64,000 nucleotides of DNA from an uncultured Chloroflexia bacterium (GCA_963828165.1 CAWHDR010000001.1:2816001-2880000); one strand, 5' to 3'. Counted from the stretch's first letter, positions 1 through 64,000 are shown. Numbers and translations: made by a program. Notes: a model not told the origin generated them from the letters alone.

Positions 1-695
1 CACACGACACGACCGTCGTGGTCTATGGCCGCGATACGGAGGGCCACGCGAACGAGAAGTGGCCCGGGCGTCGGGCTGGCCAGATCGCCGCAACCCGTGC
101 GTTGATGATCCTGCGCTACGCAGGCGTCGACGACGTCCGCCTCCTCGACGGTGGGTACGACTGGTGGGTCAGGACCGGCAATCCGCTCCAGATCGAGCCC
201 GTCGAGCCGACACCGGTGGGGGCCTTCGGGGTGCAGATCCCGCTTCGGCCGGAGGTCATCGTCGACATCGAAGAGGCCAAGCAGATCATCGCCGACCCCG
301 CCGGAGCCGCGCTGGTCAGCATCCGCACGTGGCGCGAGCACATCGGCAATGTCAGTGGCTACAACTACATCGGTCCAGCGGGTCGGATCAAGGGCGACGT
401 CTGGGGCAACTGCGGCACCGACGCCTACCACATGCAGCATTACCGCAACGTCGACAACACGATGCGCGCGTACCCCGAGATCACGGCCAACTGGGCCGAG
501 GCCGGGATCACGGCCGACAAGTGGGTCGCGTTCTACTGCGGCACCGGGTGGCGGGCCAGCGAGACCTGGTTCTACGCGTACCTCCATGACTGGCCGCGGG
601 TGGCGGTCTACGACGGCGGCTGGTTCGAGTGGAGCCAGGACCCGATCAACAACCCCATCGAGATCGGTGAGCCCGTCGAGGTGGACGCCGCCTGA
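1..695 (+). CDS. Multi-domain rhodanese/thiosulfate sulfurtransferase, YnjE-like (5' end outside window)
   Basis: Active-site loop FYCGTGWRAS, C-terminal YDGGWFEWS and LLDGG rhodanese signatures; frame is open to the window edge. Confidence 0.85.
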   Translation, partial: HDTTVVVYGRDTEGHANEKWPGRRAGQIAATRALMILRYAGVDDVRLLDGGYDWWVRTGNPLQIEPVEPTPVGAFGVQIPLRPEVIVDIEEAKQIIADPAGAALVSIRTWREHIGNVSGYNYIGPAGRIKGDVWGNCGTDAYHMQHYRNVDNTMRAYPEITANWAEAGITADKWVAFYCGTGWRASETWFYAYLHDWPRVAVYDGGWFEWSQDPINNPIEIGEPVEVDAA

Positions 696-868
696 CCCGC
701 GAGACGCAGGAGGCAACCCTGGGGTCGCCGTCAGGCGCTCACACAACGTGAACACGACCTTCTGAGCCGCTGGAGTCCGCGCACCGGGGCCGCGCTTGCG
801 ATACGCGCGCAATCCCGCGTGCACCGGGCTTGACTCCTGTCGTCATCGTTTCGGCGCACCATCGAGCG

Positions 869-1090
869 ATGAACGATCGCGACCGTCAGCCAGGCCCGGA
901 CAAGAGCCCGTCCGGACCGCGCGAAGCGAACGATCCGGGCTCGACTCGATACGGCACGAACTCGGGCTCCGGCGCCAATGAGCCGAAGCACCGGGAGCGT
1001 AAGGAGACCAGCCGGGGCTTCGAGCCGCGCCAGGGCGGCGACCAGACCCGGACGCAGCCGAGCCAGGGCGACCGGAGAAACGGACGATGA
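869..1090 (+). CDS. Small hydrophilic, probably disordered hypothetical protein
   Basis: ATG 6 nt after CACCAT -10-like box; G/R/D/P-rich; stop overlaps next ATG (ATGA). Confidence 0.5.
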   Translation: MNDRDRQPGPDKSPSGPREANDPGSTRYGTNSGSGANEPKHRERKETSRGFEPRQGGDQTRTQPSQGDRRNGR

Positions 1091-1284
1091 AGGGCAAGCC
1101 CGCATCCGACAGCCGCGAACGCGAGATCCCCGCTCCCAAGTCCGACCCCGGGATGCGCGAGACCGACGATCACGTCATGGGCAGGGCCCCGCGCGGTGAC
1201 ACGCAGCCGGTCGACGACCTGGATCGTGGCGTCGACGACGAGCATCTCAACTCACCGTCGCAGGGCGTCCGCCCCGAACGCTGA
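1087..1284 (+). CDS. Small hydrophilic hypothetical protein (65 aa)
   Basis: ATGA overlap with upstream ORF, GC3-rich codons, converges on the decarboxylase. Confidence 0.55.
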   Translation: MKGKPASDSREREIPAPKSDPGMRETDDHVMGRAPRGDTQPVDDLDRGVDDEHLNSPSQGVRPER

Positions 1285-1292
1285 GAGCCAGC

Positions 1293-2720
1293 TCAACCCT
1301 CGCGGGCAGCCTCGAGGATCGCCGCGAGGGAGCGGTCGATGTCCTCCTCGGTCGTGGACCAGTTGACGATCGAGATCCGCATCGCCGCCATCCCGTGCCA
1401 CGTCGTCCCCGACAGCCAGCACGTGCCGTCGGCCTGGACGCGCGAGATGACCTGCCGCGTCCACGCATCGGCATCGCCACCGTCCGCCGGGTGGAACCGC
1501 GCGAGGATCTGATCCAGGACCACGTCGTTGAGGATCTCGACCCCGCTGCCGCGCAGTCCGTCCGCCATTCGCGTGGCCAATCGGCAGCCGCGCTCGACCA
1601 TCTCGCGCACGCCGTCGCGGCCGAGTGACCGTAGGGCCGCGTAGGTAGGGAAGCCACGCGCCCGGCGCGAATATTCCGGCACCCACCGGAACTCGTCGCG
1701 TTCCGCCGACCCGTAGACGATGTAGGCGGCACCAGGCGGCGACAGGGCATCGGCGTGGGCGCTTGGATCGCGTACGAACGCGTAGCCGCAGTCGTACGGC
1801 ACGTTGAGCCACTTGTGGCCGTCGGTGGCCCACGAGTCGGCGCCCCCATGTCCGTCGAGGAGATGGCGATAGGCGGGGCTCGCGGCCGCCCACAGGCCGA
1901 ACGCCCCGTCGACGTGGATCCAGGCCTCCGGGTGCCGCTCCCTGATGAGCTCGATGGCCGGTCCGATCGGATCGAACGCGCCGGTGTTCACGTTGCCCGC
2001 CTGGAGCGACACGATCAGCGGCCCGTCCCCGGCCGGGAGCGCCTCGGCGAGCGAATCCATCCGCATGCGGCCCTGCTCGTCGGACTCGACGGAGATCACG
2101 CGCGAACGGCCCATGCCCAGGTATTGCAAGGCGGTCGGGATCGTGGCGTGCGCTTCCGATCCGATGACGACCGAGATCTCGGGGGCACCGAACAGCCCAC
2201 GGTCCTCCACGTCCCAGCCGACTCGCTCGAGGACCCGGTGCCGGGCCGCGGCCAGGCACGTGACGTGCGCCATCTGGCAACCGGTCGTGAGCCCGATGCT
2301 CGCGCCTTCGGGGAGGCCCAGGAGGTCCACCAGCCAGGTGCCGATCACTTCCTCGACCACCGATGCGGACGGACCGGCCGCGAACAGCCCCGCGTTCTGA
2401 TCCCAGGTCGAGGTCAGCCAGTCGGCGGCAAGCGCCGCCGGCAAGGACCCTCCGATCACGAAACCGAAATAGCGCGGACCCGCCATCCCCACGACGCCCG
2501 GCTCGCCGTCACGAGCCAAGGCCTCGATCACCTCCGCTACCGGCAGCCCGGCTTGGGGCACGGGACCGCCGAGGGATGCCAGCAGCTCGTCCCGCCCGGC
2601 GCGCGGGGCGACCGGCCGCTCGTCCAGCGACTCCAGGAAATCGGCCGCCAGTTCGGCCGTCCGCTGCAGGAGCGCCCGATCCGTGGATCGCCGGGTCGAG
2701 CGCGTCAACCCGTCCGTCAT
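1293..2720 (-). CDS. PLP-dependent group II amino-acid decarboxylase (DDC/GAD family)
   Basis: WIHVDGAFG and ADSWATDGHKWLNVPY (PLP lysine), PRYFGFV; start trimmed to MTDGL behind GGAGGG RBS. Confidence 0.9.
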   Translation of the reverse strand: MTDGLTRSTRRSTDRALLQRTAELAADFLESLDERPVAPRAGRDELLASLGGPVPQAGLPVAEVIEALARDGEPGVVGMAGPRYFGFVIGGSLPAALAADWLTSTWDQNAGLFAAGPSASVVEEVIGTWLVDLLGLPEGASIGLTTGCQMAHVTCLAAARHRVLERVGWDVEDRGLFGAPEISVVIGSEAHATIPTALQYLGMGRSRVISVESDEQGRMRMDSLAEALPAGDGPLIVSLQAGNVNTGAFDPIGPAIELIRERHPEAWIHVDGAFGLWAAASPAYRHLLDGHGGADSWATDGHKWLNVPYDCGYAFVRDPSAHADALSPPGAAYIVYGSAERDEFRWVPEYSRRARGFPTYAALRSLGRDGVREMVERGCRLATRMADGLRGSGVEILNDVVLDQILARFHPADGGDADAWTRQVISRVQADGTCWLSGTTWHGMAAMRISIVNWSTTEEDIDRSLAAILEAAREG

Positions 2721-2806
2721 TCCCACCCTCCGATCGCTGCGTCCCGCTACGTCACGGCTCATCTTGCCCCATGCGCGCAGGCCTCGGGCTGCGGTAGCGT
2801 GCACCG

Positions 2807-4012
2807 ATGGTCGAACGCCCCGCCCCGGACGTGCGCATCCCGCTCGGCGTCGTCGTCGGGCTCTTCCTCGCATCGGTGGCCCTGCGGCCGCAGCTGCTCG
2901 CGATCGGCCCGTTGCTGCCGCTGATCCGCGAAGACCTCGACCTGCCGGCCAGCCTGGCCGGACTTCTGACCACGATCCCGGTGCTGTGCATGGGGATCTT
3001 CGCCCCGATCGGCCCGCGCGTCGCCGCGCGGCTCGGGCCACGGACCGCGTTCGCGGTCTGCCTCGGGCTCATCGTCGCCTTTGGATCGCTGCGGGCCGTG
3101 GCACCGGCATACCCCCTCATCCTGCTGGCCACGCTCGGGCTCGGGATCGGTGTCGGGATCGCCGGGGCGATCCCGTCGATGATCGTGTCGCAGCGGATGC
3201 CCGAACGGCCGGCACTCGGTACCGGAGCCTATGCCGGCGGCATCGTGGCGGGTTCGACGATCGCCGCCGCGGTGGCCGTGCCCTTGGCGGTGGGCGGCGA
3301 CTGGCGGCTGTCCCTGGTGCTGCTGTCGGCCGCCTCGATCCTGTCGATCGCCGCCTGGCTCCTGCTCGTCCGCGGAGAGGGCAAGATCCCACGTCTGGAT
3401 CCCACGGCGAGGCGGCTGCCGTGGGGCAGCGGCACCGGCTGGCTGCTCGTGCTGCTCTTCGGGCTCCAGTCGCTGATGTACTACGGGATCGTCGCATGGC
3501 TCCCGAATGCGTTCGTGGAGCGGGGCTGGTCCGCTGCCGCCGCGGGCTCGCTCATCGCCGTCTTCAACGGCGTCGGCCTGGTGACGACGATCGGCGTGCC
3601 ACTCGTGGCCGACCGGCTCGGTGCCCGGCGACTGCAGTTGCTCGCCTCAGCGGCCGTCGCGACGGTGGCGCTCGCGGGCATCATCGTGGTGCCGACGCTG
3701 GCATACGGCTGGATCGCCATCCTGGGGCTCGCCCTCGGCGCGATCTTTCCCCTCGTCCTGACGCTGCCGCTGGACGTCACCGACGACCCCGGCCAGGTTG
3801 GCTCGGTCGCCGCATTGATGCTATTCGGCGGCTACATCCTGTCGTCCCTGGGGCCATTCATCCTCGGGGCGGCGCGAGATCTGACCGGCGATTTCGAAAC
3901 CAGCCTGTGGTTGCTCGTTGCGATCGGCGTCGTCTTGATCGGGTGCTGCACGATGCTCTCGCCCGAGCGCTTGCGCCGTGGCATCCGCCGACCCGTCCTG
4001 CATGGGGCATGA
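2807..4012 (+). CDS. CynX/NimT-family MFS transporter
   Basis: About 12 hydrophobic segments, LRP...IGPLLPLIREDL and LQSLMYY...WLP motifs; TAGCGT box 6 nt upstream. Confidence 0.85.
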   Translation: MVERPAPDVRIPLGVVVGLFLASVALRPQLLAIGPLLPLIREDLDLPASLAGLLTTIPVLCMGIFAPIGPRVAARLGPRTAFAVCLGLIVAFGSLRAVAPAYPLILLATLGLGIGVGIAGAIPSMIVSQRMPERPALGTGAYAGGIVAGSTIAAAVAVPLAVGGDWRLSLVLLSAASILSIAAWLLLVRGEGKIPRLDPTARRLPWGSGTGWLLVLLFGLQSLMYYGIVAWLPNAFVERGWSAAAAGSLIAVFNGVGLVTTIGVPLVADRLGARRLQLLASAAVATVALAGIIVVPTLAYGWIAILGLALGAIFPLVLTLPLDVTDDPGQVGSVAALMLFGGYILSSLGPFILGAARDLTGDFETSLWLLVAIGVVLIGCCTMLSPERLRRGIRRPVLHGA

Positions 4013-4842
4013 TTCAGCGGATGTACCTGGTGATCCTTGCGGATGGCCGGACCCGGCAGCGACCGCCGACCGGCGGTGAACTTCCCGTGGCCTTCCAACA
4101 AGCTGCGGATGGGCGGACCGGCCTCGAACGAACGGTCCAACGGCTCGCGCCATTGATCGACGCTCTCGACGTGGTCGTCGTGACGGACCGCCGAAACGGG
4201 CAGACCGTCCGAAGCCTGATCCCGGATGCCCTCGTCCTGGCCGAGCCGATCCATCGCAACACCGCCGCCTCGGTCACGCTGGCGACCGTGTCGGTCGAAC
4301 GATCCGCGGACGAGGCGATGCTCGTGGTGATCGCCGATCACGACATCGAGGACGACGACGCGTTCCGTCGTGCCGTCAGCACCATGGCGGAGTCGCTCGC
4401 CGCGACCGAGACTCCGGGTGGACTCGCGGCGCCCCTCGTGGCATTCGGTGTGACCCCGACCGACGCCGATCCGGGATGGAGCTACATCCGACCGCGGTAC
4501 GGCGACGCCTTTCGGGCGGGTGCGCTGCGTGGCTTTCCGGTGGATGGCTACGAGGCGCATCCGAATGCGACACGGGCCCGCGAGCTGTTCGACTCCGGGA
4601 CGACGTACTGGAGCGCCGGCATCTTCCTGTGGCGGCGCGCCGACATCCATGCCGCCATCGAGCGCTACACGCCACTCCTCACGCTGATCGAGCCGGCCCA
4701 TCGTTCGGAGCTCGCGCTCGCCGCGGCGTACGACCGGATCCAGCCGCTCTCGATCGACGAGACCGTGCTGGCGGGCGCCGCGGACGACGGCGCCGTGGTG
4801 GCGATCCCCCTGGACGTGGGCTGGAAGCCGAGCGGGGACTAG
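4009..4842 (+). CDS. Degenerate mannose-1-phosphate guanylyltransferase-like nucleotidyltransferase
   Basis: AEPIHRNTAAS, ADH.I, GVTPT...SYI, YWSAGIFLW, SID, PLDVGW recognisable; the Gly-rich N-terminal motif is altered; start 4009 (ATGA overlap) or 4021. Confidence 0.75.
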   Translation: MIQRMYLVILADGRTRQRPPTGGELPVAFQQAADGRTGLERTVQRLAPLIDALDVVVVTDRRNGQTVRSLIPDALVLAEPIHRNTAASVTLATVSVERSADEAMLVVIADHDIEDDDAFRRAVSTMAESLAATETPGGLAAPLVAFGVTPTDADPGWSYIRPRYGDAFRAGALRGFPVDGYEAHPNATRARELFDSGTTYWSAGIFLWRRADIHAAIERYTPLLTLIEPAHRSELALAAAYDRIQPLSIDETVLAGAADDGAVVAIPLDVGWKPSGD

Positions 4843-5000
4843 CCACAGCACCTGGCGGATATCGACGCTCGCCGGGTATGGGATGGACGAAGGTCCGCCC
4901 CCGGATGCGACCGCTGCGCATGCTCGGTTCGGGGCCGTGGTGTTCTGATGCGGTGGTCGAGCCCTCGATCCCGGAAGGCTCCCAGGCAGAAGGAACCCAG

Positions 5001-5612
5001 ATGAACCGCTCCCCCAACCTCTCCCGCGTGGCTGCCCCGGTGGCCGCGCTCTTCGCCGTTCTCGCCGTGCTCGTCGTGGTGGCCGGCGGGGCCTTCGGTC
5101 GGTCCGCCGACCCATCTCCGGCCCCCAGCGATCGCCCGTCGACACCGCCCAGTGTCGCCCCGAGTGCTCCATCGTCACCGCAGCCGACGGTCGACCCAAC
5201 GGTCGCGCCGACCGAGGACCCGGCAAACGGCTTCATCACGGTCGCTCTCGACAACCTGACCGATCACGACGTCTCGGTCGTCATCGACGATGAGACCGGC
5301 ATCCTCGACGGAGCGGTCTCCGGCAATCCCGGCGACGGCATGTCGGTCCGCTGGCTCGACGTGGAGGTCGACAATCTCGACTCGACGACACTACGCGTCG
5401 TGTGGGTCGGCCTCCCGCGCGATGAGGAGGTCCGGCTGTCCATCTCCGAGGCCGATGGCACCTATCGCCTCAGCTTCGTTCAGGCGGCCCCGCCGGCGTA
5501 TTCCGATGCCGTCGGCTACGACCGCATCCTCGTCCTGCGCTTCGACACGGACGTCAATGCCGACGATGTCAAGGTCACCTTCGATGAGGCCGGGGCCGCC
5601 AGCGCCGGCTGA
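5001..5612 (+). CDS. Secreted or membrane-anchored hypothetical protein with Pro/Ser/Thr linker
   Basis: AAGGAA RBS, N-terminal hydrophobic helix, P/S/T linker, beta-rich acidic domain. Confidence 0.7.
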   Translation: MNRSPNLSRVAAPVAALFAVLAVLVVVAGGAFGRSADPSPAPSDRPSTPPSVAPSAPSSPQPTVDPTVAPTEDPANGFITVALDNLTDHDVSVVIDDETGILDGAVSGNPGDGMSVRWLDVEVDNLDSTTLRVVWVGLPRDEEVRLSISEADGTYRLSFVQAAPPAYSDAVGYDRILVLRFDTDVNADDVKVTFDEAGAASAG

Positions 5613-5691
5613 CCCGTCCCCAGCAGGATCCATCGCCCGGCCATCTCGGTCGGGCGATGCCATGCCCGCCTTCCGCTGCCATCATCAGGAC

Positions 5692-6720
5692 GTGACCGTC
5701 CCGACCCTCAGCCGTCGCGCGTTGAACCGCGCGCTCCTGGCGCGCCAGCTCCTCCTCGAGCGCTCGACCCTCTCGATCCCCGAGGCGGTGGAGCAGGTCG
5801 GCGGCCTCCAGACACAGTACGCACCGTCCGGCTACGTGGGGTTGTGGACGAGGCTGCGCGATCTCCCGCGTGAGGCGCTCACGACGGCCCTCGAGGACCG
5901 AAGCGTCATCCAGGCGTCGTTGATGCGGGTGACGATCCACGTCGTGTCAAGGCGCGAGTACTGGCGCTATGCCCTCGGCGTCCGCCGGGCGCGACAGCAG
6001 TGGGCGCTGCGAACACCGGGCGGGGCAGGGGAGGCCGCGATGGTGGCGGCTGCGGCTCGGATCCGCGCGGCCCTCGCGGACGGCCCACGTACGGTCAAGG
6101 AACTCGGCGAGCTCGGTGCCGGGTTCGTGGGAAACCTCGGTCTCTGGGTCGACCTTGTCCGCGTCCCGCCATCGGGTACCTGGGAACGCCGACGGGCGGA
6201 CCATCTGGCCCTTGCGGAAACCTGGGTCGGCGAACCGGACGCGACGGAGGCAGAGGGCCTCACGCACCTGGTCCACGCCTACCTGCGCGCATTCGGCCCG
6301 GCAACGTGGCGGGACATCGCCTCGTGGGCCGGGATCACGGCCACTGACGCCAAGCGCGGCGGCGAAGGCTTGACCCTGACCGCCTATCGCGACGAGGACG
6401 GTCGCTCACTCGTCGACCTGCCCGACGCGCCCCTGCCCGATCCGGGGACGCCGGCGCCGATCCGGTTCCTGCCGCATTGGGACGCCAACCTGCTGGTCCA
6501 CGCGCGACGGACTCAGGTATTGCCCGAACCGTATCGACCGCTCGTATTCAGCATCCGCAAGCCGTTTTCCGTCGGGACCTATCTCGTCGACGGCGCCGTG
6601 GCCGGCGCCTGGTCCGCGAAAGACGGTCGGATCCTCCTGGACCCGTTCGAGGAGCTCTCGGCGAGCGATCGGCGCGCTGTAGAGCGTGAACGCGAGGCGC
6701 TGGAAGCATTCAGCGCGTGA
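5692..6720 (+). CDS. AlkZ-like DNA glycosylase (HTH_42 winged-helix family)
   Basis: LNRALLARQLLL, GLQTQ (QxQ catalytic motif), GLWTR, MRVTIH, YLRAFGPAT..D.A.WAG, RFLPHWD. Confidence 0.85.
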   Translation: MTVPTLSRRALNRALLARQLLLERSTLSIPEAVEQVGGLQTQYAPSGYVGLWTRLRDLPREALTTALEDRSVIQASLMRVTIHVVSRREYWRYALGVRRARQQWALRTPGGAGEAAMVAAAARIRAALADGPRTVKELGELGAGFVGNLGLWVDLVRVPPSGTWERRRADHLALAETWVGEPDATEAEGLTHLVHAYLRAFGPATWRDIASWAGITATDAKRGGEGLTLTAYRDEDGRSLVDLPDAPLPDPGTPAPIRFLPHWDANLLVHARRTQVLPEPYRPLVFSIRKPFSVGTYLVDGAVAGAWSAKDGRILLDPFEELSASDRRAVEREREALEAFSA

Positions 6721-6745
6721 CTCGGAGGGACGAAGCCATGCGCCG

Positions 6746-7675
6746 TCATGACACGATCTCCACGATGTCGTTGTCGGCAACCATATGATCGCGCCCGACG
6801 CGCTGGCCTTCGAAGCGAGCCGACGTGCCCCAGACACGCGCGGCCGTGAAGCTCGCGCCCAGATCGTGATGGACCCAGTCGGCCACATCGGTGACCGTCG
6901 CGCCCGGATGGAGCGCGAGCGGTTCCTCGTCGACGGTGCCGCCCTTCCGCAGCCGAACACGGAGAAGGCCGGTCAGCCCCCAGACCGCGGCCCGAAAGGC
7001 ATCGAGCGACGCCTCGTCGATGATCGATACCGGGATCACATCGAGGTCCGGGAAGGCCGCCGCCAGGCGGGACAGGGAGCCCGGCCCGGCCTCGTCGGAC
7101 CGCGTCGCGGCGAGCAGCGCCGGTTTCTCGATGCCGGCGGCGGCGATCTCGGCCACGACGACCTCGAGCTCCGCGGGATCGGCGTCACTGCGGCAGCAGT
7201 AGACGATCGCATCGGCCGACCGCAGGACACCGAGCAGCGCCCGACCGCCACCCCGGTCCTCCGAGGCGCCCTCGATCAGCCCCGGGATCTCGACGAGCTG
7301 GATGAGCACGCCGCCGATGCGCGTGAGTGCGGGGACCGGTCGGAGGGTCGTGAACGGGTAGTCCCCGGTCTTGATCTGGATCTCGGACAGCGCCTGAAGC
7401 AGCGACGACTTCCCGACGTTGGGCGGCCCGACGAGGGCGATCTGCGCCGCGCCCTCTCGCCGGACGGCGATCGAGTCACGGTGGACGGCGCTCGCCCTGA
7501 CCCGCGTGTCCTCGATCTCGGACATGAGCCACTTGCGCAGGTCCGCGTACGGCCCGTTGCGATAATCCGGTAGCTCGCCGAGGAGCGCCTGGACCTCCCG
7601 GATCCGCTCCCGACCTTCCTTGCCTGTCAATCGACGCTTCGCCACCTGCGCGAACGTCCTGTGCGGCATCGGCAT
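6746..7675 (-). CDS. DRG/Rbg-like OBG-family GTPase with C-terminal TGS domain
   Basis: G1 GPPNVGKS, YPFTTL, PGLIEGA..RG.G, TGS ARVWGTSARFEGQRVGRDH; GAGGTAAGGAG RBS. Confidence 0.85.
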   Translation of the reverse strand: MPMPHRTFAQVAKRRLTGKEGRERIREVQALLGELPDYRNGPYADLRKWLMSEIEDTRVRASAVHRDSIAVRREGAAQIALVGPPNVGKSSLLQALSEIQIKTGDYPFTTLRPVPALTRIGGVLIQLVEIPGLIEGASEDRGGGRALLGVLRSADAIVYCCRSDADPAELEVVVAEIAAAGIEKPALLAATRSDEAGPGSLSRLAAAFPDLDVIPVSIIDEASLDAFRAAVWGLTGLLRVRLRKGGTVDEEPLALHPGATVTDVADWVHHDLGASFTAARVWGTSARFEGQRVGRDHMVADNDIVEIVS

Positions 7676-7689
7676 GCCGATCTCCTTAC

Positions 7690-7788
7690 CTCACGCGGAA
7701 CGACACGGCCCGCGCAGCCCGAGGGGGCTGCGACGGCGGCACGCGTCGTCCCGCCCCTTCCACCGACGCTGGTTCTGGAAGGGGCGGC
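7690..7788 (-). promoter_or_regulatory. Structured 5' leader (candidate attenuator) of the GTPase gene
   Basis: Perfect 12-bp stem 7751-7762/7776-7787; 8-bp stem 7713-7720/7725-7732; 13-bp stem with 2 G-U pairs 7695-7707/7742-7754 that overlaps the first stem. Confidence 0.6.
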
Positions 7789-7857
7789 TCAGCCGGTGAT
7801 GTCGAAGAGGGAGGCGAGCCAGGCGCTCTGCGCTTGCAAGCCGATCGGAGCGGTCAT
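7789..7857 (-). CDS. Candidate leader peptide MTAPIGLQAQSAWLASLFDITG (22 aa)
   Basis: ATG 9 nt after a TACGCT -10-like box; TGA directly abuts the 12-bp hairpin; below the ORF-track cutoff. Confidence 0.55.
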   Translation of the reverse strand: MTAPIGLQAQSAWLASLFDITG

Positions 7858-7953
7858 CGTGGCTGCAGCGTACACCGCTCTGCGATGCGGGTTGAACATC
7901 CCGCGGCGGTCGTGTGAGGCAGATAGGCCCGCGGACCGGACTACCGTGCGGCG

Positions 7954-8367
7954 ATGAAGACCTTGAAGGGCCTCGTGCTCATCTCCGCGATCGTCGCAGG
8001 CGGCACGCTGTCAGCCTGCAGCAACGCCCCGGGCGCGAGCCCGTCCCTGCCGGCCGTGTCCCTGCCCGCGGTCTCGATCGATCCGTCCGCGGCGGCCGGC
8101 GCCGTGGTCGCTGTCCTGGACCAGCTCGACTCCGAGATCACGGCCAACCAGACGGCAACCGGGCTGACGGTGGAGGAGCGTGACGCGCTCAAGGAGACCG
8201 TCGCCACGATCCGTGCCGCCGTCCAGACGGGCGACTTCTCTGCGGCGCAGCCCGCAGTGGACGAGCTGAAGGCAAAGGTGGCCGAGCTCGACGCGAAGCT
8301 CGGGACGGACGCCGGGACACGCCTGAAGGCCGCACTCACGCAGCTCGAGGCGCTCCTCGCCAGCTGA
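7954..8367 (+). CDS. Lipoprotein, helical, unknown function
   Basis: MKTLK-hydrophobic-LSAC lipobox; TACCGT box 6 nt upstream. Confidence 0.75.
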   Translation: MKTLKGLVLISAIVAGGTLSACSNAPGASPSLPAVSLPAVSIDPSAAAGAVVAVLDQLDSEITANQTATGLTVEERDALKETVATIRAAVQTGDFSAAQPAVDELKAKVAELDAKLGTDAGTRLKAALTQLEALLAS

Positions 8368-8384
8368 CGCGTCGCAGCCCGGAC

Positions 8385-8771
8385 TCAGTCCTGCTTGCGG
8401 TCGATGGCGCGCGCGAGCTCCAGCTTGTCCATCTTCGATCGACCCTCGACGCCAAGATCCCGAGCTCGCTCGTAGAGCTCGGCCTTGGTGTGCCCCAGGT
8501 AGTCGACTCCGCCGAGGGACTCACCCCGGCCCTCCCGCGCGGCTGCGCCGCGATGCGTCGAGCGCGGGTCCGACGGCCCCTTCTCGTCCTTCGGCTCCCA
8601 GTGGTCGTCGACCTTCTCGAACGAGTGCTTGAGGGACTTGAACGCGGTCCGATGCGCACGTTCGCCGTCGCCGTACTGCTCCGCGGCGCTGTCGTGCGTC
8701 TTGAGCCAGGTCTCCTGGGCCTTCTTGGGCGACCGTTTGAGCGTCCCGGGCAGGGATTCGTCAGCAGGCAT
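8385..8771 (-). CDS. ChaB family protein with C-terminal Rho-N-like helical motif
   Basis: LPGTLKRSPKKAQETW..THDSA..QYGDGERAHRTAF; C-terminal TKAELYERARDLGVEGRSKM. Confidence 0.85.
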   Translation of the reverse strand: MPADESLPGTLKRSPKKAQETWLKTHDSAAEQYGDGERAHRTAFKSLKHSFEKVDDHWEPKDEKGPSDPRSTHRGAAAREGRGESLGGVDYLGHTKAELYERARDLGVEGRSKMDKLELARAIDRKQD

Positions 8772-9035
8772 CGATGGCGTCCTCTCGTGCGGTTGTCAGG
8801 ACCACGAGCATCGTAATCCCGCCGTGGGGCTGACATCCCGACACGCCGGGCTGAGCCGGGACGTGGCCGCCGACGTTGCCTACTTCGTCGACCGGCTCGC
8901 CGCCAGGCTCGTCTTCGGATCGACGTCGCATTCGAGGAGTCCACCTGCGCAGCGACCATCAATGCGACCGAAGGCTGATAGGCGCCCACGTGCGAATGCC
9001 GCAAACTGGTGTCCCGATAGCATCAGGAGAGGCCC

Positions 9036-9467
9036 ATGGATTGGAAGCTCGAGCTCGTCGTCGTCCCCGTGTCGGACGTCGACCGTGCGAAACGGTTCTA
9101 TGCGGAGCAGCTGGGCTTCGTCGTCGACGTCGACGACAGTCCGATGGAAGGGTTCCGCGTCGTCCAACTGACGCCGCCCGGATCCGCCTGCTCCATCTCG
9201 ATCGGCCAGGGACTCACCGAGGCTGTGCCGGGCACCCTGCAGGGCATGCAGCTCTGCGTCGGTGACATCGAAGCCGCCCACGCCGAGCTCGTCGAGCGTG
9301 GGGTGGATGTCACGCCGATCCGCCACGTCGATCGGGAGCAGGGAGGCTGGGCGGACGGCAAGGGCGGCGTCTACAACTCGTTCATCTTCTTCAAGGATCC
9401 CGATGGCAACGGCTGGGCCATCCAGGAGAGCCCGCTGCTCGGGGGCGAGGGCGCCCAGGGCCGATGA
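9036..9467 (+). CDS. VOC/glyoxalase family protein
   Basis: VPVSDVDRAKRFY, QLTPPGSACSI, FKDPDGNGWAIQE; AGGAGA RBS. Confidence 0.9.
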   Translation: MDWKLELVVVPVSDVDRAKRFYAEQLGFVVDVDDSPMEGFRVVQLTPPGSACSISIGQGLTEAVPGTLQGMQLCVGDIEAAHAELVERGVDVTPIRHVDREQGGWADGKGGVYNSFIFFKDPDGNGWAIQESPLLGGEGAQGR

Positions 9468-9628
9468 CGGACAGGACCCGGATCGACGCGATCCTCACCG
9501 CGCTCCCCGCGGACCAGCGGGCGGCCCTGCAGGATCTGCGCGAGACGATCGCACAGACGGCCACGGACAGGAGGATCGTGCGTGCCCGGATGGCCGAGAC
9601 GGACGCGCGCTGGGGCAGCCGGACCTGA
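9464..9628 (+). pseudogene. Internally deleted DUF1801/YdhG-like gene (54 aa remnant)
   Basis: N-terminus IDAILTALPADQRAALQDLRETIA joined directly to C-terminal-like RRIVRARMAETDAR; core missing; ATGA overlap with the VOC gene. Confidence 0.6.
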
Positions 9629-9630
9629 CC

Positions 9631-10185
9631 GTGCCCGATTCGGCGACGGTCCGCAGAGCCAACACGGAGGACCTGACCGCGCCCGAGATCGCGGCGATCC
9701 GCAAGATGCTGATTGATGCGTTCGGGTCGGACGAGGACGAGGCCTTCACCGACGACGACTGGGAGCACGCGATCGGGGGCCTGCATTTCGTCGTCGCTCT
9801 GGAGGGCGCGATCGTCGCCCACGCGTCCGTCGTGGAACGGCAGCTGCATGTCGACGGACGCGCCATCAGGACGGGCTACGTCGAAGCCGTCGCGACCGCA
9901 CCCGACCACCAGGGGGCAGGCTTCGGGTCGCTCGTCATGACGGAGGCAAATGCCTACATTCGCGGGGCGTTCGAGCTGGGGGCGCTCGGCACGGGACGGC
10001 AGGCGTTCTATGAGCGGCTGGGTTGGCGGACGTGGACCGGGCCGTCGGGCGTGCGCACGACCGACGGGGTACGCCCGACGCCCGAGGACGACGGCTACCT
10101 CATGGTGCTCACGACGCCCACGTCGCCGCCGCTCGATCTGAATGGGACCATCATCTGCGAGTGGCGCCCCGGCGACGTCTGGTGA
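9631..10185 (+). CDS. aac(2'): Aminoglycoside 2'-N-acetyltransferase AAC(2')-I family GNAT
   Basis: FTDDDWEHAIGG, AHASVVER, GYVEAVA, WTGPS...TPEDDG and terminal WRPGDVW match the mycobacterial AAC(2')-I pattern. Confidence 0.8.
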   Translation: MPDSATVRRANTEDLTAPEIAAIRKMLIDAFGSDEDEAFTDDDWEHAIGGLHFVVALEGAIVAHASVVERQLHVDGRAIRTGYVEAVATAPDHQGAGFGSLVMTEANAYIRGAFELGALGTGRQAFYERLGWRTWTGPSGVRTTDGVRPTPEDDGYLMVLTTPTSPPLDLNGTIICEWRPGDVW

Positions 10186-10236
10186 GGCGCGGAGCGGTGT
10201 AGGATTCTGATCCCTGAAAGGTTGGAGGAGACCATC

Positions 10237-11709
10237 ATGGGCCAGATCCATCGCCGTCGATTCCTGCAGGGCGCTGCGGTCGCTGTCGGCGCTGCCGCCT
10301 TGGGTGGTCCGTTCCAGGGCTTCACCGCACTCGGCGCCGGCGCAGGCGCCACACCGGCGTTCCGGCGCCTCCGGGCGATCCCGGATCTGCGCGACGGACA
10401 GGTTCGGTTGTGGCTGCCCGATGGATTCGCCTATCGATCGTTCCACGACACCGAGTTCCCCGTGGTCCTCGACGACGGCACGAACCTGCCCGGCCGTCAC
10501 GATGGCATGGGTGCCTTTCCAGCCGAGAACGGCAACGTGATCCTCGTTCGGAATCACGAGGTGAACAATCCGGGCCCGGCCTTCGGAGACGCCAGCCTCG
10601 CCTACGATCCCATGGCCCAGAGCGGTACGACCACCATCGAGGTCACGCCCCAGGGTGAGGTCGTCCACGCGTTCACGAGCCTCAACGGGACCCAGATGAA
10701 CTGCTCTGGCGGACAGATGCCATGGGGCAGCTGGATCACCTGCGAGGAGACGATCAACGGTCCTGACGTCGGCCCCGACTTCACGGGTGTCTCCAACATC
10801 CCCCTCACCCAGCCGCACGGGTTCATCTTCGAGGTTCCCGCCGGTGGTCAGTCGGATCGCCAGCCCGTGACCAGGGCCGGCCGATTCGCCCACGAGGCCG
10901 TTTCGTTCGACCCCAAGGACGGGATCCTCTATCTGACCGAGGACAACTTCGGCTTCCCGTCGGGCTTCTTCCGATACATCCCGGGCGAGAACCCGATGGA
11001 GACCGGGTCGCTCGACAACCAAGGACGGCTCCAGATGCTCGCGGTCGTGGGTCAGCCGAACGCCAACCTGGCCGCCGAACAGCCGCAGCGCGCGACATAC
11101 CGTGTCGAATGGGTCGACATCGACGATCCGGACCCGTCGTTCCCGTACACGCCGGGGCAGACCGCACCCACGGCCAACGACACGGCCATCCGCTACGTGG
11201 GTGACCAGGGCCGTGCGCAGGGCGCGGCGTACTTCTCGCGGCTCGAAGGCTCCGTCCACGACAACGGCGTCGTGTACTTCTGCTCGACGCAGGGCGGCGG
11301 CCCCGCCGAGACGTCGCTCGGGCCGATCGCCGACGGGTTCGGCAACGGGACGGGCCAGATCTGGGCCTACCACACCCGGTCGGAGAAGCTGCAGCTCCTC
11401 TACCAGTCGCCGGGCGCGGATACGCTCGACTTCCCGGACAACGTCACCGCCAGCCCACGCGGCACGCTGATCCTGTGCGAGGACAACGTCAACGACAACT
11501 ATCTGCGCGGTCTGTCGCGCGGCGGGCAGCTGTCTGACGTGGCACTGAACCGCATGGTCAGCCAGCTGGGAACCAGGCCATCGCGGTTCAACGACGAGTT
11601 CGCCGGATCCACCTTCAGCCCGGACGGCGGGACGCTCTTCGTGAACATCCAGGCATCGCGTGGCATCTCCTACGCGATCTGGGGTCCCTGGGAGCGGATC
11701 GGGGTCTGA
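10237..11709 (+). CDS. phoX: PhoX-family alkaline phosphatase (DUF839), Tat-exported
   Basis: RRRFLQ twin-arginine signal; HDGMG, VRNHE, NCSGG.MPWGSWITCEE, GRFAHEA, PDN, EFAG motifs. Confidence 0.9.
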   Translation: MGQIHRRRFLQGAAVAVGAAALGGPFQGFTALGAGAGATPAFRRLRAIPDLRDGQVRLWLPDGFAYRSFHDTEFPVVLDDGTNLPGRHDGMGAFPAENGNVILVRNHEVNNPGPAFGDASLAYDPMAQSGTTTIEVTPQGEVVHAFTSLNGTQMNCSGGQMPWGSWITCEETINGPDVGPDFTGVSNIPLTQPHGFIFEVPAGGQSDRQPVTRAGRFAHEAVSFDPKDGILYLTEDNFGFPSGFFRYIPGENPMETGSLDNQGRLQMLAVVGQPNANLAAEQPQRATYRVEWVDIDDPDPSFPYTPGQTAPTANDTAIRYVGDQGRAQGAAYFSRLEGSVHDNGVVYFCSTQGGGPAETSLGPIADGFGNGTGQIWAYHTRSEKLQLLYQSPGADTLDFPDNVTASPRGTLILCEDNVNDNYLRGLSRGGQLSDVALNRMVSQLGTRPSRFNDEFAGSTFSPDGGTLFVNIQASRGISYAIWGPWERIGV

Positions 11710-11718
11710 GGGTCTCCC

Positions 11719-12036
11719 TCAGCGCGCCTTCGTCGCGGAGAGATACAGCGGCTCGCCCGTGTCGTCGGGGATGCGCAGGATGTGGCGCACGGGCGGCGCG
11801 CCTGGGTCGGACCCGACTGCCGTCCGGGACATGACGTCGTTCACACCGGGCGGCCACCACTCGAACGGCCGTCCGGCCGGGGTCGTGTGGATCTCGGGCG
11901 GGAGGTCGAGCTCGTCGATGTAGAGGGCTCGCCCGTCATGCGGCTCGCCGACCAGGGTCACCCGGATCAGGCCACCGCGCCCGTCGATCCGCGTCTTGAA
12001 CTCGGCCGGCTTGGGAAGGAATTCCTCGGCTGTCAT
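11719..12036 (-). CDS. Hypothetical protein (105 aa)
   Basis: TAGAAT box 8 nt before ATG; coding-like GC3 bias. Confidence 0.6.
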   Translation of the reverse strand: MTAEEFLPKPAEFKTRIDGRGGLIRVTLVGEPHDGRALYIDELDLPPEIHTTPAGRPFEWWPPGVNDVMSRTAVGSDPGAPPVRHILRIPDDTGEPLYLSATKAR

Positions 12037-12109
12037 GAGGAGGCATTCTAGGTCGTCATCGAGGGCGTTGGGCTCAGGAGCGTGGCCGGTCCCGACCCGA
12101 GAGTGTTGA

Positions 12110-13213
12110 TCAGCCGGCGTCGACCGTCGGGCCGACCGTCTCGCGCGCCCACGGCATGAGCGTGGGCGGCACGAAGGTCGAGGCGATCTCGATCCGCCGC
12201 CCACCCTCGGTCATGGAGGTCGCAGCCGCCTCGAGGATCTCGACGACGTGGGCGGCCTGTTCACCGCTGGCCCGGTGTGGTCGATCCTCCGCGATCGCCG
12301 CGGCCATCTCGGCGACGCCGCGGGCCCACGCCGTCCCGCGAAACCCGGGCCGAACCAGGTCCACGGCCTCGTAGTCCTCGCCGTAGGCTCCGAGCTCGAC
12401 CGTGGCGTCGAAGTCCTGGAAGCTGCCGAGTGCCAGGGACGCGTCGTCACCGTGGAATTCGATGCTGCCGGTGAGCTTGGTCGGACGCCCGACGTAAAAG
12501 CTCGCACCGAGCCGGACGACGGCGCCACCATCGAGCTCGATCGCCGCCACGATGAGATCCGGGCTGCCGATCCGGAAGGGTGCCCCGTCGATCGTCACGC
12601 GATCCGGCTTCAGGCCCCAGCCCCATGCCTGGACCGCCCGGGCGCGCCCCAGCATCGTGGTCACGAGCGTGATCGGGTAGACGCCGACATCCACGAGCAC
12701 GCCGACATCGAAGAACGGCGCGGGGGCGGGGTGCCACGTCTCGATCCGACCCCAGTTCACCTCCGCGTAGACGGCCCGCACCTTGCCGAGGCGACCGGTC
12801 TGGATCATCGCGGCGGCCGTCTGCTGCGCCTCCCCGAGGAACGTGGCCGGTGAGCAACCCAGGCGGAGGCCCAGCTCCGCGGCGACCCGGACGAGCTCGT
12901 GCGCCTCGTCCGCCCGCAGCGCCAGCGGCTTTTCGCTGTACACGTGCCGACCCGCCTCGAGGGCGCGCTTCGTGACCTCGTGATGGGCGTGGTGGATCGT
13001 GAGGTTGACCACGATGTCGACCTCCGGGTCCGCCAGGAGATCGTCGAGCGAGGCGTGGGCACGGCAGGCGTGCTCCGTCGCGAAGGCGGCCGCACGCTCG
13101 GGATCCAGGTCCGCCGCGGCGACCAGCCGGATCTCCGGGTGCGTGCTGGCATCACTCGCATACCCGCCTGCGATGTTGCCCGTTCCGATGATGCCGATAC
13201 CGAGGGGTGTCAT
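12110..13213 (-). CDS. Gfo/Idh/MocA family oxidoreductase
   Basis: GIIGTGNIA Rossmann motif, HVYSEKPLA, DVGVY. Confidence 0.9.
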   Translation of the reverse strand: MTPLGIGIIGTGNIAGGYASDASTHPEIRLVAAADLDPERAAAFATEHACRAHASLDDLLADPEVDIVVNLTIHHAHHEVTKRALEAGRHVYSEKPLALRADEAHELVRVAAELGLRLGCSPATFLGEAQQTAAAMIQTGRLGKVRAVYAEVNWGRIETWHPAPAPFFDVGVLVDVGVYPITLVTTMLGRARAVQAWGWGLKPDRVTIDGAPFRIGSPDLIVAAIELDGGAVVRLGASFYVGRPTKLTGSIEFHGDDASLALGSFQDFDATVELGAYGEDYEAVDLVRPGFRGTAWARGVAEMAAAIAEDRPHRASGEQAAHVVEILEAAATSMTEGGRRIEIASTFVPPTLMPWARETVGPTVDAG

Positions 13214-13254
13214 GGAGCAGAGGCTACGTCAGTTGGATGCCCTATCGTGCGCGG
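13214..13254. promoter_or_regulatory. Back-to-back divergent leaderless promoters
   Basis: Minus strand TAGCCT + 7 nt + ATG (13213); plus strand TATCGT + 6 nt + ATG (13255). Confidence 0.55.
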
Positions 13255-14007
13255 ATGCGACACGACCAGATCGCGCTGCAGCTCTACACGGTTCGCGGAC
13301 TGATGGCCAAAGACCTGCCCGGAACCCTCCAGGCGGTTTCCGAGGCAGGCTACCGGGCGGTCGAGCTCGCAGGGTTGCCAGAGATCGCGCCCGCTGCGCT
13401 CGCTGCGTTGCTGAACAAGATGGGGCTGCGCGCCATCGCCTCGCACGAGGGCGTCGAGCGACTCCGGGACGACGTGACGGCCGTCGCCGAGCGGCTGGCC
13501 GAGCTGGGCTGCCCGCGCGTGATCGTGCCCTGGATGCCGGAAGAGGATCGTCAGACGGCCGACGACGTGCGCCGCTTCGCCGCCGAGCTTGGTCGGTTCG
13601 CCACGGATTTCGCGAGCCATGGGATCCGGCTCGGATATCACAACCACGATTTCGAGTTTGCGGCGCTGGGCGGGACAACGGTGTGGGACGTTCTGCTGGA
13701 CGAGCTATCACCTGACGTCGAGATCGAGCTGGACGTGTACTGGGCGGCCTTCGGTGGCCGCGATCCGGTGTCGGAGATCCGGGCGACGAGTGACCGCGTG
13801 CGCCTCCTCCACATGAAGGACCGAGCAACGGGTCCTGAGCGCCGCGACGCCCCGGCTGGGGAGGGGACCCTGCCCTTCCAGACGATGGTGGAAGCGGGCC
13901 GATCCGCCGGCGTCGAGTGGTACGTCGTCGAGCAGGACGTGCCACGCGACCCGTTGCGCGACATCGCGAGCGCCTATCGGTTCCTGCGCTCGCTCGCCGG
14001 CGAATGA
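13255..14007 (+). CDS. Sugar phosphate isomerase/epimerase (xylose isomerase-like TIM barrel)
   Basis: IALQLYTVR, GYHNHDFEF, ELDVYW, LHMKD, VVEQD. Confidence 0.9.
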   Translation: MRHDQIALQLYTVRGLMAKDLPGTLQAVSEAGYRAVELAGLPEIAPAALAALLNKMGLRAIASHEGVERLRDDVTAVAERLAELGCPRVIVPWMPEEDRQTADDVRRFAAELGRFATDFASHGIRLGYHNHDFEFAALGGTTVWDVLLDELSPDVEIELDVYWAAFGGRDPVSEIRATSDRVRLLHMKDRATGPERRDAPAGEGTLPFQTMVEAGRSAGVEWYVVEQDVPRDPLRDIASAYRFLRSLAGE

Positions 14008-14017
14008 GCACCGAGCC

Positions 14018-14287
14018 GTGAGCGAGTTCATCCGACGCCTGCTCGGCGGCGACCGACCGCCAGGCGATGCCCCGAAGCCGTCGACCGAAACCATCGTCCC
14101 GACAGTGGCGGCCGAGACGGCGGACGTCGACGCCGCCGAGCGTGCACACGAGCTTGACCTGCTCCGCGAGGAGCAGGCGCGCCTCGACGACCTGGCACAA
14201 CGCCAGCTCAAGTACGCGCACTACTCCTGGGAGCCACCGCGGCAGGGTGGCGAACGCCGCGCCGACGACGTCGACGAGACGTCGTAA
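14018..14287 (+). CDS. Hypothetical protein (89 aa)
   Basis: Follows the isomerase by 10 nt; coiled-coil-like central segment. Confidence 0.6.
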   Translation: MSEFIRRLLGGDRPPGDAPKPSTETIVPTVAAETADVDAAERAHELDLLREEQARLDDLAQRQLKYAHYSWEPPRQGGERRADDVDETS

Positions 14288-14294
14288 CCGCCGA

Positions 14295-14741
14295 TCAGTT
14301 CGTCAGCCGGCCCTCGTAGACGTCGATGATCCCGACGGCCGTGCTCGTCCCGACCAGGGACCCACCGCCCCGCAGGCCGGTGTAGTCACCGGTCCCACCG
14401 ACGACGGCAAAGCCACCGACCGTACCCGTGCCATCCGGCGAAGCCCCGGCGTTGACCCGGATCTGGAAGGTGCCCGACCCGTCATCGCAGGTCAGGGTCT
14501 TGACCAGGTGGAAGGTCGCGGCGCCGCGGCCCATGCGGCCAAATCCGGCGGCGAACACCGGATCGGTCACGGCCGTCCCGGATTCGCAGAGGACGCCACC
14601 GGTGGCCGTGAACTCCTCCGAGACCTCGAACACGATGTCGATCGTCAGGACGGTCTGCGGTGGGGCTGCGGCGCTCGCTACCGGCGCCACGAGGAGGGCA
14701 AGCAGCAGGCCGATCGTCGATCCGAGTCTGAGGATGCGCAT
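14295..14741 (-). CDS. Secreted beta-rich hypothetical protein
   Basis: Signal peptide ending ASA-A; GGTGDYTGLRGGG motif typical of small beta-barrel secreted proteins; GGGAGAG RBS. Confidence 0.7.
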   Translation of the reverse strand: MRILRLGSTIGLLLALLVAPVASAAAPPQTVLTIDIVFEVSEEFTATGGVLCESGTAVTDPVFAAGFGRMGRGAATFHLVKTLTCDDGSGTFQIRVNAGASPDGTGTVGGFAVVGGTGDYTGLRGGGSLVGTSTAVGIIDVYEGRLTN

Positions 14742-14863
14742 GGCGTCTCTCCCGTCCGGGCTTCGGAGCGCTCCGTGGCCCCGACCACCTACTCCATAGG
14801 CGTTCGAACAGCCCAAACGGTTCTCTTTTCGGGTCGAGCATCGCGGGTGGCACAATGCCCGGC

Positions 14864-16841
14864 ATGACGGACGTCAAGCCGCCGACCTTCAGCCCGCACG
14901 CGGACCCGCTCCGGGCCGGTCGTGACGCGTTGGCCCGGCATGCGTGGCTGGAAGCGTTCGAACAGCTGTCGCTGGCCGATCGCGACGGCGGATTGTCGGC
15001 GGGCGCCGACCTCGAGGCGCTCGCCCTGGCCTCGTTCTTCGGCGCCCATGCGGAGGGCGAGCTCACGGCCAAGGAACGGGCGTTCAAGGCGTACGAGGCG
15101 GAGGGGAACGAGCTGCGTGCGGCCTACCTGGCGATCGACATCGCCCGTTGGTACGGCTACGAGGGCAAGTTTTCGATCGCCTCCGCGTGGAAGCGCCGTG
15201 CGGAGCGGCTCATCGGTCTCGAAGGCGAGACCTACGCGCACGGTTACCTGGCACTGATCGCCAGCGAGGCGGCCGGGGCGATGGGCGATCCCGACACGGC
15301 GCTGGCCCTCGCCGAGCGCGCGGTCGAGATCGGCAAGGCTGCCGACGATGCCGACCTGACGGCGTACGGACTGACGAACCTGGGTGCACTCAAGATCGCC
15401 TCGGGCGCGACCGTCGACGGTTTGAACCTCATGGAGGAGGCGTCGATCGCTGCCGTCAACGGCGACCTCTCGCCGTTCACTAGTGGCGTGACGGCGTGCC
15501 GGATGATCGGCGCCTGTCGCGACCTGACGGACTACCGCCGTGCGAGCGAATGGATCGAGGCGACCGAGAAGTACTGCGACCGGCAGTCGGTCTCCGGCTT
15601 CCCCGGCATCTGCCGCGTCCACCGCGCCGAGGTCTCGGTCATCGGCGGGGCCTGGGACCAGGCGGAGCAGGACCTGGAGCGGGCCACGGTCGAGCTCGGC
15701 GCGTACAACGCCACACCGCCCCAGGCTGACGGGTTCTACGCGATCGGCGACGTCCGGCGGCTCAAGGGCGATTTCGAGGGCGCCGAGGCAGCGCTCCGCG
15801 AAGCCCATGCCCGCGGCCGGTCGCCGCAGCCGGCGCTTGCCCTCGTTCGCCTGGCGGAGGGCAAGGTCAAGGCGGCTTCGGCGGCCATCAACGCCGCCCT
15901 GGCCGAGGAGACGTGGGATCGCTGGGCACGAGCGCGACTCTTGCCGGCCCAGGCGGAGATCGCGATCGCGGCCGGCGACATCGCGCTCGCTCGAACAGCG
16001 GTCGATGAGCTGGTCGGAGTGGTTTCTGGGTACCCATCGCCGGCGCTCGAGGCGGGCCGCCAGACGGCACTCGGCCGCGTGCTCGTCGCGGAGGGCGACT
16101 TTCCCACGGCGACTCGGGAGCTGCGCGGCGCGATCAAAGGTTGGCGCGAGGTGGGTGCCCCGTACGAAGTCGCTCGGGCGAGGGCCGTGCTGTCGAAAGC
16201 GCTCCGAGCCATGGGCAACGAGGACGACGCCGAGCTCGAGCTGCGCGCGGCGCTCGACGAGTTCCGCCGGCTCGGCGCCCGCGTCGATGTCGAAGGGGCC
16301 GAACGCGAGCTCCGCGAGGCTGAGGACCGCCGGACCGGGCCGCAGAGTGCCACGAAGACCTTCATGTTCACCGACATCGTCGGTTCGACCAACCTTGCGG
16401 AGATGCTGGGAGACAAGGCCTGGGAGCGACTGCTTGCGCTGGCACGACGACATGCTCCGAAGGCTTGTGGCCAGCGGGGGAGGGGAGGTCGTCAATTCCA
16501 CCGGCGACGGCTTCTTCGTGGCCTTTGACGCTGCTCGATCGGGTGTCGACTGTGCCATTTCCATCCAGCGGGCCCTGGCCGATCATCGCGACAGCACGGG
16601 TTTCGCGCTGTCCGTTCGCATCGGCCTCCACACCGCCGAGGCCAACCGGCGCGGGACGGATTACAGCGGCACGGCGGTCCACGTCGCCGCGCGCGTCGCG
16701 GCACTGGCCGTGGGCGGGGAGATCCTCGCGACGGCCGAGACCCTGGCCGATGCCGGGACCGTTTCGACCTCCGGTGCCCGGTCGGCATCGGTCAAGGGCG
16801 TGACGGCCCCCGTCGACGTGGCAGCGATCGCCTGGTCCTAG
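14864..16841 (+). CDS. TPR-like helical domain + class III adenylate/guanylate cyclase (one +1 frameshift near 16436)
   Basis: FMFTDIVGST in one frame continues as WHDDMLR...NSTGDGFF...RIGLHTAE...VHVAARV in another; paralog of 28628..30592. Confidence 0.85.
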
Positions 16842-16887
16842 CAGCCAACGCGGCCTTGGCGGCCGCCGTCGGCGTATCGTGGACACC

Positions 16888-17586
16888 ATGGCCAAGGCGA
16901 CGGACAACGACGACTCCCTCAAGCGCCTCGGTGGCGGGCGCTGGCAGACGCGCGACGAGCAATTCACGATCGAGCCGCAGTCGGGCACCTGGGTCGTGGT
17001 CGATGCCGAGCAGACCGACGATCTCGGGTTGCCGCTGGTCCGTGGGCCCTTCGGCAGCCTCGGCGCCGCGAAGGCAGGGATCGCGACGGCGCGGGACTCG
17101 GAACCGGCTGCCTCGCCCCTGGCCGCGAGGCTGCGGGACCGCCCGGCGAGCAAGTCGAGCAAGGACGACGACCAACCGCGCAAGAACGGGGCAGCGGGAG
17201 CCAAAGCGGCCGCTGATTCTGCCTCGCCCGCGAAACCCGCCAAGGCCGCCAAGGCCGCCAAGCGCCCCGAGCCCGAGCCGCCCGCAGAGCCACGTTGGAT
17301 CCAGGCCCTGGAACCTGCCGATCGGCGGCGTGCGAAACGGATGATCGACGCGCTCGCGGAGGCCGGCGCATCCGACCCGGAAGGGATCGCGCGACGCGAC
17401 ATCGTCGGCGAGGTCCCGGCCGCGGCCGCCTTCGCCATCGCGCGCGCGCTCAAGGAGCTGGGTGACGACGCCTCCCCGCTGGAGGTTGCCCGGCTGCTCG
17501 GGGGAGGCCGCGACGAGGGACTCGGTGTCCGGTGGCGTCTGGTCGACGCCGACGACCGGCCGATCACGCTCGATCTCGAGGCCTGA
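16888..17586 (+). CDS. Hypothetical two-domain protein with Ala/Lys/Pro-rich linker
   Basis: TATCGT box 7 nt upstream; AKPAKAAKAAK linker. Confidence 0.7.
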   Translation: MAKATDNDDSLKRLGGGRWQTRDEQFTIEPQSGTWVVVDAEQTDDLGLPLVRGPFGSLGAAKAGIATARDSEPAASPLAARLRDRPASKSSKDDDQPRKNGAAGAKAAADSASPAKPAKAAKAAKRPEPEPPAEPRWIQALEPADRRRAKRMIDALAEAGASDPEGIARRDIVGEVPAAAAFAIARALKELGDDASPLEVARLLGGGRDEGLGVRWRLVDADDRPITLDLEA

Positions 17587-17589
17587 GCG

Positions 17590-17838
17590 ATGGATGAGTT
17601 CCTGTCCACGAAGGAGATGGGCTGGGTGCTGGGTAGATCGGCGGGTAGCGTCCGCGACATGATCCGCGACGGCGAGATCGAGGGTGTCCGCCTGCCCGAG
17701 GGCTTTCGGGTCCCGAAGGCCGAGGCCCTGCGAGTGGCGCGCGAACGGATCGAGGCGGAGGCGGGCCGCAAGCTGTCCGATCGGGAGCTCGAGCGACTCA
17801 TCGACGAGGTCATCGCGACCAACGAGCAGCGTGCCTGA
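17590..17838 (+). CDS. Excisionase/MerR-like helix-turn-helix protein (HTH_17)
   Basis: FLSTKEMGWVLGRSAGSVRDMIRDGEIEGVRL...FRVP. Confidence 0.8.
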   Translation: MDEFLSTKEMGWVLGRSAGSVRDMIRDGEIEGVRLPEGFRVPKAEALRVARERIEAEAGRKLSDRELERLIDEVIATNEQRA

Positions 17839-19078
17839 CCCGGCCGGCCGCACGGTCACCTACCGCGTCCCTGGTGCCACGCTCACCGAGCGCGAGCACG
17901 ACGTGCCGCTCGATCACGCGCGCGCGGATGGGCCGCGAATCACGATCTTCACCCGCGAGGTGGCCGCGCCGGACGGTGGCGACCGTCCGTACCTGCTCTT
18001 CCTCCAGGGCGGACCGGGTTACGAGGCGACCCGACCCACGAGTCCACCGACCGGCTGGATGAAGCGCGCGCTGGCCGACTACCGGGTGTTGTTGCTCGAC
18101 CAGCGTGGAACGGGGCGATCGACGCCGGTCGGTTCCCAGATCCCGGGCGACACGCCGGAAGGACAGGCGTCGTACCTGACGCATTTCCGCGCCGATTCGA
18201 TCGTGCGCGACGCGGAGCATGTCCGCCGGGAGCTCGGTGTGGACCGCTGGAGCGTGCTCGGCCAGAGCTTCGGTGGCTTCACCACGATGACGTACCTGTC
18301 GATCGCGCCCGAGGCGCTCCGCGAAGCCTTCATCACGGGCGGCCTGTCGCCCATCGGCCGGCCGGTCGACGACATCTACGGCGCGACCTACCGGCGTCTG
18401 ATCGTGGCGAACCGGCGCTACTTCGAGCGCTACCCGGACGATCGGGCACGAGTCGACGAGATCCTGCGCCGACTGGAGGACGAGGACGTGCGTCTCCCGT
18501 CCAGCGACCGGCTCACGGCTCGCCGGTTCCGCCAGCTCGGGATGTGGCTGGGCGACAGCGCCGGCTTCGAGCTCCTGCACCACGTGATCGAGCTGCCGTT
18601 CGCCTCACCCGCGTTCCTGCACGACGCCGAGGCTGGCGTCCGGTTCGGCCGCAACCCGATCTACGCGACCCTGCACGAGTCGTCGTACGCCGACGGCGTG
18701 GCGACACGCTGGTCGGCGGAGCGCCTGCTGCCGGACGAGATCACGGCCCAGGGCTCCTTCACGGCCGAGCACGTCTTCCCCTGGATGTGGGAGGACTACG
18801 GGGGACTTCGCGATCACCGCGCCGCCGCCGAGCTACTCGCGGAGCATGCGTGGCCCGCGCTGTACGACGCCGATCGGCTGCGGCACAACGAGGTCCCGGT
18901 CGCGGCCACGATCTACGTCAACGACCTGTACGTCGAGCGCGACTTCGCCGAGGAGACCGCCGCGACGATCCGCGGTCTGCGGACGTGGGAGACCGACGAG
19001 TTCGAGCACAACGGCCTGCGCGCCGACGGCGAGCGGGTGCTCGGCCGATTGATCGACCTGGTGCGCGGACGAGCCTGA
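17831..19078 (+). CDS. Proline iminopeptidase (alpha/beta hydrolase, S33)
   Basis: FLQGGPG, LLDQRGTGRS, RADSIVRDAE, GQSFGGF, D.YV, EHNGLR. Confidence 0.9.
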   Translation: MPDPAGRTVTYRVPGATLTEREHDVPLDHARADGPRITIFTREVAAPDGGDRPYLLFLQGGPGYEATRPTSPPTGWMKRALADYRVLLLDQRGTGRSTPVGSQIPGDTPEGQASYLTHFRADSIVRDAEHVRRELGVDRWSVLGQSFGGFTTMTYLSIAPEALREAFITGGLSPIGRPVDDIYGATYRRLIVANRRYFERYPDDRARVDEILRRLEDEDVRLPSSDRLTARRFRQLGMWLGDSAGFELLHHVIELPFASPAFLHDAEAGVRFGRNPIYATLHESSYADGVATRWSAERLLPDEITAQGSFTAEHVFPWMWEDYGGLRDHRAAAELLAEHAWPALYDADRLRHNEVPVAATIYVNDLYVERDFAEETAATIRGLRTWETDEFEHNGLRADGERVLGRLIDLVRGRA

Positions 19079-19120
19079 TCGCGCGCTGATTCAGGGCCGC
19101 TCATCGCGACGGACATGGAA

Positions 19121-19150
19121 AAGCCGGGCGGTCGGATGACCGCCCGGTTT
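19121..19150. terminator. Bidirectional terminator-like hairpin between convergent genes
   Basis: aagccgggcggtc-ggat-gaccgcccggttt. Confidence 0.7.
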
Positions 19151-19164
19151 CGACGAGGGGATTG

Positions 19165-19482
19165 CTACTGCGAGATCGGGTACATCTGGCGCTGGCGCGC
19201 CTCCCACTCCTGCGCCGACTTGAGGACGGCCTGGTCGTGGGGGGAGAGATACCGACCGCGCTGTTCGCGGTGGAGCCGCTCCCACTCGGCGCCGTAGGCA
19301 TCCCACTTGGCCTGCTCGGCGGCTGCCGCGCGGATCTGCTCGGCGGTGGCACGTTCGACGAGCGTCTGCACGCCGGTGCCGACGAGCCCGCCGACGATGC
19401 CACCGAGCATCGATGCCGCGAGTGCGACCCCGATCAGGGCGGTCGATGGGCTCGTTCGCTGGGTCTGGGTGAGTTCAGTCAC
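19165..19482 (-). CDS. Small single-TM hypothetical protein with repeated WE.R..Q motif
   Basis: GAAGGG RBS + GTG; TM segment ALIGVALAASMLGGIVGGLVG; EWERLHREQ / EWEARQRQM. Confidence 0.65.
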   Translation of the reverse strand: MTELTQTQRTSPSTALIGVALAASMLGGIVGGLVGTGVQTLVERATAEQIRAAAAEQAKWDAYGAEWERLHREQRGRYLSPHDQAVLKSAQEWEARQRQMYPISQ

Positions 19483-19629
19483 TTGGATTTCCCTTCTTCG
19501 TGGCGCTTCGTCGTCGAGCGCCTTCGATGAACCCATCCTCGATGCCGCCGGACCCCGGGGAAATCACGGAAGTCCCTATATCTGAGGCCGCCGCGGGTCT
19601 CGCGAACCCCCGGATTCGGCCCCCAGACG

Positions 19630-22413
19630 TCAGTCCGCGGCGCCCTGGTCGAGGTCGACGCGTGCCAGCTCCGTGCGCGACTGGACCCCAAGGGTGCGGT
19701 ACACCCGGGTCAGGTGCGCCTCGACCGTGTGGACGCTGATGAACAGCGCGTCGGCGATCTCGCGGTTGGTCTGCCCGGACCCGGCCAGCTCGGCGACCCG
19801 TCGCTCGGTCTCCGTGAGTGGGGACCCCGCCGGTCGGCGCATGGCGACCCTGCCGAGCTCGGCCGTCGTCCGCTCGATCCAAACCCTGCTACGCAGCCGG
19901 GTGAAGAGCTCCAGGGCGGACCCGAAGGCCGCCCGCGAGGCGCCCTTCTGACGCGAGCGGCGGAGCACTTCACCAAGCGTGAACCAGGCGCGTGCCGTGC
20001 GGAACGGAACCTGTAGGGCGGCGTGGATCCGGACGGCCTCCTCAGCGTACCGGACGGCCCCCTCGTGGTCGCCTTCCGCGGCCAGCACCAGCGCCCTGGC
20101 ACGCGCCACCTCGGCAATAGCGGCCGGCCACGGACGACGTCGAGCCCGTCGCTCCACGGGATCCAAGAGCCGTCGAGCCTCATCGAGTCGCCCGAGACTG
20201 ATGAGGCTCTCGGCGGTGTACGCCACGATCGACTCCCAATGCAGCGGCGCCAGTCGGCCGAGACCCGGTTCGGACACAACCTTCGAAAGCCGCCCATAGG
20301 TCGCCGCGGCGTCGCCAAGCGAGTGGTCCAGCATCGCGAGGGATACCTGGACGGTCGAGCGGAACCAACGGTGCGCCGAAGCCTGAGCGACCAACTCGAC
20401 CTCCGCCCCGAGCACCCGTGCCGCCTCGACCTCACCGCGCAGGACAAGGAGATGCAGTCGAGTGGCCAGGATGTCCTGGTGGTACGCGCCCTCGACGGTC
20501 TGCAGGAGGCCTGCGTACGCCCCACTCGCGATGCGCTCAGCCTCGTCGAGGTCGCCAGCATCGACCTCGATCTCGGCCAGCACGGCAAGCAGGCTCGAGA
20601 TGCTGGTCCAGTCCCCACTCGCACGGGCGTGCTCGATCAATCGCTCGACTCTGAGGCGACCTTCGGATGGGTCGCCGTGGTAACTGAGGATCCTCCCGAA
20701 CTGCAGGTCGGGGTGCTCGAGGACCGGCACGGCATCGAGCGGCACCGCGAGGGAGTCTGCGCGCTCCATGAGGTGCCGCCACGGCCGGCCGAGCGAGCTC
20801 AGCCACGAGGCGGAGTGGCCCAGCGCCTGACACTCCAAGGATCGATCGCCGAGCTCGCGGGCCAGGCGCAGCGCCAGGAACATGTCGAGACGAGCGCGGC
20901 GCCAGCCCCGCCACGACAGATAACCGATTCCCGCAAGGCCGGAATGGATCGCGATTCGGAGCCGCGGATCCTCGACCGCCATCGGCATGGCCCGGCGGTA
21001 CAGGATATCCGCGGCATCGAGGTCCGCGAACATCAAGGCAATGATCGCCCGCCGGGCGAGCACGTGACCGAGAGCCGAACCTGGCGATAGCTCCGTGGCG
21101 GCGAGCGTCAGGATCGTGTCGGCGCGCTCCGCGTCGCCGGCGGCGAACAGGTACTCGGCGGCAGCGATGCGCCGTCGAAGGCGGTCGTCGGCTTCATCCG
21201 AGGGCGTCAAGCGGACAGCCTCCTCGGCGAGCGTTGCGGCGACCTCGGGCGCACCCCGGCCGGCGGCGGCTGCCGCACCTTCATCAAGCGCGGCCGCGAT
21301 CGAGCCCTCAGGACCCAAGGCGGTCCGGGCGAGATGCCGCGCGCGCTCTTCCGGTCCGGTCGCGAAGCCGGCTAGTCGCTCGTGGACCTCGCGGCGGCGG
21401 CTCGGCGTTGCGCGGTCGTAGGTGGCCGCGGCGAGCAGCGGGTGGGTGAACCGGATGTCGTCGTCGGCCGTCTCCAGGACGCCCGCGGCCACGGCCCCAT
21501 CCAATCCGGCAGCGAAGCGTTCGTGTCCAAGCGCGGCTTCGATGACGCGGGCGGTCGGCTGGGCCAGCGCCGCGGCATGCAGCGCCACGTCATCGGCGGC
21601 CGCATCGAGCGCCGCCACGCGGGCTCCCACGAGCCCCTCGAGGCTGCGCGGGACCGCGAGCGACTCTGGCGTCACCTGACCCCCGCGGCGCTGCAGATCC
21701 CGACCGAGCTCGAGCGCGTAGAATGGCGTGCCTCCCGAGATGGCATGGAGGCGGGTGAGGACCGGCCGCGACAGCTTGAGACCGAGGTGCTCACGCAACA
21801 GCGCCGCCGTCTCGTCGACCGACAGGGGCGGGACGTCCCGCCGCGTCATCCGGTCGGCGGGCAGCGTGGTCAGCCAGGCGGGCAGCGGCTCGTCGGGGGC
21901 GGCCGCACGACGGGCGAGGAGGAACCCGACTCGATCCATCTCGAGGCGCCGGATCGAGAAGTCGAGCACGCGCGCCGATGCGTCGTCCAGCCACGGGACG
22001 TCGTCGATGGCCAGGAGCAGCGGCGCATCCTGGGCGGCGGCTCGCAACAGATGAAGGGCACCCAGCGAGACACCGAGCGGCTGCGGCGGCGAGGCCGCCG
22101 ACACACGCAGGAGGGCGGCATCCAGCGCCTCGCGCTGTGGTCCAGGCAGGTCCGTCGCGGGTGTGTCGAGCAGCGGCGTCAGGAGATCGCCGAGCGACGC
22201 GAAGGCGAGACCCGTCTCGACCTCCGTCGGTCGGGCCGTCACGACCCGATACTGGCGATCCTTTGCGGACCCGACGCCGGCGTTCCAGAGCGTCGTCTTG
22301 CCGATGCCCGCCATCCCGGACAGCAGCATCACCGGCGAACGGCCGTCTTCGATCGACTCGAGGAATCCGTCGATCGCGTCCAGCTCGTCCTTGCGACCGA
22401 CGACCGATGCCAT
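19630..22413 (-). CDS. STAND/AAA ATPase-LuxR transcriptional regulator (MalT/LAL family)
   Basis: VGR..EL, Walker A GMAGIGKT, Walker B LAIDDVPWLD, GGTPFYALEL, C-terminal LT..ERRVA...TNREIADALFIS.HTVE.HL. Confidence 0.92.
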   Translation of the reverse strand: MASVVGRKDELDAIDGFLESIEDGRSPVMLLSGMAGIGKTTLWNAGVGSAKDRQYRVVTARPTEVETGLAFASLGDLLTPLLDTPATDLPGPQREALDAALLRVSAASPPQPLGVSLGALHLLRAAAQDAPLLLAIDDVPWLDDASARVLDFSIRRLEMDRVGFLLARRAAAPDEPLPAWLTTLPADRMTRRDVPPLSVDETAALLREHLGLKLSRPVLTRLHAISGGTPFYALELGRDLQRRGGQVTPESLAVPRSLEGLVGARVAALDAAADDVALHAAALAQPTARVIEAALGHERFAAGLDGAVAAGVLETADDDIRFTHPLLAAATYDRATPSRRREVHERLAGFATGPEERARHLARTALGPEGSIAAALDEGAAAAAGRGAPEVAATLAEEAVRLTPSDEADDRLRRRIAAAEYLFAAGDAERADTILTLAATELSPGSALGHVLARRAIIALMFADLDAADILYRRAMPMAVEDPRLRIAIHSGLAGIGYLSWRGWRRARLDMFLALRLARELGDRSLECQALGHSASWLSSLGRPWRHLMERADSLAVPLDAVPVLEHPDLQFGRILSYHGDPSEGRLRVERLIEHARASGDWTSISSLLAVLAEIEVDAGDLDEAERIASGAYAGLLQTVEGAYHQDILATRLHLLVLRGEVEAARVLGAEVELVAQASAHRWFRSTVQVSLAMLDHSLGDAAATYGRLSKVVSEPGLGRLAPLHWESIVAYTAESLISLGRLDEARRLLDPVERRARRRPWPAAIAEVARARALVLAAEGDHEGAVRYAEEAVRIHAALQVPFRTARAWFTLGEVLRRSRQKGASRAAFGSALELFTRLRSRVWIERTTAELGRVAMRRPAGSPLTETERRVAELAGSGQTNREIADALFISVHTVEAHLTRVYRTLGVQSRTELARVDLDQGAAD

Positions 22414-22419
22414 GAGCGA

Positions 22420-22809
22420 TCAGGCCGTGCCGGCCTCGCGTGCCAGCCACGCCTCGCGGGCCACGACGACGGCCAACAGCACGATGAGGAACCCATTCAC
22501 CGGGTGGAGGGCGGCGATGGTCGGTGAGGAGCCGCGCATCGCGACGAAGACCGACTGGAGCAGGAACAGACCGAAGATCACGGCGGCCAGGATCGTCAAC
22601 CGTCGGCCGAGCCCGCCGACCACGCCGACGACCAGCAGCAGGATCGGGAAGATCGAGAGGACGTAGCCCGTGTCCCGGTGGGTCACGAAGGCCGTCGGGC
22701 TTTCGAAGACGCCGAGGCCCGCGAGGAACACCTGCACCGCCAGGCCCACGACGAATGCAACCGCCACGACCAGGTAGACGGTGCGCGCGATCGAACGCAT
22801 TCCCCTCAC
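22420..22809 (-). CDS. DUF6220-like four-TM membrane protein
   Basis: QVFLAGLGVF, H...G, LQS, AALHPVNG. Confidence 0.75.
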   Translation of the reverse strand: MRGMRSIARTVYLVVAVAFVVGLAVQVFLAGLGVFESPTAFVTHRDTGYVLSIFPILLLVVGVVGGLGRRLTILAAVIFGLFLLQSVFVAMRGSSPTIAALHPVNGFLIVLLAVVVAREAWLAREAGTA

Positions 22810-22986
22810 TCCCTCCAGATACGTTGCCGAATCGAACGCCGTGGGTTTTGGCGCTCAGGATGCCCGACCGACATCCCGAACGTCCAGCCGTTTCGCCCGA
22901 CCGCGGGATACCTGGCATGTGACCGATCGCTACGCTGAAAGCCGGTCTCGATTCGGCCTGACGCCGTAGGGTCGTGACGCAGCGCT

Positions 22987-23232
22987 TTACTGCTGGTAGC
23001 GCTCGACCACCTCCGCGGACCGCTCCTCGGCCTCGTTGGGGTCGAGCCCGGCCGTTGCGCGCGCCTGTCGCTGGTGCAGCAGGTCGTAGACGCGGTCGAG
23101 CTCGACCTTGATCTGCTCGAGCCGGTCCTGCTCATCCTGACTCAGGCCCGAGCCATCGCTGGCCGAGGCGTACAGGCGCTCTTCCTCCGCGGACAGGGCG
23201 TTGATCGTGTGGAACAGGTCGAGATCCGTCAT
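22987..23232 (-). CDS. DUF2630 family protein
   Basis: I..L..EE..L, VELDR.YDLL.QR.AR...G.DP, VERYQQ. Confidence 0.85.
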   Translation of the reverse strand: MTDLDLFHTINALSAEEERLYASASDGSGLSQDEQDRLEQIKVELDRVYDLLHQRQARATAGLDPNEAEERSAEVVERYQQ

Positions 23233-23368
23233 GGCGTGTCCTCTCGGGTTCGAGCCGCACCCGGCGCAACGACCGATGAGTCCGGCGGCTTCGGTCGGTC
23301 TTTACAATGGCACGGCGCCGCACGGAGGTCCTCGCTGCGGCGCTCACCATGCTCGTCAAGGGGGAAGC

Positions 23369-25629
23369 GTGACCGAGTTCATCGACATCCGGGGTGCCCG
23401 CGAGAACAATCTCAAGGACGTCTCGCTGCAGATCCCGAAGCGCCAGATCACGATCTTCACGGGCGTGTCCGGCTCGGGCAAGTCGTCGGTCGTGTTCGAC
23501 ACCATCGCGACCGAGGCGCAGCGCCAGCTCTACGAGAACTTCAGCCTGTTCATCCGCAGCTTCCTGCCGCGCTACCCGCAGCCCGAGGCGGACGCCATCG
23601 AGAACCTGAGCATGGCGGTCATCGTCGACCAGAAGCGGCTCGGCGGCGGATCGACCTCGACGGTCGGCACGATCACCGACATCTACACCGTGCTGCGGCT
23701 GCTCTTCTCCCGGCTCGGCGAGCCCCACGTCGGCTACTCGAACGCGTTCTCGTTCAACGACCCGCAGGGCATGTGCCCCGAGTGCAACGGCCTGGGCAAG
23801 AAGATCGGCGTCGTGTCCGACGACTTCCTGGACCTGTCCAAGTCACTCAACGAGGGCGCGGTCCAGGTCCCGGTCTGGGGCAGCTGGGAGATCGACGCCT
23901 ACGCCGCGTCCGGCTTCTTCGACAACGACAAGAAGCTCTCCGACTACACGCCCGAGGAGATGGACCTCCTCCTGTACGGCAAGGATCGCAAGTACAAGCT
24001 GCGCGATCGGCGACAAGTCGATGAACGCCACCTACCTCGGCGTGATCGAGAAGTTCGAACAGGCCTATGTGCGGCGCGACCTCAAGACCCGCCCCGAGCG
24101 GACCCAGAAGGCCGTCGAGCCGTACCTCCGGATGCGCACCTGCCCGCTGTGCAAGGGCGGCCGTCTGAGCCAGGCGGCGCTCGCTTCCAAGGTCAACGGA
24201 CACGCGATCAACGAGCTCGCCGCGATGGAGGTGGGCCACGTGATCCCGATCATCCAGAGAGATCGAGGGTTCCGTCGCGGCGCCGATGATCGCGACGCTC
24301 GTGGAGCGGCTCCAGGCCATGGTCGACATCGGGCTCGACTACCTGAGCCTGGACCGCGAGACGGACACGCTCTCGGGCGGCGAGTCGCAGCGCATCAAGA
24401 TGGTCAAGCACCTCGGCAGCAGCCTCGTCGACGTCACGTACATCCTCGACGAGCCGAGCATCGGCCTCCACCCGCGCGACGTGCATCGCCTCAACGACCT
24501 GCTGCAGAAGCTGCGCGACAAGGGCAACACCGTGATCGTCGTCGAGCACGATCCGGACGTGATCAAGGTCGCCGACCACGTCGTCGACATGGGCCCGGGC
24601 GCGGGTGACGCCGGCGGTCGCATCGTGTTCGAGGGTACGTACGCGGACCTCAAGCGGGCCGACACGCTGACCGCCCGATTCCTGCAGCGCTCGCTGCCGA
24701 TCAAGGAAGACGTCCGCACGCCGAGCGGCTGGCTGCCGATCCGTGGTGCGGCCGTCAACAACCTCAAGGGCGTCGACGTCGACATCCCGACCGGGGTCCT
24801 GACGGTGATCACGGGCGTCGCGGGCTCGGGCAAGAGCTCGCTCATCGACGGGGTGTTCCTGCCCGAGCATCCGGAGGCGATCGTGATCGACCAGTCCGCG
24901 ATCGGGACGTCGACGCGCTCGAACCCGGCCACGTATACGGGTGTGATGGACGACATCCGCAAGGCGTTCGCGGCCGCGAACAAGGTCGATGCCGGTCTGT
25001 TCAGCTTCAACTCGAAGGGAGCCTGCGAGACCTGCAACGGGGCCGGGGTGATCTACGCGGAGCTGTCGTTCCTGGGCGGCGTCAAGACGCCGTGCGAGAC
25101 CTGCGAGGGGCGGCGCTTCAAGGACGAGGTCCTCGAGTACCGGCTCGACGGTCGCAACGTGAACGAGGTGCTGGGCCTCACGGTCGCCCACGCGCTCGAG
25201 GCATTCACGCACAAGGAGATCCTCCGCAAGCTCCAGGCCATGAGCGACGTCGGTGTGGACTACCTGACCCTCGGGCAGCCACTGAGCACGCTCTCGGGCG
25301 GCGAATGCCAGCGCATCAAGCTCGCGAGCGAGCTGCACCGCAAGGGCAACATCTACGTCCTCGACGAGCCCACGACGGGGCTGCACATGTCCGACACGAG
25401 CCACCTGCTGGCGATGCTCGATCGGCTCGTGGATGCCGGCAACACCGTGATCGTCATCGAGCACAACCTCGATGTCGTCCGCAACGCGGACTGGATCATC
25501 GATCTCGGGCCGGAGGGTGGTACGCGCGGCGGCGAGATCGTGTTCACGGGCACGCCCACGGACTTGCTACGGGCCGAGCGATCGCTGACCGGCCAGTACC
25601 TGCGCAGGGAGGAACCGGCGGCCGCCTGA
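23369..25629 (+). CDS. UvrA-like ABC ATPase, class II (UvrA2/DrrC-like); +1 frameshifts near 24003 and 24258
   Basis: GARENNLK, GVSGSGKS, LSGGE/LDEPS, second cassette GVAGSGKS/LSGGE/LDEPT, Zn-finger CxxC pairs; about 750 aa, shorter than canonical UvrA; split over three frames. Confidence 0.85.
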
Positions 25630-25673
25630 GCGACCGCCGGGCGGCCCGGTCCAACGCTTGACGAGGAGCATCG

Positions 25674-26525
25674 ATGCAGGTCGAGGTGAACGGGACCCGC
25701 CTCTGGTTCGACGTCGACGGTCCCGCTCTCGTCCCGGTGGGCGCGGCGATGCGCGAACGGCCCACGATCGTGCTGCTGCACGGTGGGCCGGGTGGATACG
25801 ACCACTCGTATTTCAAGCCCGACTTCGCGCCCCTCACGCGCGTGTCCCAGGTCGTGTACCTGGACCTGCGTGATCACGGCCGGTCCGCGCGACACGACCC
25901 GGCCGATTGGACCTTCGAGGCCTGCGCGGACGATGTTCGCGCGTTCTGCGACGCCCTGGGCATCGCCAGACCGATCGTGTTTGGCCACTCCCTGGGCGGC
26001 TTGACGGCAATGCTGTATGGCGCCCGTCACCCCGGCCACGCCGGAGGCCTGGTCCTCCAATCGACGATGGCCCGGTTCGACCTGACGCGGCTCGCCGAGG
26101 GCTTCCGCCGCGTTGCCGGCGACGAGGTGGGCGAGCTGGCCAGGCGCGATTTCGGCGGCGAGCCGGTCACCGACGAGGACTCGGCCCGGGTCTTCACCGC
26201 CTTCGGTCCTCGGTTGCCGGACGGTCAGCAATTGGGTCGCAGGGTCGGGAACCCCGACATCGGGGAACCCGGGATGGAGCTGCTCCGCCGCTTCGACGTC
26301 GTCGACCAGCTCGGTCGTATCGAGTGCCCGACGCTCGTCTGCGTCGGCGACCTCGATCCGGTCACGCCCGTGGGGGCCGCCCAGGAGATATTCGAGGCAC
26401 TGCCCGAGGGCATCCGGCGGCTGGAGCTGATGCGAGGCGCCGGTCACTTCCCGTGGAAGGACGTCCCCGATCGGTATTTCTCGGTCATCGCGGGCTTCGT
26501 CGAGGGCGCGGCCGGGCCGACCTAG
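25674..26525 (+). CDS. Alpha/beta hydrolase (proline iminopeptidase-like)
   Basis: HGGPG, GHSLGG, GAGH. Confidence 0.85.
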   Translation: MQVEVNGTRLWFDVDGPALVPVGAAMRERPTIVLLHGGPGGYDHSYFKPDFAPLTRVSQVVYLDLRDHGRSARHDPADWTFEACADDVRAFCDALGIARPIVFGHSLGGLTAMLYGARHPGHAGGLVLQSTMARFDLTRLAEGFRRVAGDEVGELARRDFGGEPVTDEDSARVFTAFGPRLPDGQQLGRRVGNPDIGEPGMELLRRFDVVDQLGRIECPTLVCVGDLDPVTPVGAAQEIFEALPEGIRRLELMRGAGHFPWKDVPDRYFSVIAGFVEGAAGPT

Positions 26526-26575
26526 ACGCGGGACGTGACCGTGCAAGACTTGCCACACGCAAGGGGGTCACGGGC

Positions 26576-27073
26576 ATGGGTCTTGGGTTCCTCAGCCACG
26601 TCCGCCTGGCAATGGTGATCGGCCTGGCTTGCGTGTTGGCTGGCTGCGGGCCAGGTCAGACGCCCATCCCGGCCGGTGCCCAGCAGGTTCATGTGTCCAT
26701 CGTCGGTTCCGAGGTCCGATTGGAACCCGCCACGGTCTCTGCAGGGGACGTCTACGTCGTGCTCGACACGCCGGGCTCCAGCGTCGGCTTCGCCCAACGG
26801 AAACGGACGGCGGCTGAGGCACCCGGTCCCTTGACGGATGCCGACCTGGACCGGCTCGCGCTCGGCGACACCCAGGGAACGGCCATCGGCGGGTTCGATG
26901 ACACCGGGTGCTCGCCGGAACAGCGGGCCGAGTCCCGCGGCCGGATCGGTCCCTGCGGGAATGTCTTCCAGATCGTCCTGACGCCCGGCAGGTACGCGTT
27001 CTTCACCGGCAGCCTCGAGGGTGAGGCTGGCGCGGATCCCCAGTCGATCACCGTCCTCGAGGTCCTTCCGTGA
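26576..27073 (+). CDS. Lipoprotein, possibly cupredoxin-like beta-sandwich
   Basis: LAGC lipobox; LEPATVSAGDV and LTPGRYAF strands. Confidence 0.65.
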   Translation: MGLGFLSHVRLAMVIGLACVLAGCGPGQTPIPAGAQQVHVSIVGSEVRLEPATVSAGDVYVVLDTPGSSVGFAQRKRTAAEAPGPLTDADLDRLALGDTQGTAIGGFDDTGCSPEQRAESRGRIGPCGNVFQIVLTPGRYAFFTGSLEGEAGADPQSITVLEVLP

Positions 27074-27101
27074 GCGTGACCGGGCGGGCTACTCTTCGGA
27101 C

Positions 27102-28091
27102 GTGACGATCACCCGCAGGACCGCGAAGGCGCCGAAGACCGCGCTGCCGACCTTCATCCCGCCGATGCTCGCGACGCTGGTGGCCGTCCCGTTCGACGAT
27201 CCGGACTGGCAGTTCGAGATCAAGTGGGACGGCTTCCGGGTCGAGGCCATCGTCGAAGGCGGCACGGTCCGGCTCCTGACGCGCGGACAGCAGGACGCCG
27301 CAAGGTATTTCGGGCCGTTCCTGGAGCCGCCGACCTGGATCTCCGCGGGCCTGGCCGTCGTCGATGGCGAGGTCATCGCGATCGACGATCACGGCGAGCC
27401 CGATTTCGCGCTGCTCCAGGCCCGGATCAAGGGCGGCGGCAGGGGAGACGCGGCGACGCCGTTCATCTACGAGGTGTTCGATCTCCTCTTCCTCGATGGT
27501 CGGTCGTTGCTCGACGAGCCCCTGGAGAACCGCAGACGCATGCTGGGCGAGGTCCTGCGCCCCGACCCACGTGTCCGCCTGAGCGAGGACATCGCCGGGG
27601 ACGGGATCGCGTTCTTCGAGGCAGCGAAGGTGCGTGGCCTCGAGGGCATCATGGCCAAGGACCGTCGCTCGACCTACCTGCCCGGGAAGCGGTCGATGGC
27701 CTGGCAGAAGATCAAGATCCGGCCGGAGCAGGAGCTCGTGGTCGGTGGGTACACGCGCGGGACAGGGACAGCGGTGGATCTCGGCGCCCTGCTCGTCGGG
27801 GTCTACGAGGCTGGCGCGCTCCGATATGCCGGCAAGGTGGGCGCCGGCTTCACCGCCGACGTCCGAAAGGAGCTCCTGACCGCGATCGAACCGCTGGCAG
27901 CCGACGAGTCACCGTTCGCGATCCGACCACCCCGGGCCGCGGCTCGGAACGCCATCTGGCTTCGCCCGGAGCTTGTCATCCGGGCCGAGTTCGCTGGCTG
28001 GACCGGCGACGGACTCGTCCGCCAGGCGGCGTACAAGGGCTTCGATCTCGGCAAGGACCCCAAGGCCGTCGTTCGTGAGGCGCCCGGGTAA
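27102..28091 (+). CDS. ligD: ATP-dependent DNA ligase, stand-alone LigD (NHEJ) ligase domain
   Basis: PMLA, EIKWDGFR (motif I), DGEV, FDLL, EGIMAK, WQKIK, Q.LVVGGYT, YAGKVGAGF. Confidence 0.85.
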   Translation: MTITRRTAKAPKTALPTFIPPMLATLVAVPFDDPDWQFEIKWDGFRVEAIVEGGTVRLLTRGQQDAARYFGPFLEPPTWISAGLAVVDGEVIAIDDHGEPDFALLQARIKGGGRGDAATPFIYEVFDLLFLDGRSLLDEPLENRRRMLGEVLRPDPRVRLSEDIAGDGIAFFEAAKVRGLEGIMAKDRRSTYLPGKRSMAWQKIKIRPEQELVVGGYTRGTGTAVDLGALLVGVYEAGALRYAGKVGAGFTADVRKELLTAIEPLAADESPFAIRPPRAAARNAIWLRPELVIRAEFAGWTGDGLVRQAAYKGFDLGKDPKAVVREAPG

Positions 28092-28146
28092 GGCTCTACC
28101 CATCCCGAATCGACGCCCAATCCTGTCGATCGAGAGAAGGGGAGCG

Positions 28147-28366
28147 ATGCAAGCAGCCCTCCAGGAGCGCTACGGCCCGCCCGAAGTCGTCCGCGTCACG
28201 GACGTCGAGCGCCCAGTTCCCATGGACGACGAGGTGCTGATCCGCGTCCATGCCGCGTCCGTGAACCGTGCCGACCTCGACGCGCTCGGGCCACGGCCGG
28301 GCTTCGTCCGGCTGTTCCTCGGCATGCGCGCGCCAAGGAACCATCGCACGGGCATCGATGTCGCCG
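28147..28366 (+). pseudogene. 5' fragment of an NAD(P)-dependent alcohol dehydrogenase/quinone oxidoreductase
   Basis: MQA...RYGPPEV...ERP.P.DDEVLIRVHAASVN..D...GIDVA, then homology stops; strong AAGGGGAG RBS. Confidence 0.75.
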
Positions 28367-28485
28367 ATCTCGGCATGCAGTGGCTCGAGCGCCGAGAGGT
28401 CGCTTCCGCGCAGGCCGGCCCTGCGAAACGACGCCCGGTGGAGCCAGGCACCCGACAGGTCGACGTCGCGGAACGTCGCGCCTCC
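28360..28485 (-). pseudogene. Fragment of a pentapeptide-repeat (MfpA-like) protein
   Basis: Minus-strand frame reads GATFRDVDLSGAWLHRASFRRAGLRGSDLSALEP; no start codon and no intact ends. Confidence 0.55.
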
Positions 28486-28627
28486 GGCGTTCGGCGGGGC
28501 CGGATCGTCCTGCGTCGTGACGATCCCGCTGCTCTTCCTGGCCGAGGGCTGGCGACCAACGACACGGTGGGTTTACGGTATGCGCGCGCAGCACGACTGC
28601 GTGGCTGGGAGCAGCGGGTACTGCACC

Positions 28628-30592
28628 ATGGTCGAGACACTCGAACTCGGTCGCGAAGCGATGAACCGCCACGCTTGGGCAGAGGCGGTGGACGTGTTCG
28701 TCGCAGTCGACAACGACGGCGGCCTCGGAGCGGGTGACCTCGAACAGCTCGGCACTGCGGCCTGGTGGTCGGGGCAGCCTGACCAGGCCACGGAAGCGCT
28801 GGAACGGGCGTTCACCGCCTATGCCGACGCCGGCCAGTCGAGCGATGCCGCGCGGGTCGCCCTGGCCCTCGCGTACCAGGGTTTTCGTCGCCAGGCCGGT
28901 TCGGTCGGCGGTGGCTGGCTGGCCCGGGCGGCTCGTTTGCTCGAATCGGACCCTGAATCGCCGTCACACGCTCGGATCGCCGTCTTCCACACGCTCGGAG
29001 CGCTGATGGAGGGCCGACTGACGCAGGGCATCGAGCTGGCCGATCGAGCGATCGAGCTCGCGCAGAAACACCACGACCCCGATGCCAACTACCTGGCGAT
29101 GAGCTTCAAAGGCATGGGCCTGGTGTTCGCGGGGGAGCTGGAGGCTGGTCTGGCCTTGATCGACGAGGCGGCCGCGGCGGCCGCCTCGGGACAGCTCGAG
29201 CTCCGGACCGCCAGCGACATCTACTGCAACACGATGGCCGCCTGTCGAAACGTCGGCGATCTCAAGCGCGCGAGCCAGTGGGCGGATGAAGGGGAGCGCT
29301 GGATGCGTCGCCAGGCGGTGGGCGGCTATCCCGGCATCTGTCGCGTGCATCGCGCCGAGCTCAAGCGACTCCACGGCCGATGGTCCGAGGCCGAGCAGGA
29401 GGCGCGCCAGGCCTGCGTGGAGCTCGAGCGCTTCGGGCTCCTCGATGCGGTTGGCTACGCGCAATACGAGGTGGGCGAGGTTCGCCTGCGGATGGGCGAC
29501 CTGGACGCGGCCGGCGAAGCCTTCGACCGAGCGTACGAATACGGACACGACGCACAGCCAGGGATCGCACTCCTGCACCTGGCCCGCGGCGAGATCGACG
29601 AGGCCAAACGCTCGATCGAACGCGCGCTCGCGGCGACAACCAGCGGCGGGGGTGCCACCGACCGCGCGACCCGGGCGCGATTGCTCCCGGCCCAGATCGA
29701 TATCGCCCTGGCGGCTGGCGACCTCGAGACCGCCGGCCCAGCCGTCGATGAGCTGGAAACGATCGCGACCGACTTCCACCGACCCGTGTTCGAAGCGGGC
29801 GCACTCACGGCCCGCGGAGAGCTCTTCCTCGGTGAGGATCGGCCCGCGGACGCATCGCCCCTCCTCGGACGGTCCTGGCGGATGTGGCAGGACACGGAAC
29901 TGCCCTACGAGAGTGCCCGGGCGCGCCTGCGGTATGCCGAAGCCGAGGCGGCCGCGGGCGACCCAGAGGGTGCTCGCCGGGATCTGCGTGCTGCCCGCAG
30001 CGCGTTCGAGCGGCTCGGAGCGAGGCGCGACCTAGCACGCGTCGACGCGGTCCTGGGGGAGGGGTCCGAATCGTCGGCCCATGCCACCCGGCGGGTGACC
30101 AGGACGTTCATGTTCACCGACATCGTCACGTCCACCGACCTCGTCGGGTTGATCGGCGATGACGCCTGGGGTGACCTGCTCAAATGGCACGACCGGGAGC
30201 TGCGATCCGCCTTTGCGAACCACCGCGGGGAGGAGGTCAAGCGCACCGGCGACGGCTTCTTCGTCGCGTTCGAGCGAGCCGCTGACGCCCTCGAGTGCGC
30301 GGTCGACATCCAACGCCGGCTGGCGCGGCACCGCCAGGATCACGGGTTTGCACCCACGGTCCGCATCGGTCTCCACACGGCGGAGGGATCGCGCGATGGC
30401 GGCGACTATCAGGGCCGAGGCGTGCACGTGGCCGCGCGCATCGGCGCGGCCGCGACGTCCGCTGAGATCCTCGTGTCGACCGGGACGCTTGGCGAGATGG
30501 GCTCGGTCCGTTTCGGGTTGTCCGAGACGCGCCAGCTCACCCTCAAGGGGGTCGAAGAGGCCGTGGAGGTCCGCAGCGTCGTCTGGCGGTAG
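28628..30592 (+). CDS. TPR-like helical domain + class III adenylate/guanylate cyclase
   Basis: FMFTDIVTST, EVKRTGDGFF, RIGLHTAE, DYQGRGVHVAARI; start trimmed to MVETLELGRE by paralogy with 14864. Confidence 0.88.
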   Translation: MVETLELGREAMNRHAWAEAVDVFVAVDNDGGLGAGDLEQLGTAAWWSGQPDQATEALERAFTAYADAGQSSDAARVALALAYQGFRRQAGSVGGGWLARAARLLESDPESPSHARIAVFHTLGALMEGRLTQGIELADRAIELAQKHHDPDANYLAMSFKGMGLVFAGELEAGLALIDEAAAAAASGQLELRTASDIYCNTMAACRNVGDLKRASQWADEGERWMRRQAVGGYPGICRVHRAELKRLHGRWSEAEQEARQACVELERFGLLDAVGYAQYEVGEVRLRMGDLDAAGEAFDRAYEYGHDAQPGIALLHLARGEIDEAKRSIERALAATTSGGGATDRATRARLLPAQIDIALAAGDLETAGPAVDELETIATDFHRPVFEAGALTARGELFLGEDRPADASPLLGRSWRMWQDTELPYESARARLRYAEAEAAAGDPEGARRDLRAARSAFERLGARRDLARVDAVLGEGSESSAHATRRVTRTFMFTDIVTSTDLVGLIGDDAWGDLLKWHDRELRSAFANHRGEEVKRTGDGFFVAFERAADALECAVDIQRRLARHRQDHGFAPTVRIGLHTAEGSRDGGDYQGRGVHVAARIGAAATSAEILVSTGTLGEMGSVRFGLSETRQLTLKGVEEAVEVRSVVWR

Positions 30593-30626
30593 CGGAGGCG
30601 CGAGCTGGGGCCCCGTCGTGGCCCCA

Positions 30627-32270
30627 TCAGTTGGGCGAGAGATCCTCCAGGCGCCACGCCTCCACGAGATCGCTCTTGCCCTTCACGCGCAGCGCGCCCA
30701 GTGGCTCGCCGGCCCGGCCGTCTCCGAGCGCCTCCCAGGTCGCCTTGCCGATGACCACCTGTCCCGGCTCGCCCGCCGCCATGAGGCGCGCTGCGGTATT
30801 GATCGAGTCACCGATGGCCGAGAAGCTCCGCCGAGCGTCCGCACCTACGACCCCGACGACCGCAGGCCCGGTGTTGACACCGATGCGGAACACGGGCCAG
30901 CGGGGATGGGCCGCGGCGACCGGCTTTCCAGCAGCCACGATCGACAGGCCCGTGCGGGCAGCCCGCTCTGCATGATCGGGCTGGTCGCCGCCCGCATTGA
31001 AGATGGCCATCACGCCGTCACCCGCGAAGTGCTCGATCACCCCGCCGCCGGCATCGATCGCCGGGACGACCGCCCCCCAGTACTCGTTCAGCATGCCGAC
31101 GACCTCGGTCGGTGACCGGGTCTCGCTGAACGTCGTGAATCCGGCGAGATCGGCAAACACGACGCTCACCTCACGCTCCTTGCCCGGGGACGCGGCTACA
31201 TCGGGCGTGACGCCACGGATCCCCTGGGTCACGACCGACGGCAGATACGGCTGGAATGCAGCGTCCAGGCGCCGAACCTCGCGGGCCGTCTCCGTGAGCA
31301 GGGCCAGCTCATCGTCCGACGCACCCTCGCGCCGCAGGTCCGACAGCACGCGTTCGGTCGACTCTCCCCGAACCTCCGCTGACGCGACCGACGTCACCGC
31401 CGACGCGAACCAGCGATCGACGCTGGCGAGCGTCGCCTCGAGGTAGAGACCCCCGAACGTCGCGGACAGGGAACCGCCGCGACGGTACTCCTGGCGGGCA
31501 CCAAGGGCGATCGCCGCGAAGGCCGCGAGCATCAGCAGATGCCACTCCCACCAGCTGGCGTGCCAGTTCCGGCTCAGCGACACGGCGATCATCGCCTCGG
31601 CCAGCAGCACGTACGCCACGCCCATGCTGAAGGTCACGGCACCACCGCGGTGGCGATAGAACAGGAACGAGCGCCACGCCGAATAGGCGTACAGCGCGAC
31701 CGCGACGAATGAAAGGAATCTGAGCGGACCGGCTCCCTCGAACGCCGTGGGCGGCCCGTTGAGGGGCGGTAGCCGCGCGATCGAGACGAACGCCCAGACG
31801 GCCATCAACGCCAGGAGACCACCGAGCAGGAGCGGTCGCAAACGGAGGACCGTCTGGGCCCGCGGCCCGGCCAGCGGGCTGGTGGACGCCGCCGCGAAGA
31901 CCGACGCGATGATGAGCCCGACCGGCGTGGCCGTGGCGAACCCGACGTTCGACTCGGCCAGCAGCACGCCCGGCGTCGCGAGGGCATGCAGGCCGAGGAA
32001 CCCAGCACTCGACAGGAAGGCGAGCGAGATCAGCACGACCCGGGCGTCTCGGTAGCGTCCCGCCGCGATATTGGTCACGTACGCCAGGACGGCATTCACG
32101 GCCGCCGCCACCAGGACGAGCCAGAAATGGCTCGGCTCGTGGTGCCATTCCATATCGAGTTCGGGCCGCGCCAGGAGCAGGCCCAGCCCGATGAGCGGCA
32201 GCGTCAACGTCAGCGCCGTGACCCACGGGATCCGCGCCGAGTCGCCCACCGGACGGACCTCGCTCGCCAT
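30627..32270 (-). CDS. Membrane-bound class III adenylate/guanylate cyclase with about 8-TM (MASE-like) sensor
   Basis: Hydrophobic N-terminal half; FADLAGFT, FAGDG, RIGVNTG, GDSINTAARL, VKGK; TATCTT box 6 nt before ATG. Confidence 0.88.
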   Translation of the reverse strand: MASEVRPVGDSARIPWVTALTLTLPLIGLGLLLARPELDMEWHHEPSHFWLVLVAAAVNAVLAYVTNIAAGRYRDARVVLISLAFLSSAGFLGLHALATPGVLLAESNVGFATATPVGLIIASVFAAASTSPLAGPRAQTVLRLRPLLLGGLLALMAVWAFVSIARLPPLNGPPTAFEGAGPLRFLSFVAVALYAYSAWRSFLFYRHRGGAVTFSMGVAYVLLAEAMIAVSLSRNWHASWWEWHLLMLAAFAAIALGARQEYRRGGSLSATFGGLYLEATLASVDRWFASAVTSVASAEVRGESTERVLSDLRREGASDDELALLTETAREVRRLDAAFQPYLPSVVTQGIRGVTPDVAASPGKEREVSVVFADLAGFTTFSETRSPTEVVGMLNEYWGAVVPAIDAGGGVIEHFAGDGVMAIFNAGGDQPDHAERAARTGLSIVAAGKPVAAAHPRWPVFRIGVNTGPAVVGVVGADARRSFSAIGDSINTAARLMAAGEPGQVVIGKATWEALGDGRAGEPLGALRVKGKSDLVEAWRLEDLSPN

Positions 32271-32327
32271 CGCCAAAAGATACGCCCGGCCCGTCAGCGG
32301 CCGCGACGTCCCGGCGGCGGGTGACCC

Positions 32328-32714
32328 CTAGTTCAGCGCCACGACCAGGCTGGACACGAGGAGCACGACCGCGACCGGCACCCAGATCCGGCGCTCACGC
32401 GCGCTTCGACTGATCGCGTTCAGGGCGACGGCGACCACCGACACCGCGACGGGGACCCAGACCAGCCACGGCAACCCCGTCGCGATCTCCGGCAGGGTGA
32501 CGCCAGCGTCCGACAGGACCACGAGCGCCAGCAGCCCGATCACGACGCCCTGGATCATGGCCGCGACCCGCAGCGGGGGAGGGAACCGGCCGGGAAACGA
32601 TCCGCCCATCGCGTAGACACCCCACGGCGCACCGAGGGCCAGCGCGAACTGGAACACGACGACCCCGATCGCCACGGCGGCGAACAGGAGGGCGGCGGCG
32701 GCCTGGATATCCAC
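32328..32714 (-). CDS. Four-TM hypothetical membrane protein
   Basis: FQ.ALALGAPWG.YAMGG...G, LN..S.S..ER.IWVP. Confidence 0.7.
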   Translation of the reverse strand: MDIQAAAALLFAAVAIGVVVFQFALALGAPWGVYAMGGSFPGRFPPPLRVAAMIQGVVIGLLALVVLSDAGVTLPEIATGLPWLVWVPVAVSVVAVALNAISRSARERRIWVPVAVVLLVSSLVVALN

Positions 32715-32741
32715 CCAGGCATCTTCGCAGACCCGTTGCCG

Positions 32742-32767
32742 GGAACCTCGTCGTGCCTCCGGTCGTC
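32742..32767 (+). promoter_or_regulatory. Candidate autoregulatory ECF promoter GGAAC-N17-CGTC
   Basis: ECF-type -35/-10 consensus ending 8 nt before the GTG of the ECF sigma gene. Confidence 0.55.
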
Positions 32768-32775
32768 CGGAGGCC

Positions 32776-33369
32776 GTGACCAACTCGACTGCGAGCTCCC
32801 CGCTCGCCCGCTTCGACGCGCTCTTCACGGAGCACCAACGGCCCGTGCTCGCCTACGCGACGCGCCGCACGCCGACGCTCGCGGATGCCGAGGACGTCAC
32901 CGCGGAGACGTTCACGATCGCGTGGCGCAAGATCGACGCGGTTCCCGTCGTGGATCCCCTCCCGTGGCTCTACGCCGTCGCGCGGCGTGTCCTTGCCAAC
33001 CACCGCCGGGGCAGCGGCCGTCGCGAACGACTCGCCGCGCTGCTCCGGGTCGAGGACGTCGCCACGCCCATGCGCGCCGGTGACGACCTCGACGGACCCG
33101 TGTTCCTCGCCCTGGCATCGTTGTCGCCGGCCGACCAGGAGCTCCTGCGCCTCGTCGCGTGGGAGGAGCTGGGAAACCAGCAGATCGCCGCGGTCCTCGA
33201 CATCACGCCGAACGCGGTCGCCATCCGCCTCCATCGAGCGCGCGCGCGCTTCGCAGACGCCCTCGCCCGAGAATCCCGGGACGATGACCTGAAAGATCTG
33301 GATCCGAGCCGGACATCGGCAGATGTGAAGGGCACGAACGGTGCCGCATGGAACGGAGTGGCGAAATGA
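32776..33369 (+). CDS. ECF RNA polymerase sigma factor
   Basis: Region 2 DAEDVTAETFTIAWRK...WLYAVARR; region 4 LVAWEEL...IAAVL...VAIRLHRAR. Confidence 0.9.
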   Translation: MTNSTASSPLARFDALFTEHQRPVLAYATRRTPTLADAEDVTAETFTIAWRKIDAVPVVDPLPWLYAVARRVLANHRRGSGRRERLAALLRVEDVATPMRAGDDLDGPVFLALASLSPADQELLRLVAWEELGNQQIAAVLDITPNAVAIRLHRARARFADALARESRDDDLKDLDPSRTSADVKGTNGAAWNGVAK

Positions 33370-33989
33370 GCATGACGAACGGACCCGATCCGATCGACCG
33401 GCTCGGCGCTGCCAACCCGACCCGTGCGGACGAGGTGCCCGCCGCGAGTCTCGCCCGCGTGTCGGCGAGGATCCAGGAGCACATCGTGACCGACATCCAG
33501 AACACTCCCACCACCGCCCCCCGGCGCCGCCCGTTCGCCCTGTTGGGCGGCCTGGCCCTCGCTGGCGCGTTCGCCCTCGCGATCGCCTTGGGGTCGAACC
33601 TCGGCGCTCCGGCGCCCGGCGGCGCGCCGATCGCCGCGAACCCGAGTCCATCCGAAAACCCCGCGGCCGGCGGCGGCGGCCTGGCATCGTGCCTCGTCTA
33701 CGATCCGGCCAATCTGCCGACGTTCGACATCGTCTTCGATGGGACCGTCACCGCCGTCGATGGCGACCAGGTCACGTTCGATGTCAACGAGGACTGGAAG
33801 GGCGCCGGTGACAGCATCACCCTGACCGCGCCCGACACGGACGTCGCGCTCCTGGGCGAGATGCCCGAATTCGAAGCCGGGGGCCGGTACCTCGTGACCG
33901 CGGCCGGCTCGAACATCAACGCGTGCGGCTACACGCTCGACTACTCCGCCGATGAGGCGGCCAAGTGGGCGGCGGCCTTCGCCGGCTGA
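33366..33989 (+). CDS. Putative anti-sigma factor (single TM, extracytoplasmic domain with two Cys)
   Basis: ATGA overlap with sigma; TM segment; ASC...FDGTV...GRYLV...CG domain. Confidence 0.7.
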   Translation: MSMTNGPDPIDRLGAANPTRADEVPAASLARVSARIQEHIVTDIQNTPTTAPRRRPFALLGGLALAGAFALAIALGSNLGAPAPGGAPIAANPSPSENPAAGGGGLASCLVYDPANLPTFDIVFDGTVTAVDGDQVTFDVNEDWKGAGDSITLTAPDTDVALLGEMPEFEAGGRYLVTAAGSNINACGYTLDYSADEAAKWAAAFAG

Positions 33990-34011
33990 CCCGATCTTCC
34001 ACGGCAACCGC

Positions 34012-34035
34012 AGACCCCGCCCGATGGCGGGGTCT
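34012..34035. terminator. Terminator-like hairpin between convergent genes
   Basis: agaccccgcc-cgat-ggcggggtct. Confidence 0.6.
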
Positions 34036-34049
34036 CGGCTTGTCCGGGC

Positions 34050-34649
34050 CTACGTGCCGGACGAGGTGTCGAGCGGCGCGGTGTCGTCCGGCCCGAACGC
34101 GAAGCCGGTTCGCCGCCAATCGGCGTACTCGGCCACGAGGCCGTCCTCGTCGACCGTCAGGTCGGCCTCGAACGTCCCGCTCGCGTAGCGGTACGTGTAC
34201 TCGGCGAGTCGGGTGTAGGTCTGGGCGGCCTTGACCGCGGCGAGCTCCGGGAACCGGATCCACGCTGCCTGGATCGTCTGCGACTTCCCTATCGTGAGGC
34301 CCAGGCGTCGGATCGGCAGCGTGTTCGTGGACGGGCTGCACCCTAGATCGACGTCGGTGCAGCCTCGAAGGGCGCGCGCCGCCACCCCATCGACCGTCCA
34401 GCTCCCTTTGGCGTTGCGCTCGAGGCCGATCGTTCGTGTATCGAACCCGCGGAGGTCGCGGACGTGCACGGCGGTGGTCATCCCGGCACGATCGGTGAGG
34501 ACGCGGTACTCGACTCGGACGGGCAGACCATCCTCAGAGCCAAGGACCGTGCCGATCAGCGACAGAGCGCCGTCGCGCAGCGTCAGCGTGCAGTGCTCGT
34601 CGGTTGCGATCTCATCGGATCGCCGCCACGCCACGCGTCTCGTGGTCAT
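34050..34649 (-). CDS. Putative glycolipid-binding domain protein (DUF1089-like)
   Basis: GCTDVDLGCSPSTNTLPIRRL, Q.YTRL, F.A.L.VD.DGLV..Y. Confidence 0.85.
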   Translation of the reverse strand: MTTRRVAWRRSDEIATDEHCTLTLRDGALSLIGTVLGSEDGLPVRVEYRVLTDRAGMTTAVHVRDLRGFDTRTIGLERNAKGSWTVDGVAARALRGCTDVDLGCSPSTNTLPIRRLGLTIGKSQTIQAAWIRFPELAAVKAAQTYTRLAEYTYRYASGTFEADLTVDEDGLVAEYADWRRTGFAFGPDDTAPLDTSSGT

Positions 34650-34681
34650 ACCCGAATGCCTCCGTAAGGTTGCGTCGAACC

Positions 34682-36340
34682 TTACTGCTGGCCGCCGACC
34701 TCGGCAGCAAGGTCGGCATCGAGCCGGCGCGACGACTCCACCTCGGCTAGAGCTCGACTCCGCGATTGGCCGGTCAGGGCCTCGAGGAAGGCCCCGCGGT
34801 CGATCGCGATCAATTCGGTCGGTGTCAGGGCGGTCACCGTCGCCGTCCGCGGGATCTCGCGCAGGAGCGCGATCTCCCCGAAACTGTCGCCGGTGATGAG
34901 CCGGCGCTGGACACCACCTGGCGTCGAGACGTCGACTTCACCGGCCAGGATCACGTAGAAGCGATCGCCGATCTCGCCGGCGGCGACGATCGTCCGGCCC
35001 GTCTCGACCTCGACCATGGCCGAGCTCGTGGTGAGTCGTTCCAGGACCGTCGCCGAGAGCGGTCCGAACATCGGCACACGTCGCATCGCGCGCAGCTGGC
35101 GCGCGCGGCTCGGGACCAGGCGGTCCGCTCGGATCAGCGTCGGCGCGGCGATCGCCACCACGGCGCCAAACGCCAGGCCGCACACGACGATCGCCGCCAT
35201 GGGTCCGAACGCCACGATGAGCAACGGTACGGCCAACGCGCCTAGCGACTGCGAGGCCATCATGATCGACTCCATGACGCCGAAGACCCGGCTCATCACG
35301 TCGTCCCCGGCCAGTCGCTGGGCGAGCGTCAACGCCTCCACGTACACGAACGCCCAGCCGACCCCGGACACCACGACCAGCCCCAGGACCACGATCGGGG
35401 TCGGCTCCAAGCCGATCGCGGCGACGGACACGGCGAAGAGGGCGCCCGCGCCCACGTAGATCGCGGCAAGGCGTTCCCGGCCCATGAGCAAGCCCGTTAC
35501 GCCGGCACCAACGACCGAGCCAAGCCCGGCCACGGCGGCCAGGTACCCGATCGAGCTCTCATCGCCGCCGAGAAGCTCGATGGCGATGACGGTCATCAGG
35601 ACATTGAACGCCCCCAGGAGGGCGATAGCGCCGCCAAGGATCGCGACGACAGCGAGGAGCCGTCGATCCCCCAGGATCGTGCGCAGGCCGGCGCCAAGCT
35701 CGGTGAACAGCCTCTCACGGGGTTGGACAGCCACGGGGACGACCCGTGGGCGAGCCGCTCTGGCGAGCGGAAGGACCACCAAGAACGACGCCAGGGTGAA
35801 TAGCGCCAGCGCCGCATACACCGCGGCGGCACCGCCGATCCCCACGAGGAGCCCGGCGAGGAGCGGACCGATGAGGGCGCCGAGGCCCTCGACCGCCCCT
35901 GAGGCGGCGTTCGCAACGGCCAGCGACTCGGGTGCCTCCGCCACCTCCGGCAGGAGCGCCGCATGGGCCGGCCTGACGAGCGTGATGCTCGTCGCCGCGA
36001 GCATGGCCATCACGTACGCGATGAATGATGGGGCGAACGCAAGAGCCACGGCGGCACCGCCCATGGCCAGCGCTACGATCGCGTAGGCGGCGGTGAGAAC
36101 CTGGGCTCGTGGGCGTCGATCGCCGAACACGGACGCCGCCGGCGCTACCACGACCGACGGGAGAAACACCACGCCGGCGACGATCCCCGCTTCGACCGCG
36201 CCACCGCGCGAATAGGCGTACACGAGGAGACCGATCCACGAGGCCCACTCCGCGACGCTGAAGGCAAGGAACGCCGGGACGAGCCGCCGTAGCGCCGGCA
36301 GCCGAAGGACCGCATGAACCGTTACCAGGGCGGCAGACAC
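34682..36340 (-). CDS. MFS transporter fused to a C-terminal cyclic-nucleotide-binding domain
   Basis: About 12 TM segments, then VPMFGPL...GEIGDRFYVI...GDSFGEIALLREIPRTATV; exact start uncertain. Confidence 0.88.
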   Translation of the reverse strand: MSAALVTVHAVLRLPALRRLVPAFLAFSVAEWASWIGLLVYAYSRGGAVEAGIVAGVVFLPSVVVAPAASVFGDRRPRAQVLTAAYAIVALAMGGAAVALAFAPSFIAYVMAMLAATSITLVRPAHAALLPEVAEAPESLAVANAASGAVEGLGALIGPLLAGLLVGIGGAAAVYAALALFTLASFLVVLPLARAARPRVVPVAVQPRERLFTELGAGLRTILGDRRLLAVVAILGGAIALLGAFNVLMTVIAIELLGGDESSIGYLAAVAGLGSVVGAGVTGLLMGRERLAAIYVGAGALFAVSVAAIGLEPTPIVVLGLVVVSGVGWAFVYVEALTLAQRLAGDDVMSRVFGVMESIMMASQSLGALAVPLLIVAFGPMAAIVVCGLAFGAVVAIAAPTLIRADRLVPSRARQLRAMRRVPMFGPLSATVLERLTTSSAMVEVETGRTIVAAGEIGDRFYVILAGEVDVSTPGGVQRRLITGDSFGEIALLREIPRTATVTALTPTELIAIDRGAFLEALTGQSRSRALAEVESSRRLDADLAAEVGGQQ

Positions 36341-36353
36341 CTGTACCTGGCGC

Positions 36354-37304
36354 TCAAAGGGTGGCGAGGAAGTCGTTGATCTCCTTGGCCAGCCGCTCGG
36401 GTTCCGAGAAGTGGAGGCTGTGATCGCCACCCTGGAACACCACGAGCCTGCCGCGCGGTACCGACAACGCAAGCTCAGTCTGGGCGCGGTCCCAAAGCGC
36501 GTCCAACGCGGGGCCGGGCCAGTCGCGCGGCCACGGGGCATTCCCGCTATGCCATTTCGTCCCCGCGACGACAAGGGTGGGCACGTCGGGGATCCCCGCC
36601 GCTGCCACGAGGGGCTCGCTGGCGACTTCGTCCATCGGTGGCTCGATGGTCTGGAATGACTCGACCTCTTCGGCGCGTTGCTCTGGTGTGAGCAGCGCCA
36701 GCATTCCCCGGTGGAACTCTGGCGTCAGCGTTTCGACGAGGACGAGCCCCTGAACCTCCGACGGGTAGGCTGAAGCGAAGAGGCGGACGTTGTAGCCGCC
36801 GAAGGAGCGCCCGACCAGGACATACGGCGGCTCCAGGGCCGCTGCGAGAAGGAGCTTGTGCAAGTCTTCGGCCGCGGTCGCGCTGGTCCGGGGACCGGTT
36901 ACGTGCCCACTCTCGCCCAGGTTGGCTCGGTCGTAGGTGCACCGTCGATAGGTGTTGTCGATGAGGCCGATGAAGTCCTTGCGGCTGCGGTTCCAACTCG
37001 CCCCCGTGCTCCCCGAGCCCGCCTCGAACAGCACGACCGGACCATGCGATCCGCGACACTCCAGGTAGAGCGAGTACCCGCCGACGTCGTACATGCCGGC
37101 GAGGTCTGGCTTGCGGGGATCCGTTGTCGATGTCCCCGTGCTCGGGCTGTCCGGTGAACGTGCCGTTGGGCCAGGCGTCGCCGTTGGAACCGGACCGGTC
37201 GAACCACATGCGGCCGTGATCAGCGCGATCGCCACCAACGCCACCAGCCAGGCTACAGGGCTCAGGGCTGACCATCTGTCACGGATTCGACCGCGGATCT
37301 GCAC
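36354..37304 (-). CDS. Alpha/beta hydrolase lipoprotein
   Basis: TAAC lipobox-like, [17 protein letters not shown]; start uncertain. Confidence 0.8.
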
Positions 37305-37404
37305 GGATCGACTCTACGCCCCGCAAGCCGAGCTGCTCGTAGAACCGTCTCGATGCCGCGAGATCCTTGACGGCGAGACTGACCGAAAATGCGCCGAGGT
37401 CCAT
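37279..37404 (-). pseudogene. Truncated VOC-family gene (5' remnant)
   Basis: [26 protein letters not shown], then loses homology and stops after 41 aa. Confidence 0.7.
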
Positions 37405-37590
37405 CGGGGTTCTTCCCGGAAGCGGCCATTGCGGGCGGGGCCGCCGACCAAGTGTACCGACGCTTCATGCCTCCGGATGACGCCGAGCGATCCCTGCAAC
37501 GGAGGTGCAAGCCGGGCTTGGGGGTCGCCGAGGACGGATTGACGGCATGGCGCCGAGACTGGACTCGACCCCCGGAGAATGGAGGCGGAT

Positions 37591-38346
37591 ATGTATGAGC
37601 GAGAGGCGGGTCGGGGCCAGCAGGATGCCGCGCGATCGAGCCAGCGCCCAGGCGACAGCCAGCGAGACGCATACGACCCTTCGGAACGAGGCGAGATGAC
37701 GCGACGGGACCCATCGTCGGCGGAGCGCCGCGAAGGGGCATGGGACCAGGGTGAGCAGGGCGGCTGGACGGGATATGTAGTCCCGTATCGCTATTACGGT
37801 CCCGGTTATCGCGGCGTCGGCTACTACTCCGTGATGTACCAGGGTTCCGACGGAGGCGACGATCAACCGCAGCAACAGGGCCGGTGGCAGCAGGCGCGGC
37901 CGGCCGACAGCCAGCAGTCCGGTGGCCGGTGGACCGGTGGGTTCGCGGGGCGTGGCCCGAAGGGCTACCAGCGCTCGGACGAGCGGATCCGTGAAGAGGT
38001 CAGCGACCGGCTGATGGCTGATGACAGGATCGACGCGTCTGAGATCGAGGTCATCGTCAAGGACGGCGAAGTCACCCTGCAGGGCACCGTTGACGACCGC
38101 TGGGCAAAGCGACGGGCTGAGGACATGGTCGAACAGGTCATGGGCGTCCGAGACGTCATGAATCAGATCCGCGTGGAACCGGGGGCGGGCGCGAGTTCGC
38201 AGAGGACGTCGAGCACGCAACGATCCCGGACGCCGACGTCGACAGGGAGTTCGGCAGGCTCGAGGGACCAGACGACATCCAGGTCTGGCGACGAGCAGGC
38301 GACTGGCACGAACGGCCGGCGACGGACGACGACGACGTCCCGCTGA
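37591..38346 (+). CDS. BON domain protein with disordered flanks
   Basis: GRGPKGYQRSDERIREEV, GEVTLQGTV, GVRDV.NQIRV; GGAGG RBS. Confidence 0.9.
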   Translation: MYEREAGRGQQDAARSSQRPGDSQRDAYDPSERGEMTRRDPSSAERREGAWDQGEQGGWTGYVVPYRYYGPGYRGVGYYSVMYQGSDGGDDQPQQQGRWQQARPADSQQSGGRWTGGFAGRGPKGYQRSDERIREEVSDRLMADDRIDASEIEVIVKDGEVTLQGTVDDRWAKRRAEDMVEQVMGVRDVMNQIRVEPGAGASSQRTSSTQRSRTPTSTGSSAGSRDQTTSRSGDEQATGTNGRRRTTTTSR

Positions 38347-38365
38347 CACCGGTCGCGTAAACGAT

Positions 38366-38393
38366 GAGGCCCCGCCCGATCGGGCGGGGCCTC
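38366..38393. terminator. Perfect 28-bp palindrome/terminator between convergent genes
   Basis: gaggccccgcccga-tcgggcggggcctc. Confidence 0.7.
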
Positions 38394-38401
38394 GGTGTGT
38401 C

Positions 38402-39589
38402 TCAGTCCGGGTGGCGGGCGATGGCGTCCAGGTAGACGGCTCGCGCCGCCAGCAACTCCCGGACGCCGTCGACATCACGGTCGAACTGCTCTGATCGATA
38501 GGTCGGGTCCGAGATCGCCAACCCGCTGAAGTACAAGCCCACGATCCCTCCCAGGACCGCGCTGACGACGAGCAGCTCGGCCGAGATGGTTCGCGGTTCG
38601 TTGGCCAATGAAAACTCGATGACGATGCGCGGCAGGGTCCCGATCCAGCCGGCCTGGACTTCTCCCGGGATGGCCAGCACGGCAAACACCACCAGGAAGG
38701 CCATCACGATCAGCGCGACCGCGACGACCTGAAGGAGCTGCGGCACGACGACGAGCAAGGTCAGGTTGCTGCGGTGCAGCCACGAAAGCCGCGGCAGACC
38801 GACCAGCGCAGGGCTGGCGACGGCAGCGAGCGGTGCGACCGGTGTCGCCGCCGCGCTCTCGAGGATCGCTTCTCGATGGAGCTCGTCGCCGAGCCGCCTG
38901 AACTCCCGGTGGAAGGCCGTGACGACGAACAGCGACGCCATGAGGAGCAGGAAGATCAGGACCAGCGCGAGCTCAGGGGCGCTCATGGCATGGGCGACCT
39001 GCCAGATCTCGGCGCCGAACAGCAGGAACACGACGAGGATCACGAGCAGCGGCAACGTGCGCGCAACGAGCTCGACGAGGTGAACCAGCTGGAGCCAGAG
39101 TCGCTCGAACGCCCAGATCCCGATCTCGATGAGGCCGAAGCCGATGACGATGTAGATCGCCCCGATGCCCGTCAGGGCGCCGAGCGTGGCCGTGATGGCT
39201 TCGGAAACGTTCTGATCGATCAGCGCCGCCGGCAGGGCGGGCAGGAGTCCGATCGTCGCGATATCGAGCATGTCGAAGGTCGAGGGCCGCAGAGCTGCCG
39301 GCCGATGACGCAGGCGGCTGACGATCGCCCAGGCGACCCCCATCCAGGCGATCGTCGCCGCGATGCCGAGGACGTTCCAGGCCAAGGGCCATTCCGGGCG
39401 GGTGCCCCAGTCCCTGATCGTGCCGACCACGAGCCACAGCGAGATCAACGGAGCCGCCCGCGAGTCCATGGCGCGCTCGGAACTGTAGCCCTCGATCAGC
39501 TGCGGAACCCCGCGCCGTGCGAACCAGCGCTCGATGTCGCGCCGAAGCTCCGGCGTGAGCGTGGTCGGGGGCGAGTCCGGCGTCGTCAC
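38402..39589 (-). CDS. Multi-pass hypothetical membrane protein
   Basis: ERWF..RG.P, RTLPLL...FL.F..E.WQ, GLYF...D..YR; TAGTCT box 7 nt before GTG. Confidence 0.75.
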   Translation of the reverse strand: MTTPDSPPTTLTPELRRDIERWFARRGVPQLIEGYSSERAMDSRAAPLISLWLVVGTIRDWGTRPEWPLAWNVLGIAATIAWMGVAWAIVSRLRHRPAALRPSTFDMLDIATIGLLPALPAALIDQNVSEAITATLGALTGIGAIYIVIGFGLIEIGIWAFERLWLQLVHLVELVARTLPLLVILVVFLLFGAEIWQVAHAMSAPELALVLIFLLLMASLFVVTAFHREFRRLGDELHREAILESAAATPVAPLAAVASPALVGLPRLSWLHRSNLTLLVVVPQLLQVVAVALIVMAFLVVFAVLAIPGEVQAGWIGTLPRIVIEFSLANEPRTISAELLVVSAVLGGIVGLYFSGLAISDPTYRSEQFDRDVDGVRELLAARAVYLDAIARHPD

Positions 39590-39648
39590 GGCCCGCAGAC
39601 TACTCGACCAGGTTTACCGGGGCGCGGATTTGGCGTACAACTGGCGCC

Positions 39649-39831
39649 ATGACCGACGAGGACCTGCCCGCCAGCGAGGCCGCCCGAGCTCGACGTCGCG
39701 ATCGCGACATGGAGGCCGAGCGGCGGGCATTGCTGCGCCCCGGAATGGCCAAAGTCTTCCGCCAGGTCACCGAGGCCGCGGCGAAGCCGCCGAAGCCCAA
39801 GCAGCGGAAGGCGAAGCGCTCGAAGACGTAG
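39649..39831 (+). CDS. Small basic hypothetical protein (60 aa)
   Basis: Lies in the gap between divergent genes; Lys/Arg-rich C-terminus. Confidence 0.5.
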   Translation: MTDEDLPASEAARARRRDRDMEAERRALLRPGMAKVFRQVTEAAAKPPKPKQRKAKRSKT

Positions 39832-39874
39832 CACGTCGCGGCCGATCACCTGACCGATGTCGTACCGTCCGCGC

Positions 39875-40711
39875 ATGTCCTCGAGCATCGCGCTGATCGA
39901 GACCGGGAGGCTGCCCTCCGGACACCCGTACGCGCGGATCGGCTCGGGCTCGCGGGTCGTGCTGTCCATCCCCGGTCTGTCGTTTACCGCCGATGTGTCC
40001 AAGCCCGCCTCGATCCGCCGATCGTGGAAACGCTGGCTGGAGCCGATCGAGCGGCACGACCTGACCATCGTCGACGTCGGTCGCCGGGCCGACCTCCCAC
40101 CCGGCAGCTCGTCGGTGGACATCGCCGACGACTACGCCGCGGTCATCCGCGAGCGATGGGGGAGCGCGGTCGGGGTCATGGGCATCTCCACCGGTGGCGG
40201 CTACGCGCAGTGGCTGGCGAGCCGGCATCCCGAGCTCGTCGACCGCCTCGTGCTGGCGTACACCGGCCATCGCGTTCCGCCCGACGCGCAGGCGCTCGAG
40301 CGCCGAGCAGCCGACCACTTCCTGGCCGGTCGCTGGCGTTCCGGCTTCGCCCTGATGGCACCGTGGGTCGTGCCGGAGCATGCGCGGCTCGCCGGAGCGG
40401 TCGGCTGGCTGCTGGGTCCGTACATCGCCGGCCGGCCAACGGACCTGCGGGTCCTCCGGCTCGATGCCGATGCCGACGACCGGCACGACGCGACGGACGC
40501 CCTGGGTGGGATCCGCTGCCCGACGCTCGTGATCTCGGGCGGCCGGGACCTGTTCTATCCGCCCGACCTCACACGCGAGCTCGTCGCGGGCATACCGGAT
40601 GCGCGGCACATCGATTACCCCGATGCCGGTCACGGCCGGGGTGCCCGCTTCCCGGAGGATGCCTGCGCGTTCCTCGGCGCGAACGGCGGCGGTCCCACCG
40701 GAGGGTCGTGA
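39875..40711 (+). CDS. Alpha/beta hydrolase
   Basis: GISTGG nucleophile elbow, GGRD, DAGH; TACCGT box 6 nt upstream. Confidence 0.85.
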   Translation: MSSSIALIETGRLPSGHPYARIGSGSRVVLSIPGLSFTADVSKPASIRRSWKRWLEPIERHDLTIVDVGRRADLPPGSSSVDIADDYAAVIRERWGSAVGVMGISTGGGYAQWLASRHPELVDRLVLAYTGHRVPPDAQALERRAADHFLAGRWRSGFALMAPWVVPEHARLAGAVGWLLGPYIAGRPTDLRVLRLDADADDRHDATDALGGIRCPTLVISGGRDLFYPPDLTRELVAGIPDARHIDYPDAGHGRGARFPEDACAFLGANGGGPTGGS

Positions 40712-40805
40712 CGGTCCGGGGTGCTCGTAGCGTCAGGCCAGCGCGACCGTACGGGATGCATGTCAAGCCCCCGGCGACAGCACTGACGAGGCTCTCCGTC
40801 GCCGG

Positions 40806-41852
40806 ATGACCGAACATATCGTCATGTCCGTGATCGATTGGTTGCTCGACTCCGACCCTTCCATCCGCTGGCAGGTCAGGCGCGACCTGACGCACGAGCC
40901 CCCCGACGTCATCGCCGCCGAGCGGTCGCGCGTCGCGACGGAGGGCTGGGGCGCTCGGCTGCTCGCACTCCAGGCGCCGGACGGCATGTGGGGCGGCCGG
41001 CCCTGGTCACAGGACTGGACCGACACGTTCCACGTCCTGGAGCTCCTGCGCCGGTTCGGGCTCGATCCAGACAGCGAGCAGGCCCGGAGGGCGGTCGCCC
41101 TCGTCAGCGAACACGTCACGTGGCGGGTTCCTGAGTTCGAGACCCCGTGGTCCGACCACCGCTTCTTCGAGGGCGAGGTCGAGCCGTGCATCAACGGCAA
41201 CGTCGTCGCCAACGGCGCGTACTTCGGCGTGGACATGTCGACGCTCGTCGACCGGCTCCTGGGCGAGCAGCTGCCGGACGGCGGCTGGAACTGCGAGGTC
41301 GAGAACGGTGCGACGGTGTCGTCGTTCGGGACGACGATCAACGTGCTCGAGGGCCTGCTCGAGCACGAGCGGGCAGTCGGTGGATCGGCCGAGGTGGCCG
41401 CGGCACGCCGACGGGGCGAGGAATACCTGCTGGAGCGCCGGCTGTTCCGGCGCAAGTCGACGGGCGAGGTGATCGATCCCGGCTGGCTCGGGTTCTCGTT
41501 CCCCCACTGGTATTTCTACGACGTCCTCCGCGGTCTCGAGCACCTGCGCGCCGCCGGGGTGGAGCCCGACGAGCGCGTCGCCGAGGCCGTCACGGTCGTC
41601 GAGGGCAACCGGGACGCCGACGGCCGCTGGCCGCTCCAGAACGTCCACGAGGGCGATACGCACTTCGAGATGGAGGACGGGGAGGACCAGCCGAGCCGCT
41701 GGAACACGCTCCGTGCCCTGCGCGTGCTCGACTGGGCCGGCGCCGCCACCCATGCCGATCGGCGAGCACCCGCCGACGCGGCCGCGCTCCAGTCCGAGCC
41801 CGCTCGACCGCGACGCCTGGCTCGCGTCGTTGGCCAAGCGGGGCTAGGGTAG
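40806..41852 (+). CDS. Prenyltransferase/squalene-cyclase-like repeat protein of unknown function
   Basis: WLLDSDPSIRWQV, Q..DG.W repeats, EPCING, DGGWNC, SRWNTLRALRVL; start 40806 or 40824. Confidence 0.75.
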   Translation: MTEHIVMSVIDWLLDSDPSIRWQVRRDLTHEPPDVIAAERSRVATEGWGARLLALQAPDGMWGGRPWSQDWTDTFHVLELLRRFGLDPDSEQARRAVALVSEHVTWRVPEFETPWSDHRFFEGEVEPCINGNVVANGAYFGVDMSTLVDRLLGEQLPDGGWNCEVENGATVSSFGTTINVLEGLLEHERAVGGSAEVAAARRRGEEYLLERRLFRRKSTGEVIDPGWLGFSFPHWYFYDVLRGLEHLRAAGVEPDERVAEAVTVVEGNRDADGRWPLQNVHEGDTHFEMEDGEDQPSRWNTLRALRVLDWAGAATHADRRAPADAAALQSEPARPRRLARVVGQAGLG

Positions 41853-41891
41853 GCATCCGATCACAGGCCCGCGACGGGCCGGGAGGACCCC

Positions 41892-42449
41892 ATGACGACC
41901 GAACGCACACCCGTCAATGAACGGCCTTTGATCGACGACCAGCCCGACACGACCCCGTGGGCACTCGCGCGAGAACGCCTCGCGAACCCCGCGCCAGGCC
42001 AGACGAGCTGGCTCGCCACCGTGCGACCCGATGGCAGCCCGCACCTGATGCCGATCATCGCCTTCTGGATCGACGACGCGTTCCACTTCGTCGTCAGCGA
42101 GGGGACCCGGAAGGGGCGCAACCTCGCCGCGGATGGACGCTGCGTGGTGGCGACCGGGAGCACGACGCTCCCGTCGCTGGACCTCATCGTGGAGGGGCAC
42201 GCCAAGCCGATCGACGACGAGGCAGCGGTCAAGCGGATCGCGGACATGCTCAACGGCAACAACTGGCCACTGGAGGCGCGCGGCGACCAGGTCTTCGGTC
42301 CCAACGCCCCGACGGCCGGGCCGCCGCCGTATTCGATCTACCGGTTGATTCCCTCGAAGGTGTTCGGCCTCCCAGGGATGCTCGGGATGGAGAAGTACGA
42401 CCGAACCGACCTTCCGAAGCCGACGCGCTGGGAGTTCGACGGCGCCTGA
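41892..42449 (+). CDS. Pyridoxamine 5'-phosphate oxidase-like (PPOX, flavin/F420-binding) protein
   Basis: WLATVRPDGSPH..P, RKGRNL, terminal PTRW.F. Confidence 0.85.
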   Translation: MTTERTPVNERPLIDDQPDTTPWALARERLANPAPGQTSWLATVRPDGSPHLMPIIAFWIDDAFHFVVSEGTRKGRNLAADGRCVVATGSTTLPSLDLIVEGHAKPIDDEAAVKRIADMLNGNNWPLEARGDQVFGPNAPTAGPPPYSIYRLIPSKVFGLPGMLGMEKYDRTDLPKPTRWEFDGA

Positions 42450-42450
42450 A

Positions 42451-43203
42451 TCATGGTGGCGCAAGCCCGCAGTCGGGCGTCGTGCACAGCTCCAGACCGA
42501 GCGCGTCCAGGCCCTCGGCCAAGGGCGTGAAACCGAGCAGCCCACCGAAGCTCCGACTGGTCACGCCGGCCGGCAGTCCGCGAACCAGCACGGCACCGCC
42601 TGAGTCACCTACGCCGACCTCGATGTCCGCTGCCGCGACGATGCAGGGGAAATAGTCGCCGTCGGCGCTGGGGTCATGGAGATACTCGCCGGACTCCGCC
42701 ACCGTGCCGACGCGGTAGATGTCGCGCCCGTTGATCTCGACGGGGTCGCCGATCTCGATGTCCGCGCATGAAAGCGGCGGCGTCGTCGCGTCGATGACGC
42801 GCACCCCACCCTCGCCCATGTCGACAACGTTGAGGCGGCCCCACGGGATGCGATCGGGTGCCACGACGAGATAGTTCATGTCCGATGGCCGGCACGTATG
42901 CCCCTCGTGCGGGCACGGCGCGAGCACGGCGGCCGGCCCGAACACGCCCCGCACCGTGCGACCGTCGGGGTCCAGGGCCGTCATGCCCTCCGAGGCGCAA
43001 TGAGCCGACGAGGTGAGGACGATCGTGTCGTCCTTGCTGGCGTAGAAGCCGGCGGCACAGGAGCCCCAGAGCTGGCGCCCGGCCAGGACCGGCGGTTCGC
43101 CCGCCGGCACCGTGAGCGACGAGAATGGGTTCCTGACGAACAGGACCCCGACGACGATGATGACTGCAGCGGCCCCTGCGAGCAGGAACGGGCGGGCGCT
43201 CAG
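42451..43203 (-). CDS. Membrane-anchored trypsin-like (PA clan) serine protease; start codon not identified
   Basis: TM segment, SSAHC (His), D, GDSGG (Ser); no in-frame ATG/GTG/TTG just upstream of the TM. Confidence 0.65.
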   Translation of the reverse strand: MSARPFLLAGAAAVIIVVGVLFVRNPFSSLTVPAGEPPVLAGRQLWGSCAAGFYASKDDTIVLTSSAHCASEGMTALDPDGRTVRGVFGPAAVLAPCPHEGHTCRPSDMNYLVVAPDRIPWGRLNVVDMGEGGVRVIDATTPPLSCADIEIGDPVEINGRDIYRVGTVAESGEYLHDPSADGDYFPCIVAAADIEVGVGDSGGAVLVRGLPAGVTSRSFGGLLGFTPLAEGLDALGLELCTTPDCGLAPP

Positions 43204-43226
43204 ACGGGCTGGTCGGCTTCGAAGGG

Positions 43227-44057
43227 TCAGGGCACGAACAGCGACGCCGGCAGCGACGGACCGTTGAATCGATCGAGATCGACGGCTCCGTTGATCCCCG
43301 GCACAGCGCCCATGCTCGAGTGCTGCCAGAACGACCAGCCATGGCCGGCCCAGCCGCCGGCCGGGACGGCCGGCTGACTCGCGGTCGTCCAGTGCGCGAT
43401 CCACAGGACCGAATAGCCGTTCCGCGCGAACCAGTCGGTGTTCGCCATGGACGTGGACCAGAACGTCGGGTTCGTGTAGATGATCGGTCGCACACCAGTC
43501 GCGGCCGTGACCTGCGACAGCCACGTCTGTGCCCACGTCGCCAGCGATACCGGGTCGAGGCCGTTGGCAGTCTCGAAGTCGAGCACCGGCAGGAGGTCGC
43601 CTGACGCGATCGCGGCATTTCGAAGGAACCAAGCCGCCTCGTTGCCCGCGTCGTTGAACGCCATATCCGGGTTGGCAAAGTGGTACGACCCGACAGACAT
43701 GCCCGCTGCCCGCGCCCCCGAACTGTTCGCCCAATAGGCCGTATCCGCCGTCAGCGTGCCTGCGGTCGCACGAACGAACGCGAAGCGCTTGCCGGCGGTC
43801 GCGACCTGCGGCCAGTTGATCGGCCCTTGGTGGTAGCTCACGTCGATGCCGTCGACGTAAGCGGGCGTCGGCGTCGGGACCGGTGTCGGTGTCGGAGTCG
43901 GAGTGGGTTGAACGGTCGGCGTCGGTGTTGGAGTGGGTTGAACGGTCGGTGTCGGCCTTCGCGTGGGCTTCGGCCCCTTGGCCTCTGCCACGGAGGGCGA
44001 TGCCAGGAAGACGACGGCGACGGACATGGCGAGAAGCCCCGCGAGGAGTCGGTGCAT
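43227..44057 (-). CDS. Secreted GH25 muramidase (lysozyme) with Pro-Thr linker
   Basis: Signal peptide, GIDVSYHQ, ATAG, GSYHF, PVLDFE (DxE), LWIAH, WQ.S, VDLD. Confidence 0.9.
   Translation of the reverse strand: MHRLLAGLLAMSVAVVFLASPSVAEAKGPKPTRRPTPTVQPTPTPTPTVQPTPTPTPTPVPTPTPAYVDGIDVSYHQGPINWPQVATAGKRFAFVRATAGTLTADTAYWANSSGARAAGMSVGSYHFANPDMAFNDAGNEAAWFLRNAAIASGDLLPVLDFETANGLDPVSLATWAQTWLSQVTAATGVRPIIYTNPTFWSTSMANTDWFARNGYSVLWIAHWTTASQPAVPAGGWAGHGWSFWQHSSMGAVPGINGAVDLDRFNGPSLPASLFVP
43865..43955 (-). repeat. Coding Pro-Thr tandem repeat with a 30-bp period duplication
   Basis: ggagtgggttgaacggtcgg at 43900 and 43930; encodes (PTPTVQPTPT)2. Confidence 0.85.
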
Positions 44058-44156
44058 CGGGACATGCTCGCGGGGATGGGCAACCGCGTCAAACCCCCAT
44101 GGCAGGATTTCCTGGCCCGACCATCGCCGCGGCCGACCCGGTGCGATGATGCACAC

Positions 44157-45038
44157 ATGCCTCGGCTGCAGCGCAAAGCCATCGCGACGCCGGGGCCCTC
44201 GAGCTCGTGGTCGCCGCGGCTGAAGCGGGAGCCGGGCGGCGGGGCGACTCCCGCCGCGGAGCTCTGGCAGACCTACAGCCACCACGCGGCCCGGATCTTC
44301 GGGTCCGGCCCCTCCCCGACGACGGTATTCGGCGAGCGCTCGTTCTTCGTCGCTTCAGGCGCTCCGCATGTCGATCTCAACCAGGCGGCCCTCTACGGCG
44401 ACGCCGGGGCTGCCGACGCCATCGAGATCGGTCGCCTGGCGGTCAAGTCCGACGATCCCGTGCTCCTGGCACGCTCCGCTGAGGTGACCGCCGAGCTCGA
44501 GGAACCACTCGAACAGGCCGGCTTCACCCGGCTTCCGACCGCCGAACATCTCTTCTGCATGCCGGGCACGCCACCGCGGTCCGGTCTCGCGCCCTTCGAC
44601 GTCAGGCGGATGACGTCGCCCGCGGACGTGGCAGCGATGCAGGCGATGTTCGCCGACGTCCACGACTACGGGCCCGGATTGACCGGTGCGCTGTTCGGCA
44701 CGCTCGACCCCGCAGACGACGGCCTGTCGTGCTGGATCGCCTGGGACGGCAACGAGGCCGTCAGTCTCGCCTTCGTCACGCACGAGCCGTCGACCCTGGG
44801 GCTGTGGGAGGTCATGACTCCCCAGCGTCACCGTCGTCGGGGTGCTGCGCGAACGGTCGTCGTCACCGCCCTGGACGAGGTGGCGCAACTCGTCGGAGGC
44901 GTCGAGCGATCGCTGTTTTGGTCCTCGCCCGCCGGTCGACCGCTCTACGACTCCCTCGGGTTCGAGATCGCGGACACCGTGGAGGTCTGGGTCCGCGGAG
45001 CCAGCGAGGCTGACCTCGCCGCCGTCGGAGCCGGCTGA
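44157..45038 (+). CDS. GNAT-fold protein
   Basis: EV.TP..HRRRG.A acetyl-CoA motif and SPAGRPLY.SLGF; start uncertain. Confidence 0.7.
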   Translation: MPRLQRKAIATPGPSSSWSPRLKREPGGGATPAAELWQTYSHHAARIFGSGPSPTTVFGERSFFVASGAPHVDLNQAALYGDAGAADAIEIGRLAVKSDDPVLLARSAEVTAELEEPLEQAGFTRLPTAEHLFCMPGTPPRSGLAPFDVRRMTSPADVAAMQAMFADVHDYGPGLTGALFGTLDPADDGLSCWIAWDGNEAVSLAFVTHEPSTLGLWEVMTPQRHRRRGAARTVVVTALDEVAQLVGGVERSLFWSSPAGRPLYDSLGFEIADTVEVWVRGASEADLAAVGAG

Positions 45039-45110
45039 GCAGTGCCGATGAGTTTCTGCATGGCCGATGGTCTAACCATCATGGAACCCGACCCGAAGGA
45101 GCGATGACTC

Positions 45111-45722
45111 ATGAAGCTGACCGCATCGATGATGCTGACCGTGGACGGCGTGTACCAGGGTCCCGGCGGCCCCGACGAGGACCGGCGCGACGGATTCGAG
45201 CGCGGCGGATGGATCGCCGCACACGCCGACGAGGAGACCGGGAGTTTCCTGAAGGCGTGGTTCGAGCGCGCGGATGCGTTGCTGCTCGGGCGCCGGACCT
45301 GGGAGATCTTCGAACGGTATTGGCCGCACCACGACGGGGGCGAGGGCGATCCGGTCTCGCACGGCATCAACGTCTTGCCCAAGTACGTGCCGTCGACCAC
45401 GCTCAAGGATCCGGGCTGGAACACGCACGTGATCGATGGCGACGTCGAGGCGGCGATCCGCGAGCTCAAAGCGAAGCCCGGGCGCGACCTCCAGGTCCAC
45501 GGCAGCGGCGAGCTGCTCCGTTGGCTGCTCGAGCGCGACCTCGTCGACGAGCTCAACCTGCGGATCAGCCCCGTGGTGGTGGGCGACGGCCGGCGGCTCT
45601 TCCCGGAGCGCGGCCCGACGCACGACCTGGAACTGGTCGAATCGCGGTCGACGCCGTCCGGTGTGATGCTCCAGACCTACCGACCGGCCGGCCGGGCGAC
45701 CTTCGGCAACGCCGACGAGTGA
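45111..45722 (+). CDS. Dihydrofolate reductase / RibD C-terminal family protein
   Basis: TVDGV.QGPGG..ED, LLLGRRTW, VHGSG, PVVVG.G.RLF. Confidence 0.9.
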   Translation: MKLTASMMLTVDGVYQGPGGPDEDRRDGFERGGWIAAHADEETGSFLKAWFERADALLLGRRTWEIFERYWPHHDGGEGDPVSHGINVLPKYVPSTTLKDPGWNTHVIDGDVEAAIRELKAKPGRDLQVHGSGELLRWLLERDLVDELNLRISPVVVGDGRRLFPERGPTHDLELVESRSTPSGVMLQTYRPAGRATFGNADE

Positions 45723-45822
45723 CCTCCTAGGGCTGCGTTGGTGCCGAACGGGCTCGGCACGTGCGCCACCAACGGTTCAGAATTCATGCCCCGGAACAAG
45801 TCGGAACCAGGAGGTACCACCG

Positions 45823-47529
45823 ATGCGATCCCAAGGCAGGCGCGCGCTCGCCGCGCTCACCGCGACTCTCATGCTAGCCATCCCGACAGCGTCTGTTGGC
45901 GCGGGAGACACGGCCGACTATGTCGTCGTCGCCGAGCAGGGCGCGTCCAGCTCGGCCGTCAAAGCGGCGGTCAAAGCGGCCGGCGGCAAAGTGACCGGCC
46001 AGAACGCTGCGATCGACACATACTCGGTGACTGCACCGGCCGCCGGCTTCATCTTGGAAGTCAGCGCGTCCGGCGCGGTCGACTCGGCGGCTCATGCGAA
46101 GCCGATCGGTTCCGTTCCCGGCGCCGAACCCGTGAAGGAGCTCGTCCCGGACGCCGAAGCCATCGCGGCCACCAACGCCAGCGGCAAAGCGCAGGGCAAG
46201 AAGCCAGGCGGCGGAACCACGGCCGGCCTGGACCCGCTCGACGGCGATCAGTGGGGCCTCGAGATGGTCCGCTCCGACCTCGCCCGTGCGGTCAACGCGG
46301 GCGACCCCCGCGTCCTGGTCGGGATCCTCGATTCAGGGATCGACTTCAGCCATCCCGACCTCGCCAGCCAGATGGTGCTGAGCCTCTCGCGCAACTTCGC
46401 CCCGGACAAGCCGGACATCGACGGGCCGTGCGAGGTTGCGAGCTGCCTCGATCCGGTGGGCACCGACGACAACGGTCACGGCACCCACGTCGCCGGGATC
46501 GTGGCCGCGGCGGTGAACGGCCTCGGCATCTCGGGCGTCGCGCCCGGAGTCCGGCTGGTCCAGCTGAAGGGCGGCCAGGACAGCGGCTTCGTCTTCCTCG
46601 AGCCGGTGACCAGCGCGCTGACCTACGCGGCCGACAACGGCATCGACGTCGTCAACATGTCCTTCTACGTCGACCCGTGGCTCTACAACTGCCAGAACAA
46701 CCCGGCCGACTCCCCGGAGGCGCAGGCGGAGCAGCGCGCCATCGTGACCGCGCTGTCGCGTGCGCTGGACTACGCCCACGGCAAGAACGTGACGCTCATC
46801 AACTCGCTGGGCAACAACCACGAGGACCTCGGCCACCCGAGGACCGACCTCAGCAGCCCGGACTACCCGGCGGGCGCGAACTACCCACGGACGATCGATA
46901 ACAACACGTGCCTTAACCTCCCGGTCGAGGGGCCGCACGTCATCGGCGTGTCGGCGCTCGGGCCGTCGACGGCCAAAGCCGACTACTCGAACTACGGGAT
47001 CGAGCAGATCTCGGTCTCGGCGCCGGGCGGCTGGTTCCGGGACCTCCTCGGGACGCCAGCACACCGGACGAACCCGAACCTGATCCTCTCGACCTGGTCT
47101 CGCGCTGCAGCTCTTGCCGCCAACTGGATCGACCCAGTGACGGGCGAGCTCACCCCGGCCGGGCAGGCCGCCGCCATGGTCAGGAGCTGCGTCGACGGTG
47201 TCTGCGGCTACTACCGCTACATCCAGGGCACCTCGATGGCGGCGCCTCACGCCACCGGCGTGGCCGCGCTGATCGTCAGCCGCTTCGGGATCAAGGACAA
47301 CAAGCTGGGCGGCCTCCGGCTGTTCCCGCACAAGACCGAGTTCGTCCTGCTCGAGACGGCAGCCGAGCACGCCTGTCCGACCCCACCGCTTCGGGACTAC
47401 GGGCCCGAAGGCCGGCCGGATGAGTTCGATGCGCTCTGCGAGGGCGACCTGGAATTCAATGGCTTCTACGGTTACGGCATCGTCGATGCCTACGCCGCGG
47501 TGACGGAAAAGCTCGAGCTACCCGACTGA
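45823..47529 (+). CDS. Secreted S8 subtilisin-family serine protease
   Basis: Signal peptide; ILDSG (Asp), GHGTHVAG (His), GTSMAAPH (Ser); AGGAGG RBS. Confidence 0.95.
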   Translation: MRSQGRRALAALTATLMLAIPTASVGAGDTADYVVVAEQGASSSAVKAAVKAAGGKVTGQNAAIDTYSVTAPAAGFILEVSASGAVDSAAHAKPIGSVPGAEPVKELVPDAEAIAATNASGKAQGKKPGGGTTAGLDPLDGDQWGLEMVRSDLARAVNAGDPRVLVGILDSGIDFSHPDLASQMVLSLSRNFAPDKPDIDGPCEVASCLDPVGTDDNGHGTHVAGIVAAAVNGLGISGVAPGVRLVQLKGGQDSGFVFLEPVTSALTYAADNGIDVVNMSFYVDPWLYNCQNNPADSPEAQAEQRAIVTALSRALDYAHGKNVTLINSLGNNHEDLGHPRTDLSSPDYPAGANYPRTIDNNTCLNLPVEGPHVIGVSALGPSTAKADYSNYGIEQISVSAPGGWFRDLLGTPAHRTNPNLILSTWSRAAALAANWIDPVTGELTPAGQAAAMVRSCVDGVCGYYRYIQGTSMAAPHATGVAALIVSRFGIKDNKLGGLRLFPHKTEFVLLETAAEHACPTPPLRDYGPEGRPDEFDALCEGDLEFNGFYGYGIVDAYAAVTEKLELPD

Positions 47530-47547
47530 CCCTCAAGCCACTCGACA

Positions 47548-47575
47548 GCCGGCGGTCCCCTCGGGGCCCGCCGGC
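47548..47575 (+). terminator. Terminator-like hairpin
   Basis: gccggcgg...ccgccggc followed by gtttc. Confidence 0.6.
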
Positions 47576-47599
47576 GTTTCCGATTCCGGACCGCCTCGT

Positions 47600-48016
47600 T
47601 CAGCGGAGCGGCTTGAGTCGGGCGATCGGGATGACTCGGTCGGTCTTTGACGGGTACTCGGCGAACTGTGCATGTTCCGCCACGTGCCGGTTCCACAGGG
47701 CGTCGCGGTCGGCCCCTTCCGCGACCGTCGCGTTGGCTTGGAACTTCTGGCCCTCGGCCTCGATCGTCACGACCGGGTTTTCGACGAGGTTCCCGAACCA
47801 CGCCGGATCCTCGGGCGCCCCGCTCTTCGATCCGACCACGACGTAGTCGTCACCATCGCGCGAGAAGGTCACGACGGCCTCTCTCGGTTCGCCGGTCTTC
47901 GCCCCGGTCGTCGTGAGGACCATCACGGCCTGCCCCTCCAAGTAGCCACTCGTGGGGCGGCCGTTGGCGCGGATGTCGGCGATCAGGGTCTTCGTCCAGT
48001 CGGCGTAGTCGGTCAA
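47600..48016 (-). CDS. Deazaflavin (F420)-dependent nitroreductase family (Ddn-like)
   Basis: LTTTGAKTG.PR, SKSGAP.DPAW..NL..NP, Y..KT.R.IP; GGAGG RBS + TTG. Confidence 0.9.
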   Translation of the reverse strand: MTDYADWTKTLIADIRANGRPTSGYLEGQAVMVLTTTGAKTGEPREAVVTFSRDGDDYVVVGSKSGAPEDPAWFGNLVENPVVTIEAEGQKFQANATVAEGADRDALWNRHVAEHAQFAEYPSKTDRVIPIARLKPLR

Positions 48017-48068
48017 GGGGGACCTCCGGCTCAGGCGGCGCTCGGTTGTCTACGCAACCATCCCACAC

Positions 48069-48536
48069 TCATCGCTGCGGGCGCTCGTAGCGGTCATTGG
48101 CTGCCAGTTCATGCGCCTCGCGTTCAGCGGTCCTGCCGAACTTCTCGAGCTCGCCCCGGAAGCTGCCCTCGTAGGAGCCGCGCGAGAAGACCCACGACGA
48201 GATCGCAGAGATCCGTCCGATCGTCTCGAACTCCTGGGTGACGCGCGTCCCGGCGCCGTCCGGCGCGAACGTCGCGCTCGACTTGCCACGCAGGACCCAA
48301 CTGCCGAACCGAGTGGCGAAGCGGCGGGGCCACTCGACTTCGAGGACCTCGGTCGGGCTCTTGACCGGTCCGAAACGGACAACGTAGGTCGTGCCGACGC
48401 GATCCACTGGGCCGGAGATGTCCGTCACTCCGGTGACGCCACCGACCCATTCGCCCATGCGCCCGAGATTCGTCCACAAGGCGAACACCAACTCCGGCGG
48501 CGCGTCGACATGGATGCTGAACACGTAGTGAGCCAC
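48069..48536 (-). CDS. SRPBCC/START-like protein
   Basis: SIHVDAPPE.VF..W, GTRVT; TATGCT box 6 nt before GTG. Confidence 0.8.
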   Translation of the reverse strand: MAHYVFSIHVDAPPELVFALWTNLGRMGEWVGGVTGVTDISGPVDRVGTTYVVRFGPVKSPTEVLEVEWPRRFATRFGSWVLRGKSSATFAPDGAGTRVTQEFETIGRISAISSWVFSRGSYEGSFRGELEKFGRTAEREAHELAANDRYERPQR

Positions 48537-48651
48537 CCGCGGAGCATATCGACACGACTTGACCCCCGCGCGGACGGGCACTTCAGTACGCGCGCCGCCA
48601 AGCGGCGATACTGGTACGTACACCGGATCTAGCGCTCAGGGGAGGCATGTC

Positions 48652-49101
48652 ATGGCCAATCTCGTCGTTCACTTCGAGATCCACGCGTCGGAGCCGCAAA
48701 AGGTCATCGACTTCTACTCGAACCTCCTCGGCTGGACCTTCCAGGACTACGGCGGCGGCGAGCAGCCGTACTGGGTCATCGATACCGGCGAGGGCGCGAT
48801 CGGCAACGCCGCCGGTCAACCCGGGCTCGGCATCAACGGCGGTCTGACCCAGCGCGGGGGTCCGCGTCCGGACGTCGGCGCCCCGGTCAACGGCTGCAAC
48901 ATCGTCATCGGCGTCGAGGACGTCGACGGGCTCATGCGCCGCGGCATCGAGCTCGGCGGGACCGAGGCGCTGCCGGCGACCGACTGGCCCGGCATCGGTC
49001 GCGGTGGCTACCTGCTCGATCCCGACGGCAACGTCTTCGGCCTCCTCTCGCCCGTCCTCTCCGACGGCACAGTCGCCATGGGAGCCGGCGCAGAGGCATA
49101 G
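48652..49101 (+). CDS. VOC family protein
   Basis: VVHFEI, FY..LLGW, GINGG, DPDGNVFGL; GGAGG RBS. Confidence 0.9.
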   Translation: MANLVVHFEIHASEPQKVIDFYSNLLGWTFQDYGGGEQPYWVIDTGEGAIGNAAGQPGLGINGGLTQRGGPRPDVGAPVNGCNIVIGVEDVDGLMRRGIELGGTEALPATDWPGIGRGGYLLDPDGNVFGLLSPVLSDGTVAMGAGAEA

Positions 49102-49121
49102 CCAGGTCAGGCGATCCGGGG

Positions 49122-49713
49122 CTACTGGCTCGCGGTTTGAGCGGGGCGATCTGCTGTACGACTTCGACCGGCCTCCATGCGCTCGAGGAGCGCCAGCGTC
49201 GTCTGCCAACTGCGGATGGTCATCGACTTGTAGGGGGGCGTCCCGACGATCTTGCCGAGCCGGCTTTTCGTCCGTTGCGGCGCTCAGCCGCTGCGAGTAG
49301 ATCACGCCCGGGCCCGGCCACACCTCGTCAACGCCCGGCCGCGGGTCGAAGACCTTCATCGCCGTTCGCGCGTCGATTCCCATCAGGAAGACAGCGTCGC
49401 TGTGGTACGTCCCCGGATGGTCACCGAAACCCTTCGGCCGCTTCCGGACGACGGCGCGTAGCTGAGCACGCGTCAGGACCAGCACCGCGATCAGCTCGCT
49501 GTCGAGCTTGAAGGCCCTGGGAAGCGCTTGCTCGAGCTCTCGCTTGATCGCGGCAGCGGTCCGATCGGAGCTCAGGATCACGTTGCCGCTGGCGATGTAG
49601 GTGGAGACCTCGGTGTGTCCGAGCGACTCCAGCAGCTCGCGCAGCGCCGCCATCGGCACCTTGTTCCGGCCGCCGACGTTGATGCCGCGCAGGAGGACGG
49701 CGTATCGGGTCAT
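49122..49713 (-). CDS. DUF1697 family protein (+1 frameshift near 49279)
   Basis: LLRGINVGG.NK.PM, TYIASGNV; C-terminal RTKSRL...YKSMTIRSW.TT lies in the shifted frame. Confidence 0.85.
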
Positions 49714-49845
49714 GTGGGCAGCCGTCTCACAGATGCGGCGCGACTCCCTCGCCGAGTTGCTGCATGACCACGACCTGGCGTCGTAGTGGAGCAGCGCCCG
49801 AAACCAGCGAGGTGCCAGTCGCGCCCCGCCGGCCGCAGCGGAACC

Positions 49846-50334
49846 TCAATCTTCACGCGTATACGTGCCGGCAACGCCACCGAGACGCTTCCGGATCCCG
49901 TGTAGTCCGCTGCGCATGACCGAGTGATGATTGAGCCGGAAGATGGCGTCGACGAAGGGCAGGGGAGCGAACAGGTTCATCCATCGCCGGGTGGTCCGGA
50001 TCGCCCAGACGTAGCGAACGACCGTCGTCGAGCCGTCCTCGTGCAGCGACCATTCGCCGACGCCCTGGAGCTCTCCGGTCGCGTCACCGACGATCGACGT
50101 GGGGACCTCCCGGCGCGCCACGCGCATGTCGAACTGCAACCGGTACGGCAGCTTCCCGACGAAGGTCATCCGATACAGGGCACCCGTGCCATCCGCATCG
50201 GCGTCCTCGAGTCGCTCCACGGCCTTGACCATCGGCCACCACTCCGGCCACGCCTCTGCCGCGTCGATCTCGGCGAAGACACGGTCGATGGGCGCCTCCA
50301 GGCGCCAGACCGTCACGAACCGATACGCCGACAT
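49846..50334 (-). CDS. SRPBCC/polyketide cyclase-like protein
   Basis: YRFVT.W...AP, WP.WW, LPY.L, G.L.G.G.W, NH..VM..G. Confidence 0.85.
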   Translation of the reverse strand: MSAYRFVTVWRLEAPIDRVFAEIDAAEAWPEWWPMVKAVERLEDADADGTGALYRMTFVGKLPYRLQFDMRVARREVPTSIVGDATGELQGVGEWSLHEDGSTTVVRYVWAIRTTRRWMNLFAPLPFVDAIFRLNHHSVMRSGLHGIRKRLGGVAGTYTRED

Positions 50335-50460
50335 CAGCTCTCCCTCTGATACGTAGGTCGGCATCGTATGACGGCGGGTGCCGTCACGCGGCGATCACCA
50401 GGCGCGGCCGGTCGGCCGATCCGGGCAATCGTTCAGATCGACCCGTATCCTTGCCCCGCA

Positions 50461-51295
50461 ATGAAGGATGTACTTGCACGTCACGCGGTACGGGTGAGTG
50501 GTGATCCCGACCGCTCAGCCGATGCTTTTCGCCCATGGTTTCGGCTGCGACCAGACGCTCTGGCGGTTCGTTGCCCCCGCGTTCGCCGACGGCTTCCGTG
50601 TCATCACCTTCGACTACGTCGGCGCTGGTGGGTCGGACCGGAAGTCATACGACCAGGAGCGATACGCCAGCCTGGACGGCTACGCCGAGGACGTGCTGGA
50701 GATCTGCCGGGCGCTGGACCTCGAAGACGTGGTGCTGGTAGGGCACTCGGTCAGCGCGATGATCGCCGTCCTCGCATCCATCGCGGAGCCCGCTCGGTTC
50801 AGCGATCTCATCCTCATCGCGCCGTCACCGCGGTACCTGGACGACCCACCCGCCTACCGGGGCGGATTCACCCGACCAGACATCGACGGACTCCTGCAGA
50901 TGCTCGACGCCAACGCGACGGGCTGGGCGGCCTTCCTGGCGCCGATCGTGATGGCGAATCCGGAGCGACCAGAGCTCACGGCAGATCTCGAGGCCACGTT
51001 CTGCTCCATCGACCCCGTCATGGCGCGGCAGTTCGCGGAGGTCACGTTCCTGGCGGACAATCGGGTCGACTTGCCCAACGTGACGACGCCGTCGTTGATC
51101 GTCCAGTGCGCTCACGACGCGGTCGCCCCGATGGAGGTCGGCGCGTACATGGAGCGCCACCTGCCTGGAAGCACGTTGTCCGTCATCGACGCCACCGGTC
51201 ACTGTCCCCACGTCAGCCATCCCGAGGCAACGATCGCGGCGATGCGGGACTACCTTGACGCACGACAAGGTCACCGCGGGCTCGCCCATCCGTGA
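50461..51295 (+). CDS. rsbQ: RsbQ-like (KAI2/D14 family) alpha/beta hydrolase (+1 frameshift near 50508)
   Basis: AHGFGCDQ, FDYVG.G, GHSVS, SPRYL, GGF, ATGHCPH; N-terminus MKDVLARHAV is in another frame. Confidence 0.85.
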
Positions 51296-52473
51296 ACCTC
51301 GGATCGGATGCACTGCCAGCTGGCGTGATCCACCTGTCCAGCGACTTGCGCATCCTCGCCGCGAACCGCGAAATGGGCGCGTTGACCGCTCGGAACACGG
51401 GCGAACTCATCGGGGAGCTACTCGACGTGCTGCTCTCCGCACCTTCGCGGATCCTCTTCCAGACCCACGTCTATCCCGCCCTGAAGGCCGACGGCCGCGT
51501 CGAGGAAGTGTTTCTCACCCTCGCATCGTCCACCGGTGATCACGTCCCGGTCCTGTTGAATGCCGTTCGTTCCTCGGGATCCGAGGAGCCCGCATATGTA
51601 GCCGTGCTGGTGCGGGTCCGCGCGAGGTCTCGGTGGGAGGCGGATCTCCTCGCTGCGACGCGAGCGCTCGAAGGCGAGCGGGCCGCCAGCCAGCGACTCG
51701 CCGAAGAACTGGCCGCGACGGCCGCGGATCTGCGCGTCCGACACGCCGAGGAGCAGCGGAACCGCGAGTTCCGCGATGCGTTCATCGGGGTCGTCAGCCA
51801 TGAGCTTCGTACGCCGATCACGACGATCTACGGGATGAGCCATCTCCTTCGCGAACGCCATGCGTCCATGACCCCCGAGGCCTTGGCCGACCAGCTCGGC
51901 GACATCGAAGCGGAGTCCGATCGGCTGCGCCGCCTGACGGAGGACCTGCTCGTCCTGAGCCGCGCCGAGGGTGGCCGGCTGGAGATGGCGGCGGAGCCGA
52001 TCGTCATGCGCAACGTCGTGCAGGCCGCCGTCGAGAGCGAACGCGCCCGATCCACGACGCACCATTTCACCGTGGACGCACCCGCCGGACTGCCGATCGT
52101 CCTGGGCGAGGATGTGTACGTCGGGCAGGTCGTCACGAACTTCCTCAGCAACGCCGTGAAGTACAGCCCACCTGGTACGACGATCCGTGTCGCCCTGTCG
52201 AGCGAGGCGGGAGGGATCGCCGTGCGCGTGACCGATGCGGGTCGGGGGCTCCCGCCCCAGTCGCCGGAACGGCTGTTCGACCTGTTTTACCGAGCGCCGG
52301 ATGTCGTCGGCCAGGCGCCCGGCGCCGGCATCGGGCTGTTCGTCTGTCGCGCGCTCATCCAGGCGATGGGCGGGCGCGTCTGGGCGGCGGCCGCCTCTCC
52401 GCCGGCCGAAAGCGGTGCCGAGTTCGGGTTCTGGCTTCCCGCGGCGGCGGAGGACGGTGCGGACGAAGATTGA
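51292..52473 (+). CDS. PAS-domain sensor histidine kinase (RsbP-type PAS)
   Basis: PAS with I.FQTH.YP.L...G.VEE and PVLLN; H-box SHELRTP, N.LSNA.KYS, DAGRG, GAGIGL; GTGA overlap with rsbQ. Confidence 0.9.
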   Translation: MNLGSDALPAGVIHLSSDLRILAANREMGALTARNTGELIGELLDVLLSAPSRILFQTHVYPALKADGRVEEVFLTLASSTGDHVPVLLNAVRSSGSEEPAYVAVLVRVRARSRWEADLLAATRALEGERAASQRLAEELAATAADLRVRHAEEQRNREFRDAFIGVVSHELRTPITTIYGMSHLLRERHASMTPEALADQLGDIEAESDRLRRLTEDLLVLSRAEGGRLEMAAEPIVMRNVVQAAVESERARSTTHHFTVDAPAGLPIVLGEDVYVGQVVTNFLSNAVKYSPPGTTIRVALSSEAGGIAVRVTDAGRGLPPQSPERLFDLFYRAPDVVGQAPGAGIGLFVCRALIQAMGGRVWAAAASPPAESGAEFGFWLPAAAEDGADED

Positions 52474-52687
52474 CCACGACCACGCGTTCGAGGACCACGT
52501 CGGCGAGTCTCGGCGCATCGATCTCCAGCAGACGTTCTACGAGCCGGCGCACGACGGGACGATGCGCCTCGAGCCCGACCGACCGGCGGCTCCGTTCTCC
52601 ACGAACGGCGTCGACGGCGCAGCCGCCGTCTCGGCCAGCGACCATACTGCGGTCCAACCCCGCCCCGAACATGCCCCGAGGGGAGCG

Positions 52688-54079
52688 ATGGCCGACACGC
52701 CTGCCTCACTTGCTCCACGCGACCTCGATCAGCTGCGCCGAGCGTGCGGCGAAGTCATCACGCCCGACCATGCGACGTACGACGACGCGCGCCGACTCTG
52801 GAACGCGATCCACGATCGTCGCCCCGCCGCCATCGTCCGGCCGACCTCAGCCACGAACGTCGCAGCGGCGGTCCACTTCGCTCGCGACCACGACCTCGAG
52901 ATCGTGGTCCGATCGGGTGGTCATAGCGCCGCTGGACTCAAGGGTGCCGACGGCTGTCTCGTCGTGGACCTCTCGGAGATGCGCGGGGTCGAGGTCGACC
53001 CTCGGGCGCGCATCGCCAGGGTGAACGGCGGCGCACTCCTCGGCGAGCTCGACATCGCCGCCCAGGCCCATGGTCTCGTCTGCCCCACGGGCGTGGTGGG
53101 CCACACCGGCGTGGCCGGGCTCACCCTCGGGGGTGGAGTCGGCCGCCTCCAGCGGCACTTCGGCCTCACGATCGACAACGTGGCTGCCGTCGAGATCGTC
53201 ACCGCCGACGGCCGGCTCGTCCGCGCGAGCGAGACGGACGAGCCCGAGCTCTTCTGGGGTCTGCGTGGCGCCGGTTGGAACTTCGGGATCGCGACCGCCT
53301 TCGAGTTCCGGCTCCAGCCGTTCGGACCCGACCTTCACCGGGGTGTACTCGCGTTCCCAGCGACCCACGTCCAGGACGTGTGGGCCGTCTTCCACGACTA
53401 CGCGCTCGGTGCGCCGGATACGGTGTCGATGATCTTCGGGATCGATCGGGCGGGGCCGGACGCCGGCTACCCGGACGATCTGGTGGCCAAGCCGATCACC
53501 TACCTGGCCTGGAACCACAGCGGGTCGGCCGACGACGTCGACCGTGACACGGCAGGGCTTCGCGTGGGCCCGGCACCGGTCACCACCACGCTCGGGAGCG
53601 CGCCGTACCTGGAAGTCCAGACGGCGCACGACCTCGCGTTTGCGTGGGGCAGCCGGTCGTTCATCCGGAGCCACAACGCCCAGGACGTCCGTCACGAGGC
53701 CCTCGACGAGCTGGTGGAGCTCGTCGCGACGGCGCCGGGGGAGGGGACGTTCTCGGTAACCGCCCTGGGCGGAGCGATCGGCCGCGTCCCCGAGGACGCG
53801 ACCGCCTATGCCGGTCGAGGGTCCGTCTTCGACCTCAGCGCGGACTCGAGCTGGACCGACCCGGCGCTCGACGAGGCCAACGCCGAGTGGTGCCGGCGGG
53901 CCATGGAGGTGGTCGAACCGGACCGAGCGCTCGGCGCCTACGCGAATGGCAACTCTGATGTCGGCCCAGACGAGTCGCGCAGGATCTACGGCGACGCGAA
54001 GCTCGCACGCCTTGCCGCGCTCAAGCGCGAGTGGGACCCCGACAACGCGTTCCACGTGAACACCAACGTGGCTCCGTAA
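52688..54079 (+). CDS. FAD-binding oxidoreductase (VAO/BBE family)
   Basis: RSGGHS, GVAGLTLGGG, LFWGLRGAG.NFG, KR.WDP.N.F. Confidence 0.92.
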   Translation: MADTPASLAPRDLDQLRRACGEVITPDHATYDDARRLWNAIHDRRPAAIVRPTSATNVAAAVHFARDHDLEIVVRSGGHSAAGLKGADGCLVVDLSEMRGVEVDPRARIARVNGGALLGELDIAAQAHGLVCPTGVVGHTGVAGLTLGGGVGRLQRHFGLTIDNVAAVEIVTADGRLVRASETDEPELFWGLRGAGWNFGIATAFEFRLQPFGPDLHRGVLAFPATHVQDVWAVFHDYALGAPDTVSMIFGIDRAGPDAGYPDDLVAKPITYLAWNHSGSADDVDRDTAGLRVGPAPVTTTLGSAPYLEVQTAHDLAFAWGSRSFIRSHNAQDVRHEALDELVELVATAPGEGTFSVTALGGAIGRVPEDATAYAGRGSVFDLSADSSWTDPALDEANAEWCRRAMEVVEPDRALGAYANGNSDVGPDESRRIYGDAKLARLAALKREWDPDNAFHVNTNVAP

Positions 54080-54216
54080 GACCGCCGATACCGGCTCCGC
54101 TCGCCCGATCGCTGCCTTGATGCCCGCGATCGGAGCGACGACGACGACCAGGTCCGGGGCATGATCCGCCCGGGACGCCATCCCTGAACATCGCGCGATG
54201 GCGGTACCATCAAGTC

Positions 54217-55335
54217 GTGACCCAACGACTCCAGACGACCCTGTTTCCGCCTGCCCGACGACCTGCCGAATCCCCGGCATCGCGCCTCCTTGACGTCTCG
54301 ACGATCTACCTCGAGCCCGGGGTACTGGAGCATGCGCGCGGCGTGGAGATCCTCGAGCGGTACCCGACGGCGAAGCGGATCGAGGTCGCATCCCACTGGC
54401 GCATCCCCGGCCTCTTCGGCAACGACGGCAACGTCGAGCGCTGGAACGAGATCAAGCGCACCGTCCTCGTCCTCGGCGTCAAGAAGAGCCTCCGGATCGA
54501 GCCGAACGGACGCAGCACGGATTTCCTGGCGCCGTCCACCGCGAATGGCTGCGCGATGGCGTGCGCCTACTGTTACGTCCCTCGGAACAAGGGCTACGCC
54601 AATCCGATCAGTCTCTTCGTAAACATCGAGGAGATCGTCACCTCGATCCGTCGGCATGCCGGCAAGCAGGGGGTAAAGCCGGAGCCGAACCAGGTCGACC
54701 GGGATCTGTGGGCGTACGACATCGGGGTCAACAGCGACTGTTCCGTGGACGCAGACCTCTCGGACAACGTCCGCGACCTCGTCGACCTCTTCAAGACGCT
54801 GCCGAACGCCAAGGGGTCGTTCGCCACGAAATACGTCAATCCGGCACTGCTCGATTACGACCCTCAGCGAAAGACCCGGATCCGGTTCAGCCTCATGCCC
54901 GAGGGTGTCGGCCGCTTGCTGGACGTGCGAACGAGCCCTATGCCCGAACGGATCGCGGCCATGGCGTCGTTCCACGATGCCGGCTGGGAAGTCCAGATCA
55001 ACTTCAGCCCCGTCATCATCACGGACGACTGGCTGGACCGCTACGACGAGCTGTTTCGCGAGATCGACGACACCGTCCCCGAACGGGTCAAGCGCGAGCT
55101 CGCGTGTGAGGTGATCTTCCTCACCCACAACGAGCGCCTCCACGAGGTCAACCTCGGCTGGCATCCGACCGCCGAGGACTACCTCTGGACACCCACGAAC
55201 CAGGAGGCCAAGGTTTCGCAGGGTGGCGGTCACAACGTCCGGTACCGCACCGGCTACAAGGGCCGGATGGTTCGCTCGTTCCTCGAGCTGCTCGAGCGAC
55301 GCATGCCGTACTGCCGGGTCCGGTACGCCTTCTAG
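54217..55335 (+). CDS. Spore photoproduct lyase family radical SAM protein
   Basis: CAMACAYC (CX3CX2C), YDIG.NSD, FATK, RIRFSL, NFSP, FLTH; TACCAT box 6 nt upstream. Confidence 0.88.
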   Translation: MTQRLQTTLFPPARRPAESPASRLLDVSTIYLEPGVLEHARGVEILERYPTAKRIEVASHWRIPGLFGNDGNVERWNEIKRTVLVLGVKKSLRIEPNGRSTDFLAPSTANGCAMACAYCYVPRNKGYANPISLFVNIEEIVTSIRRHAGKQGVKPEPNQVDRDLWAYDIGVNSDCSVDADLSDNVRDLVDLFKTLPNAKGSFATKYVNPALLDYDPQRKTRIRFSLMPEGVGRLLDVRTSPMPERIAAMASFHDAGWEVQINFSPVIITDDWLDRYDELFREIDDTVPERVKRELACEVIFLTHNERLHEVNLGWHPTAEDYLWTPTNQEAKVSQGGGHNVRYRTGYKGRMVRSFLELLERRMPYCRVRYAF

Positions 55336-55485
55336 CGCCAGGCCCGGTCCCGGACGCGACCGTAGAAGTGTACGCGGGCTGCGGCTCTGTCGGCCACCTG
55401 TAAGGTGCCGCACGCGACTGCATGGGTTTAGACCGGGGCGCAGGATCGATGCTTGCCTCCCATCCCCAGCGAAAGGAATCGACCC

Positions 55486-55740
55486 ATGCTCCGTGTCCTC
55501 CGATCCATCGGCATCACACCCGACATGTTCTATCTCGCATCACTAGGTTCGATGTTGCTCTCGGTCATGCTGTGGTTCGTTCCGCGCGGCGGCGACGACG
55601 CGGACAAGGGACGGCCTGAGCGTCTTGCGATCTTCGTGGGCCTCTGGCCTCCGACGCTCTTCCTGATGGGGCACGCCCTGCGGGCCGAGGCACCCACGCC
55701 GGAAGGTCCGGCGGCGCTCGACTCGGGCATGTCCATCTGA
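55486..55740 (+). CDS. Small membrane protein
   Basis: AAAGGAA RBS; two hydrophobic segments, IFVGLWPPT motif. Confidence 0.7.
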   Translation: MLRVLRSIGITPDMFYLASLGSMLLSVMLWFVPRGGDDADKGRPERLAIFVGLWPPTLFLMGHALRAEAPTPEGPAALDSGMSI

Positions 55741-58469
55741 CGACAGCCGGGCACGTCCGGAACCGTCGGCTCCTGACCGGGCCTCGCCTGCCTGACACCG
55801 AGCGCTCTGTTCGCCTGCTTCGGACCCGGGTCCTGCACGGGCCGAACCGTTGGTCTCGACTGCCGGTCGTCCACCTGCGGGTCGACCTCGGAGCCCTGGA
55901 GCACCTGCCCACCAACCTGCTGGCCGGCTTCGGCGAACGGCTCATGGCGACCCTGCCGGGGCTGGGCCGCCACACCTGTTCGACCGGCCGGCCCGGCGGG
56001 TTCGCGGACCGGCTGGTGGAGGGCACGTGGATGGGCCACGTCGTAGAGCATGTCGCCCTGGAACTGCAGCGCGCAGCGGGTGGCAGCTCGACCCGCGGAA
56101 AGACCCGAGCAGCTGGCCCCGGCGGCGTCTACGACGTCATCTTCGGCTTCGAGGACGAGACGGTCGGACGAGCGGCCGGTGCGGCCGCGGTGGACCTGAC
56201 CAACGACCTGATCGATGCCCACGGCCCGGCCCCCGACGCCGCTGACCGCATGGTCGAATCGCTCAGGACATTGGCCGAACGCGCGCGATTGGGCCCGTCC
56301 ACCCAGGCGATCGTCGATGTTGCCCATCGCCGGCACATCCCCTGGACCCGGCTCAACGAGCGCAACCTGGTCCAGCTCGGCTGGGGCGTCCGTACGCGCC
56401 GGATCCGGGCCACCGTGACGTCCGAGACGAGCCTGATCGGGGCCGAGATGGCGCGCGACAAGGACGAGGCTGCCGCAACCCTGGAGCGAGCGGGCCTGCC
56501 GGTCCCCGGCTGGCGGCTCGCGACCTCCGTCGCGGACGCGCTCGCCCACGCTCGAGCCCTGGGCTATCCCGTCGTGATCAAGCCCGTGGACGGTCATCAC
56601 GGACGAGGCGTGACGCTGGGCATCAGCGACGACGATGGCGCCGCTGCGGCGTTCGGTCGGGCGGTCGCCTCGAGCCGGCGCCGGCAGGCCATCGTCCAGC
56701 GCCAGGTCTCCGGTCGCGATCATCGCCTGCTCGTCATCGGCGGGCGGCTCGCGGCCTGCGCCGAGCGGGTGCCCGCGGGCGTCGTCGGCGACGGCACATC
56801 CACGATCGCGGCGCTCGTCGATCGCGAGAACGCGGACCCGCGACGCGGCGAGGGCCACGCCCTGGAACTGACCAGGATCCGGATCGACACGGCGGCCCAG
56901 GCGGTGCTCGCCGCGCAGGGGTTGACCCAGGACGACGTGCCGGCCGCGGGGCGGCTCGTCGAACTCGCGAGCGGCGCCAACCTGTCGACCGGCGGCACGA
57001 GCATCGACCGCACCGACGAGGTGCATCCGAGCGTCGCGTCGATGGCCGAGCTGGCGGCGCGCGTCGTCGGGCTGGATGTGGCCGGGATCGACCTGGTCAC
57101 GACCGACATCGGCCGACCGTTGGCCGACACGGGTGGGGCGATCATCGAACTCAACGCAGGGCCCGGGTTCCGGATGCACACCCGACCGACCGTCGGGCGC
57201 GGCCGCAATGTCGGCGGGGCCGTCCTCGACCACCTCTTCGGACCAGGCGCTGACGGGCGGATCCCGATCGCCGCGGTGACCGGCTCGAACGGGAAGACCA
57301 CGACCGTCCGGCTCCTGGCGCACATTCTCGAGACGTCGGGCCTGGCAACCGGGATGACGACGACGGAGAGCATCGTCGCGGCAGGGCTGGTGCTGAAGAC
57401 CGGCGACATGGCGGGTCCGGCGTCAGCCCGTCTCCTGCTCGGCACGCCGACGATCGAGGCAGCGGTGCTCGAGGTCGCCCGCGGCGGCATCCTGCGCGAC
57501 GGCCTCGGGTACGACTACAACGACGTCGCCGTGGTCACGAACGTGACCGGCGACCATCTCGGCCTGGACGGGATCTCCACGCTCAAGCAGCTGGCCGACG
57601 TGAAGGCCGTGATCGTGGACGCGGTCCCGAGGACCGGGACTGCCGTCCTCAACGCCGACGATCCGCTCGTCCGGGCGATGGCGGCCCGCAGTCGTGGCGC
57701 CGTGGCACTGTTCACGACGGAGCGGGAGGGTGGACCAGGCCACCGCGCGGTTGCCCGACACCTCGCCGGCGGCGGGCTCGCCGGTCTCATCGAGGCGGAA
57801 GGAGGCACCGAGCACGCGGTGGTCCGACGGGGGACCGAGACGCTCTTCAGAATCGCCCTGGCCGACATCCCGATCACCTGGGGCGGGGCAGCCCGGATGC
57901 ACGTGGCCAACGCACTGGCCGCCGCCTGCGCCGCCGTCTGCCTGGGGGTCGCACCTGCCGACATCACACGAGGGCTGCGAACATTCGCGTCGTCGCCGGG
58001 TCGCGTCGAGCGCCACGTGGTCGATGGCCGCGAGATCGTCCTGGACTACGGCCACAACATCGCCGCCCTGCGATCGATCGGCGACCTCGTCGAGCGCATC
58101 GCGAACGGGCGACGGGTCATCGGCGTGGTGAGCATGCCGGGCGACCGGCGCGACGAGGACCGGGTGGCGTTCGGGGCGATGGCAGGAACGCTGTTCGACC
58201 GGCTGTACGTCGCCGAGCCGGCGATCCGCGGCCGGCCGGAAGGCGAGGCGGCCGGCCTCCTCATCGACGCCGCGGCCCAGGATCGGGATGGCCGGCCCGC
58301 ACGCTGCGGGCGACCCGTGTTCATCGCCGATGAGGCGGCGGCTGCGCAGGCCGCGTTCGGAGGCTCCGATCCCGGCGACCTGCTCGTCTTCTGTGTCGCG
58401 AACGGGCCCCGGGCGATGGCGGCGCTGCGCGGGCCAGGCGAGTCCTTCGGGCCCGCGGGTCGCGGTTAG
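55737..58469 (+). CDS. cphA: Cyanophycin synthetase CphA1 (true start upstream of ATG 55944, codon unclear)
   Basis: GPNRWS, CS.GRPGGF..RL.EGTW.GHV.EH, LGPST, ATP-grasp KP.DG.HGRGV, ANLSTGG, NAGPG.RMH, Mur-ligase GSNGKTT, DYGHN. Confidence 0.92.
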   Translation: MTTAGHVRNRRLLTGPRLPDTERSVRLLRTRVLHGPNRWSRLPVVHLRVDLGALEHLPTNLLAGFGERLMATLPGLGRHTCSTGRPGGFADRLVEGTWMGHVVEHVALELQRAAGGSSTRGKTRAAGPGGVYDVIFGFEDETVGRAAGAAAVDLTNDLIDAHGPAPDAADRMVESLRTLAERARLGPSTQAIVDVAHRRHIPWTRLNERNLVQLGWGVRTRRIRATVTSETSLIGAEMARDKDEAAATLERAGLPVPGWRLATSVADALAHARALGYPVVIKPVDGHHGRGVTLGISDDDGAAAAFGRAVASSRRRQAIVQRQVSGRDHRLLVIGGRLAACAERVPAGVVGDGTSTIAALVDRENADPRRGEGHALELTRIRIDTAAQAVLAAQGLTQDDVPAAGRLVELASGANLSTGGTSIDRTDEVHPSVASMAELAARVVGLDVAGIDLVTTDIGRPLADTGGAIIELNAGPGFRMHTRPTVGRGRNVGGAVLDHLFGPGADGRIPIAAVTGSNGKTTTVRLLAHILETSGLATGMTTTESIVAAGLVLKTGDMAGPASARLLLGTPTIEAAVLEVARGGILRDGLGYDYNDVAVVTNVTGDHLGLDGISTLKQLADVKAVIVDAVPRTGTAVLNADDPLVRAMAARSRGAVALFTTEREGGPGHRAVARHLAGGGLAGLIEAEGGTEHAVVRRGTETLFRIALADIPITWGGAARMHVANALAAACAAVCLGVAPADITRGLRTFASSPGRVERHVVDGREIVLDYGHNIAALRSIGDLVERIANGRRVIGVVSMPGDRRDEDRVAFGAMAGTLFDRLYVAEPAIRGRPEGEAAGLLIDAAAQDRDGRPARCGRPVFIADEAAAAQAAFGGSDPGDLLVFCVANGPRAMAALRGPGESFGPAGRG

Positions 58470-58612
58470 CGGCAGCCAGCGGGCGTCCGTCGCGATGCGC
58501 TTGCCGTCTGACAGCCGGCTGTAACCACACCGGACCGAACGGCATCCGTCGGCACCGGCCGCCCGATGGATGCTCTTCGCGTCCGATACGACGCCGCCAG
58601 AAAGGGCAAGCG

Positions 58613-59182
58613 ATGAGCACGTACAAAGTCGGCTATTTCGTGGGGAGCCTCTCCTCCACCTCCATCAACCGCGAACTGTCGGAGGCGCTGATCAAGCTCG
58701 CGCCGGACGATCTCGAGTTCACCGAGATCCCGATCAGGGATCTGCCGCTCTACAGCCAGGACTACGACGCTGACTTCCCGCCCGAGGCCAGGGCCCTCAA
58801 GGAAGCGATTGCCGACTCGGACGCCGTCCTGTTCGTCACACCCGAGTACAACCGGTCGATCCCGGGCGCCCTCAAGAATGCGATCGACTGGGCGTCGCGG
58901 CCCTGGGGTGAGAATTCGTTCGACCAGATGGCCGCCGCCGTCATCGGGACGTCGGCCGGGCAGATCGGCACGGCGATGGCCCAGCAGAGCCTGCGCGGGG
59001 TACTCAGCTTCTGCAACGCGCGCCAGATGACCGCACCCGAGGCCTACATCCGGTATTCCCCGGAGACGTTCCCCGGCAACGGCGAAGTCGCGGACGAGTC
59101 GACGCGGGCATTCCTCACCAAGTACATGGAAGAGTTCCGGACGTACATCGCGCGAGTCCTCACCGTCATCCCGCGAACCTGA
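58613..59182 (+). CDS. NADPH-dependent FMN reductase
   Basis: VGSL, TPEYNRSIPGALKNAIDWASRP. Confidence 0.92.
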   Translation: MSTYKVGYFVGSLSSTSINRELSEALIKLAPDDLEFTEIPIRDLPLYSQDYDADFPPEARALKEAIADSDAVLFVTPEYNRSIPGALKNAIDWASRPWGENSFDQMAAAVIGTSAGQIGTAMAQQSLRGVLSFCNARQMTAPEAYIRYSPETFPGNGEVADESTRAFLTKYMEEFRTYIARVLTVIPRT

Positions 59183-59213
59183 GGGTTCGCTTCGCTCCAG
59201 GCGCCACGGGGGA

Positions 59214-60230
59214 TCAGAGGTGCGGTGCGACCCCCTCGGCGAGTTGCTCCATGACCTCGACCTGCGCGTCGTACTCGAGCAGCGGCAGATGGCTGCGCGC
59301 TACGAACTCGACCGGCACGGGCACCTGGCGCCGGATCCCGAGTAGCGTGTCGACGAGCTCGTCGGGCGTGCCGGCGTACGCGGTCCGGCGCGAGAGGAGC
59401 CTTTCGTCATCGCCATCGAACGGGGGAGGGGACGTGGCCGGGAGCGGTCGGGTCGCCGACGCCTCCATGTCCGAGTACTTCCAGTTCAGCCCCCAGACGG
59501 CGTCGCGGTAGCGGGCGAGCGCATCGGCCCGGGACGTGCCGGGCAGCAGGATCGAGTAGTGGATGAACCGGAAGGTGGACGGGTCGCGTCCGGCCTCCTC
59601 GAGCTCGTCGAGCACCCACCCGACTTGTTCGCGGAACTTGTCCGCCGGGGCGTTCGAAAAGATGCCGTCCGCGAGTCGGGCGGCCCGGCGGATGGCCGGC
59701 TCGGCGCCGCCGCCGACGAGGACCGGGATCCGGGTCGACGGTGTCGGGCGCACCGCGAGGGTAGGTAGCTGGTACACCGATCCCTCGTGGGTGAACGGCT
59801 CGCCGCTCCATGCCTGCGGCAGGATCCGGAGGATCTCTTCCATCGCCACGCCGCGACGCCGCATGTCGGCTCCGAGTCCGGCGTACTCGACTTCCGACCA
59901 GCCGAGCCCGAGCCCGAGTGCGAGTCGACCGTGGCTCAGCAGCTGGACGGTCGCCGCATCTTCCGCGAGGCGCAGCGGGTGATGCATCGGCGCGAGGATG
60001 ACGCCGGTGCCGATCTCGATCCGTGAGGTCGCCTGGGCGAGGGCCGCGCTGACGACGAGCAGCGAAGGCATGTAGCCGTCGTCGACGAAGTGGTGCTCCG
60101 TCGTCCAGACCGAGCTGAAGCCGAGCCGTTCGGCCTCGACCGCCAAGCGGACCGTGTCGTCATACGCACGCGTCCAGTCGGTCTCGCCGGGTCGGAGCTG
60201 GGCGCTGAGGAGTCCGAATCCGAGGGTCAT
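59214..60230 (-). CDS. LLM-class flavin-dependent oxidoreductase
   Basis: W.TEHHF, P.RLAEDAA.V..LS.GRL.LG.G.G. Confidence 0.9.
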   Translation of the reverse strand: MTLGFGLLSAQLRPGETDWTRAYDDTVRLAVEAERLGFSSVWTTEHHFVDDGYMPSLLVVSAALAQATSRIEIGTGVILAPMHHPLRLAEDAATVQLLSHGRLALGLGLGWSEVEYAGLGADMRRRGVAMEEILRILPQAWSGEPFTHEGSVYQLPTLAVRPTPSTRIPVLVGGGAEPAIRRAARLADGIFSNAPADKFREQVGWVLDELEEAGRDPSTFRFIHYSILLPGTSRADALARYRDAVWGLNWKYSDMEASATRPLPATSPPPFDGDDERLLSRRTAYAGTPDELVDTLLGIRRQVPVPVEFVARSHLPLLEYDAQVEVMEQLAEGVAPHL

Positions 60231-60361
60231 GCCGGAGAGGCTACTGCCCTGGAGCCCGAGGCGCAGGTCGGCCCGGTAAAATCAACCGGTCCCAGCGCCC
60301 GCCGAGGCACATCGCCACGTCATCGAGCGGCTTGCGCAAGCGTCGGAGCGGAGGATCGATC

Positions 60362-60733
60362 ATGGATTGGAAGCTCGAGCTCGTTTCGGTGCCAGTGTCG
60401 GACGTCGACCGGGCGATCGCGTTCTACACCGACAAGGTCGGCTTCCATCTCGACCAGGATCACAAGGTCAGCGATCAGCTCCGCTTCGTTCAGCTGACGC
60501 CCGTGGGGTCGGCCTGCTCGATCGCGATCGGGACGGGGATGACGGACAAGCCGCCGGGCTCAGTCGGTGGGCTCCAACTGGTCGTCAAGGACGCCGCCGC
60601 CGCACGAGCGGAGCTGCTCGAGCGTGGCGTCGAGGTGAGCGACCTCCAGGACATGCCGTGGGGCCGATTCGTGTTCTTCAGCGATCCGGACGGCAATGGC
60701 TGGGCGGTCCAGGAGCTCCCGGCTCGGCCTTGA
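60362..60733 (+). CDS. VOC/glyoxalase family protein (paralog of 9036..9467)
   Basis: MDWKLELV.VPVSDVDRA, QLTP.GSACSI, DPDGNGWAVQE; GGAGG RBS. Confidence 0.9.
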   Translation: MDWKLELVSVPVSDVDRAIAFYTDKVGFHLDQDHKVSDQLRFVQLTPVGSACSIAIGTGMTDKPPGSVGGLQLVVKDAAAARAELLERGVEVSDLQDMPWGRFVFFSDPDGNGWAVQELPARP

Positions 60734-60861
60734 TCCGCCCACGACGTCGGGCGGACCAGCAGCGACGCCCGAGACCGCTCGACGGACTGGTGACAAGACC
60801 CGCCCCTCCGTCGGAGAACCCCGGACCGTCCGGCCCTCGTCTTCCACCGTAGAATCCGTAC

Positions 60862-61884
60862 GTGAAGAAGATCGGATTCCTCTCGTTCGGACACTGGTCC
60901 GATTCGCCGTACTCCCAGGTGCGCTCGGGTGCCGACGCGTTGATCCAGTCGATCGAGCTCGCGGAAGCCGTCGAGGATCTGGGGGCCGACGGCGCCTACT
61001 TCCGCGTCCACCACTTCGCGCAGCAGCTCGCGTCGCCGTTCCCGCTCCTGGCGGCGATCGGGGCGCGGACGAAGCGGATCGAGATCGGCACGGCCGTGAT
61101 CGACATGCGCTACGAGAACCCGCTGTACATGATCGAGGACGCCGGTGCGGCCGATCTGATCGCCGGTGGCCGGCTGCAGCTCGGGATCAGCCGCGGCTCG
61201 CCCGAGCAGGTCATCGACGGCTTCCGCTACTTCGGCTACGCGCCCGCGGAAGGCAAGACCGACGCGGACATGGCGCGCGACCACACGGAGGTGTTCCTGC
61301 AGGCCCTGTCCGGCGTCGGGTTCGCCCAGCCGAACCCCACGCCGATGTTCCCGAACCCGCCCGGACTGCTCCGCCCCGAGCCGCATTCGCCGGGCCTGCG
61401 GGACCGGATCTGGTGGGGCGCGGGATCTCGAGCGACCGCCCAGTGGACGGGCGAGCAGGGGATGAACCTGATGTCGTCGACCCTGCTGACCGAGGACGCC
61501 GGCGTGCCGTTCCACGAGCTCCAGGCCGAGCAGATCCGCCTGTTCCGCGAGGCATGGACCGCGGCGGGACACGAGCGCGAGCCGCGGGTGTCGGTGAGTC
61601 GCAGCATCTTCGCGCTGGTCGACGATCGGGATCGGGCGTACTTCGGTCGCGGCAACCAGGAGACGGACAAGGTCGGCTACATCGACGCGCAGACGAAGGC
61701 GATCTTCGGGCGCTCCTACGCCGCGGAGCCCGACGTCCTCGTCAAGGAGCTCGCCGGGGACACGGCGATCCAGGCCGCCGACACGCTGCTGCTGACCGTC
61801 CCCAACCAGCTCGGGGTCGAGTACAACGCCCACGCCATCGAGAGCATCCTCAAGTACGTGGCCCCCGATCTCGGCTGGCGCTGA
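60862..61884 (+). CDS. LLM-class flavin-dependent oxidoreductase
   Basis: IGFLSFGHW, RVHHFA, IDMRYENP, GISRGSPE, PNQLG; TAGAAT box 6 nt upstream. Confidence 0.9.
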   Translation: MKKIGFLSFGHWSDSPYSQVRSGADALIQSIELAEAVEDLGADGAYFRVHHFAQQLASPFPLLAAIGARTKRIEIGTAVIDMRYENPLYMIEDAGAADLIAGGRLQLGISRGSPEQVIDGFRYFGYAPAEGKTDADMARDHTEVFLQALSGVGFAQPNPTPMFPNPPGLLRPEPHSPGLRDRIWWGAGSRATAQWTGEQGMNLMSSTLLTEDAGVPFHELQAEQIRLFREAWTAAGHEREPRVSVSRSIFALVDDRDRAYFGRGNQETDKVGYIDAQTKAIFGRSYAAEPDVLVKELAGDTAIQAADTLLLTVPNQLGVEYNAHAIESILKYVAPDLGWR

Positions 61885-62049
61885 TCAGGTCGAACGCGCC
61901 TGGCGTCCGCGCAGATCCGCAATGGATCCACCTGCCGCCGAGCGCCAAAGACTGAGGCATGACGGCGCCGAACGCGCCTCACGTAGACTCGGGTTCTCGG
62001 CCGCCGGGTCGCAATCGGGGAGTCGAATGGTGGACGCGCGGTCGACCGG

Positions 62050-62493
62050 ATGAACCCATCCATCGAATGCCCACGCTGCGGCGCCTCGACCGTCGAACGG
62101 ACGAATTGTGATTCCGGAGAACGCTTCCTCGGATGCAGTCGGTTTCCGGCGTGCCGTGGAACACGACCGCTGGTCGACGGCGCTAAAGCGAGCGCGCCGA
62201 CACATCCCACCCTTCCCACTCGTCCGGCGCGCCCAACCCGCCCAACCCGCTACAAGCTGAGCGCGGGCGGCCGGGCTCGCAATCTCCCAGATGTCGTCGA
62301 GCTACTGGTCGCCCGAGCGATCGGTAGAAACCTGACGCCGATCCAAGGCTGCATCGTCCAAGTCCTCGCTGTCGTGGTCTTCGCAGGCCTCGTGTACGCG
62401 TTCTTCGTTTCCGGCCTGTTCATGCGGGTCGTCGAGCCATTCGCTCAGTGGTACACAGACCAGGTGTTCCCCACGCCCACAACAGCGCCCTGA
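62050..62493 (+). CDS. Topoisomerase-type C4 zinc-ribbon protein with C-terminal TM segment
   Basis: CPRCG...R.....FLGCSRFPAC; Pro-rich linker; hydrophobic C-terminal helix. Confidence 0.75.
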   Translation: MNPSIECPRCGASTVERTNCDSGERFLGCSRFPACRGTRPLVDGAKASAPTHPTLPTRPARPTRPTRYKLSAGGRARNLPDVVELLVARAIGRNLTPIQGCIVQVLAVVVFAGLVYAFFVSGLFMRVVEPFAQWYTDQVFPTPTTAP

Positions 62494-62532
62494 TCGGAAC
62501 GCGCCGGATCGAGGAGTAAGGAGGTTACGCCC

Positions 62533-62916
62533 GTGGGATCAGTCGAGGAAGCAATCCGGGCGAGATTCAGGACGCCCACGACGCTTCATACCCTGGGGCA
62601 AAGAAAGCCTTTCGTCCTTCAGCGCATCGACCACAATGGGATCGTTCTCCTGCTCGGGAAACAGCGGAACTACACGCCGTTGGGCTGGGACTGTCTCGAG
62701 GGCATCGTCCCGTTCCTGCGTCGTTACTCCGGATGGGTACCCGCCGGCGGGACGTACGTGGTCGACGGCGAGCTCGGCACGCTCGATGAATACCTGAAGG
62801 ACTGCATCTCACGGCAGACCTCGCGTTGGGTCGCTGTGGTCCTGCAGGAAGCTGGCGTCGTCGGCGTGGATAAGGGTCCGCCCCTGCGAGTCCGGCTCAC
62901 CGAACAGTTCAGGTAA
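62533..62916 (+). CDS. Hypothetical protein (127 aa)
   Basis: Perfect TAAGGAGGT RBS before GTG; globular composition. Confidence 0.75.
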   Translation: MGSVEEAIRARFRTPTTLHTLGQRKPFVLQRIDHNGIVLLLGKQRNYTPLGWDCLEGIVPFLRRYSGWVPAGGTYVVDGELGTLDEYLKDCISRQTSRWVAVVLQEAGVVGVDKGPPLRVRLTEQFR

Positions 62917-62982
62917 CCGCTGCTCGACCGGAATCGGGCCTCTGACAGCCTAGGTGGCACACGCGATCGTCAGGATCGCGAC

Positions 62983-63384
62983 ATGAACGGTTTCGGTACC
63001 GCGCGACACCGTCAATTGCCCGTCGGGCTGCTCTCAGCCGGCTGGGCCGATGGCAATCGAGGCGAGAACCTCGTGGTCGAGGTCCTGGCCGCCGCTGGGG
63101 TCGCCCCTCGCTTCAACGTGGCCGGTAGCGTCCTCGACTGCCATCAGCAGTTCGCCGTCGGGCCGTACACGCTCGATTTCGCCTGGCCGAAGCTCAGGAT
63201 CGGGCTCGAGGCGGACGGCGGGATCCACCAGAAGACCCGCTGCTACACGCGCGATCGCCGCCGCGACGCCTGGCTGCGGGAGCACGGCTGGCTGATGTTC
63301 CGCGTCGACATCGAGAACCGCGCCCTGCTCCCGAGCCAGATCGGGCGGGTCCTCGACGTCGTCCGTGCGATGGCGCGCGCATGA
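62983..63384 (+). CDS. DUF559 / Vsr-like endonuclease domain protein
   Basis: Q..VGPY.LDFAWP...IGLEADG..H...DR.RDAWL...GW...R. Confidence 0.8.
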   Translation: MNGFGTARHRQLPVGLLSAGWADGNRGENLVVEVLAAAGVAPRFNVAGSVLDCHQQFAVGPYTLDFAWPKLRIGLEADGGIHQKTRCYTRDRRRDAWLREHGWLMFRVDIENRALLPSQIGRVLDVVRAMARA

Positions 63385-63464
63385 GCGCCTCGAGGATGGC
63401 GACGGGCGCTGACTAGACTTTCGCTCGACCGAACCGGTTGGGGAACGAAAAAGAGGGAGCGTCG

Positions 63465-63992
63465 GTGACTGCAGGCACGCCGGACCGCGTCTATCGCGCG
63501 ATCAGTCGAGTGAGTCATGACAACCGCCGCTACTGGCCGACCCTCGACGTCCCCGTCGCACCACAGCGCTGGAACCGAGAGGATCAGCCCACCATCTACG
63601 CGTCGCGCGAGCCGCAAGTCGCGGCAGCCGAGAAGCTTGGGCAACTGTCGAGATCACCGACGCTCCGCTCGGCGCGTGCATTCTGGAGCATCGCGCCGGC
63701 CACGGACGAGGTGTTCATCCTATCCTTCGACCCCAGCGTCTTTCGCGCCAACCTCGCCGATCTCACGGGTCTCCCGGACATCGGCGACTTCCTGACGCCG
63801 GACTACAAGGCCAGTCAGGAGCGCGCCGCCACCCTGCTCGCAAATGGGATGACGGCATTGCGCGCGCCGTCGGCGGTGTTCTGGCCAGACCTGCACCTCA
63901 ACGAGGCGTACTTCGTCACACTGCCTGGCCAGCCCCAACGGGAGCAGTTCCCGCAGGTGCACGAGTTCGGCAAGTTCAAGGGTGAGCCTTGA
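63465..63992 (+). CDS. RES domain protein (NAD+-consuming toxin family)
   Basis: VYR, RWN, TIYAS...AAAE, Y.ASQ, PSA; GAGGGAG RBS + GTG. Confidence 0.7.
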   Translation: MTAGTPDRVYRAISRVSHDNRRYWPTLDVPVAPQRWNREDQPTIYASREPQVAAAEKLGQLSRSPTLRSARAFWSIAPATDEVFILSFDPSVFRANLADLTGLPDIGDFLTPDYKASQERAATLLANGMTALRAPSAVFWPDLHLNEAYFVTLPGQPQREQFPQVHEFGKFKGEP

Positions 63993-64000
63993 CAGTGGGA

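Follow-up and report, generated by a model that had tools for sequence, protein, structure and literature searches.

A conserved leader ORF and RNA structure upstream of a DRG-like GTPase gene in Chloroflexota and some Actinomycetota

Results

A compact leader region between two divergent genes

The locus lies in a G+C-rich stretch of 64,000 nt from an uncultured Chloroflexia bacterium (GCA_963828165.1 CAWHDR010000001.1:2816001-2880000; hereafter, the window). Two divergent genes, a lipoprotein-like ORF (7954-8367, plus strand) and a GTPase gene (7675-6746, minus strand), are separated here by a gap of 278 nt. This gap holds a short upstream ORF (uORF), two RNA stems and the Shine-Dalgarno (SD) region of the GTPase gene, which we list in the order in which they would be transcribed:

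7872-7867, minus strand: -10-like hexamer TACGCT, read from the sequence, with the uORF ATG 9 nt further downstream
7857-7789, minus strand: leader ORF (uORF) of 22 codons plus TGA, peptide MTAPIGLQAQSAWLASLFDITG
7819..7821, minus strand: Trp codon of the uORF, exactly 10 codons ahead of the stop; TGG in aligned leaders
7804..7809, minus strand: candidate anti-SD tract, uORF codons 17-18, CTCTTC (consensus ATCTCC), from the minimum free energy (MFE) fold of the window and covariation in relatives
7787-7776 with 7762-7751, minus strand: stem 1 (P1), a perfect 12 bp, 1 nt past the uORF stop
7770-7765, minus strand: AGCGTC, within the 13-nt loop of stem 1, read from the sequence
7754-7742 with 7707-7695, minus strand: stem 2 (P2), 13 bp including two G-U pairs, from sequence and fold
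7743..7747, minus strand: GACGC word 3' of stem 1, complementary to GCGTC in the loop and also part of the 5' arm of stem 2
7732-7713, minus strand: inner hairpin of 8 bp enclosed by stem 2, read from the sequence
7692-7682, minus strand: SD region of the GTPase gene, GAGGTAAGGAG, read from the sequence
6746..7675, minus strand: DRG-like GTPase gene, 309 aa, ATG at 7675, with Pfam domains MMR_HSR1 and TGS

A preliminary description of this DNA had listed the TACGCT hexamer, the uORF, both stems, the inner hairpin and the SD region, and we found each of them on the minus strand just where it had been placed. For RNA structure, the window alone makes a weak case. The fold of the 241-nt leader has a z-score of -2.86, with 3 of 200 shuffles folding equally well (a value for the window sequence only), and inverted repeats are frequent in this G+C-rich DNA, which contains 51 pairs of at least 11 nt within 30 nt. 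It is the comparison of orthologous loci that carries the weight. A simple scan of the leader region found no sigma-70 consensus promoter and no U-tract terminator, the latter in agreement with the preliminary description, and a search of Rfam 15 at E values up to 10 returned three chance-level matches only (E 3.3-9; 15-16 bits against gathering thresholds of 80-88). ARAGORN detected no tRNA-like structure.

The leader accompanies the GTPase gene

Orthologous loci were sampled at one per species. Of the 80 loci obtained, which belong to Chloroflexota (Limnocylindria-like) and some Actinomycetota, three are truncated at the 5' end of the gene, leaving 77 with upstream DNA. A pattern search recognized the uORF-plus-hairpin unit at 68 orthologous loci as well as in the window. 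The first alignments (A1 and A2) comprised 64 leaders and omitted the long-spacer loci L028, L033, L039, L041 and L051. RNAalifold recovered 7 stem 1 pairs only from the raw MAFFT alignment, and we therefore built a covariance model (R1, which spans the uORF core and stem 1 together with the GACGC word after it) and realigned the leaders with it; the long-spacer loci were taken into the resulting model-based alignment (A4). Besides the window, R1 matches 73 of the loci with upstream DNA (n=77), including 10 outside the seed.

The four other orthologues (L008, L021, L025 and L029) are without the leader even when the search filters are off, with a best score of 12.7 bits. At L021 the GTPase gene starts 6 nt after another ORF. 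At L029 a TAGGCT box stands 27 nt ahead of the GTPase start, with the promoter box fused to the SD, and the locus looks as if its leader had been deleted. The existence of four leader-free orthologues would fit an element that is regulatory and dispensable.

The leader occurs once in its own genome, ruling out a repeated or mobile element, and once in each of three actinomycete genomes. Eight of 151 sampled Chloroflexota genomes encode the GTPase, and the motif lies directly upstream in all seven that could be assessed, the eighth gene being cut by a contig end; among the sampled Actinomycetota, 2 of 301 genomes encode it. In sampled genomes, then, the bacterial DRG-like GTPase gene is rare and patchy. 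One extra model match of 28.5 bits, in genome G045 of the Chloroflexota sample, is probably noise.

We also scanned metagenome contigs independently, with a pattern that specified the hairpin arms and the loop word alone, which yielded at least 120 matching stretches at 80 loci. Among the matches listed, 76 of the 78 that could be assessed are followed by a GTPase start at a distance of 54-255 nt, and 78 of 79 are directly preceded by a Trp-x9-stop core. Comparison across these loci shows the linkage between leader and GTPase gene to be strict in the sequences at hand, and we consider it very likely that the leader is a real, translated, gene-specific regulatory element.

The downstream gene encodes a DRG-like GTPase

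The GTPase begins MPMPHRTF, and its start codon and N-terminus are conserved in orthologues. Pfam assigns MMR_HSR1 to residues 78-190 (3.1e-19) and TGS to the C-terminal residues 239-308 (1.4e-13). Among proteins of solved structure, yeast Rbg2 (E 3e-28) and Rbg1 (E 1.3e-26) come closest, with G domain and TGS aligned in both, and Obg trails them (E 5.6e-16), bearing out the DRG-like label that the gene had been given in the preliminary description. Judged by domain order and similarity, the protein is DRG-like: it combines an Obg-type G domain with a C-terminal TGS and is nearest to DRG among solved structures. None of the curated NCBIfam cut-offs is reached.

In DRG/Rbg proteins, a further domain, presumably S5D2L, is inserted between the G domain and the TGS. 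The bacterial protein shares with DRG/Rbg (4a9a, 7nrc, 7rr5) the G domain and C-terminal TGS but is smaller (309 aa versus ~366-410 aa), with a G-to-TGS stretch of ~50 residues against ~116 in Rbg2 and no extension domain between the two in Pfam, even at E up to 10. Scoring of 8000 metagenome candidates placed 6339 proteins in this family at E <=1e-10. Metagenome relatives carry generic names such as 'small GTP-binding protein', 'GTP-binding protein' and '50S ribosome-binding GTPase', and one is named 'ribosome-interacting GTPase 1'. In the window, the GTPase gene is seemingly monocistronic.

The uORF is conserved and likely translated

The uORF has TGG at its Trp position in 73 of 74 aligned leaders and in all 62 unique cores; the exception, L056, has TAG instead, together with a degraded hairpin. 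From this codon to the stop the spacing is fixed at 10 codons, and the 39-nt core aligns without gaps in every row. The stop stands at the same place throughout the unique cores (TGA in 56, TAG in 6). Of the 62, 54 encode Gly as the final residue and the others His or Phe, with Asn, Thr or Ser before it. Within the cores, the same residue can be written with unrelated codons: Arg as AGA, AGG or CGC, Ser as TCC, TCG or AGC, and Thr as ACA, ACC or ACG. The part ahead of Trp, which contains Arg-Arg-Pro in many uORFs, falls into seven length classes (3, 4, 6, 8, 11, 12 or 16 codons), always with an in-frame start, giving uORFs of 13-26 codons. We considered a hairpin inside the uORF, 5' of Trp (Arg-Arg-Pro...Asp-Ala codons), and rejected it, its energy being equal to that of shuffles (mean z -0.01, n=53).

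The uORF start is marked differently from that of the GTPase. In 71 of 74 leaders the in-frame uORF start has a TANNNT hexamer 6-11 nt ahead of it, and where the uORF is short the hexamer has shifted along with the start codon. An SD-like motif precedes the uORF start in 3 of 71 leaders, whereas the GTPase start has one within 16 nt in 67 of 71. The combination of a -10-like box 6-11 nt before the start and no SD suggests that the uORF transcript is probably leaderless or near-leaderless, with the start codon within a few nt of its 5' end.

These comparisons argue that the uORF is conserved and likely translated. Codon-position entropies of the core (1.01, 1.01 and 0.87, in G+C-rich DNA) show no third-position excess, so part of what looks like peptide conservation may be RNA constraint; the conserved Thr-Ile-Ser codons are the anti-SD tract itself. 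In the window, the peptide tail SLFDITG deviates from the consensus TISNQNG. The window peptide had no match in Pfam, nor did three uORF peptides in NCBIfam at E up to 10, where peptides this short are hard to detect. The distance from uORF stop to GTPase start ranges over 92-248 nt and is not kept at a multiple of three, which makes read-through or fusion between the two unlikely.

Two stems and a possible pseudoknot follow the uORF stop

Stem 1 sets in 0-5 nt past the uORF stop in all leaders and contains the near-invariant words CUUCC and GGAAG in every one of them. In the model-based alignment of 74 leaders, 91.5% of stem 1 cells are paired, with compensatory pairs (CG66/UA8 and CG58/GC16, and CG13/AU12/UA10/GC7/GU4 at the innermost position) and a covariation score of 0.130, against 0.057 for shuffles (0 of 500 as high) and at most 0.029 for slid controls. 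Comparison of the leaders thus shows a stem 1 that is conserved with covariation. Stem 2 appears moderately well conserved, with support below that of stem 1: in the raw alignment 77.3% of its cells are paired, against 26-70% in slid controls, and 24 cells are compensatory, against 12.6 in shuffles. Variants of its base that are visible by eye include GCGGG:CCCGC, GCGAG:CUCGC and GCAGG:CCUGC.

The preliminary description had envisaged a uORF with alternative RNA stems from the window alone; upstream of the orthologues there is indeed a conserved uORF, followed by stem 1 and stem 2 with compensatory changes. It had further made the two stems alternatives that compete for the GCGG they have in common in the window, and in its details this switch gains no support from the comparison. 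The overlap is a matter of merely 2-4 nt at the junction, and the outer pairs are often unpaired, the two outermost pairs of stem 1 being open in 13 and 31 of 74 sequences.

A third pairing involves the stem 1 loop. Both GCGUC in the loop and GACGC further downstream are conserved to more than 90%; the two words can pair in 97% of cells, of which 3 only are compensatory. Among the matches listed for the metagenomes, GACGC lies no more than 16 nt after P1 in 69 of 71 leaders. The A of GACGC is paired in 32 of 62 cells in stem 2, versus 69 of 74 with the loop. A loop:GACGC pseudoknot is therefore possible.

The end of the uORF is complementary to the SD region of the GTPase gene

In the consensus uORF, the third to fifth codons after Trp (+3 to +5) are ACS AUC UCC and complement the SD region GGAGAUSG exactly. 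The window's equivalent of these anti-SD codons is CUC-UUC, and in the window's MFE structure CUCUU (7809-7805) is paired with AGGAG of the SD; the predicted anti-SD role would therefore be retained despite the diverged peptide tail. In the predicted ensemble of the window, the uORF core is the main SD partner (0.63). The preliminary description had seen an alternative partner for this tract in GAAGGGG of stem 1. That pairing can form in the window and is lost with the consensus tract ATCTCC (read by eye, without a count), and on the comparative evidence the conserved partner of the same uORF tract is the GTPase SD, not GAAGGGG.

Across the 74 leaders, the dominant SD partner in predicted ribosome-free ensembles is the uORF core in 44 and an upstream part of the uORF in 6. 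In 16 leaders, mostly of actinomycete type, the main partner is a local upstream tract; in 7 it is RNA downstream of the SD, and in 1 it is the stem 2 region. The mechanism may be different in the 16 leaders with a local-tract partner. At least 7 consecutive uORF:SD pairs are found in 34 of 74 leaders, by a search that takes the best of ~29 offsets and so favours pairs.

One variable position bears on this interaction. In the 33 leaders in which both words occur, the Thr codon's third base and the base that follows GAGAU make up C-G in 16 and G-C in 13, with 4 mismatches and no G-G. The same swap appears in unique metagenome leaders among the matches listed (n=39; 13 C-G, 20 G-C, 6 mismatches). 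On the GTPase tree it amounts to ~4-5 changes and 3 independent pairs, too few contrasts for a test, and Fisher values for the swap therefore make the evidence look stronger than it is. Cognate uORF:SD duplexes are predicted at -19.5 kcal/mol, versus -17.6 kcal/mol for non-cognate ones, with 0 of 10,000 permutations as low. In the raw 64-row alignment the uORF:SD helix is 65.9% paired versus 62.3% in shuffles, and slides of -1 or -2 reach 60-63%. Comparison shows uORF:SD complementarity with compensatory changes in Limnocylindria-type leaders.

When a footprint-sized mask was placed with the uORF stop in the A site, predicted SD accessibility rose in 38 of the 74 leaders, fell in 5 and stayed about the same in 31. 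Its mean moved from 0.32 to 0.45 under the ribosome mask, a modest opening.

Discussion

A ribosome at the uORF end may unmask the GTPase SD

We lean somewhat towards reading the leader as a cis-acting translational element in which a ribosome that lingers where the uORF ends would unmask the GTPase SD. Transcription would begin a few nt ahead of a leader ORF of 13-26 codons without an SD of its own. In ribosome-free RNA, uORF codons +3 to +5 would pair with the GTPase SD, and this long-range helix would close a domain containing stem 1 and stem 2, masking the GTPase start. A ribosome at the uORF end would hold the anti-SD tract inside it, setting the SD free. In standard footprint geometry, a ribosome with the stop in its A site covers the AUCUCC tract, and it first meets stem 1 with its P site at about codon +7. 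Lying 0-5 nt past the stop, the G+C-rich stem 1 would have to be unwound by the ribosome while the anti-SD tract is covered, and the conserved nascent chain (Trp, eight residues, Gly or His, stop) would probably lengthen the dwell near termination. GTPase synthesis would rise as ribosomes linger at the uORF end. It is from conservation and geometry that we infer stalling at this point; the stall is putative, as are its cause and the direction and size of its effect. The inducibility by translation stress and the link to antibiotics that were raised in the preliminary description are conjectural.

Much of this evidence would also serve plain translational coupling, in which each passing ribosome briefly opens the SD, output tracks leaderless initiation and stem 1 slows the ribosome slightly. 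Coupling draws on the best supported features of the leader, the uORF:SD pairing and the leaderless-type start, and suits a peptide without a match to any known arrest motif or family of leader peptides. It gives no reason why Trp keeps a distance of 10 codons to the stop (73 of 74), why the last residues are conserved (Gly in 54 of 62, preceded by Asn, Thr or Ser) or why the stop lies 0-5 nt from stem 1 in all leaders, and we regard it as rather unlikely. SD unmasking, for its part, leaves the strong sequence conservation of stem 1, the loop word and GACGC unaccounted for. This conservation would be at home in an RNA-centred switch, where stem 1, its loop, GACGC and stem 2 bind a small molecule or protein and the uORF is accessory; the binder could possibly be the GTPase itself, acting through its RNA-binding-type TGS domain in an autoregulatory manner. 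Besides the near-invariant words of stem 1 and the conserved complementarity of loop GCGUC and GACGC, such a switch would accommodate the fact that GACGC is kept better than its stem 2 partner. It would, however, have no need of a translated, fixed-frame ORF with a promoter-linked start, there is very little covariation in the pseudoknot, and no Rfam family matched at E up to 10; we judge it quite improbable.

Two further readings retain the lingering ribosome but change what it does or where it waits. Transcription attenuation, intrinsic or Rho-dependent, could be relieved by a ribosome stalled on the uORF in the style of tnaC, hflXr or ABC-F leaders, and a strong hairpin does abut the uORF stop; the preliminary description had named Rho as an option. 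Our scan found no U-tract terminator, however, and the RNA past the uORF stop is G-rich and tightly paired, which makes for a poor Rho loading site. With the comparative signal pointing to the SD, attenuation seems very unlikely. The leader might instead sense tryptophan supply, with scarce charged tRNA-Trp causing a pause at the single Trp codon that opens the SD. The invariance of this codon and its place three codons ahead of the anti-SD tract are what such a sensor would have, but there is one Trp codon only, and a ribosome with UGG in its A site should, by footprint geometry, cover about half of the anti-SD tract. A Trp sensor would also give no reason for the constant Trp-to-stop distance or for the conservation of the C-terminal residues, and we give it hardly any credence.

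Relation to known leaders

Unmasking of the SD by a ribosome at the uORF end would place the leader near secM-secA and mifM-yidC2, in which a ribosome held at the end of an upstream ORF unmasks the SD of the next gene. As there, RNA from the 3' coding end of the ORF pairs with the next SD, and the peptide is conserved near its C-terminus. The SecM arrest sequence, as given in PMC11669330, likewise has a Trp ~10 residues ahead of a Gly. SecM and MifM are 'monitoring substrate' arrest peptides (PMC7897499, PMC10987492), and arrest-peptide surveys aim at Sec/YidC genes. The present uORF differs in being 13-26 codons long, probably leaderless and terminated right after the conserved residues; its peptide is without a signal sequence or RAPP-type motif, the regulated gene encodes a GTPase and not a protein-export factor, and the stall is putative.

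TnaC and SpeFL are termination-arrest sensors that bind a known metabolite and act through Rho-dependent transcription termination; the present leader has no sequence similarity to them and no plausible Rho site, and its apparent read-out is SD unmasking. The erm leaders combine a four-segment hairpin exchange with a drug-bound ribosome. As in ermC/ErmCL, we have a short leader peptide and alternative pairings that would free an SD on ribosome stalling, but most of the present leaders have the uORF itself as the predicted partner of the SD, and the downstream gene is not a resistance gene. The hflXr, ABC-F and whiB7 leaders work by transcription attenuation with terminators, whereas we found no terminator, and peptide, structure and regulated family all differ. 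What these leaders do have in common with ours is a (here putatively) stall-induced uORF before a ribosome-acting factor or translation-stress regulator (PMC6310831, PMC10274678). The erm leaders are named in PMC11264731.

A bacterial DRG-like gene with a dedicated leader

What is new here is the peptide, its RNA and the gene they would regulate; the class of mechanism has precedents. DRG/Rbg GTPases are usually viewed as archaeal and eukaryotic, and their action on paused ribosomes is still under study. A review states, in its passage on DRG homologues, that these occur in Archaea 'though not in bacteria' (PMC8629797), and the phylogeny section of a 2026 preprint includes bacterial Obg only and no bacterial Rbg (10.64898/2026.05.13.724932). 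Our search of the openly accessible literature returned nothing on the present leader or on a bacterial DRG-like GTPase, and the titles of Limnocylindria papers, among the matches listed, are ecological or taxonomic.

This rare bacterial DRG-like gene is accompanied by a leader of its own, and the design of that leader suggests that its input is the time for which ribosomes dwell on it. The yeast counterpart makes one version of this idea attractive. Rbg1 suppresses prolonged ribosome pausing, and when it is lost ribosomes become denser at start codons, at stop codons and over tracts rich in Arg/Lys (10.1101/2020.07.06.190082). Together with the Arg-Arg-Pro ahead of Trp, this pause relief makes it appealing to think of the uORF as an autoregulatory 'monitoring substrate' for the product of the gene that it precedes: the GTPase would resolve pauses at the uORF end, and low GTPase activity would lengthen such a pause and unmask the SD until synthesis is restored. 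We put this forward tentatively, as a possibility on the unlikely side. If true, this would make it the first translation GTPase with an arrest-peptide feedback loop and would be direct evidence of DRG-type pause relief in bacteria.

Should ribosome dwell time indeed be the input, the peptide would form a new class among the few natural arrest or termination-pause sequences, and the leader would be a clear case of leaderless-uORF regulation in soil lineages about which little is known. Peptide (22 codons) and RNA would then also form a compact, transplantable reporter of the GTPase's input.

Divergent and missing leaders among GTPase orthologues

Eight orthologous GTPase loci carry what we call actinomycete-type leaders (L066, L069, L072, L073, L075, L076, L079 and L081). 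Their uORF has a different tail, for example ...RWRLEVFRQSH, a TAG end is common, and a GGAGG word lies within the reading frame. The predicted pairing partner of the Shine-Dalgarno sequence in these leaders is a local CCUCC tract beside the 3' arm of stem 2, the stem that precedes the GTPase gene, and not the uORF; the wiring of the switch may be different in this clade.

The leader was absent from four orthologues (L008, L021, L025 and L029), as judged both by inspection of the DNA upstream of the GTPase gene and by search with the covariance model of the uORF core, stem 1 and the GACGC word. At L029 (L029:1340-1500), a TAGGCT box lies 27 nt 5' of the GTPase start, an arrangement that resembles the outcome of a deletion spanning the uORF, stem 1 and stem 2. 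The GTPase gene of L021 begins 6 nt after an upstream ORF, and L008 retains only the 3' arm of stem 2 and the Shine-Dalgarno sequence.

One orthologue (L056:1341-1431) has TAG in place of the otherwise invariant Trp codon of the uORF, and its stem 1 3' arm reads AGAAG instead of the usual GGAAG. From its sequence, this leader looks like a decaying or inactivated copy, or else a sequencing error.

A weak, isolated match to the leader model (G045:C6:94007-94075; 28.5 bits, E 4e-4) was found in a Chloroflexota genome that has no GTPase orthologue with an E-value at or below 1e-40. The match is probably a hairpin that fits the model by chance.

Genomic context and start of the GTPase gene

Two genes flank the GTPase gene and its leader in the window:

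5290-6720, plus strand: AlkZ-like DNA glycosylase gene (Pfam, 1.6e-58), convergent with the GTPase gene
7954-8367, plus strand: divergent ORF of 137 aa, with an N-terminus that looks like a lipoprotein signal in its sequence

Because the glycosylase gene converges on it, the GTPase gene appears to be monocistronic. Searches of Pfam and NCBIfam assigned no significant family to the 137-aa ORF.

The GTPase gene itself opens with a duplicated ATGCCG (7664-7675, minus strand), encoding Met-Pro-Met-Pro-His-Arg. This duplicated start is near-invariant across all orthologues, in DNA as well as in protein sequence, and the conserved duplication therefore places two in-frame AUGs, 6 nt apart, at the GTPase start.
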